DNA of 64,000 nucleotides from Hemiscyllium ocellatum (taxonomy: Eukaryota), in NCBI RefSeq assembly GCF_020745735.1, contig NC_083402.1:7874001-7938000 (forward strand), in the 5' to 3' direction. Numbering within the stretch: position 1 is the first letter of the stretch; each line of letters starts with the position of its first letter. The translations under genes were made by a program, and so were the position numbers. This document shows, in pieces, positions 1-64,000 of this stretch. The notes below the pieces were generated by a model. That model ran no database searches and was not told the origin of the DNA. It saw nothing but the letters and a program-made list of their open reading frames with translations.

Positions 1-630
1 GAGTGAAAGATACCCTGGAATCTGTCACCATAACACGATAGCATTGAATATTCAGTTTGAGGGAGCGAACCTTGTGTTGGCAGCTGCTGTGCTTAGCTTA
101 TCGAAGGGAATGGGGGCAGAACTGGCTGGAGTGAGCTGCAGAAACAGTCTAGCAGCAAAAACAGCTGAGGAACAATGGCAGACTTGTAACAAAATAGTTC
201 ATGGCTCCACAGCAAAGGGACAATCCAGTGAGGAGAAGCATTCTGGGAAGTGGATAAGCCAATCAGGATTAACCAGGGAAGTTCAGTATAGTATCGAGTT
301 GAAAGAAGGAACATATAACGTGACAAATATTCATGGAAAACCAAAGAAATTTTAACAACCAACAAGTAAACTCATGAGAGAGAGAGAGAGAGCGCGAGAG
401 AGAGAGAGAGAGAGAGAGAGAGCAAATATCTAAAAAGGAAGAAAAGGGCCAGAGAGACCACAGACCCCTTCGAGAGTAAGGGCTGGGAAATAATCATCAG
501 GAACCAAGAAATGGGAAAGGAATTAAATAAATCATTTTTAGCAGTTTTTCACAGTAAAAGGCATGAACAGCATCCCAAACTTAATAACCATTCAAGGGCA
601 AAAGGACAAGAATAAATACAATAAATACAA
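1..630 (+). mobile_element. Degenerate CR1 LINE ORF2 fragment (endonuclease-RT linker) containing a (GA)n microsatellite at ~376-421
   Basis: Translation GMGAELAGVSCRNSLAAKTAEEQWQT resembles the CR1 ORF2 linker seen in other copies here; stops and frameshifts. Confidence 0.7.
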
Positions 631-2180
631 GTATGCTGTTTTGGAAATTGTAGGGAGTGATGGACTCTCGGAGGAAGGCAGCACGGACAGCCAACTTTCT
701 GGGACTGAGACTGGCTCGACTGTAACGGGGGTAGGTCAGGTTCCAAGTGAGTCTCTAGTCAGAGGCACAGATAGTCGTTTCAGTGTCCTGCAGTGAGATA
801 TCAGAGTGGTGTTTTGTCCCCTCTGTGCCAAGATCAAGACAGTCTCAGAGAGGGTGCAGAATATTCGTAAAGGGAGTTGGGGGGACCAACAGGAGGTCGT
901 TGTACACGTTAGAACCAATGAGATAGGAAGAGAAAAAGATTGGATTGTGAGGAGAGAATATAGTAAGATAGGCAGGAGGCTAAAAAGTAGGTCCCTGAGT
1001 ACAGTAATATTTGGATTATTCCTCGTATCATGTGCAAGTGATCAAAGGAATAGGAGGATAAAGCAGATAAATGATCAGCTGAGGAGCTGGTATAGGGGAG
1101 AATACAAACTTTCAGATCATTAGAATCTCTTCTGGGGTAGAAGTGTCCTGTATAAGAAGGACGAGTTGTAGCTGGACAGGAAGGGGAGATTTACTGGAGC
1201 CAACCAGAATGGAGGTGAAAGGTGAGGCTGTGGGGGATTGCAGGGTGATAGTGAGAAAAGGGATCATTCTGAGATGGTGCACTTGGGAAAAGAAACAAGT
1301 CAAGTAGTCAGTGCAGGCAGGAGCAAAGCAGAGAACAAGATCGAACATATCAATTAGCATGCACTTATTTCAATGTAAGCAGACTGAGATGTGAGGCAGA
1401 TGAACTCAGGGCCAGGTTGGGAAGATGAGACTGGGATATCATAGCTATTACAGAAACATAGCACAGGGATGGTCAGGACTGACAGCTTCATGTTCCACGA
1501 TTTTATCAATGATTTGGATTTGAATACAGGAGCGATGTTTAGTAAGTTTCGGATGATACCAAAATCGGTGGTATACTGAACAGCGAAGAAGGTTATCTCA
1601 GAGTACAACAGGACTTTGATCAGATGGGACGATGGGCGGAGGAATGGCAGATACAGTTTAATTTAGAAGAATGTGAGATGTTACCTTTTAGTTGGGCAAA
1701 TCAGTGCAGACCTTATACACTTAGTGGTAAGGTCCCGGGGAGAGTTGCTGAACAATGAGGTCTTGTTCTTTGAAGGTGGAATCACAGGTAGACAGGTTAC
1801 TGAAGAGGGTGTTTGGTACGCTTGCCTTTCTTGGTCAGTGCATTGAGTATAAGAGTTGGGAGATCATGTTGTTACTCAATAGGAAACTGGCTAGGCCACT
1901 TTCGGAATACTGCATTCACGTCTAGTCTCCCTGCTATCGGAAAGATTTTGTGAAATTCAAAAGGGTTCAGGAAGTACATGGAAGGATGTTGTCAGGGTTG
2001 GAGTGTTTGAATATAGGGAGAGGCTGAATAGGTTTGGGCTGTTTCCCCTGGTGCATCAGAGGCTGAGGGCTGAGCCTTTTAGAAGTTCATAAAATCATGT
2101 GGGGCATGGATTAATTAGAATATCTGCTTACCGGGGACGAGTTGGGCTGAAGGGTCTGTTTCCACGCTGTACATGTCTGT
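631..2180 (+). mobile_element. Internally deleted CR1 LINE: ORF1 SGNH/esterase-like region, start of endonuclease, RT C-terminus and 3' tail
   Basis: ESLVRGTDSRF and VVVHVRTNEIG match the CR1 ORF1 esterase motifs (GDS.VRG / HIGTND) of the copy at 36.7-37.5 kb; ends in the CR1 tail gggctgaagggtctgtttccacgctgtac. Confidence 0.8.
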
Positions 2181-2566
2181 ACGTCTAATAACTATCATGA
2201 CAGAAAAAGCATGAAGGAAACTGATGGAGTTAAAGACCAATTGGTCCCCTGCACCTGACTGGGTGATTCTAGGGTATTAAAGGAAGTTATTGAAGAGACA
2301 ATAAACGCACAGATGTTCACCTTCCAAGAATCTTTGGAAAGGTCCCAGAGAATTAGAAATCTCCCAAAGTAACACTCTTGTTTTTCAAGGAAAGGAGACA
2401 GAAAAAAACGCTACCCAATGTGTCCATCACTTGGAGTTCTGAAGCAATGTGGTCTCACTGGGGATGGCGGATGTTTCCTTTCAAGATGGCAGGAAAAAAG
2501 AAGGGACTGCATCAGGCAGCAGGCTGGATATAGTTTACTGACACATTGCTACAAGGTTTCCATCAA

Positions 2567-2642
2567 CTACAGTAACAAGCATCTGGTTAGATTTCTGAAG
2601 GTCACTGTGTGGATAGCTGAGTACAATACAGGATGGAATGCC
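2567..2642 (-). CDS. Candidate terminal cytoplasmic exon encoding AFHPVLYSAIHTVTFRNLTRCLLL* (ITIM-consensus VLYSAI)
   Basis: Strong pyrimidine-rich acceptor (ctcactctcctcccaatttgcag|G, AG at 2644-2643); same strand as and downstream of the Ig exons; non-repeat-looking island. No transcript support. Confidence 0.35.
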
Positions 2643-2889
2643 CTGCAAATTGGGAGGAGAGTGAGAATTGGGGGCGTAATTTGAGATAAAGACATCAGCA
2701 AAAATGAAAGTGAAAAAATGGGGATGCAGAAAATTGGAAATAGAAAGAAGGTGCTGGAGAAACTCAGCAGGTCCGGCATCCGGTGTGGTGTCAGAAACAG
2801 AGTTAACATTTCAGGCCAATAACTTTCCATCAGTGAGTAAAGCACAGATATGTTGCTCCAAGTGTTGTGTTTGAAGCAAATTAAGCATT

Positions 2890-4545
2890 TCCACGGCATA
2901 GTCCTGGCAATCTCATCGGGGAAATAGACAAGGCCTTTTTCCTGGTGTGGGAAAGTGTAGAACTAGAGGGCATAAGTTTAGGGTGAGAGGGGAAACATTT
3001 AAAAGGGACCTAAAGGGCAACTTTTTCATGCTGAAGGTGGTGCATGTATGGAATAAGATTCTAGAGAAAGTGGTGGAGTCAGGTATAATTACAAAATTTA
3101 AAAGGCATCTGGATAGGTATATGAATAGGAAGGGTTTGGAGAGAGACATGGCCCAAACACTGGCAAAAGGAACGGGATTAATTTAGGAAATCTGGTCAGA
3201 ATGGATGAGTTGGACCGAAGGGTCTGTTTTCGTGCTGTACATCTCTATGATTCTGTAGACCAATTCGTTAATGTCTGATATTGGGAAAATGTGAGATCAA
3301 AATTAAGATGTCTTGGCAGAATATTTAGAAGCGTATTATATGATCAAGCAGAGTCAACATGACTTCATAAAGAGGAAATTATCTTGAATTCTTTGAGGTG
3401 GTGACTAGCTGGATAAATAAAAGGGAATTGATGGATGTTTCATATGTTTTTAGAAGATCTTTCAGCAGGTGCAACACATTAAACTCCTTAATGCGGTTAG
3501 ATTCTAGGGTGCTGGTGGTAGTATATGAACATGGATAGAGAATTGACTAACTGATCAAAAACAGAGAGTTGGGATAAGGCGGGAGTGGTGTATCACAGGA
3601 TCTGAGATGGGGCCACATTTATTATAATATACATTAATGATTTGGATGAGGTCAGTGAATGCACTGTAGCCAAGTTTGCTGATGACAAAAATGTAGGTGA
3701 GAAGCAAGTGATGAGGATGAAATACAGAAGCTGCGGAGAGATGTCGACAGGTTAAATAAGTGGGAAAAACGTGGCTGTTGGAATATAATGTGGAAAATGT
3801 AAGGTTATACATTTGGTACAAAGAATAGAGAGGCTGAATATTAGTGAAACAGAGAAAGCCTGCAGAAAGTTCCAGAACAGAAGAATATGGAAGTTTCACA
3901 AAAACATTCAGCAGAGAGTAGGGAACGTCAATGGAATGCTGACCTTTATTTCAAATGGAATCGAATTTTAAAGTGGGGAGGTTTTACCAGACACTAGTTA
4001 GCTCACAGCTGGAATATTGTGGATAGGTTTGGTCCCTTATCAAAGGACAGTGACACTGGCATTGGAGGCAGTCCAGAGAAGATTCAATTAGTTGATGCCA
4101 GGTCGGGAGGGGCTGTCTTATGGGCAGCGTTTGACAAGATTGAGCCTGTGCTTGATGGATTACAGAAGAATGACAAGTGACCAAATTGAGACATTAAAGA
4201 TGCTTCGGGTGCTTGATAAGGTGGATGCAGCGTGGTTGTCCCCTTGTCAGGAACAGAGGGCATCAGCTCAGAATGAGGGGTAACACATTTCAGATGAGAG
4301 GAATTTCTTCTCTAAGAGGATCGTGAATCTCTGGATTACTTTACCACAGACAGCAATAAATGCTGGGTCATTAAGTATAGCCAAGGCTGAGATAGACAAA
4401 TTTTTAATCATTCACGGAATCGAGGATTGTGAAGATAAAGCAAGAATGGGGAATTGACGTTTAACATCTCAGTCATGATCTCATTGAATGTGGAACAGAC
4501 TCAATGGGCTGAATGGCCTTCCTCTGTTCCTATATCTTATGGGCT
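2890..4545 (+). mobile_element. Two 5'-truncated CR1 LINE 3' fragments
   Basis: GHKFRVRGETFKRDLKGNFFMLKVVHVWN C-terminal motif; a second copy has RT remnants (aagtttgctgatgac, FADD) and a 3' tail ending ~4545. Confidence 0.85.
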
Positions 4546-5036
4546 ACCTGCCTCAGTTCTCAACACCTCCATTTCTGAAACCTGTAAATCCCATTTGCTT
4601 TTCCAACCACATTCTCAACATGTCCTGACATCTTCAAAAACCGATCCACTCTGACCCCCGACTTCCTGTATCCAGATCCATCCTTGAGATCCCTGTCATT
4701 GACTCCATATTGCCCATAGGGAACATGGAACCAGGTGGATCTTGGAGCTTGCATCCTTGGTGATGTTTTCTCTGGTCCCTACCTCAGAACACTGAAGCCA
4801 GTTTGAACACAACAAATTAGGGAGTTGATGGGAGACTGTGGGAAGTTTCAGACACAGTGATGGAATGATCCATAAATCCCAGCCTCATCTCTCCCTCTCT
4901 CCTTCTCACTGTCTCCTGCCTGAGACCAACTGAAAGAGCCCAAGAGAAGGAGCCAACCCGAGAGCTCCCGGTCCAGGTGGAGTCTGTTCCCATTGAGCTA
5001 TCGGGGCAGTGACACCACCCAAACATTGTTCCTTAC

Positions 5037-7181
5037 CTTCAATGTCCAGCTTTGTTGGAGACAGTGTTTGAAAATTATCAATATTGAGCTCCACATGACA
5101 CCGATAGGGACTAGCATCCTCCTGGCTCAGTCCCTCCATCTTTACTGAGACATCTTTGTTGCTGAGGTTCCCCACAAATCTCAATCGATTCCCACCGTCT
5201 CGCTGTATCGCATTCTCACACAGCTCACCCTGGGAATGGTCTGGACCAGGATATGGACAGTTAAAGATAAAAGCCTGTGTTTCCTCCTTGTATCATAAGA
5301 TGGAACCGGTGAGTGTGAGGTGAGTGTCAGGGTGGGTGAAGCTGCAGGGTAAGACAGCGGAGCCTCCTTCCTCAGCCCTCACTCCATCCGCGATTGTCAT
5401 TGCCCAATCAAGGGCCAACCAAGGATAGTAGTGGGAAGTTGTGTGTGGAATCAGAGGAGACAGGGGAAGCACTAAATGAATATTTTTCAACAGTATTCAC
5501 TCTAGGAAAACAACAATGTTGTCAAGGAGAATACTGAGATACAGGCTACTAGACTAGGTGGGATTGAGGTTCACAAGGAAGAGGTATTAGAAACCCTGCA
5601 GAGTGTGAAAATAGATAAGTCCCCTGGGCCGGATGGGATTTATCCTAAAATCCTCTGGGAAGCCAGAGAGGAGATTGCCGAGCCTTTGACATTGATCTTT
5701 AAATCGTCATTGTCTACAGGAACAGTGCCATACTGGAGGATAGCAAATATGGTTCCTCTGTTCAAGAAGGGGAATAGAGACAACCCTGTTAATTATAGAC
5801 CAGTGAGCCTGGCTTCAGTTGTTGGTAAAGTGTTGGAAAAGGTTATAAGAGATAGGATTTATATCATCTAGAAAAGAATAATTTGATTAGGGATAATCAG
5901 CAAGGTTTTGTGAAGGGTAGGTCGTGCCTCACAAACCTTATTGAGTTCTTTGAGAAGGTGACCAAACAGGTAGATGAGAGTAAACCGGTTGATGTAGTGT
6001 ATTTGGATTTCAGCAAAGCATTCGATAAAGTTCCCCACAGTAGGCTTGTACAAAATGTGGAGGAATGGGATTGTGGGAGATAAAGCTGTTTGGATCAGTA
6101 ATTTGCTTGTTGAAAGAAGACAGAGAGTGGTGGTTGATGGGAAATGTTCATCCTGGAGTCCAGTTATAGTGGTGTACCGCAAGGGTCGGTGTTGGGTCCA
6201 CTGCTGTTTGTCATTTTTACAAATGACCTGGATGAGTGCATAGAAGGGTGGGTTAGTAAATTCACAAATGACACTAAGGTCGGTGGAGTTGTGGATAGTG
6301 ACGAAGGATGTTGTAGATTACAGAGAGACAAAAATAAGCTGCAGAGCTGGGCTGAGAGGTGGCAAATGGAGTTTAATGCGGACAAGTGTGAGGTGATTCA
6401 CTTTGGTCGGAGGAACCGGAATGCAAAGTACTGGGCTAATGGTAAGATTCTTGATAGTGTAGATGAGCAGAGAGATCTCAGTGTCCATGTACACAGATTC
6501 TTGAAAGTTGCCACCCTGGGTTGACAGGTTGTTCAGAAGGCATGCAATGTTTTTGCTTTTATTAATAGAGCTATCAATTTCCGGAACTATGAGGTTATGC
6601 TACAGCTGTACAAAACTCTGGTGTGGCCGCACTTGGAGTATTGTGTACAATTCTGGTCACCACATTATAAGAAGGATGTGGAAGGTTTGGAAAGGGTGCA
6701 GAGGAGATTTACTAGGATGTTGCCTGATATGGAGGGAAGGTCTTACGAGGAAAGGCTGAGGGACTTGAGGCTGTTTTTGTTGGAGAGAAGAAGGTTGAGA
6801 GGTGACTTAATAGAGACATATAAGATCAACAGAGGGTTAGATAGGGTGGACAGGGAGAGCCTTTTTCCAAGTATGGGGACGGTGAGCACGAGGGGGCATA
6901 GCTTTAAATTGAGGGGTGATAGATATAGGACAGATTTCAGAGGTAGTTTCTTTACTCAGAGAGTAGTAAGGGTATGAAATGCTTTGCTTGCAACAGTCGT
7001 AGACTCACCAACTTTAAGTGCATTTAAGTCGTCATTGGACAAACATATGGAGGTACATGGAATAGTATAGGTTAGATGGGCTTCAGATTGGCATGACTGG
7101 TCGGTGCAATATCGAGGGCTGAAGGACCTGTACTGTGCTGTAATGTTCTATGTTCTATGTTCTAACCCTTAGCAGAAACCG
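5037..7181 (-). pseudogene. Disrupted Siglec-15-like V-set exon (paralog of 18607-18993), split by a CR1 insertion and carrying a nonsense codon
   Basis: Acceptor cctcacag|C at 7181, then 17 nt (7181-7165) plus 370 nt (5406-5037) = 387 nt, the same length as the intact exon. Donor G|GTAAG at 5036. The conserved Trp is TGA (5293-5295) and CRVE has become CHVE (CAT at 5095-5097). Confidence 0.9.
5407..7164 (+). mobile_element. 5'-truncated CR1 LINE (RT to 3' end) inserted inside the V exon
   Basis: KIDKSPGPDGIYP, NYRPVSL, YLDFSKAFDKVPH and [13 protein letters not shown] motifs; (TGTTCTA)n tail ends at 7164; exon sequence resumes on both sides. Confidence 0.95.
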
Positions 7182-7349
7182 CTGTGAGGGGAAAGACTGG
7201 GAGAGAGAGGATATGAACACAGCATTGGGACAGATATCAGTGTGTGGGACTGAAACTTGGAGACTCTATTCTGAGTATGTTATTTAGTGAGAACAGGTTT
7301 CGCAGCTATAATGAGAGGGAGTGAACAATTAGTAATGTAAATTCATGAG

Positions 7350-7610
7350 CAATCCAATACACTGGGGACAGAGTTTCAGTTCCCACCATGGCAGCTGCTG
7401 GAAATTCAATTCAGTGATTACATCAGGAATTAAACACCAGGCCAATGGGAACCATGAAACCATGATCAATTGTTGGAAAAAATCCATCTGGTTCACTGAT
7501 GTTCTTTAGAGAAGGGAAGTACCGTCCTTACCCAGTCTGACCTGCATGTGACTCCAGTCCCACAGCAACAGATTCAACTCTGAAACTCCCACATCAATGG
7601 CAAAGGGAGA
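7350..7610 (+). mobile_element. SINE-like repeat, family 2 (related copies ~11480-11690 -, ~17810-18035 -, ~22660-22900 +)
   Basis: Recurrent tcccaccatggcagctg...accatgaaac...ccatctggttcact...ccagtctgacctgcatgtgactccag block; family not named. Confidence 0.55.
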
Positions 7611-7669
7611 CACTGAGTTGGACAAAACCAGCACAAAATGTGAAAGGAAAGTAATAGGTATGTGCAGCA

Positions 7670-8450
7670 TAGAATCAGACCCTTCAGTCCAACTTGTCCA
7701 TGCCCATCAGATATCCTGAATATCTTTTCTGAACCCTTTTGAGTTTCACAGCATCTTTGCTATAGCAGGGAGGCCAGAAATGAATGCAGTATTCCAAAAG
7801 TGGTCCAACCAGCATCCTGTACAGGCATGACAAGACCTCCTCATTCCTATACTCTATACCTTCAACAATAAAGGTGAGTTTACCAAGTGCTTCCTTCATT
7901 AACCAGTCTCCCCTTTGACTCCACTTTCAAAGAACAATGAACCTGCACTCCAAGGTCTCTTAGTTTGGTAACACTCCCCAGTACCTTACCAGGAAGTGTA
8001 TAAGTCCTGCCCTGATTTGCCTTACCAAAATGCAACACCTCAAATTTATCCAAGTTAAACTCCATCTGCCACTCCTCAGCCCATTGGCCCATCTGATCAA
8101 ATTCCTGTTGTCCTCTGTGATAATCTTCTTTGCTGTCAATGACACCTCCAATTTTGGTGTCATCTGGAAACTTACTGACCATTTCTCTGATATTCACATC
8201 TGAGCCATTTATATAAATGACAAGAAGCAGTGGATCCAGCACCGCTGGGTACAGGCCTCCAGTCTAAAAAGCAATCCTGCACCACCACACTCTGTGTCCT
8301 ATCTTCAAGCCAGTTATGTATCTAAATGGCTAGTTCCCCTGTATTCCATGTGATCTAACCTTGTTAACCAGTCTATCATGCAGAACCCTGTCAAATATCT
8401 TGCTGAAGTCCATTTAGGCCATGTCCACCACTCTCCATTCATCAATCATC
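7670..8450 (-). mobile_element. CR1 LINE RT fragment
   Basis: LDPLLLVIYIN...SKFPDDTKIGG...WQMEFNLDK and LLEYCIHFWPP motifs on the minus strand. Confidence 0.9.
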
Positions 8451-8499
8451 TTCATCACTCCTTCTCTCTGTAGGCTCTAGATTATTTACACTTTCAGAC

Positions 8500-9530
8500 A
8501 CTCCAGGAATGTATAGCATTATAACAGCACAATTCAACCAATCAGACAGCAGTTGCTAAGCAGAATTTTCTTAACTCGAAACACTATCATGAAGTCCGAT
8601 GGCATCAGGTCAAACATGAGCAAGGAAATCTCCGGATGACTACCCACTGCCACAATCCCCCCACTCCCAGGCTTCTGATCATGTTTATCACCACTTGGAG
8701 GAAGCACTGAGGTCAACACTGGCACAGAATGTACTCTGGGTGGGAGACGTCACTGTCCAACACCAAGACAGACTCAGCAGCTTTACTACTGCCTGAGCTG
8801 GTGGAATCTGAAATGACATAGCTCTTGGACTGGGTCTGTGGTGGGTGGTGAGGGAACCAACAAGAGAGAAAAGCTTGACCTTGTCCTCAGCCGTCTATCT
8901 GCCTATTATAGGATTGGGAGGAGTAACTATCACACGGTCCCGTGGAGACAAAGTCCCATCTTCACATTGAGGTACATCCCCATCATGCATGGCACTAGCC
9001 CTTTGTTAAATGGGACAGACTTTGAACAGATCAAGCAAGTCAAGACTGGGATCCCTGAGACACTGTGGGCCATCAATACAGCAGAGTGAGCTGTAACACA
9101 ACCTGTAAGCTCATGGCATGTAATTCTCCCCCACTCAGCCATTAACATCAAGTCAGGACATCAATTCTGGTTCAATGAACAATGCAGGAGGTGATGCCAG
9201 GAACATCACCAGCAAACCTGAAAATGAGATGTCAGCTATAAAACTACTTCTGTGTCAAACAGCATAAACTGCAATTGATGCTCTGGGGTAAGTGATTCCA
9301 CTGTCAGTGCATCAGATATAAGCTCAGCAGACCTGTCACATGCAGTTATGAATGGTTGAGGACAATTAAGCAACTAACAGGAATATGAGTCTCCACAAAT
9401 ATCCCCATCCTCAATGAGGGGGGCCCTGCTCATCAGTGCAAATGATAGGGCTGAAGCATTCCCAACTAACTTGACCCAGAAGATGTCCCCAGCATCATAG
9501 ATGATTCCTTACCCAGCCAGCAAATATAAT
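8500..9530 (+). mobile_element. Degenerate non-LTR retrotransposon, family B (AP-endonuclease region; CR1/L2-like); further pieces at ~17020-17450 +, ~17450-17770 -, ~48772-49130 -
   Basis: cagaatgtactctgggtgggagac (QNVLWVGD, endonuclease GDFN-like motif). The 17-kb and 48.8-kb pieces share ctctgcaggagttcctcagg / ccctccatcataaggtc blocks; linking them to this endonuclease fragment is inferred. Confidence 0.6.
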
Positions 9531-10164
9531 TCAGTAGGTCAGCATTCACGTGTAGATGGGGCTAGGGACAGAAATAATGGGACCTAGTGCTGTTCCTCAC
9601 ACAGCCCCTGGCCCAACCTCCAGGACCTACACTCGCTTCCACTGACCTGACACAGTGAACACCCTTCTTCAATCCTGATGTACTGTCCACCCCTGTCCTG
9701 GAGACCTGACCAAGTAAGGATGGCAGAGACAAAAACAGAAATTGTGGGAAAATCTCAGCAGGTATGGTGACATCTGTGGCGAGAAAGTAGAGTTAATGTT
9801 TTGGGTCCAGTGACACTTCTTCAGAAATAAAATGATCAAAAACCGTGGACTGAGAGGAGTGCGGATCTTGTAGCTGCTCCTGAGATTCAGAATTATTTCC
9901 AAATTTACTTTCAGATTCCTTACATTTATTAAATTTCAGTAATACAAGCTTTTTATTTGGTTCATTTTTAGCTCTTTTATCGTCAAAAATGCAAAAGAAG
10001 CAAAAAAAACTGACACAATTTTTTATGAAATGGAGTTTTATCAATGGAAGTTTTGGACAGGCCCACATGTGGACTGTTCAGTCTTTTTCCACTATGAAAT
10101 TATGAGAGAGATGTTTTTAAACTCACTGAAGCAATTTTTTTTTAATTGTTGAGGAATGTTTTGT

Positions 10165-10660
10165 TTCAAGTCAAGTTGTGTTCACACACCTCTTGGACAG
10201 ACTGACACGTGGGATTTTATTTTTAATCAGAACATTGATAGCTGTTCTAAATATAATACCTAAAATTGCAACATTTAAGAGGCATTTGGATGGGTATATG
10301 AATAGGAAGGGTTTGGAGGGATATGGGCCGGGTGCTGGCAGGTTGAATGAGATTGGGTTGGGATATCTGGTCGGCATGGACAGGTTGGACCGAAGGGTCT
10401 GTTTCCATACTGTACATCTCTATGACTCCATGCCTCTAAGGGGCAGTTTTTATTTTACACAGAGAGTGGTTTATGTGGAATGAACTTCCAGAGGAAATGG
10501 TGGATGTGGGGATAGTTGCAACATTTAAAAGGCATTTCGATAATTTCATGAAAAAGAAATGTTTTGAGGGATATGGGCCAAGCGCAGGCAGGTGGGATTG
10601 TGTTCAGTGTGGACTAGTTGAACTGAAGGGTCTGCTCCTGTGCTGTATGACTCTATAACT
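10165..10660 (+). mobile_element. Two adjacent CR1 3'-end fragments
   Basis: ATFKRHLDGYMNRKGLEGYGP and YFTQRVV motifs with CR1 tails. Confidence 0.85.
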
Positions 10661-11269
10661 GATTATAGCTGGGGGAAAGATTGGTATAGATGCTGAAGAT
10701 GGGGAGGTGGGTGAGGGGGCAGGAGTAAACACTCAGAGGAAACGGACCCCAGACAGAGAGAAAAGCAATTGGACAGACAAACGAAAGGGGAAAGGTCAGC
10801 TTGGGAGAATGAACAGCTGCTGATGGGGACCATTCGTCACTGACAATGGATTGTTTTGGTAGTAGCCCATGTGATGACAAGGCCTGGTGTGTGGGGGTTG
10901 GGGGAAGGAGATAGGAGAAGGTGCTGAGGCCCTCAAATTATTCACCTCAATATTGAGTCCAGAAGGTCACTGGGTCCCCAAAAAGTGGTGTGTGGAAATG
11001 GCAGGCAACTGGATGCTGAGGATCATTTTTGTGGGCAGAACATTTCTGTTCTGCAAAATATTCACCCAGTCTGTGTTTTGTTTTCCCAATACAGAGTTAG
11101 AAGTGGACTGTGCAGAGTTGGTGGATAATGAACAGCCCTGAGCCTGCGTGAGGTGGTGCTGATGGAGAGAGAGGGCTCAATATTGTGCATATGGCAACAC
11201 ATGACACTGAGTGTGAATGACAGGTTTCATTCTCTAAATCAAGTTGCCATATTATTACCAGACCATGGG

Positions 11270-11470
11270 CGGCTTTCTCTTGAGAGAGAGAGAGAGAGAG
11301 ATACACACACACAAAACTGGTGGTGGTTTAACCTGAGGGTCACCACACCTCAGTGAGGAGAGAGTTGAGAAGGAGGGTGCTTCATGGTCACCTGAGCCAA
11401 TGTGGGTATTGAACCCACACTGTTGGCATCACACTGCTTTGCAAACCAACCGTCCAACTAACTTAACCGA
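11270..11470 (-). mobile_element. tRNA-derived SINE, family C (copies ~19510-19690 -, ~47060-47240 -, ~47560-47750 +)
   Basis: Reverse strand starts with A-box-like ttagttgg and B-box-like ggttcaatacc; shared ggtttaacctgagggtcaccac body. Confidence 0.6.
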
Positions 11471-12230
11471 AACCTAGATTCCCTAAAGTGTATGATTCAA
11501 TCAGATCGGCTTTTCCAAATCTCAACAATGGTCACATGTAACTATTAGGTTAGCTTTTTTCTTAAACTTCCAGATTTTTAAAAAATAAAATTCACCTTCT
11601 GCTGTGGTGGGATTTGAACCCATGAACCCAGAATTGGGTGTCTGGATTGGTCACCCAGTGATAGTAACACTAACAGTACACCACCAGCTCCTGTTATAAC
11701 CCATGTGTGAATGCAGGGCTAGGATAGGTCCCACGTGGCTGTGATGCCTCACACAGTCAGATGGACACTGGGGGAATGTACTTGCACTGATGGAACTATT
11801 CCCGATGAAGGTTGGAACCAAGAGGGACACATTAGTCTGTAGCACCTTCCTGTTCAAGGAGATGATTTTAATGTCAGTATAACTTTGGGTCATTTGGAGA
11901 TTGAACTAAATATTCTGAATGTGTCAATGTCTTTCAATACTGACATCAGAATGCACCTAAAAATATCAGCACATCATAGTAAATTAAATATTGAAAAAAA
12001 TTAAATTTGAAGCCAAAAGCTAAAATACTACAGATGCTGGACATTTTAAATGAACATCAAAATGCTGCAAACACTCAGCAGGGCAGAGAACACTGATGGA
12101 GAGAAACAGGGTTAATGTTTTAGTTCCATGTCCTTTCACCAGAAAATCAAATCACAAAACATTCACCGAATCTGTTCCACTCTCACTGTGCACCTTCTAC
12201 AGGCTGAAGAATGTGGGAACGGTTTCTTAC

Positions 12231-12578
12231 CATGTACCTGCAGCCGAGTCTCTTTCTGGATCAGATATAAAAGATTGCGTCTTGACCTGTATTCCACCAG
12301 ACACAGGTAAGTGTGATTGTCCCTCACACTCAGCTGGTTTATCCTGGTCGAGGCGTTTCCCTCCTCTGGGTTCCCGATGAGCTCGTACCGATTTCCACCG
12401 TGTCCAGTTGTCCAAGTTCCCTGTGATTGGGCTGTAAATGTAACGATGTGTTGGTAGGGCTCCTTCCTCATCCAGGTAACAGTGGTCAGGGTGTGGTAGT
12501 CCCAGCTCCTGAAGATACAGGGTAAAGTAACTGAATCTCCCTCTGTCCCACTCACCACTGGGACATTTCCCTGAGCAG
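12231..12578 (-). CDS. Ig V-set domain exon (V-B), Siglec-like but lacking the sialic-acid-binding Arg
   Basis: Acceptor tcctttcctcag|CT at 12578 and donor G|GTAAG at 12230; 348 nt, phase 1-1, open. Motifs: SVTLPC (B-strand Cys), VTWMRK (C-strand Trp), RYELIGNP, DNHTYLC (F-strand), ETRLQV (G-strand); CLVE in place of CRVE. Confidence 0.9.
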
Positions 12579-12763
12579 CTGAGGAAAGGACAAACATCAG
12601 AATGGATGAGGTCAGTGTGCAGAAGTTCTTATTTCAATATGTTACATTCCTTTCAACTTCACAATAAAATGAACAATTAAAGACTCCACTTATATCTCCA
12701 AGAAGAGTCACCCTGATCAAAATGTCTCCTCGTCACTCAATTTGAAAACCTTGATTACAAGAT

Positions 12764-13229
12764 TAAAAATCAGACATCACCAGGTTATAGTCCAACAGGT
12801 TTAATTTGAAGCACTAGCTTTCGGAGCGCTGCTCCTTCATCAGGTGAGAGTGGAGTATAAGATTGTAAGTCACAGAATTTATAGCAAATGTTTATAGTGT
12901 GATGTCACTGAAATTATATGTTGAAAAAGACCAGGATAGTTTGTTAAGTCTCTCGTCCGTTGGAATGACCATGTTGGTTTCAGTTCTTTTATATGTAAAT
13001 CACAATTTTCTTTTAAAAGTTACATTCTCAAGTGAACTTTAACAATTGGTGTCTGTCAGCCCAGATAATGTATTGAAGGTGTGAGCTCCCCTGGGTGATC
13101 CTGTCTGTGCCACAATGTTTAGACTGATTCTCATCTAAAAAATGAATTTGTAGAAACTTACATGGATTCATGCAGTTTTTTGAGCAAAGTATGATGAAAC
13201 TCTGAAAGTACAAATTCACCCCACAAACT

Positions 13230-13286
<57 letters not shown>

Positions 13287-14162
13287 GACTGCTGAACTGT
13301 TCTCTGACTTGGGGGGAGCACTCCTGTCTGTTGATTGCTGTACGATGCTCATCCATCCATTGCCGTAGCCCCTGCTTGGTCTCACCAATGTAGCATGCCT
13401 CAGGGCATCCTTGCCTGCAGCGAATGGGATAGACAAAGTTGGCTGAGTTGCATGAGTACCTGCCACATACAGCAGTCTGGGACATTCAACCTTGGACTTT
13501 CAGGTGACCATCCTCCAAGGTGACCTTCGGGTCAGGCAGCAACAAAAAGTGGTCAAGCAGAGGCTCTTGGCCAAGTTCGGTCCCCATGGGGATGGCCTCA
13601 ACCGGGATCTTGGGTTCATGTCACACTACAGATGACCCCAACACACTATACACACACACACACACACACATGCAGACCCTCTCTCATACGCTCACACATA
13701 CACTGCCACACTCACATATGCACCTTCTCACAGACTTTATACTTACACTCACACACAGGCACACACTCCGCACAGACACTCACAACCACCCCCTCCCCCC
13801 TTCCCCAACCCCGCCCAACACACGCACATGCACACATGCACATATAAGTTTGTGGGGGTGAGTTTGTACTTGCAGAGTTACATTTTACTTTGCTCAAAAA
13901 TCCACGTAAGATTCTACAAATTCTTTTTTTTAGATTAGGATCAGTCTAAACATTGTGGCACAGACAGTATCACCCAGGGGAGCTCACACCTTCAATACAT
14001 TATCTGGGCTGACAGACATTATCTGGGCTGACAGACACCAATTGTTAAAGTTCGCTTGAGAATGGAGCTTTGAAAAAAAAGTTTTTTTTAAGCCTGTTGG
14101 ACTATAACCTGGTATAGTGTGATTTTTAACTTTGTACGTCCCAGTCCAACACCAGCATCTCC
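12764..14162. mobile_element. Palindromic (tail-outward, inverted) Penelope-like element with a GIY-YIG remnant and an 18-bp TSD
   Basis: Left arm (-) encodes RYSCNSANFVYPIRCRQGCPEACYIGETKQ; right arm (+) repeats the same 3' region inverted; AAACCTTGATTACAAGAT at 12746-12763 and 14163-14180. Confidence 0.9.
12812..12846 (-). ncRNA. Minimal type I hammerhead-ribozyme motif in a Penelope terminal repeat
   Basis: CAC-CTGATGA-A-GGAGC-AGC-GCTCC-GAAA-G-CTA-GTG: intact core, 5-bp stem II, palindromic AGCT stem III, CAC/GTG stem I. Confidence 0.7.
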
Positions 14163-15071
14163 AAACCTTGATTACAAGATACTTCCATGATGTGGAGGTG
14201 TCAGTGTTGCACTGAGGTGGCCAAAGTCAGAAGTCACACTGCACCAGACTTCACCTGATTCAGGAGCAGTGCTCTGAACCTTGTTATTTCAAATAAACCT
14301 GTTGGACTATAACCTGGTGCCGTGTGACCGCTGAAGGTACTTACAGATCGGATCCATTGAACCCTCCTGAATTCATTCATGCAGAACCCTCCGCCCGGTG
14401 CTCAATACTAATATTCTTTAAACAAGGTCAAGGATTTTACAGCCTCCCCCCTCACTCTGTTGCTCAAACACATTCAAAGTATTGACCACACTCTGTGTGA
14501 AGGAGAACCCCCGGTGTCATTCCTAATGTAACCATTCACCAGCTCCAACCTGTGACCTTTGAAATGAGCACAGGTTAATTTAAACTCAGAGTCCAGATTA
14601 TACTTTTCTACATTAAGTAAAATATTTGGGTGCAGGAGGAGGGGGATAACCAGCCATGTGGCTCTTTGCTGCATGAACTTAAAAGAGGAGCTGAGAGATT
14701 AAATGTTTCCTTATCTCAATTTACATAGAAAATCCGTTATTTTGCAATTGTTCCCCTGTTTGACTTCTGTTCACAAGAACAAATATCCTCTCAGAATCTG
14801 TCTTGTCAAACTCCTCAGCATCTTGAGGAGGGGTCACTCTGCCTGAAATGTTAACTCTGGTTTCTCTCCACAGGTGCTGCCAGACCTGCTGAGCGTTTCC
14901 AACAGTTTCCATTTTTGTTTCTGATTTGCAGCACCTGCAGCTTTGTTTTTGGTTTTTCCTCAGGATGTTCGCTATTTCATTTATTCCTACTTTTGTTTTA
15001 TTCCATCATGGGTGTCGCTGGCCCGGATTATGTGCATGTATTGTCCATCCTGACTGCCCAGGAGAAGCTGC

Positions 15072-16745
15072 TGTTACGAGACGGCGGTGAAGCTTTCTGC
15101 TAATTAAACCAAACACCCAGAAAAGCTCACCTCACATCGCCATCTGTTAAAGTATGAGGAACAGAGAACTCCCAAAATTCACTCCATCCTGTTAACTTGG
15201 CTTTCCTGACTCATTCACAACTTCTGAAGTTCAAATTCTCTCTCCCTTTCTCTTTCTCTTTCTTCGCGCTCTCTTTGCTCTGCTAACAACATTCTCTCTC
15301 TTTTTTATTCGCTCTGTCTCTTTCTTTTTCCTTTCTCTTTCATCTCTTTCTCTGTCCCTTTCTTCTCTTTTTCTCTCTCTGTCTCTTTCCTTCCATTTAT
15401 TCTATCTCTCTTTGTCTCTCTCTCTCTCTTCTTTTCTTCTTTCATGGCTCTTCTTTCCTTTTCTTTACCTTGTAACTCCATTTTCCTCAATTGTAAACTA
15501 AATGTTTCTAACTCTCCTGCACTTCTCTGTTTCTCTGACAGACCAAAGTGCTTGACTAACTCCCTTACAATTTCAGCTTCCCCATGTCCCTGGTTGGATC
15601 CAATTCTAAAGGAGATTTAAACAATCCTTTGATAAGCACATGGATGATGATGGGATAGTGTAGGGGGATGAACTGAGAATAGTTCACAGTTCGGCACAAT
15701 ATCGAGGGCCGAAGGGCCTGTTCTGTGTTGTATTGTTCTATGTTTTATTTTCTATGTTCTAACCTCAATGCTAATTCTAAACGTATGGTCTTCTGCTGTC
15801 TTTCTAAACTTTCTTGGCAAATTTGGAACCATTTTCAAACCGCAGAATGTCTTCAGCAATTTTAAGAGCCATTTCTCTCACTTTTAATTTAACCAACCAC
15901 AAATAACTGAAATTAAACCAATTCTCTCACCTACATTTTCTTTAAAGATCTCGGACACTAATCAGCAAGTGTTTAAATCTGCTGGGATCTTTTGCACCCA
16001 AATCTATCCAAATCTCAGACTGGATCTGTCTAAACCCGTCCAAATCGCAGATGAGCCCCCAAACTGTAACGACATGGTGGTGAACCCCTCTGCTAATTAA
16101 ACCAAACACCCAGAAAAGCTCACCTCACATCGTAATCTGTTAAAGTCTAAGTGATAGAGAACTCCCAAATTCCACTACTTAAACAAAAAAAATCAATTTA
16201 TTCTTTAACTCTCAAAGTGAACATTAAACAACAACTATTTCCAACTCTAAGCCTCCTTTCCCTTAACTGCTTGCTATCTGCCTCCAACTCTATAACAATA
16301 CACTGTTCCAATAACCACCTGTATTAAAATTACATCAGCTTCATTACAAAACCACACAATGGCTGTCATTGTCAGTGTGTTTCTTCTTTCGGTTAAAGAT
16401 CTCCTTGGGTCGACTTCTGTCTTTCACTGCAAAGATGTTTCATATGAAGAAGGTCCCTTTGATTGAGAGTGTTTTGTATGGCAGTCTCTCAATGGCAGTT
16501 ACTCTCTGTCTAACTTTCAAAATATCTGCTTTTTATTTTATACCCCAAACATCAGATTGTCTCATTAGTTTGAGGATGGCAAAAACAATAAATTCAAACT
16601 CGATTGGGTTTTAGTATTCGGGGGGATAATTTAATCTGACTGTTTAGATTCAAATCATGCTCAAAACAACTGAGGTATCTCGTTTGCAGTGAAATGTTAC
16701 ATATTTTCAATTTGGCCAATTAAACTGTTGGAAGCTGTCAGTGAC
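15072..16745 (-). mobile_element. Internally deleted Gypsy-type LTR retrotransposon: 5' LTR (16065-~16745), PBS, gag N-terminal coiled coil, ~110-bp 3' LTR remnant (15072-15180)
   Basis: Both LTR ends begin TGT(A/T)ACGA and share ctgctaattaaaccaaacacccagaaaagctcacctcacatcg; E/K/R-rich gag-like frame LRKMELQGKEKERR; a CR1 tail is inserted at ~15620-15760. Confidence 0.8.
16044..16061 (-). other. Primer-binding site complementary to the tRNA-Pro 3' end
   Basis: Minus strand TGGGGGCTCATCTGCGAT lies 3 nt after the LTR end; the canonical Pro PBS is TGGGGGCTCGTCCGGGAT (3 mismatches). Confidence 0.7.
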
Positions 16746-18368
16746 TGAATTGAATTGAATTGAATTGAATTTATTGTCACATGTACCGAGGCACGGCGAA
16801 AAGCTTTGTCTTGTGAGCAGTACAGGCAGATCACAGAGTTAAGTTGCATAGATAGTAAATAATAGGTAAACAACAGAAAAAACAAAAAGACAGGTACAGG
16901 CGAATGTGCCTGTTGTTAACATCAAGGCTGTATTTGAGCGAGTGCAGCATCAAGGAACCTGAGCAAAAGTGAATCCAGTGGGAAGCTGAGGGGGGAACCT
17001 CCATGGGTTTCTGTCAGACCTAGCACAGAGGAAGCTGGTTGTTGTTCTTAGCGATCAGTCATCTCAGCTCCAGAACATCTCTACAGGAGTTCCTCAGGTT
17101 AGTGTGTCCTTGGTCTAACCATCTTTAGCTGCATCATCAATCACCCTCCCTCCACCATAAGGTCAGCAGTGGGGATGGTTGTTCACTGATGAACATGGGA
17201 TACAGGAGAACATCTCCACCTACAAGCTTCCCTCCAAGACACTCACCATCCTGATTGGGGAATATTTCATCATTCCTTCAGTGTCACTGGGACAAAGCCT
17301 TGGAAATCCTTTACCAACCGTATCGTGAATGTCTCTGCAGCTGAGTGAATACAGCAGTTCAAAAAGGCAGCTCACCATTCCCTTCTCCAGGGCTGGCCAA
17401 TAAAGGCTGACTGTGCATGGGACACCCACATCCTCTTGGACAATGAAAAGATAGTTCCATGTCAGGCTGGCTGTATCTGATGTCATTTTTCACTGAGGTC
17501 TTTAAGGTCCCTACTTTGGAAGGTGCTGGTGGAGGAAATGTTGCTGTCTTGCTGCAGTGCATTTTATAGTTATTTTTATTCCCACAATGATGTTAGGATG
17601 GGATTTCCAGGATTTTGATCCAGTAATAATGACAGAGCAGTGATATATTTTCCTGCACTGTTCCAGGCAAGTGGAAGGTATTTCATCACACTCCTGACTG
17701 GCCAATAGGCTTTGGAGTCAGGAGGTATGTTAATTCATAGGATTCTGAGCCTGTGACCTGCTCTTGCAGCCACAGTTTCATTTGCACTCCTGGGTTCACT
17801 CCTTATCCACAACTGAGGGGCAGTTAAGAGTCAAATACATAACTGTGGGTATGGAGTTACATGTAGGTCAGATCGGGTAAGGATAGCAGATTTCCCTCCC
17901 AAAAGGACATGATTAACCCAGATTCTTTTTTAATGGTGATGGTTACACAGTCATTATTAGACTAGTTTTCAGTTCTAGATATTTTCAAATTCAAATTTCA
18001 CAATCTGCCACAATCCCCAGGACATTAGCCTCTGGCGAGGACAGCTCCCCCCATTTTCTCCTCAGCCAATAGAGGTGGAGGACAGCAACAGTGAGGTTCT
18101 CGGCCAATGTGAGCTGAGGGTTCCTTCACCCTGAGATGAGCTCATCCAGTGAGGGCTCAGGGGGTGCCAGGTCTCTCTTGTCCTCACCCAAATGCCGATA
18201 AAGCTGGACCCTCATTGATGGGGATCTTGGAGCTTGGATTGTCAGTGATGTTTTCTCTGTTCCCCATCCCAGAGCAATGAAGCCAGTTTGAACGTGATAA
18301 TGAATGAGTGTGACTGTGGGAGGTTTCAAAGATGGTGATGGAATGGTCTCTAAATCCCAGTCATGTCA

Positions 18369-18402
<34 letters not shown>

Positions 18403-18606
18403 CCCTCTACCTCTTTCTCACTCTTTCTGTCTCTCTCTCTCTCTCTCTCTTTGTGCCCCTCTGTCTCTGTCCTTCTCACTGCCTCCTGCCTGAGACCAAC
18501 TGGAAGAGCCCAGGAGAAGGAAAGAATCCAAGAGCTCCCGGACCTGGTGGAGCCTGTCCCCATTGAGCTGTCAGGGCAGTGACACCATCAGAACATTGTT
18601 CCTCAC

Positions 18607-18993
18607 CTTTCACTTCCAGGCGTGTTCCTTTTCTAGATCCAAACTTTTCAATATTGAGCTCCACACGACACCGATAGGAACCATCATCCTCCCGGCTCAG
18701 TCCCTCCATCATTATTGAGGCATCTTTGTTGGTGAGGTTCCCCACGAATCTGAATCGATTCCCACCGTCCCGCTGTATCACATTCTCACACAGCTCACCC
18801 TGGGAATGGTCTGGACCAGGATCTGTACAGTTAAAGATAAAAGCCCGTGTTTCCTCCTTGTACCATAAGATGGAGCCGGTGAGTGTGAGGTTGGTGTCAG
18901 GGTGGGTGAAGCTGCAGGGTAAGACAGCGGAGCCTCCTTCCTCAGCCCACACTCCATCCACGATTGTTATTGACCAACCATAAGCAGACAAAG
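18607..18993 (-). CDS. Siglec-15-like Ig V-set domain exon (V-A), intact
   Basis: Acceptor ctctcccctcacag|CT at 18993 and donor G|GTGAGG at 18606; 387 nt, phase 1-1. WS....V.AE.G..AVLPCSFTHP, FNC...ELC, RFRFVGN, DDGSYRCRVE and GTRLEV parallel the vertebrate Siglec-15 V domain as I recall it (four Cys, CRVE Arg). Confidence 0.92.
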
Positions 18994-19269
18994 CTGTGAG
19001 GGGAGAGAGAGAGAGAGAGAGGATATGAACACAGCACAGACACCAAACAGTGAGGTAAAATATTGAATCTGTTATTTAGTGAGAAAAGATATAATATGAT
19101 ACAATTGTGATTTCTGAACAGACTAGTGACAGAGTGGAATGAACTCCGGGCTGGATACAAGACAGGTCTTCAGGTGGTTTGTAAACATCCTGAGGTTAGA
19201 CTTGGTGGTGTGGGGGCGGGGGGGGGGGGGTGGCGGGTGCGGGGAGGACCCACGGTGATGTGAACAGCA

Positions 19270-19400
19270 GGACTCAGGGCCCTCCCTGCAGAACCTTTTC
19301 TATTTCCTATCACCTTCTATTCTATTACCGAGCCAGCCTTCAGTAACCTGGCTCATTCATCAGGCGTAGCAGAGGGATGGGGGATGCAGTGGAAGTATTG
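19270..19400 (-). promoter_or_regulatory. Conserved non-coding island in intron 1 with Ets (GGAAGT) and IRF/Ets-IRF-like (GGAAATAGAAA) motifs
   Basis: About 7 mismatches in ~140 nt versus 47821-47960 while flanks are much more diverged; both motifs are kept in both copies (19296-19307/47910-47920 and 19391-19396/47821-47826). Confidence 0.3.
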
Positions 19401-19699
19401 TTGGGGTGTGGTGGGGGTGGGGGGGTGGGGAGCGGGGGTTGGATACAGAGAGACATGAAGATGGAAAAAAGTAAACTGAAGTAAAAAAGTAAACTCACCA
19501 TTGTGCAAGAGAACTCCTGTCTCATTAAAGGAAGTTATGACTGGTAATGATTTAACCTAAGGGTCACTCTGCCTCAGACAAGGGGCAAGGTTGAGAAGAT
19601 TGGATCTTCATGGTCACCTCAGACAATATGAGAATTAAACATCCCTTGCTGGCATCACTCCACATCACAGACCAACTGAGCTAACTGACAGTGACATGG

Positions 19700-21065
19700 C
19701 AATCCAAGTCAATCCAGAAGGCAGTGTGAATATCATCAAGGGAGGGCATAAGGGAGTGTGGCATTTACTTGTGAGTAAGGCAGACGAGCTGAGGGTGCAG
19801 GTTAATGAGTGGGGATGAGATATTGTTGTTATCACAGAGACATGGTTGAGAGTGTGACAGGATTGACAGCACAATGTTCCGGGCTATCGAACTGTGAGAT
19901 GAGGCATGTAGGGGGAGGGGGAATGTCAAAGAGGAGGGGGTGTTGCAATATTGATGAAGGAGTTAATCACTGACATAAGATGGATGATATCTTAGAATGT
20001 TCCTGAAATGAGGTCACATGGTCCAATGTAAAAACAAACCCCCATCACAACACTCTGTCTCTTACCATCAAGCAAATTTTGTATCCAACTGGCATTCTCT
20101 CCCTGAATCCCATGCCACCTAACTTCACTAATTAGTCCACCATGTGGATCTTTGACAACAGCTTTACACAAGTTCATGTAAACAATATCTCCCCCTCTGC
20201 CCTCACTGGTCTTTTGGTTACATTTTCAAAATCTCAGTCAAGTTTGTGACACATGATTTCCCCTGCACAAAGCCACTTTTATGTTTTTCAAGACCTCCAA
20301 CACTTCCTCTTCAGTAAAGTGAATTGCTTTCAAGACATTAATATTTATTTGCCCGAGTTCCCTTGCGTCAATTTCTTTCTCCACAGTAAAAACTGATGCA
20401 AAATATTTGTTTAGGATATCTCCCCCCTCTCCTCTGGTTCTACACATAGATGACCTCATTGATCTTGAAGAGGCCCTATTCCCTCCCTGGATGCTCTCTG
20501 GTTTCTAATGACTTCGTAGAATACCTTTGGCATATCCTCAGCCTTATCTACTGAGGTTATCTGATGTCGACTTTTTGCCCTCCTGATATCCCTCATAAGA
20601 ATGCCCTGATCACCCTTATATTCTTCAAGTTGTCTATACCTAATACATGACTCTTTCATATTCTTAACCAGAGCCTCAATATATTTATTCATCCATTGTT
20701 CCCTCATCTTACTGGCCTTACCCTTCACTCTAACAGGAGCACAGTGTCTCTGAACCCTTGTTATTTCACTTGCCAATCATCCCTTTACCTGTTACCCTAT
20801 TGTTCAAGGGTGGTAGTGATAAACCAGGAGAGTACAAGCCAGTGAGGCCAACATCAATGGTGGGGAAAATATCGGAAACAATTCTGAGGGACAGAATGAA
20901 TCATTACTTGGAGAGACAAAGGTTAATCCAGGATATTTAGCATGAGTTTGTAAAGGAATTTGATTGAATTGGATTTGATGGAATTTTAGAGGAGGTGACT
21001 AGGTCTGAAAATGAGAATAATATAGTTGATGTTGTGTACATTGACTTCAGTAAGCTTCACTTAAG
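19700..21065. mobile_element. Patchwork of CR1 fragments (+ 19700-20020, - 20020-20770, + 20780-21065)
   Basis: Endonuclease (VITETWL-like), LNKYFASVFT and YKPVRPTSMVGKISETIL motifs. Confidence 0.8.
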
Positions 21066-21583
21066 GATGTTTCACTCAACTGAATCTCAGCATTTTCACC
21101 AGATAGGATTCTCTCTGTCTCTCTATGAAATGCATTAACATAAACTAACTCATTGACTTTTTCTCTCCCTCCTCCTTTGAGTACTGAAACAGCTTCAGAC
21201 TTATTTTCAACGCTGAAGTTCTGGAGATTTTATTACAACTCTCAACCTGGAGACATTCGGAATTTTTTCAAACAACTATTCTTCCAACTTCTCTTCTTCT
21301 GAACTCAGCTGACTGGTGGTACTCAAGGATCTGTTTGTATCGACTGTAAACCTCACCTTGGTAAATATTCAGCAATGAACTCTCCAGGTCACTTATCTCC
21401 AGGACACTTTCTCAGTGTCTTTACTTCACTGTTCCAGATCACATTCTGACCCTTTGTTTCAAATGAATAAGTCACTTTCACAGAACTGAAACCTAAAATC
21501 TCTTTTCACTCCACTTTTGATTCCACATTCTGAATGAACAATAATATTTTTGTTCATCCCACTGTGCCCTCTAGTTCTTGATC

Positions 21584-21718
21584 CCTTCATGAGTGGGTAC
21601 GGTCTCTATCTACCTACACTATCCTGAGCCTTTATGAGTGGGTACGGTACCTCTCTATCTACACTATCCTGAGCCTTCATGAGTGGGTATGGTGTCTCTC
21701 TATTGACACCATCCTGTT
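21584..21718 (+). repeat. 45-bp tandem repeat, three copies
   Basis: cctt(c/t)atgagtgggta units start at 21584, 21629 and 21674. Confidence 0.9.
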
Positions 21719-22989
21719 CTTTCATGATTTGGAACATCTCAATCAAACCTTCCCTCAGCCTTCCCTTTGGCCCAAATCCATTCTGACCTCAGTTATTCTG
21801 ATGTCTCCAATTGTGAAATTCAAGGGGAAATATTCTATCCACTCTATCTAACGATTGCATGATTTGGAATATCTCTTTTCAATTATCCCTTTGTTATGTT
21901 CTTCTCTTCGATGCAAAAATAACAGGCACACACAGGATCAGTGTGTATGTGACACAATAATGTGTGTTTGTATATGAAGGGAATATTTTGATTGACTGGG
22001 ATGTGATCTTTATTGTCAATCGGACTTTGATTTTGCTGCTTCAGACTGTCTAACAAGTCATGGGGCTGACCCATCATATGCTGATGAAGGATGTAATGAT
22101 TGGCAGCAGTTTAAGGTGTATGTTGTCACAACATCTCCTATGTAATAAAGTGTTAGAATTGACTCTCAAACTTCTCTTAAAGGGCCATCCAGTGAATTAG
22201 GATCCATTAATGATGACAACCTCTCGTAGAGTCCTGTGTAGGCTGAAGGCGAAACCTAATGTGACTTGAACCCAGAGCTTCTTGAAGCAGGGACATTCCC
22301 CACTGCACCACAACAATGTCCTACATATTGAACAGGACATAAGCTCAATGTCAAGATCACTTAGCTCACCAAGACCATAATACTGACTCCCCGTGACAAC
22401 CCAGCAATCCTCCCTCCCTTACGGCCCGATAGGTAACAGTGCTGAAGCCAGAGGCAGCTAAACCCAACGACATTGGAAAAGCTTCAAAAAAAGATTGACA
22501 TGAATTGTACGAGATTGGAGTGGTTTACTAGGAGATTCCATGAGGGAAGATTATTGCTACAAAACCACATATTGAAGCTGTGAAGAAAGCCAGGAACAAG
22601 GTCATTGCTCAGTATTGTACTGAAAAGTGAAGATTCTGTGTGATTCACTCAAAACAAGTGACTGCCAATACTGGGGGTGCAATGGCAGAGTTGTCTTGTC
22701 AGGAGGCTATAAATCTAGAGATCCAGGTCATTTTCTGGGGGAATGGAGTTCAAAGCCCTCCATAGTAGAGTTTCATTTTTTTTTTAAATCTGGAATTAAG
22801 AGTCTCATGATGACCATAAACTCTTGGGAAGGAAATTTGTTCTTCTTATCTGGTTGGTTCACATTGCTTAATGATGGAAAAGGAAACATTGCTATCAGCT
22901 CTTCAAAACTTTGAAATTTATGTCTGATATGGAATTAATGAGACAATAGTTTTTGCTAATTATAATCCGCTTATCTTTGTAGAAAAGCT

Positions 22990-36400: not shown

Positions 36401-37870
36401 TTTTCCCCCCTCCCTATTCTTTTTAAATGTTCTAAACCCTGGAACGTCCAGCAACCATTCCTGCCCCTGAGAAACCCACATCTCTGTTATGGCCACAACA
36501 TCATAGCACCAGGTACTGATCCATGCTCTAAGCTCATCACTTTTATTCCTGATACTCCTTGCATTAAAGTAAACATACTTGAACCAATCCTTTGGTTCTT
36601 TCCCAGGGAATTCCTACCCACTGGCTATGCTACCTCTTGCTATTGCCTCATCTCCATCAACTCTCACCACCAGTATATAGCTCAGGTTCCCACCCTCCCC
36701 GTCATACTAGTTTAAACCCTCCTGAACCACTCGAGCAAACCTCCCACCCAGGACATTGGTCCCCTTCCAGTTCAGGTGCAACCCGTCCTTCATGTACAGG
36801 TCCCACCTTCCCCAGAAGACATCCCAATTATTTACATATCTGAAGCCCTCCCTCCTATACCAGCTGCACAGCCACGTGTTAAGCTGCGCCCGCTCCCTGG
36901 TCCTCGCCTCACTATCTCGTGGCACCAGTAGTAAACCTGAGAACACGACTCTGTTCGTCCTGCTCTGCAGCTTCCACCCTAACTCCCTGAAATCACTTTT
37001 TATATCCTCAATCCTTTTCCTGGCTATATCATTGGTGCCAATATGCAACATGATTTCTGGTTGTTCGCCCTCCCCTTTCAGAATCTTATACACCCAATCG
37101 GAGACATCCCGGACCCTGGCACCAGGAGGCAACATACCTTCCTGGAATCCCCATCCTGACCACACAATCTCCTGTCAATTCCCCTAACATTCGAGTCCCC
37201 TACCACTTGCGCTTTTCTATTCTGCCCCCCTTCCCTTCTGGGCCACAGTGTCAGGCTCAGTGCCAGAGAACTGACCACCATGGCTTTCCTCTGGTCGGTC
37301 ATCCCCTCCCCCAGCAGTATCCGAAACGATATACTTATTGCTGAGGGGAATGTCCACAGGGGATCTCTGCACTGTCTGTCTGTCCCCTTTCCTCCCCCTG
37401 ACTGTAACCCATCTATCCTTATCCTGAGCCTCAGGAGTGACCAACTGCCGGTAACTCCTCTCAATTACCCCCTCAGCCTCCCGAATGATCCGCAGTTCAT
37501 CCAGCTCCAGCTCCAATTCCCGAACACAATTTTAAAGGAGCTGGAGTTGGGTGCACTTCCCGCAGATGGAGCCAGCGGAGACGTGTGTCATGTCTCTCAC
37601 CTGCCACATTCTGCAGGAGGAGCAAGCCGCCTTGCTAATATATATGGTCACTTACTTTCCTTCCCAGCAGCCCCTCTGGTCCGTGTCACTTCGCCCACTG
37701 CTCCCACTCCTACTGTGGAGGAAAAACACCACTGGTGACTACCGGTAAGTAATGTTAAACATCTCCTTTACCTTAGCTGTAGCCTTCCTGGTTCACCTTA
37801 CCTCCGCTGCTGCTCCCACTCTAAAAGGTCACTGGCGTCGAAGGGTAAGTACTTATAGTCACTCCTTTCC
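33420..37870 (-). mobile_element. Near-full-length, inactivated CR1 LINE (5' UTR, ORF1 Cys-rich/leucine-zipper/esterase, ORF2 endonuclease and RT, 3' end)
   Basis: ELELDELRIIREAE; GDSNVRG...HIGTNDI; VVMGDFNFPNIDW; NYRPVSL; DFSKTFD; KFAVD; 3' tail at 33420; multiple stops and frameshifts. Confidence 0.95.
34698..35014 (+). mobile_element. HE1-type SINE with a duplicated 5' head, inserted in CR1 RT; 5-bp TSD GACCT
   Basis: ggcggcacggtg(g/a)cacagtgg occurs twice; GACCT at 34693-34697 and 35015-35019. Confidence 0.92.
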
Positions 37871-38097
37871 TTTGAGAGGAGTTCTGGGATTTACATAATA
37901 ATGAACCTAAAACTGTAACACCAATCTAGGTTTGATCAATCTATCGTTTCAATTGCATGATCTTTTGCTATAAATTCTGTGCCTGATGATCCTGCTCCAC
38001 AGCGACCTGATGAAGGAGCAGCGCTCCGGAAGCTCCTACTTCCAAATAAACCTGTTGGACTCGAACCTGGTGTTGTGTGATTTTTAACTTTGTCCCA

Positions 38098-39236
38098 TGT
38101 AAGACACTTCCAGTTTGCCGAGCTGTGCTTTCTTTAGTTTTATTTTTAATCCAGAAGCTACAATGGTTTTTAACGTTTTCAGTCCTGTCTTGTAGTGTTT
38201 TCCCTCAGTAGTGGAAGCAATCAGCATATCGTCAACCTATTGTCATCTTACACACTCTGTTTTGGGAACTTTTGCTATTACATCTGCCATTGCCTGGTGG
38301 AATATAGCAGAGCTAATGAGGAGCCCTTGTGGAACTCTTGTCCAGGTGTACTGTCAGTCACCTGTGGTAAAGACAAATGTATATTGGTGTTTGGGGTCTA
38401 TAGGCAGAGTCCAGAACCCATTTGCTATGTCTAGGATGATAAAGGTCTTGGTTTCTGACCCGATATTGTTTATTATAGTGTTGGGATCTGCATCACCAGG
38501 CCCCAGTTTATCTACATATTTCTTTAGACTGCTATAGTCAGTCGTTATTCTGTATGATCCTTCAGGTTTCTTCACTGGCCACTTTTGGGAGTTTGAGGTG
38601 GAACAAGTTTCTTTTATTATTCCCTGTTTCTCCAAACCATTCGCATTCTCTTTAATTGCCGCAACAGCTTCAGGTCTGATGGGGTACTGTCTTTCAGGTG
38701 GGTGTACATTCCCAGGAATTTCAGTCGGTGTTATGTCCAATCTCCCTCACTGGGTTTTGGGGGTTGCTCATAATTTGGGACACATCATCGCCAATTTGTG
38801 GTCGGGGTTCTCGGAATCCCATTCCCACTCTATTGTGACAGCACGGATACTCTTAAGGAGGCAGGCAATCCTTGTCTTTCCACATTTAAACTGGTGAGCC
38901 CATTTTGGCTTCTCGCACATCAATTATGGCTCCAACTTATTCCAATAAATCCATCCCCAGGACACCACCTTCAGTATTTTTACACACATAAATAGGAGAA
39001 TTAATTACACAATCAGCTATTTTTATTTTAAGCAGTTGGCTGAGAGTGGCTGGTTGAATCCCACTACTCCCTCCCTGTACTTTTAAATTTTTATTTGATA
39101 ATGGTAAATCCAAATCTGTAATACAGATAGAGGCTCCAGTGCCTATGAACATACTGCACGGCCGGCCCCCTAACAGCGTGCTTATATACACCTGGTTATC
39201 CCCTTCTATTTGTCTGAGCACCACAAGCCATCACCT
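38098..39236 (-). mobile_element. Endogenous retrovirus fossil: aspartic protease plus essentially complete RT domain, spumaretrovirus/lokiretrovirus-like
   Basis: Protease MFI(G)TGASICIT...GGVLGMDLL. RT: RQYPIRPEA...WPVKKPEGSYRITTDY...LDIANGFWTLPI...QYTWTRVPQG...Q*VDDMLIAS...GLKIKLKKAQLGKLEVSYMG, with several stops and a frameshift. Confidence 0.85.
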
Positions 39237-39239
39237 GTT

Positions 39240-40140
39240 CACGATTAGTTGTGTGACAGTCTCGTCCCCCCCGCAGCCGCTTCGAGATCAGCGTGTGATG
39301 CAGCAGAGAGTCCGGGCGGGCATAAATGATCTCACAGGCAGAGCCCTTCTCACCACCAGCCAAGCCATGTCTTGGTGCTTGTTGGACAGGTCTGGCGATG
39401 AGGCATTCTGCCAAATTGCTTTGACAGTCTGCTCAGGGAACCACTCAACAGGATCCGCCCTGTCCTTTTCCCGAAGGGTCTCAAGGACGCTACGTGCTGA
39501 CCACTTCCTGTTGGACTTGTGGTCAAAGGTGTTTTTCTTCAAAAATTTCTCCACGAAGGACAGGTGGTACGGAACAGTCCAACTACTCGGAGCGTTCCGC
39601 GGCAGCGAGGCCAGGCCCATCCTTCGCAACACCGGGGACAGGTAGAACCTCAGTACGTAGTGACACTTGGTGTTTGCGTACCGGGGATCCACGCACAGCT
39701 TGATGCAGCCACACACAAAGGTGGCCATCAGGGTGAGGGTGGCATTGGGTGTATTTTCTCCCCCGTTGCCCAGATCTTTGTATAGCGAGTCCCTTCGGAC
39801 CTGGTCCATCTTTGAACTCCATATAAACTGGAAGATGGCCCGGGTGACTGCAGCGGTGCAGGTTCTGGGAATAAGCCAGACCTGTGCCACGTACAACAGC
39901 AATGACAGTGCCTCACACCTGATGACCAGGTTTTTTCCCGTGATGGAGAGCGACCGTAGCCTCCATCTGCCCAGTTTCTGCCTCACTTTACTGATACGCT
40001 CCTCCCAAGACTTGGCGCACCCCCCAGCCCCCCCGAACCAAATACCCAGCACCTACAGGTGGTCGGTCCTGACGGTGAAGGGGATCGAGGATTGGTCGGC
40101 CCAGTTCCCGAAGAGCATGGCCTCGCTCTTGCCTCGGTTT
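39240..40140 (-). mobile_element. Internal fragment of a Tx1/L1-clade non-LTR element (post-RT domain to Zn-finger start)
   Basis: 254-aa frame LGIWFG...WEERISKVRQKLGRWRLRSLSITGKNLVI...; stops at CGG/DETVT; no 3' tail. Confidence 0.85.
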
Positions 40141-40696
40141 ATGTTGTCTCTGTATCTCTTAATATAGTTGTGGGTTTAGCTAGCTCACCTGAAGGAGTCA
40201 CTTTCTCTTTTGACAAAAGGAACCTCTCATCTACCTTACACATTTCTGTCCTCATGACAGAGTTCACCTCTGGCCTTTTTGTTATAGTCAGAGCTACAGC
40301 GTGCCCCATATTATTCTCTTTATTGTGCTCCCTTGTCATCTTTGCTGACTCCGAGAAGTCCCATAGCTTTTCCTCACACTTTCCAACATTCCGAATGCAC
40401 ATGACCCAACTTAGTCGAATAGAAACATTGACATTTCTGAACCGAACCTCCACCCTCAGCAATTTCCTTGTTAATTTTCGGGGATTCCATCCTGTCCGTC
40501 CTGGTGACCTACCTCCCTGTTCCTTCACCACTTTATATTTTTCTCACATTTCTGGCCTGACACAAAAAGAGATGAGAGGATTAGTTCATATCCATCAGCC
40601 ATTATAACGGCTTGTCTTGCCCTGAGTACAATTTGGTTTCTAACGTTTGTACTGTTTACAGAAGATTAGGATGACTTAAATACTTTTAAAATAACA

Positions 40697-41326
40697 GGGT
40701 GGCCTGGAGACCCAGTGGTTAGTGTTACTGCCTCCCAGAGCCAGGGACCCAGGTTTGATTCCAGCCTCATGTAAGTGTCAGTGTGGATTTAGATTAGATT
40801 CCCTACAGTGTGGAAACAGGCCCTTCGGCCCAACAAGTCCACACCGACCCTCCGAAGAGTAACTCACCCAGACCCATTTCTCTCTGACTAATGCAGCTAA
40901 CACTAAGGGCAATTTGGCACGGCCAATCCACCTGACCTGCACATCTTTGGACTGTGGCAGGAAACCCACGCAGAAACGGGGAGAATGTGCAACCTCCATA
41001 CAGATGGTCACCCAAGGCTGGAATTGAACCTGGGACCCTGGTGCTGTGAGGCAGCAGTGCGAACCACTGAGCCATTGTTCCACCCTTTGCACATTCTCCC
41101 TGAGTCTGTGTGGGTTTCCTCTGGGTGCTCTGGTTTTCTCCCACAGTCCAAAGATGTGCAGGTTAGGTGAATTGGCCATACTAAATTGCCCATTGTGCTC
41201 TGGGATGTGTAGGTTAGTCAGGGGAAATGTTCAGTAGTAAGGGAATGGGTGCGTGTGGGATACACTTCGGGAGGTTCAGTGTAGACATGTTGTGTCAAAA
41301 GGCCTGTTTCCACACTGTAGGGATTG
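40697..41326. mobile_element. HE1 SINE (-, 40790-41085) nested inside an HE1 SINE (+)
   Basis: The outer copy breaks at gtgtggatt and resumes at tttgcacattctccc on either side of a complete reverse copy. Confidence 0.9.
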
Positions 41327-41722
41327 AATGAATAATTTCTCTTTGTAACATTGTAAGTATTGACAGGCTTAAATGCTCTTATCCATGAATGGACATTATT
41401 TTAAATCTCCCAAACTCAGTATCTGTTTGTCCAGGCTGTTTCCGTAAGTTATAAAACCTCCAGCTGGATGTTCCCAGGACCAACTCCTATCCACATTGAA
41501 CAGCTCATCATAAACCCTGCACTGTTCCTGTGACAGGGATGTAGAAATCTCTTCTACTTTACCAGTTAATTTATTTTGCGTGGGCAAGGTCAGTTCTGCT
41601 TTTGCCCACCTTATATCTGTTATCTTCTCAAACACCATGAAAATTGCTTCCATTTCCTTCTTTTCAAATTTTGACAAAACCTGCTGTAGTGATTGAAATG
41701 TGGGCCTGGTGGATCTCATTGA

Positions 41723-42620
41723 TTAGATTAGATTCCCTACAGTGTGGAAACAGGCCCTTCGGCCCAACAAGTCCACACTGACCCCATGAAGAGCAACCCA
41801 CCCAGACCCATTCCCCTACATTTACCTCTGACTAATGCACCGAACAGTACAGGCAATTTAGACTGGCCAATTCACCTAACCTGCACACCTTTGGACTGTG
41901 GGAGGAAACCGGAGCACTGGAAGGAAACGCAAGCAGACTCGGGGAGAATGTGCAAAATCCACACAGACAGTTCCCTCAGCTGGGAATTGAACCTGGTTCC
42001 CTGGCACTGTGAGGCAGCAGTGCTAACCACTGAGCCACCGTGCTGCCCCTTTTAGAAGATCCTTGATTGGGTTGTTACCACTGGGGGACAGATATAAACA
42101 GGAGATTCAGAGAGTCTCCTCATTCTTGGAACTGGTTCTGAGCTGGCTGGAAAGAGCCCTTGAAAATAAAATGTGTCTGGTGATAGGATCCTGGCCTCTG
42201 TGCAATCATTTCACCTGCACAATCTGAAAAATCTCCTGACTGAACTGTGAATTACGGCTCAAACCTTCCTCTTTAAGTCTCTTCCAAACATTTGGTTTAA
42301 CTTGCCTAGCATGGAGTAACATAGAATCCCTAATGTGTGGAAACAGGCCATTCAGCCCATCAAATCCGCCTTGACGTTCAAATGAGGATTCCACACCATC
42401 CCTGTAACCCTGCATTTCCTGTGGCTAATCCACCTAACCTAAAATCCCTGGGCACTATGGGTAATTTAACATGACCAATCCACCTAACCCCCATATCTCT
42501 GGACTGTCGGAGGAGACTAGATGACCCAGAGCAAACCCACACAGACGGACCCAAGGGTGCAATCAAACCTGGGTTGCTGATGCTGTAAGGCAGCAGTGCT
42601 AACCACTGACCCACTGCTCC
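41723..42620 (-). mobile_element. HE1 SINE (41723-42049) and an older related SINE (~42315-42620)
   Basis: Same head, core and tail motifs as the other HE1 copies. Confidence 0.85.
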
Positions 42621-44683
42621 GAAATGGCGTCACTTTCAGTTTCTGTTACTTTTCTTTCTCTTGCCACTCTTGTTCCAATGTTTTAAGCTTTAATGCTCTT
42701 TGAAATTTTTTTCTTTCTCCTCCCTTTCTATCTCTTTCTCTGCTCTTTGGAATTTCAATCTCCAACTTTCTCAATTCCATTTGCCTTCAAAGTCCTTCAG
42801 AACTGACCCAAATGACATTGATTTGTAACTTAAACAAAATACTTAGCAATTTAGGGACAATACAGTGACTGTAGCAGAGTGAAAATTCAACAAAATTAAA
42901 GAACACTGACACAAATACTGACAGATGAAAAAACACAGTTAAGGGATAAATAAAATACAATAACAAAACTGGCCAGATTATGCAAGTGGTTCTCATGATA
43001 CTTTAGTTCCACAGGCAGAGATGATTGTTTCTTGGTTTGACTTTCTGGAGATATCAATCAGGGCCAAAGTTTCAGCTCACTCCGATGAATTCAGTAATAC
43101 TTGGAACTGAGTTTCTATTCTCTGAGCTTCCAATCAGTGCCAATGGAAGGTTAGTCAGGGACCTTTCAAAACTTCATGCTTTTGCATCAAAACTCCTGCT
43201 CCCTTAAAACACAGACCAAAATCCAGTTCAAAACTGTGGACTTTCACTCTCACCCTGACCATCTCCCCACCAGGTCCCAGTTACCATTCAACATCTACCA
43301 TCAGTTTGAGCAGAAGGTCTCCCCCAGAGCGGATTGACCGAGGTAATGACAAAAAATTACTGATCAAGATCTCCTATCAGTTTAAACAGACTGCTCTCCC
43401 AGCTCACAGCTGTTCTATGGAATGGTTCTGATCAAGAAGCAATCTGCAAATAACTTCCCGGCCTGGCCTCACAAAGAAACCAAAACTTGTTTGTCACCTT
43501 CAGCTCACATCTTTTTAATTCCCAGCTCCAAAGTAGAACTGATGAAATAAAAATAATGAAGTATTAGTGAGGGTTATAACATCATGGACTGCAGCAGCTC
43601 GCTAGTACCTTTGTGACAACAATGTGGGACAGGTAACACCCGCTCACAACACCTACACCCCATGAACGAATAAAAGTTCAGCATGTTAAGGATGATATGA
43701 AGTAATCTGAATAGTAAATTAAGGCTCATGCAAATGGAATGTAAAGAATTCTGTTGGTCTTCGGTGGTGATCATGTTCTGCACAAGTTCACCTCCCCCCA
43801 CCCTTCTTTCTCTCACTTTGACAGCACTTCCCTCTGTTGCTTCCTCCCTCAAGTGTCAATCAAGCTTCCCCTTCAGTACAACAATGGTCAATGTGTCAAC
43901 CACTTGGTGTATGAGCGGGTTCCGCATCCTAACCACTCCCTGTGTTTTCCTGAATCCCTTGGTGGTCTGGTGGTGACTAGAATATTTACAGTTCCTGGTT
44001 TCAGGTCCCTCCACATTTCCTGCTTGTCTGTACTATCTGACATCTCATAACTTTCACCGTCCCCATCAGTCAGCCTTCCTGATTCAGGAGCAGAGTCTGA
44101 AATTCTGTTCAGTCTTTCCTCTCCATGAATCCTCTCCGTGAATGCATCGTTTTTTGTAAAGACTTCCATTTTGCTTTTTTATCGTTTTTTTCAAGACACT
44201 TTATTCCTTGTCTCTGCTGCATGACCTGTCTTTGTGACTCAAAATTGTAATCTGGGCTGTCCTCTCCATAATCCTCCTGACCATGTTCACACTCAGAGCT
44301 GTCAATCTCATTGCTCATTGTCAGAAATTCCTGAATCCTGAGCACAATATGGGTTTGGTTTCGTCACCTTCCATGGACTCTTTGTTTTGATTCATTCATG
44401 GCATCCAGTTGTCACTGGCTGGGCCAGCATTCATTATTCCTCCTGAATTGCCCAGAGGCCACTGGGAAGTTACTCGCATTGCTGTGGGTCTGGAATCATA
44501 TTTGAACCAACCCTCCTCTAGCTTATTTCTCCATGCTTCAGGCTCTCTGCCTTTATTCCTGATGAAGGGCTTTTGCCTGAAACATTGATTTCGCTGCTCC
44601 TTGGATGTTGCCTGAACTGCTGTGCTCTTCCAGCACCACTAATCCAGAATCTGGTTTCCAGCATCTGCAGTCATTGTTTTTAC

Positions 44684-47600
44684 CTCAGTCCCATGACCTG
44701 TCTGACAGTCTGAAGCATCAGAAAAGAAGTCCGATTTCCAACAAAGGTCGCCTCCCAGTAAACCAAAATGCACCCGTCAAATAAAAATGCTCATTATTAT
44801 TTGACTGATCCTGTGTGTGTTACTTTTGCATCGAAGAGGAAAGCAGAGCAAAGATTGAGCAGAGATCTTTCCATTTGTACAATTTTTGACAGAGTGGATA
44901 GAATGTTCCCTCTTGTTGTGAACTGCACAGTTGGAGACATCATAATAACGAGAGGTCACTTATCATTGGGTTTAGACTGGATCTGGGCCAAAGGAAGGCT
45001 GAGGGAAGATTTGATTGAGGTGGTCAAAATCATGAGAGGTCAGGATAGCATGGAGAGAGAGAGACTGCTCCCATTCATGAAGCGATAAAAAACCAGGAGG
45101 CACTGTATGATGAAGGTTTATAAAATATTATTATTTATTCAGAATTTGTAGAGGGAAAATAGATTTTACTTTTCAGTTCTGTGATAATGATGTCTTTCTT
45201 TTAAAAGAAGGGGCCAGAATGTCATTTGGAACAATGAAGTAAAGACAGCCTTTCTGAGAAACTATGTCAATTAATCAAGTCACCTCAGGAGTTAATTGCT
45301 GAATATTTTCAAAGTTGGGTTTTAAGATCAGAATTAAGTGTCACTAGCAGGTTGAGTTCAGACCAATAGAAGTCATGCTAGGAGAAGTTGTTTTTTTTCT
45401 TAATTTTATAAAAGTCTCCAGCTGAGAGTTGGAAAGAAATCTCCAGACAATCAGTGCTGAAAATAAATCTGAATCTGTTTCAACACACCAAGGAGGAGGG
45501 CTGGAAAGGGTCACTGTGTTAGTTTATGTCAATGTGTTTCATGGAGGGACAGAGAGAATCCTGTCTGGTGAATGTGTAGAAAGTCAGTGACATCCTAAAG
45601 TGGAGCTGACTGAAGTCCGTGTAGATTACATCAACTACATTACCCTCATCTATACACCTCATCACCTCCGAGAAAAATTCAATCCAATCCAATTCAATCC
45701 AATTCCTTTACAAAGCCATGCTGATTACCCTTGATTAACCTTTGTCTCTCCAAGTAAAGATTCATTCGGTCTCTCAGAATTGTTTCTAATCGTTTCCCCA
45801 GCATTGATGTTGTACTCACTGGCCTGTAGTTTCCTGGTTTATCACTACCACCCTTCTTGAATAATGACACCTGTCCTTCAATCCTCTGGCACCCCTCCTG
45901 TGACCAGAGAGGATTTGGAAAGTGATATCAGAGCCCTTGCATTCTCCACCTGGGATACCACGTGGGCCTGGGGAATTAGCCACTTTCAAGTCTGTTAAAA
46001 TCTCCATTGTCACTTCCATCTATATAATACTTTGTTTACATTTGTCCTGATCCATGTCCCTGATTTCTATCCCAACATTGTACTTCTCTCTATCATGAAT
46101 ACCGACGTGAAAATCTCATTTGCATCTTCACCTAAGACTTGCAGCTCCACGCTCCGATTGTAATTTTGGTGCCTCATCAGCTCTACGCACTCTCTGGTTA
46201 TTCTCTTGCCCCTAACATACGTATGACATTTCCTTGGACTCTCTTTAACATTATGTAACAGATTTTCTTCTTCCTGTCTATTTTTTGGCTCTCCTAGTTT
46301 CTTCATTAAGTAACCCCCTGTACTTTCTACACCCTTGAGGCTATCCAGTGTTTTCAGAGCTCAGTAACTCCCATAAGCTTCCTTGTTTCCCTTTTCTAAT
46401 CCAATCGAGGTTCAGGTACATAATGCCCTGAATTTGCATCACAGGTAGACAGTGTGGTTAAGAAGATATTGAGCATGCTTGCTCTCATTGCTCAGATCTT
46501 TGATTGGACGAGTTGGGACGTCTGTTGAGGTTGTCCAGGGTGTTGGTGACTCCTCTTCTGGAGTACTATGTATAGTCCTGGCTGTCCGGTTGGATTGTGT
46601 TTGGCATGGAGCGTTTGAGTCATAAACGTTGGGTCTTTTTTCACTGGAGCACAGGAGGTTGAAGGGTGCCCTTACAGAGGTTTATAAAACCATAAGGGGC
46701 ATACATAATCGAATAGCAAGAGTTTTTCCCAAGGGTGTAGAAGTTCAAGTCTAGGGGGCATTTTTTTAAGTTGAGAGAAGGAAGATTTAAAATTACACAG
46801 GATAAACGTTTTCACACACAGGATGGTACTTGTGTGGAACTAACTGCCAGAGGAAATGGTGGATGTATATACAGTTACAACATTTAAAAGACATTTGGAT
46901 ATCTGCATAAATAGGAGGGATATGAGCCAAATGCAAGCAAGTCGGATGAGTTTATTTTGAGAACCCGGTCAGTGTGGACTGATTGGACCAAATAGCCTGT
47001 TTCCATGCTGTATGTTGTTGTGTCACCATAACCTGACCAGATCAGAGGGGCTGCTTTCTCATTAGAGAGAAGCAGCTGCTGGTGGTTTAACCTGAGGGCC
47101 ACCAGACCTCAGGCAAGGGAAGAGATTGAGAAGGAGAGCCCTTCATGGTAACCTCAAACCAGTGATGGGAATTAAGCCCAAGCTGTTCACATCACACTGT
47201 TTTATAAACCAACAATCCAGCCAACTGAGCTAAACCAACACTCTGGCTCTATGACCTTATAACTCTGCAATTGACTCATTGGTCAATGTTGTAACACCAT
47301 CTCCCCTTTTACATCCCTCCCCACCTCTACATGTCTCATCTGACAGTTCTATACCCTGGAACATGGTGCTGCCAATCCTGCCCCACTCTCACCCATGTCT
47401 CTGCGATCATAATATCACATCTCCACTCATTAATCTACACCCTCAGCTCATCTGCCTTACTCACAAGTAAATACCACCCAGCCATGCCATGCTCCATTAG
47501 GCCTTCACTTGATGATGTTCACACTGCTTTCTGGACATACTTGCTTGCATTTTCAGATCAGTTCGCCCAGTTGGCTGGACAGTTGGTTTGCAGTGTGGAG

Positions 47601-48771
47601 TGATGCTAACAATGTGGGTTTAATTTCCATACTGTCTGAGGGGATCGTGAAGGTCACACCTTCTCAACCGTGTCCCTTGTCTGAGGCAGAGTGACCCTCA
47701 GGTTAAATCACCATCTGTCACCTCTCTAATGAGACAGCAGTTCTCTGGGATTACGACTGATTTTTTTTACTTCCGTTCTCCTTCTTCAAGTCTCTGTGTA
47801 TCACCTTCACCCTCTGTAATACTTCCACTGCGTACCCCATCCCTCTGCTACGCCTGATGAATGAGCCAGGTTGCTGAAGGCTGGCTCGGTAATAGAGTAG
47901 AAGGTGATGGGAAATAGAAAAGGTTCTGCAGGGAGGGCCCTGAGTCCTGCTCTTCAGATCACTCTGGGTCTCCTGGAACAATGGAGAGTTCAGAAAACTC
48001 TCAGGCACCAAACCCTCTCTTCAACCAACAGCAACAAACACCCACAGTCTCACCTCAGGATGTTTACAAACCACCTGAAGCCCTCTGTGGTGTTCCAGTC
48101 TGTAGTTCATTCCACACTGTCTCAGATCTGTTTCTAAACCATGATTGTACGATGCTAAATACAAAGACAAAGTGAGGACTGCAGAAACTGGAGGTCAGAG
48201 TCGAAAAGTGTGGCATTGGAAGAGCACAGCAGGTCAGGCAGTATCTGAGGAGCAGGATAATCAATGTTTCAGGCATCATCCCAGATCCATCTCTCCAACT
48301 CAGCACCGCCCTCTTGAACTGTCCTCCCTGTCCATCCTCCTTCCCACCTATTCGCTGCACCCTCCCCACTGAGCGATCACCATCACCCCCCACCTGCATC
48401 TACCAATCATCTTCCCGGCTGAGTGACCCCAGCCCCACCCCCGATTTATCTCTCAGCCCACCTCCCACTCTCCAAATTCCTGATGGAGTGCTTATGCCCG
48501 AAACATCGATTCTCCTGCTGCTCGTTTGCTGCCTGACCGGCTGCGCTTTTCCAGCACCACACCTTTTGACTCTGATGTTAAATACAAACTGAAACAACTG
48601 TGGATGCTGGAAATTAGCAGCATCTGTGAAGAGAAATCAGAGTTAATGTTTCAGGTCCGGTTTTATCTTTTCTCACTATATAACAGATTCAATGTTTTAC
48701 CTCACTGTTTGGTGTCTGTGCTGTGTTCATATCCTCTCTCTCTCTCTCCCCTCACAGCGGATTCTGCTAGG
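44684..48771 (+). pseudogene. Inverted paralogous copy of 18980-22070 (intron 1 plus the first 14 nt of the V-A exon); rest of the exon deleted
   Basis: Collinear reverse-complement homology of unique sequence and of shared repeat junctions (e.g. gtaaaggaatt(g/t)gattgaattggatt). Acceptor ctcccctcacag|CGGATTCTGCTAGG at 48756-48771, then an abrupt LINE fragment. Confidence 0.88.
48151..48588. mobile_element. Palindromic Penelope terminal-repeat insertion with a 15-bp TSD (1 mismatch)
   Basis: GATG(C/T)TAAATACAAA at 48151-48165 and 48574-48588; inverted cagcaggtcaggcagt / ctgcctgaccggctgcg arms; absent from the 19-kb paralog. Confidence 0.8.
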
Positions 48772-49199
48772 ATGTTATTCACCACTTGTCATCCCAAGCC
48801 CAGATATTCTCCAGATCTTGTTGGATTTGAACATGAACTGCTTCAGTAAATTGAGGATTTGTAAATGATGCTAAACATTGTATAATCATCGAGTAAGGTC
48901 CCCACTTCAGACCTTATGATGGAGGGAAGGTCATTGATGAAACAGCTGGGGATGTTTGGGCCTGGGGGAATGTCCTGAGGAACTCCTGCAGAGATGAGAT
49001 AACTGATGTCCCAGAACCACGACCATCTTCCTTTGGAACTCTAACCTATGGAGAGTTTGACCCATGACCCCCCTTGATTCCATTGTTTTTCAGAGATCCT
49101 TCCTGCCACACTCGTTTGAATCCAGCCTTGGTGGGATTTGTTTAAAACAAATCTGGTTAGATGCTGCCCCTTTAAGAAAGCTGGTTAGGTGACTTGCAG

Positions 49200-49635
49200 G
49201 GTGTCATTTCCCCTTCTCCCACCTCATCCCAGTTCCAAACTTCCAGCTCAGCACTGTCCCCATGACCTGTCCTACTGACCTATCTTCTTTTCCACCTATC
49301 CACTCCACCCTCCTCTCTGACCTATCACCTTCATCCCACCCCCATCCACCCATTGTACCCCTTGCTACCTTCTCCCGCCCTCCTCCCTGACCTATCACCC
49401 TCATCCCCACCCCCATTCACTTATTGTACTCTCTGCTACTTTCTCCCCCCCACCCCCCACCCTCCTCTCATTTATCTCTCCAACCTTCAGGCACTCTGCC
49501 TGTATTCCTGATGAAGAGCTTTTGCCCCAAACGTCAATTTCCCTGCTCATCGGATGCTGCCTGAACTGCTGTGCTTTTCCAGCACCACTCTACTCCAGAA
49601 TCTGGTTTCCAGCATCTGCAGCCATTGTTTTTCCC
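49200..49635 (+). mobile_element. Penelope 3' fragment with a degenerate hammerhead motif
   Basis: attcCTGATGAagagcttttgcccCAAAcgtc (GAAA mutated) followed by the family tail. Confidence 0.75.
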
Positions 49636-49769
49636 TTGCAGGGTGTGGTGCCAGGGGCTCAGTAAGGAGACAGTTGTGGAGGTGTGAGCATCATCAATGA
49701 AGTGTTCCTGTCCAGAATTTTACCTCTGCCTCCCGAATGTGGAATTTCTGGTTCCCAGTGACTTACAAA

Positions 49770-51130
49770 CTTCACAATGACAAAATGGCATAACTTTAAT
49801 ATGAAAGGTAGGAGGTTCAGAGGGAGTTTCAGGCAAAATGTTTTCACTCAGGGGGTGGTGGGATTCTGGAATGCATTGCCTGGGACTTTACGAGATGCAG
49901 GAAGGCTCACAGGCTTTATAAAGTATTTGGATGAACACATGAAGTGTCATGAGATCAAAGCCTCTTTGCTTAGTATGGGAAAGTGAAACTTGTGATTAAG
50001 TATGAGGGATCTCAGGAAAACGTATGAAATTTTAGCAAAGACTAGACACAGTAAATGCAAGAAAGATGTTCCCGATGACTGAGGATTCCAGAACCAAGGG
50101 GTCACTGGCTAAGGATATGGGGTAGGTCATTTAGGACAGAGATGAAGGAGAAATTCATTTCCTCACAGAAAGCATAAGGAATACATTACTGCAGGTGGCA
50201 CAGTGGCTCAGTGGTTAGCACTGCTGCCTCACAGCGCCAGGGACCCGGGTTCAATTCCCATCTCTGGCAACTATCTGTGTGGATTTTGCACATTCTCCCC
50301 GTGTCTGCGTGGGTTTCCTCCAGGTGACCCGATTTACTCCCACAGTCCAAAGATGTGAAGGTCAGGTGAATTGGCCATGCTGAATTGTTCGTAGTGTTGG
50401 ATGCATTAGTCAGGGGTAAATGTAGGGGAATGGGTTTGGGTGGGATGTTCGTCAGAGGGTCAATGTGGACTTGTTGGGTTGAAGGGCCTGTTTCCACACT
50501 GTAAGGAATCTAAACAGAAAACAGTTGAGGCTAAAACGTTGAATACTTTAAGAAGGAGTTAGATCGAGTTCTTCAGATTAAAGATGTCAAAGAAAACCAG
50601 AACAAGGTCCTGAGTTGGACAATCAGTAACGATCAGATTGAAAGGTGAAACATGCTTAAAGGGCCGAATGGCCTCCTCCAGCCTCCTATTTTCTATGTTA
50701 ACAAATGCCTTCTGGAAATATAAGCTCAATGTATCCACATGTTGTCCTTTATCTGCTGTACATTTCATTTTCACAAAGTGACCTGCTATAACGCCTTCAA
50801 TATTAATTTCTAGCATTTTCACTCTGATAGATAAACAAACTGACCTGTTGTTTTCTACTTTCTGCCTTCTTCCCTTTTTGAATAAATGACTTGCATTCAC
50901 TATTCTTGAAAGGAATGGGACATCCCCTGAACCTCGAGAACTTTGGGAATTTAAAGCAATTGGTCAACTTTCCCAGCAGCGACACCTTAAAGACCCAAGA
51001 TCCCCTCCATCAGGGACCCGGGAAGTTGCCAGCCCACAGCTTCAATGATTAACTCAGTGTCATTTCTCTGGGGATTGTAATTTTCTTGCAGATGCAAAAA
51101 TTATTTGAATTCATCTGCCATTTCCATGAT
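49770..51130. mobile_element. CR1 fragments with an HE1 SINE (+, ~50194-50513)
   Basis: FTQGVVGFWNALP motif; HE1 head, core and tail. Confidence 0.8.
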
Positions 51131-51542
51131 TAATTCTGCAGACTGACTCATGTTGTATTTGTTTCTAAAGTCTTCATAGAAATACATATTTCAACATGAT
51201 TTTATCTCGTACATTAAGTTTTCCCTTTTTGCACATCTTGGAGCCATTGATTCCTGTGCCTTTTATATTCTGTTCAATCTTCAGACCTGTTTCTTTGCTT
51301 TGTGTGATTATTTTCTTTTTCTTTCATTTCAATACTTCATTTCTTTTTGCGTTTCCCTCCAAATGCTGGGTCCCGCCCCTTGCAATTTCTCTTTCTCATT
51401 GAAATATTTATCCCCTTTAATATCTGCCACTATATCCATTGATCATTCCCTTCACCTCATTTATCAGTTCAATTCAACTCGTTCTGCTTTCATACTCTCA
51501 TAATTATCCTTATTTTAGTTTAACGTACGCTGCAAATGTGTT

Positions 51543-52380
51543 GCTGGTCAAAGCACAGCAGGTTAGGCAGCATCTCAGGAATAGAGAATTCAACGTTTCG
51601 AGCATAAGCCCTTCATCAGGAATAAGAGAGAGAGAGCCAAGCAGGCTGAGATAAAAGGTAGGGAGGAGGGACTAGGGGGAGGGGCGATGGAGGTGGGATA
51701 GGTGGAAGGAGGTCAAGGTGAGGGTGATAGGCCGGAGTGGGGTGGGGGCGGAGAGGTCAGGAAGAGGATTGCAGGTTAGGAGGGCGGTGCTGAGTTGAGG
51801 GAACCGACTGAGACAAGGTGGGGGGAGGGGAAATGAGGAAGCTGGAGAAATCTGAATTCATACCTTGTGGTTGGAGGGTTCCCAGGCGGAAGATGAGGCG
51901 CTCCTCCTCCAGCCGTCGTGTAGTTGTGTTCTGCCGGTGGAGGAGTCCGAGGACCTGCATGTCCTCGGTGGAGTGGGAGGGGGAGTTAAAGTGTTGAGCC
52001 ACGGGTGATTGGGTTGGTTGGTTCGGGCGGCCCAGAGGTGTTCTCTGAAGCGTTCCGCAAGTAAGCGGCCTGTCTCACCAATATAGAGGAGGCCACATCG
52101 GGTGCAGCGGATGCAATAGATGATGTGTGTGGAGGTACAGGTGAACTTGTGGCGGATATGGAAGGATCCCTTGGGGGCCTTGGAGGGAAGTGAGTGTGGA
52201 GGTGTGGGCGCAAGTTTTACATTTCCTGCGGTTGCAGGGGAAGGTGCCGGGGGTGGAGGTTGGGTTGGTGGGGGGTGTGGATCTGACAAGGGAGTCACGA
52301 AGGGAGTGGTCCTTGCGGAACGCTGATAGGGGAGGGGAGGGAAATATATCCTTGGTGGTGGGGTCCGTTTGGAGGTGGCG
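51543..52380 (-). mobile_element. Penelope-like element 3' half (GIY-YIG endonuclease plus terminal repeat)
   Basis: KGSFHIRHKFTCTSTHIIYCIRCTRCGLLYIGETGRLLAERFREH; EEERLIFRLGTLQPQGMN. Confidence 0.92.
51588..51623 (-). ncRNA. Minimal hammerhead-ribozyme motif
   Basis: ATTC-CTGATGA-A-GGGC-TTAT-GCTC-GAAA-C-GTT-GAAT (GUU triplet). Confidence 0.65.
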
Positions 52381-53059
52381 TAACAGGCTTGGATCCATGG
52401 TTTCCTCCCTAAAACTGTAAAATTCAGTCATATTAGTATCATTGCTACCTCGGGGTATCTTTGTTTACATTTTATTTATTAATTTTATCTTATTGCAGAA
52501 TAACAAGTCTTGAAGGGTCTGATGTACTTTTGGCTCCAGAATGATACCAAAAATATTCGAAGTACTCCTCATCTGGACTACCTTTACCCATCTACATTTA
52601 TCTGGGTTTCTGCATTTGGAAATTCCATGTCATTGCTTGTGGGTTTTGTGGGTCATTGTGTGGCTGATGAACATAATCCTGCAACCGCTAATCCTTCCAC
52701 ACTTTTGGAATTTATCCTTGGCCACGGGTCACTGGTATTCCTTTTTCTGGTTCCTTTTCCATACTTCCTCTTTTCTGTAGGTATTTTAAAAGAATTGTAT
52801 TCCTTCATACAAGAGCTGCCTTCAAGTTGGTTGAAAGTATCTTGTGCATGAATGGCTGTGGAGGACTTGTTTTGTGGTTGCATTTTGTCTTGTTCCTGTT
52901 TTTGCTCCCAAAGTGGATGATCTCATACTTAACCACATTATACTTCAACTGCAATATATTTGCACACTCACTGAACTGATCCAAATTGCACTGAAGTGTC
53001 TGTATCCTCTCCATAGTTTACCCTCTCGTCCAACTCGGTGTATTTAAGGTTATTCATTC

Positions 53060-54005
53060 CCAGTTTGAGATTTTTATTTTTAAGTGAGCAACATGTGGAT
53101 TTTCTGTGTCTCTAAGGTTAATAATTGGCTTAGTATTGCTGTAGCCATGGTGATTTCTTCAGAGAAGAGTTTTTGGGGACAAGCTTTAGAATTGATGGAT
53201 TTTTGTTTATCTTAGATTGTTCTGTAGCCCAGGAAGATAAATAATGGGCCCTCAAGGTTTGTTAGAACTTTCTGGAACTTTATTTTTAAGCTTCAGGGAT
53301 ACAGCTATAATTTGGAGGAAGAGTTTTTATCCTTAGTTTTACTCTTGGTTTGTGCAATGTTATGAAATGCTTGGATGAATATGGCACCTGTGAAGGGAAG
53401 AACATAGTAATTTACTTTACCTTCAAGTGAGGAGTTAATGTTAATCACAGTCCAGAAATGTTGGGACAAAACCCTGAAGAGGTTACTTGAAACTCAGTGC
53501 ATTTGAACTCAACTGTATCCTAGTTCCTGTAAAAACCTCAATGTTAACCAATAAGTTAAAATTGCAAGTGGCTTATATCTACTGAAGTGATAGAAACAGG
53601 GATTCTGGTATAAGTATTGCACAAGTAGTGTTTTTGGTTACTATATGATGTGTGATTTTAGTCACTGTCCCAGTGAAAAGCTTTGGGTATGATGAAAAAG
53701 CTTTACATTGAATTTAATTTGTAAAAGAGTGTTTTGGCATAAATGGAATTATATTTGTAGCATACATTTTAAACATCTTTGGATTTGCGTCAGAAGTAGA
53801 CAGTTTTGTTTATTTTATTTTGTCATTTTGATTCTGAATAAACTTGTATTTTATTATTAAAGCAATCCATGCAGCATTATGTGCTTATCTTTCACAGAGA
53901 GAACATTTCATTGGAAACCAAGAATAATCTAAATATGATCTAGCAAGCCAGGTTCCACATCTGGGATCTGATTTGTCAGTAATAACATCAGCTGGGATTA
54001 TAACA
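53060..54005 (+). mobile_element. Probable LTR (solo or partial), left end not resolved
   Basis: AATAAA near 53837 and a terminus ...cagctgggattataACA at 54005, resembling the other LTR ends in the window. Confidence 0.4.
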
Positions 54006-54149
54006 ATATTAATACCTTTCTATCTTAATTTATCTCTGCTCTTTTACTGAACACACCTTCCTACATTTGATGCCTCACCCCAGTAATTATTTTAAAACAG
54101 TGCAATCTGACTTGGTCAATTACTGATCTTGGACTGAGCTATGTAGGAT

Positions 54150-55190
54150 ATTCATGGCCTCCTTCTTCAAAGATTGCAATTTCCCTCCAGATGTGATTGA
54201 TGATGCCCTCCACTGCATCTCCTCCACTTCCCGCTCCTCTCCCCTTGAGCCCCGCCCCTCCAATCGACACCAGGACAGAACCCCACTGGTCCTCACCTAC
54301 CACCCCACCAACCTCCATATACATTGTACCATCTGTCGTCATTTCCACCACTTCCAAACGGACCCCACCACCAGGGATATATTTTCCTCCCCTCCCCTAT
54401 CAGTGTTCCGAAAAGACGACTCCCTCCGTGACTCCCTCGTCAGGTCCACACCCCCCACCAATCCAACCTCCACTCCCGGCACCTTCCCCTGCAACCGCAA
54501 GAAATGCAAAACTTGCGCCCACATCTCCCCCCTTACTTCCCTCGAACGCCCCAAGGGATCCTTCCATATCTGCCACAGATTCACCTGCACCTCCACACAC
54601 ATCATTTACTGCATCCACTGTACCCGATGTGGCCTCCTCTATATTGGGGAGACAGGCCGCCTACTTGCGGAACGTTTCAGAGAACACCTCTGGGACACCC
54701 AGACCAACCAACCCAACCACCCCGTGGCTCAACAATTCAATTAACCCACCCACTCCGCCAAGGACATGCAGGTCATCGGACTCATCCATCGCCAGACCAT
54801 CGCAACACGCTGGCTGGAGGAAGAGCGCCTCATCTTCTGCCTAGAAAGCCTTCAAAGACAAGGGATGAACTCAGATTTCTCCAGTTTCCTCATTTCCCCT
54901 CCCCCACCTTGTCTCAGTCAAATCCCTTGAACTCAGCACCGCCTTCCTAACCTGCAATCTTCTTCCTGACCTCTGCGCTCCCACCCACACTCCGGCCTAT
55001 CACCCTCACCTTGACCTCCTTCCACCGATTGCATTTCCAACGTCCCTTCCCCAAGTCCCTCCTCCCTACCTTTTATCTTAGCCCGCTGGACACTTTCCTC
55101 ATTCCTGAAGAAGGGCTCATGCTCGAAACATCCACTCTCCTGCTCCTTGGATGCTGCCTGACCTGCTGCACTTTTCCAGCAACACATTTT
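54150..55190 (+). mobile_element. Penelope-like element 3' half (post-RT region, GIY-YIG, terminal repeat)
   Basis: 196-aa frame MASFFKDCNFP...RTPLVLTYHP...FPCNRKKCKTC...IIYCIHCTRCGLLYIGETGR. Confidence 0.92.
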
Positions 55191-56779
55191 CAGTTGTGTA
55201 GGATACTCTTGAGTAAAGGGTTTAGGTCCCACATTAGATTCTGGAGATCTTTGTGTCTGACTGTGTGATATGTAGATATTGTTGATAAGGGACAGCTTCA
55301 TTTGAGACACTTCCAGTTGTGGAGAGAATGGAACAGATTTGTTCATCACTCACCAAAATATTTACTGATCATTTTTGTCTCTTTAGGGTGTTCATAGGCA
55401 AATCGAGCACACTCCACCTTTGAAAAGGTCGGGTAATTAGTGATTGATACAAGGGTAGTGCTAGAGAGGCTCTGGTTCAGAGATGAATTGAATATCTCTT
55501 ACTGAATGCAGCTTCCTGCTGATGAGCTGCTAATGTGGTTTGTCCTTTTAGGAAACTGCTCAAACACTTAGAGTGGGAAAGTGATCTCCATAAACCATGA
55601 CAGGTTAATAAATTCTCAACAGAATTTGTTAATTTCCAGCTGTAGGCAAATCTCTAGCTCCAGAATCACCTGTGATCTCCCTTCCCCAAATTAACCTGCA
55701 ATTCACCTCCGTGGAAAACTAAACTATTGCTCATTTTTATTACCATGCATACTTTGAATTGTAATTAATGTTTTATGAAGGGAATAATTGAAATGTTATC
55801 ATCTGCAGTAAGTGCTGAGTATAAAATGGAAGTTTTTGTGAAACCTATTACTTCCTCTTTTGCTCTCCAAGCAGCTGAATTTCCATTGGGTGTGGATGTG
55901 ATTTGCGCATCATCCTCCACTTTCCAAGATTTCCAAGCCTTGTAACTTCCTACAAATTTGCAGCAGATGGGAGGCCCCTGCAGGAACTTTCCCCTCATCT
56001 CCAACACCCTCCCTCCCTGCCCTGTGACTAGTTGCTCAAAGCTGACCCAGAGCTGCCTGGAATGATCTGTCACTGTGATTCCTGACTGTGTCTGCATAGC
56101 CCTCCCTGTGTTACAGCTGCTGACTACACCTGGGTAGGCAAGGCAAGGCTGTTTATGGTGACCACTTTTTCAAGGCTGACATGGGTGATTTGAAAATCTT
56201 TTAAATTTAATTTCTAGATGTGAGCAAATCTTGTTGGGTCAGCATTTATTCTTAGTTGCCCTTGAGAAGTTGATGGTCAGCTGCCTTTATGAAACACTGC
56301 AGTCCGTGTGTTATAGTTTGAGCCACAGAGTCCTTAGGGAGCGAACTCCAGGGATTTGATCCAGCAACAGTTCCCCACCACCTTCTCATGGACAGCTAGG
56401 AGCCCGACCCATGACCTGTGAGGGAATAAGCAAAAAGATAGGATTCTTGTTACTGGGAATATGTCATTAGCTTCCTCTGAATACTTATGTTCCTTGTGTG
56501 TTTTTCAGAATGATCCAGGGCCATCCAGTATTCCCAAGATGAATCAGGCCCAGCAAGCGTCTGCTCCAGGTACTGGCTGTACTCGAACTGACCAATCACC
56601 ATCCATTTCAGACACTGTAACAGAGAGAGTGTGAAGCATCAACACAGTGGGATTCTGCTCCACAGGTTACGGATCAATAAAGATACCTTGAAGAAAGCTA
56701 TTCTCTGGGCAGTTTGCAGAAGTCATTGGCTTGGCAGTTCCCCTCTAAACTGTTCAATTTTCCCTGTTCTTTTCACATC

Positions 56780-57027
56780 AAAGCATCAGATTGTATCATT
56801 GGCTTTTCAGAATGTCAATATGCGAAATTCAAACTGGATTGGAGTTTGTTTTATTTGGTTTATAATTTGGCCTAATTCAAATCTGTTTTTGTCTTCAGGC
56901 AACCAGCTACCCTAGCTACCCCAATAGCTTGTCCTCATGTTATGTTGTATCTTACTGAGAACACTTAGTGCCGTGACTACTAGCTTTTAACTCTCTTAAA
57001 GGTACAGTATATCCATAGCTTCATAAC
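56780..57027. mobile_element. Partial LTR related to 61268-62042
   Basis: Shared tcagattgt...aattcaaac and ctcttaaaggtacagta...cttcataaca terminus. Confidence 0.6.
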
Positions 57028-57029
57028 AA

Positions 57030-59520
57030 TACACCAGTCCTCACTTTATCTGCCTTCTTAACAATTCTGTCAACTTGGGTACCAACTTTTACACATCTAT
57101 GGATGTGGACACCAAGATGCCCCTGCTCCTCCATACTGCCAAGAATCCTGCCTTTAACCCTGTAATCTGTGTTCAAATTCGACCATCTAAAATGAATCAC
57201 TTCACGCTTTTACAGGTTGAACTCCGTCTGCCACTTCTCAGCTAGGCTCTGCATCCAGTCAGTGTCTCATTGCAACCTACAACAACCCTGCACACCATCC
57301 ACAACTCCACTAACCTTCGTGTCAGCAGCAAACTTACTAACCCACCCTTGCATTTCCTCTTCCAAGTCATTTATAAAAATCACAAAGAGCAAAAGTCCCA
57401 GAACAGATTCCTGCAGGACACCATTGATCACCGAGCTCCAGGCTGAATACTTTCCATCAACTAGCACCTTCGGTCTTCTTTGGGCCATCCAATTCTATAT
57501 CCACACAGCCAAATCTCCCTGAATCCCATGCCTCCTTACTTTCTGAATGATCCTATCATGTGGAGCTTCATCAAGTGCCTTGCCAAAATCCATGTACACC
57601 ACATCCACCGCTGTACCTTCATCAATGTGTTTTGTTACACCCTCAAAGAATTCAACAAGACTTGTGAAATGTGACCCTCCCCACACAAATCACGATTAGA
57701 TTAGATTCCTACAGTATGGAAACAGGACCTTTGGCCCAACAAGTTCCCACCAACCTCCCTAAGAGTAACCCACCCAGTCCCATTCCCCAACCCTATATTT
57801 ACCCTTGACTAATGCACCTAACACTATGGGCAATTTAGAATGGCCAATTCACCTAACTTGCACATCTTTGGATTGTGGGAGGAAACCGGAGCACCCGGAG
57901 GAAACCAATGCAGACACAGGGAGATTGTGCAAACTCCACACAGACAGTCACCCGAGGCGGAAATCGAACTCAGGTTCCTGGTGCTGTGAGGCAGCTGTGC
58001 TAACTACTGAGCCACTGTACTATGAGCTATGGTTTTCCAAGTAATCATAAATCCTGTCTCACCATATAATACTGACTGGTCTGTAATTCCCAGGATTATC
58101 CATATTTTCTTTCTTGAACAAGGCAATAACATTTGACACCCTCCATTGATGTGATACAAATCCGGTGGACAGTGAGGACACAAAGATTATCGTCAAAGGC
58201 ACAGCAATCTGTTCCCTCGCTTCCCGTAGTAACCTTGGGTACATCCTCTCTGGCCGAGTGGATTTATCCATCCTCACATTTTTTAAAAACTTCCAGCACA
58301 TCCTCCTTCTTAACATCAATCTGTTCAAGTATATCAGCGTGCTTCACACTGTCCTCACAAACGGCAAGGACCCTCTTTCTATTGAATACTGAAGCAAAAC
58401 ATTCATTAATGATCTCTCTTACCTCCTCCAACTCCAAGGACAAATTCCCTCCACTATCCCTGAGCAGCCCTATCCTCACTTGGGCCATCCTCTTGTTCCT
58501 CACATAAGTGTAGAATGCCCCTTGGTGTTTTCCTTAATCCTACCCACCAAGGTTTTATCATGCCCCCTTCCATCTCTTCTCACTCCATTTCTCAGTTCCT
58601 TGCTGGCTACCTTGTTACCCTTCAGAACCCTGCCTGATCCTTGCTTCCTCTACCTGAAGTAAGCTTCCTTCTTCCTCTTGACTAGATGTCCTACTCCCTT
58701 GTCATCCAAGGTTCAATCATCCTACCATTCCTTCCTTGCCTCAGTAGGACAATACTGTCCAGCACTATCAGCAAGTGCTCCCTGAATAACCCCCACATTT
58801 CGGTTGTGCATTTCCCTGAGTATATCTGTTCCCAAATTGTGCTCCACAGTTCCTGCCTGATAGCATTGTAATTCCCCCTCCCCCAATTAAATACTTTCTC
58901 TACCATCTGCTACCTGTTTACAGTTAAGGTCAGGCAGTTGTGATCATTATCACCGAAATGCTATCCCACCGCGAGATCTAACACCTGACCGGGTTCATTG
59001 CCAAGAACCAAATGGAATATGGCCTCCCTTCTAGTCGGCCTATCTACATATTGAGTCCGAATCCTTCCTGGATGCACCTGACAAATCCTGCTCCATTCAA
59101 ACTATTTGCAGTAAGGAGATTCCAATTAATAGTAGGGAAGTTAACGTCACCCATGACAACAACCCTGTTACTTCTGCACCTTTATAAAATCTGCCTCCCA
59201 ATCTGCTCCTCCATGTCTCTATTGCTATTGGGGGGGGTCTATAGAAAGCTCCCAATGAAGTAACTGCTCCTTTCCTATTTCTGACTTCTACCCACACTGA
59301 CTCTGAAGGCAAACCCTCCTGGATGACCTCCCTTTCTGCAGCTGTGATACTATCCCTGATTAGCAATGCCACTTCCCACCTCCCACCCCCCACCCCTTTT
59401 ACCTCTCTCCTTGTTCCTTTTAAAACATTCAAACCCCAGAATGTCCAACAACCATTCCTGCCCCTGTGGTATCCAAATCTCCATAATGGACACAACATCG
59501 TAGCTCCAAGGACTGATCCG
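57030..59520 (-). mobile_element. CR1 LINE ORF2 (endonuclease to RT) with an HE1 SINE (-, 57696-58018)
   Basis: LLSWVTLTSL is the frameshifted VMGDVNF region; NPGNYRPVS; YMDFGKALD; SKFAADTK. Confidence 0.9.
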
Positions 59521-59689
59521 TGCTCTCAGTTCATCATTTACAAAAGATGAGAAAACAAAAAGGGAACAAATGTTGTTGGAATCTGGCTTGGAAAGACAAA
59601 GCAGGTTAATTCATTGTCATCGTCATTACTCACTGATGAGTGGGATCATCCACTGAGGAAATTCCGTGCCACTGGCCATGGGGTCTGTG

Positions 59690-60200
59690 GGTCCATGTGT
59701 GACTGATGAGCCTGATCCTGGAGCCACATCTCCAACCACATATTTGACAGGTGTTTCCCCACAGGTGAGATTGGTCCTTGGTCTGGAGATCATTAAAAGT
59801 CCATTCTGTGGTTCTTTTTCCATGCTTCGTCTGCTGATGGGTGTTCACAAACAATTGTGTCCCTTCACACAGGAGTTTCCTTCAACTCGCTTTCATTTGA
59901 ATGAGGGTCTCCCATGCATTGACATCAATGTTGGATTATTGAGGGAAGCCTTTTGGTCATTTTTGAAATGATTCCTTGACCATGTGATCCTTGATAAGTC
60001 CCATCAACACTGAGGCAGCCTTTCCACATCAGCTGGAGGGACAGCTGTCAGCATCCTTGAAGCAGCGAACAGCAGGTGAATTGCAGCTGGAAAGACACTG
60101 TGGATGAACTGAAATGTTGCTCTGCCTCGGAACTGGCAGCTGGCTGTGTTGAATTGGTTCATCATTGGAGGACCGTTTGCTGACGTGCCACACACAGAGA
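59690..60200 (-). mobile_element. RTE-clade (BovB-like) LINE 3' fragment
   Basis: C-terminal C..CG..C.SRI.L.SH.WTH motif (TCQICGWRCGSRIRLISHTWTH) and an NIDVNAWETL-type segment. Confidence 0.7.
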
Positions 60201-60259
60201 ATGTTGAAAGTAAAGGTTAGAACCAGAGTGAGCTGACTCTCACTGGATTTTGGACAGGG

Positions 60260-60727
60260 GGAACCAGGTATGGGGTGGAGGGGTGGGGGGTGTTGTGAAG
60301 ATGGGGCATAGGTTGGGGAGTGAGGTACAGTTTAGGGTGTGGGGGTGTTTTTGGTGGTGGGGGATGGGGTGGGGAAGTGGTTGTGGTGGTGGGTGATGGA
60401 GTGGGGATGAGTTGGGGATGTGGGACAGGGTGTGTGGTGTGTGGCACAGGTTGGGGTGGGCGGCGGGATAAGTTTGGAGTCAAGGTATCGGGTTGGGGGA
60501 TGGGGTGGGTGGGGTAGGGATGGGTTGGGGGCTGGGTTGGAGGGGCCATTTAGAGGGGACAGGTTGCAGAATGGGGTGGCTGGGGTGGAATCTGGTTGAG
60601 TGGACACATTGGGGTGGATGCATTAGGGGTGGGGTATGGTGTGAGTCAGGAACGGGTTGGGAGTTGTATTGGGGGTGGCAGGATGGGGTGGGGGTTAGCA
60701 ATTTGTTTTCTAAGCCTCCCACTGGGG
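60260..60727 (+). repeat. G-rich low-complexity tract (GGGGT/GGTGG runs) abutting the assembly gap
   Basis: Dozens of G3-G5 runs on one strand. Confidence 0.85.
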
Positions 60728-60908
60728 NNNNNNNNNNNNNNNNNNNNNNNNNNNNNNNNNNNNNNNNNNNNNNNNNNNNNNNNNNNNNNNNNNNNNNNNN
60801 NNNNNNNNNNNNNNNNNNNNNNNNNNNNNNNNNNNNNNNNNNNNNNNNNNNNNNNNNNNNNNNNNNNNNNNNNNNNNNNNNNNNNNNNNNNNNNNNNNNN
60901 NNNNNNNN
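60728..60908. other. Assembly gap (181 N)
   Basis: Run of N. Confidence 1.
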
Positions 60909-61121
60909 CTGTCTTGTTCTGAGAAAAGAATCCCAGTCTGTGAGAAATAAATAAAAGTGTCTCGAGGTCTGCAGAAGCTGCTGACATTGCCCAGGGACTT
61001 TGGAATTCAAGCCAGATGGACAGTCCTATGCGCCTGTCATACAACCCATTATCCAAAGGTCTCATGAAAGCCTGGCATCCAGCTGAACAATACAATTCTT
61101 GCATTTCCTTTCTCAATTTAT

Positions 61122-61126
<5 letters not shown>

Positions 61127-61193
<67 letters not shown>
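61127..61193 (+). repeat. (GT)n microsatellite, ~33 units
   Basis: Seen directly. Confidence 0.98.
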
Positions 61194-61200
<7 letters not shown>

Positions 61201-61267
61201 GCGCAGGCATTTGTGAGAGAGATGTCTGATTGGATGTTTATGACCAGAGAAGATTTGACTTAGATTG

Positions 61268-62042
61268 TGTTATGACACGGTGGTGAACCACTCTGTTAAT
61301 GAAACCAAACACCCAAAAAAGCTCACCTCGCCTCTTAATCTGTTCAAATATATATGACAGAGAACTCCCAAATTCAACTATTTGAAAAAAATAACATCAA
61401 TTTATTGTTTAACTATGAAGTGAACATTAAACAACAACTATTCACAACGCTAAGACCCCCATCTCTCAACTGCTTATTCCCTGCCTCCAACTCCATAACA
61501 ATATACTGTTCCAATAAGACATTTATGAAAGTTACATCAATTTAATTTCAAAACCATACAGCCGCTGTCTACTTCTGTGCCATTACACTTCCAGCTGCTG
61601 AATTCCCTGGGTCATCTAATTTCTTTCATTGGGAGTATGTTTCACATGGAAAGCTACCTTTGATAGAGAGTGTTTCCTAGTTAGTTAAATCTATCTCGAT
61701 AGTAGTTGCTCTCCCTCCAATTTTCAAAATGCCTGCATTTTTATACCCTAATATCAGATTGTCTCACTGGCTCAATGTTGGCAAAACAATAAATTCAAAC
61801 ATGACTGGGTTTTAGTACGTTGGGGCATAATTTAAACTGATGGGTTTAAATTGGAATTTTGTTGTCAAAACAGCAACCAAAACTTAGGTATCCATTTCAC
61901 AGCCAAATGTTACATATTTTCAATTTTCCAGTAAACTCTGGGACTGCTGTCTAGTTATATACACAGGTGTTTGTAAACTATCTGTTGAGAACAGCAGACT
62001 CTCTCTCTTAAAGGTACAGTACAGACCTTCAACTTCATAACA
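61268..62042 (-). mobile_element. Solo LTR (775 bp), same family as 16065-16745
   Basis: 8-bp terminal inverted repeat TGTTATGA/TCATAACA; flanks ATTG/ATAG (4-bp TSD, 1 mismatch); orientation taken from the PBS-bearing copy. Confidence 0.85.
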
Positions 62043-62689
62043 ATAGTATATATCAGTTATATTGTCTTATAGTTTATCTGTGCTTTGCTAAGTTCTGTTC
62101 TTCATAAGGAATTATTCATTTTTCGTAAAATTATACTCTTGTTGATCAAGATCTGTTTTTGTCATGTCTCATTAGGAATGATTCAGTAATTTTGAGGATC
62201 ATTGAATGTTTTCTTTTCATTGTGTCTCTGCAAGTATTAAAATTCTGTCCTGTATACCTAAGTCCAGGTCATACACATCGTTCAAAAAGAGAATTGTTTT
62301 AACAGGACAGCACACTTCCCTCCAATCTGAAAGACAATCACTCACCACAGCGAATCCAAATAATGGCAAAGAACTGTGGATTCTGGAAATCAGAAACAAA
62401 AACGGAAACTGCTGGTGAAACTCAACGGGTCTGGCAACATCAGTGGAGAGAAAGCAGACTTCATGTTTGGAGTCCAGTGACCGTTCTTCAGAAGACATAA
62501 CTGGATTAGACACACAGCATTAACTCTGCATTCACTCTACAGATGCCCCTGGGGATTTCTTCACCCAGGAAGTGGTGAGCCCATGGAGTTTTATTTCTTA
62601 TAAATAACCCAGGAAACCTGAGTGGAAAGGAAATTGTACAGCCAGAGTTAGCATTTTGAATTGAATATATCTCTTCTTTCAAACACAGT

Positions 62690-63640
62690 GAGTTGATGCA
62701 TTTTGAGAGAAACGATGCAGAGAGGGAGTGTATATTTGAATGACACAGATGTCGAGAGTATGCAAGGACAGAGGGAGCAGGAGGTTAATGTGCACCTATC
62801 TTTAAAGATGACAGGACATAATCAGAAAGCACCATATATGGGATCTTGGGCTTTATTATTATTGTTAATGAGAACAATCTCATGGAGAAGATGCTAACCT
62901 TTGATTCAGCTCTGGTTATGAGGCAGTCAAGTGTTGCATCCAATTCTAGTCACCAGAGTTCTGGTCAGGAAGGATGTGAGAGCTCTTGAGGGGTGGAGCG
63001 CACTTGTACCAGAATGGCTCAGAGACGCAGAAAATATAGTCAGAGGATTGTTTTAGAGAAATGGCTATTTTCCTTGAAGAATACAGGTTGAGAATCATTT
63101 CGATAGAGATGTACAAGATTATAACAGATCAAGATAAGGCAGACAAAAAAAAAGGAACTCTGTCCAGTAGGTGATGGCACAAGAATTCGGATCAGGTTTA
63201 AAAGTTTGAGAAAATGTAAATGGGCAAGTGGTTCTGTTGATGCATTGACTGGAAATGTGCAGAACATGCTGCCTATTCGGTTGGTTGAAGATGATCAATT
63301 ATTGATGAAAAAAATGAGACCAGAAACTGAGGGAAATAAATTTGCAGGGCTTTGGGGATAGAGCAGTGAATGGGACACACGGATTATGTGGCAGATAGTT
63401 AGCTTGGACTTGATGGGCTGAATGGTCTTTTTCTGTGCCACAATGAAGCTCTTTTTCTCTCTTTAACCCGTTCTGATTTTTCAACGCATGGAGACAAACT
63501 ATCACTTCAATAAACCTGCTCTGTACTCCGACTCAGCCCAGTACAGGTCATCCTTCTGCAGGTGGGGTACACAGAATGACCACATACTCCAGGATGGTCT
63601 ACTCAGGATTGTGAATATCTTGGAACACATACAGTCACAC
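62690..63640. mobile_element. Old CR1 fragments (+ then -)
   Basis: Degenerate C-terminal CR1 sequence and tail. Confidence 0.6.
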
Positions 63641-63880
63641 CAGCATCTGACATCTTTTCTCTCAGACAGAAAGAAAAGCATTTATTTCCACAGAGAAAGG
63701 ACAATGATATTCATATCCTGGTAAAAGGAGTGACAGTCACATCTCTGTTTGGAGTTTCCTGTTTGTGAATGGTTCCCATTTCATATGCTCCCAACCCCTC
63801 TGTCACAGCAGCACTGTACCTGCGAGACCCTGATGGGATGAATGGCCCACTTCGCTTCCTGTGTCCTATGGTCTTCAATG

Positions 63881-64000
63881 CACAGCAGGTTAGGCAGCAT
63901 CTCAGGAATAGAGAATTCGACGTTTCGAGCATAAGCCCTTCATCAGGAATAAGAGAGAGAGAGCCAAGCCGGCTGAGATAACCCCCACCTTGTCTCAGTC
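63881..64000 (-). mobile_element. Penelope terminal repeat with an inversion junction at ~63981 (runs off the window)
   Basis: Nearly identical to 51553-51652, then switches to the + arm sequence cccccaccttgtctcagtc seen at ~54900. Confidence 0.85.
63915..63950 (-). ncRNA. Minimal hammerhead-ribozyme motif, best-preserved copy
   Basis: ATTC-CTGATGA-A-GGGC-TTAT-GCTC-GAAA-C-GTC-GAAT (GUC triplet, palindromic ACGT stem III). Confidence 0.72.

What the first reader, a model, noticed from the sequence alone, without database searches (positions are those of the whole stretch)
38098..39236. Spumaretrovirus/lokiretrovirus-like protease-RT fossil
Seen: a protease followed by a whole RT palm with LDIANGFW, QYTWTRVPQG, (Y)VDD and KKAQLG. 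Established, from my recall of the sequences: foamy virus RT has QYPINP...LDLANGFW...QYCWTRLPQG...YVDD...LKKSEIG, unlike gamma/epsilon-type (DL.NAFF-like) or Gypsy (LDL..GY-like) RTs. The protease here has a conventional (D)TGAS...LGMD layout and directly follows a TGA. Inference: a deep-branching retroviral lineage (foamy-like or lokiretrovirus-like) in a shark. The catalytic Asp of the protease and the Tyr of YVDD are both mutated.
Basis: partly seen in the sequence, partly recalled or inferred. Interest (0 to 1): 0.7.

Follow-up and report, generated by a model that had tools for sequence, protein, structure and literature searches.

The report
Old shark retrovirus fossil, not foamy
This is a dead 1.2-kb scrap of an old retrovirus insertion, likely in a shark, and it most likely belongs to a deep fish-and-turtle retrovirus lineage already sampled in the whale shark, not to the foamy viruses or lokiretroviruses.

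Summary
Observation confirmed on the minus strand: a protease plus RT palm with the quoted motifs, broken by stops, a frameshift and both catalytic-site changes. The foamy/lokiretrovirus reading is not supported. Fuller copies of the same family ('A') in G000 have LTRs, 5-bp target duplications, a zinc-knuckle remnant in gag, an in-frame TGA between gag and protease, and a gamma-type envelope (8 of 19 stretches; SnRV-type 0 of 19). RT trees put A with two sister families and shark and sturgeon proteins (99/97), inside canonical retroviruses and outside the foamy clade (100/100) and crown class I. Grouping with loki is rejected (RT p=0.004). Grouping with foamy is rejected by RNase H (p=0.02) and integrase (p=0.011), but not by RT alone (p=0.25). 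The closest named relative is whale-shark Rh_ty_ERV4 of Xu et al. 2018 (81 of 144 RT residues, counted by hand), listed in their 'clade Huo' block. The fragment rode along in segmental duplications of an Ig V-set region. The scan met a similar idea on another genome (e1-7789907).

The parts
38088..39261 (-). Whole surviving ERV fragment (family A): last few codons of gag, protease, RT fingers/palm. No RNase H, integrase, env or LTR in the window.
   Evidence: DNA homology to dispersed copies at 70-76% spans these limits. tblastn with gag, RH-IN and env queries found nothing else in the window, and family LTR queries hit only common repeats.
39231..39233 (-). TGA in frame with the protease: the gag stop of a likely read-through gag-pol junction, not decay
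   Evidence: TGA at the same codon in 4 of 6 dispersed copies read, one codon off in 1, CGA in 1. An in-frame stop at this junction also occurs in family C and in SnRV. The Rh_ty_ERV4 nucleotide passage shows a TGA at the same place (read by eye).
38886..39230 (-). Retropepsin pseudogene; catalytic-Asp position (39143-39141) reads Gly; one internal stop
   Evidence: The same codon stands in all 7 duplicated copies. D-T-G-A is seen in sister-family copies.
38102..38770 (-). Reverse transcriptase pseudogene (fingers/palm), in another frame than the protease; stop at the Tyr of YVDD (38239-38237)
   Evidence: The TAG stands in 7 of 7 duplicated copies.
39288..40052 (-). Flanking LINE-like piece at the junction where gag breaks off (Tx1/L1-like by recall only)
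   Evidence: ORF; no Pfam hit at E<=0.01.
37910..38095 (.). Short repeat, matched in both orientations at other loci, where the RT fragment ends
   Evidence: L052, L053, L054, L058, L146.

Best explanation
The stretch is a dead protease-RT remnant of an old endogenous retrovirus family that most likely belongs to the deep orthoretrovirus-type lineage of whale-shark Rh_ty_ERV4 (filed in 'clade Huo' by Xu et al. 2018) and likely entered the germ line tens to over a hundred million years ago. Shown: the parent family had TG...CA LTRs, gag with a Cys-His knuckle remnant, an in-frame TGA before the protease, RT, tether, RNase H, integrase and a gamma-type envelope. Inferred: Pol was made by stop read-through, and entry used an MLV/Ebola-GP2-type fusion subunit. 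Shown: this copy lost everything but about 1.2 kb, was broken, and was then copied passively in segmental duplications, because the duplicates share the same lesions. It has no function of its own (inferred).
For: RT trees: clade A+B+C+P0052 (Heterodontus)+P0067 (Acipenser)+P0053 at 98/95* (64 rows, LG+G4) and 99/97* (39 rows, mixture model). It lies inside canonical retroviruses to the exclusion of loki (100/97*) and outside foamy (100/100*) and crown class I (100/99*). RNase H and integrase trees put A+B+C together (95/85 and 97/94), on the gamma/epsilon side of the branch that holds foamy and loki for RNase H. Gamma-type TM: tblastn hits in 8 of 19 family-A stretches, C/D-type env in 0 of 19; Pfam TLV_coat 22.6 bits against a cut-off of 22.5 in 1 of 2 A TM pieces scanned. 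L053 carries PR-RT at 75-76% DNA identity to the window together with RH, IN and this TM. LTR pairs at 3 loci, K2P 0.046, 0.11-0.15 and 0.14-0.16; target duplication 5 of 5 and 4 of 5 bases at two loci. Rh_ty_ERV4: 81 of 144 RT residues identical by hand count on the supplement passage, against 69 or fewer in the best BLAST segment for every non-A row. Its tip lies in the 'Clade Huo' block of the S2 Fig text. Duplicates: 7 full-length copies at 97.6-100% with shared multi-kb flanks and shared lesions.
Against: The backbone is unresolved under the mixture model. ABC + class I/II has only 66/62 support. ABC + foamy (p 0.25) and ABC + SnRV grade (p 0.33) are not rejected on RT. The broad Huo block as one clade is rejected in my set (p 0.026), so 'Huo' is the published label and not a result here. 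Rh_ty_ERV4 could not be put in my trees, and Xu's figure itself was not seen. Teleost foamy-like viruses and ERV-L/ERV-S were not in my trees. Class II nests inside class I in both RT trees, a likely long-branch artefact. The window holds no env, so the envelope type is the family's. The best-dated LTR pair (C5) has no PR/RT hit and is tied to the family through LTR, gag, RH-IN and env homology.
Confidence: 0.85

Rival explanations
1. Family A belongs to a lineage that is the RT sister of foamy viruses and later took RNase H, integrase and env from orthoretrovirus-like donors.
For: Best PDB hit is foamy Pol. AU on RT does not reject ABC+foamy (p 0.25, log-likelihood only 1.1 lower). Retroviruses replaced RH and IN repeatedly (PMC7947760).
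Against: Neither best RT tree shows it. RH p 0.02 and IN p 0.011. Gag knuckle remnant, gamma-type env. The family has the xQYVDD context and longer spacer of SnRV/class I, unlike foamy. Three or four swaps would be needed.
Confidence: 0.07
2. It is a lokiretrovirus, the first in a cartilaginous fish.
For: D-x-x-NGFW and YVDD are shared with loki RTs. Wang and Han list no cartilaginous host, although two such genomes stand in their supplement table. A sister family (C) has a possibly F-like env.
Against: AU p 0.004 (RT), 0.028 (RH), 0.046 (IN). The loki PFG...NSPAEF motif is absent (PQG here). The family env is gamma-type.
Confidence: 0.02
3. It is an ordinary crown class I (epsilon/gamma-like) ERV.
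For: Gamma-type env, read-through-type junction, zinc knuckle; RH and IN lie next to class I.
Against: Crown class I is a 100/99* clade without ABC in both RT trees, and 100/99 (IN) and 98/93 (RH) without it. Target duplication looks 5 bp rather than the typical 4 (2 loci; PMC4299795 Table 1).
Confidence: 0.05
4. It is a Ty3/Gypsy retrotransposon.
For: Gypsy-like proteins were among the profile-search hits.
Against: The Gypsy split is 100/99-100*; the family has tether plus a second RNase H and env.
Confidence: 0.01

Closest known systems
Rh_ty_ERV4, whale shark (Xu et al. 2018, PMC6001957, S2 Data and S2 Fig), with turtle Ch_my_ERV12/Ma_te_ERV13/Ch_pi_ERV20 and eel/carp An_ro_ERV5/Si_gr_ERV1 beside it
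   Same: 81 of 144 RT residues identical (hand count); same distinctive stretches around HPP..QYPIRPEA, KY.DK and KKAQLG; same protease start; TGA just before the protease. The turtle elements resemble families B and C by eye.
   Different: A separate family about 44% diverged in RT, in another shark. The env and LTR of Rh_ty_ERV4 could not be seen (supplement text cut).
Snakehead retrovirus (L115/L132; RT matches the SnRV row of the PMC7947760 supplement by eye) and shark SnRV-like ERVs (CmiERV lineage I, PMC4422223)
   Same: Best exogenous RT match (36.5% over 200 aa); in-frame gag stop before pol; gag zinc knuckle; RNase H on the same side of the tree.
   Different: Different env class (SnRV env has no TLV_coat hit); not sister in any best tree; IN far apart.
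Foamy viruses and shark foamy-like ERVs (CmiFLERV rows in PMC6001957; ERV-Spuma.0-Sca in PMC10699275; family F here)
   Same: RT motifs QYPI, D-x-A-NGFW, WTRxPQG, YVDD; top PDB hit.
   Different: Outside their clade in RT, RH and IN; gag knuckle; gamma-type instead of F-like env (PMC11468914).
Lokiretroviruses (PMC7947760, PMC9040795)
   Same: Tether plus RNase H layout, shared by all retroviruses; some RT motifs.
   Different: RT, RH and IN all reject grouping; env not F-like in family A.

Membership tests
Rh_ty_ERV4 lineage (listed in clade Huo, Xu et al. 2018) | RT closest to Rh_ty_ERV4 and its neighbours | tested here: met
   81 of 144 by hand against at most 69 for non-A rows; not placed in a tree
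Clade Huo (SnRV/ERV-L related) as a whole | RT monophyly with SnRV and class III ERVs | tested here: inconclusive
   ABC+SnRV grade p 0.33; broad block p 0.026; ERV-L/S not in the set
Class III / ERV3-ERV4 | 5-bp target duplication (PMC4299795 Table 1) | tested here: met
   5 of 5 and 4 of 5 bases at the two loci that could be read; sister family C shows 4 bp at one locus
Class III / ERV3-ERV4 | No gag zinc finger (PMC4299795 Table 1) | tested here: not met
   CCHC remnant in L056; knuckles in P0052 and in family C
Spumaretrovirinae / clade Tu | RT inside the foamy clade | tested here: not met
   Foamy clade 100/100* without ABC; sister position not rejected; teleost foamy-like rows missing
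Spumaretrovirinae / clade Tu | RNase H with foamy+loki (group I of PMC7947760) and foamy-type integrase | tested here: not met
   AU p 0.02 and 0.011
Spumaretrovirinae / clade Tu | Gag without Cys-His box (established knowledge, recalled) | tested here: not met
Spumaretrovirinae / clade Tu | F-like Env (PMC11468914) | tested here: not met
   Gamma-type TM in 8 of 19 A stretches; TLV_coat hit
Lokiretroviruses | RT in the loki clade | tested here: not met
   AU p 0.004; motif mismatch
Lokiretroviruses | Mononegavirales-F-like Env | tested here: not met
Lokiretroviruses | CGIN1-like integrase; RNase H with foamy | tested here: not met
   AU p 0.046 (marginal) and 0.028
Lokiretroviruses | Optional smc gene | not tested
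   Not looked for
Crown class I (gamma/epsilon; clades Jin, Mu) | RT inside the crown clade | tested here: not met
   100/99* clade without ABC
Crown class I (gamma/epsilon; clades Jin, Mu) | Gamma-type env and in-frame gag stop | tested here: met
   neither is exclusive to class I
Ty3/Gypsy | RT in Metaviridae, single RNase H, no retroviral env | tested here: not met

The most novel reading that the evidence does not exclude
The Rh_ty_ERV4 lineage is the stem sister of all class I (gamma/epsilon) retroviruses, mis-filed under Huo. Its shark families straddle the two envelope classes: A and B carry gamma-type TM, while their sister C and teleost relatives carry an SnRV-type, possibly paramyxo/pneumo-F-like Env. 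It would then record where orthoretroviruses traded the ancestral F-like fusogen for the gamma-type one.
Probability: 0.15. Interest if true: 0.6.

Novelty: new member of a known kind. Interest (0 to 1): 0.27.

Why it matters
The fragment itself is an ordinary dead ERV scrap. Its lineage is deep and thinly described: one whale-shark tip plus turtle and teleost tips in one survey. This genome holds three families of it, with readable LTR-gag-pol-env anatomy. Two envelope types sit side by side in sister families, which bears on how often env was swapped near the base of orthoretroviruses. If the F-like nature of the SnRV-type env holds up, an F-like env would not by itself mark a lokiretrovirus. 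That fold was only suggested here, not shown.

Tried and rejected
Word-index search with the X-read RT gave 1 hit only, an SFV Pol; this is weak evidence and is outweighed by the profile search. Repeat search for LTRs in ten 10-kb stretches found none; the stretches were too short. An early idea that family D was lokiretroviral (NYNRIN-like names) was dropped: its RT sits in the SnRV grade. A_L060's integrase hit groups with Gypsy and was left out. In the RT set, 12 of 224 candidates were too short and dropped, including A_L051, A_L053 and A_L060; the IQ-TREE sets were hand-picked, 64 and 39 rows. F-likeness of the family-C env is inconclusive. Model 1 (pLDDT 33.5) gave 9 pneumovirus-F chains and 1 foamy Env as its top 10 Foldseek rows, E 0.0055-0.08, none at E<=0.001. 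Model 2 (pLDDT 44) gave Vps75 at ranks 1-8 and F/foamy rows at ranks 9-14. hhalign to 36 paramyxovirus F gave E 0.046 (C) and 0.24 (C+D), against 0.079 for a gamma-type control and 0.26-0.81 for 8 shuffles. Pfam Fusion_gly was hit by 1 of 17 members at E 0.048; PDB sequence search found nothing. The protein atlas gave no answer. Paper searches for an F-like snakehead-type env returned 0, 1 and 1 papers. The paper and PMC11468914 hold no such statement in the passages seen; the paper was seen as a listing only. Most subscription journals are not in the library. The shark foamy paper PMC9972966 was seen only as a reference title and is not held. No expression data were examined.

Full report
Observation. 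The features lie on the minus strand. The protease frame 39233-38886 starts at a TGA, reads FIGTGAS at the catalytic site and LGMD at the end, and has one internal stop. After a net frameshift the RT frame 38770-38102 holds all the quoted motifs, with a TAG in place of the Tyr of YVDD. Pfam RVT_1 E 1.5e-19; the protease is below cut-off. PDB holds few deep retroviruses, however.

Extent and context. DNA homology to other copies covers 38088-39261 only. No gag body, RNase H, integrase or env was found elsewhere in the window. A LINE-like piece abuts the gag end, and a short repeat abuts the RT end. The own-genome search gave 21 matches. Seven are full-length at 97.6-100% (the window, two probably redundant small contigs, four more on contig C2), with shared flanks of several kb at 91-97% and the same catalytic-site lesions in 7 of 7. 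The fragment was therefore dead before it was multiplied with a region that holds Ig V-set exons. The remaining matches, apart from one partial duplicate, are dispersed copies at 69-78%: family A. A probe from its integrase-env region gave 55 matches from 40 of 122 candidates scored, a lower bound. The longest shared segments between dispersed copies differ by about 19-25% in 18 of 19 pairs.

Anatomy of family A. L053 has PR and RT at 75-76% DNA identity to the window, followed by tether, RNase H, integrase and an env TM piece. Across 19 stretches, 8 hit the gamma-type env of this genome's epsilon-like family and 0 hit the SnRV-type env of families C and D. One of two TM pieces scanned reached Pfam TLV_coat (22.6 bits, cut-off 22.5); the immunosuppressive-domain and Cys pattern is readable in several copies. 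Gag remains match the Heterodontus protein P0052 and include a CCHC remnant. The TGA before the protease is the gag stop: same codon in 4 of 6 copies, one codon off in 1, CGA in 1, with an in-frame stop at this junction also in family C and SnRV. Read-through is inferred from that layout. Three loci show LTR pairs, K2P 0.046 (745 bp; its first 153 bp give 0.13), 0.11-0.15 and 0.14-0.16. Target duplications of 5 bases match 5 of 5 and 4 of 5. With the shark rates assumed in PMC10699275 (0.5e-9) or PMC4422223 (2.2e-10), these give about 45-165 or 105-370 million years; both rates are assumptions.

References. Foamy, gamma, epsilon, snakehead and alpha/beta viruses came from viral contigs. 150 further relatives came from a whole-library search with a family-B ORF; 20 of them were looked up by name. 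P0159, P0166 and P0196 (teleosts) were taken as lokiretroviruses because their RT motifs match the Loki rows of the PMC7947760 supplement. A search with SFV RT uncovered the genome's own foamy-like family F at 42-48%, a positive control: the window reaches only 32-34% to foamy Pol.

Trees. FastTree on 212 of 224 RT candidates, IQ-TREE LG+G4 on 64 rows and a mixture model on 39 rows all recover A+B+C+P0052+P0067+P0053 (0.96; 98/95*; 99/97*). Loki and Gypsy are outside canonical retroviruses (100/97*). Foamy, including family F, is a 100/100* clade without A, and crown class I is 100/99* without A. LG+G4 makes the clade sister to the class I side (97/93*), but the mixture model leaves this open (66/62). 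AU tests on RT: with loki p 0.004, with foamy p 0.25, with the SnRV grade p 0.33, broad Huo block p 0.026. RNase H: foamy and loki group together (96/91), as PMC7947760 reports, while A+B+C lie on the other side; with foamy p 0.02, with loki p 0.028. Integrase: with foamy p 0.011, with loki p 0.046 (LG+G4). Limits: teleost foamy-like viruses and ERV-L/S are missing, class II nests in class I (likely artefact), and the A rows are short and decayed.

What is known. The S2 Data of Xu et al. 2018 (PMC6001957) holds whale-shark Rh_ty_ERV4. Over window RT residues 17-160 it is identical at 81 of 144 positions (hand count); the best other family gives 69 or fewer in its BLAST segment, SnRV 56, SFV 51-55, loki 45-55. 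Its nucleotide passage shows the same TGA before the protease. In the text of their S2 Fig its tip lies in the block between Shui and Tu that carries the label 'Clade Huo', next to turtle, eel, carp and gar elements that resemble my B/C, P0010, P0061 and P0054 rows. The figure itself was not seen, and long runs in the supplement were cut, so the env of Rh_ty_ERV4 is unknown to me. SnRV-like and foamy-like ERVs in cartilaginous fish are published (PMC4422223, PMC10699275), and most shark RT loci were classed as clade III in bioRxiv 2023.10.17.562709.

Papers seen. PMC7947760: parts 1-2 of 4, passages, supplement search and part 68. PMC9040795: part 1 of 4. PMC4422223: part 1 of 2. PMC10699275: part 2 of 4. 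PMC6001957: parts 1-2 of 5, passages, supplement passages and S2 Fig text. Passages only: PMC12440569, PMC8922424, PMC4299795, PMC11468914, PMC13709493 and bioRxiv 2023.10.26.564294, 2024.03.17.585361, 2023.10.17.562709. Title only: PMC9972966.

Envelope side-finding. Family C, sister to B and close to A in pol, carries an env about 30% identical to that of the SnRV-grade family D, weakly similar to SnRV env (E 0.011), and widespread in sharks. Whether it is F-like stayed inconclusive. One poor model ranked pneumovirus F and foamy Env first, a second did not, and profile comparison was no better than a control. What is shown is that sister families carry different env types; the direction of exchange is not shown.

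Verdict. A real, dead ERV fragment; a new family of a deep but already sampled orthoretrovirus-type lineage; not foamy, not loki. Interest 0.27. The boldest open reading, that this lineage is the stem of class I and records the switch of envelope class, has probability about 0.15.

Noticed in passing
G000, many contigs (L117-L138): A young, abundant foamy-like ERV family ('F'): about 126 of 144 scored matches at 42-48% to SFV RT, many near-identical, with gag and pol in one stop-free 1724-codon frame. RT, RNase H and integrase all group with foamy viruses. Shark foamy-like ERVs are published; I could not check whether the fused gag-pol is.
   Followed up: partly
L071-L080 (family C), e.g. L074:6282-7715: A sister family of A with LTR pairs only 1.8-3.8% diverged (2 loci). 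Its env has no gamma-type TM, is about 30% identical to the env of the SnRV-grade family D, and has homologues in four shark genera. A likely env exchange; possibly F-like (inconclusive).
   Followed up: partly
L081-L087 (family D): Mosaic: RT in the SnRV grade, RNase H on the foamy/loki side (100/98), integrase near loki/NYNRIN-like rows (weak), env with an N-terminal Ig-like hit. Le_er_ERV4 of Xu 2018 looks D-like by eye.
   Followed up: partly
L061-L070 (family B): Old sister family with an Ebola-GP2-like HR1-HR2 TM (Pfam below cut-off), different in sequence from family A's TM; one LTR pair at K2P 0.20.
   Followed up: partly
window 12163-12633 and 18476-19075 (-): Immunoglobulin V-set exons. 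The region around the finding (about 25-48 kb) is repeated at 91-97% at several places along contig C2, so likely a duplicated immune-receptor cluster.
   Followed up: no
G000:C342 and C894: Small contigs 99.98-100% identical to the window (20 kb compared for C342): probably redundant assembly pieces rather than extra copies.
   Followed up: no
window 34680-37174 (-): CR1/L2-type LINE remains with an esterase (GDSL-like) ORF1 piece and an RT piece (LINE class recalled).
   Followed up: no
P0010-P0030 and P0018 (Coilia): Teleost elements related to this lineage in protease, RNase H and integrase; P0010 lacks most of RT. P0018 carries an env piece matching family C's env (hhalign probability 92%).
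   Followed up: partly
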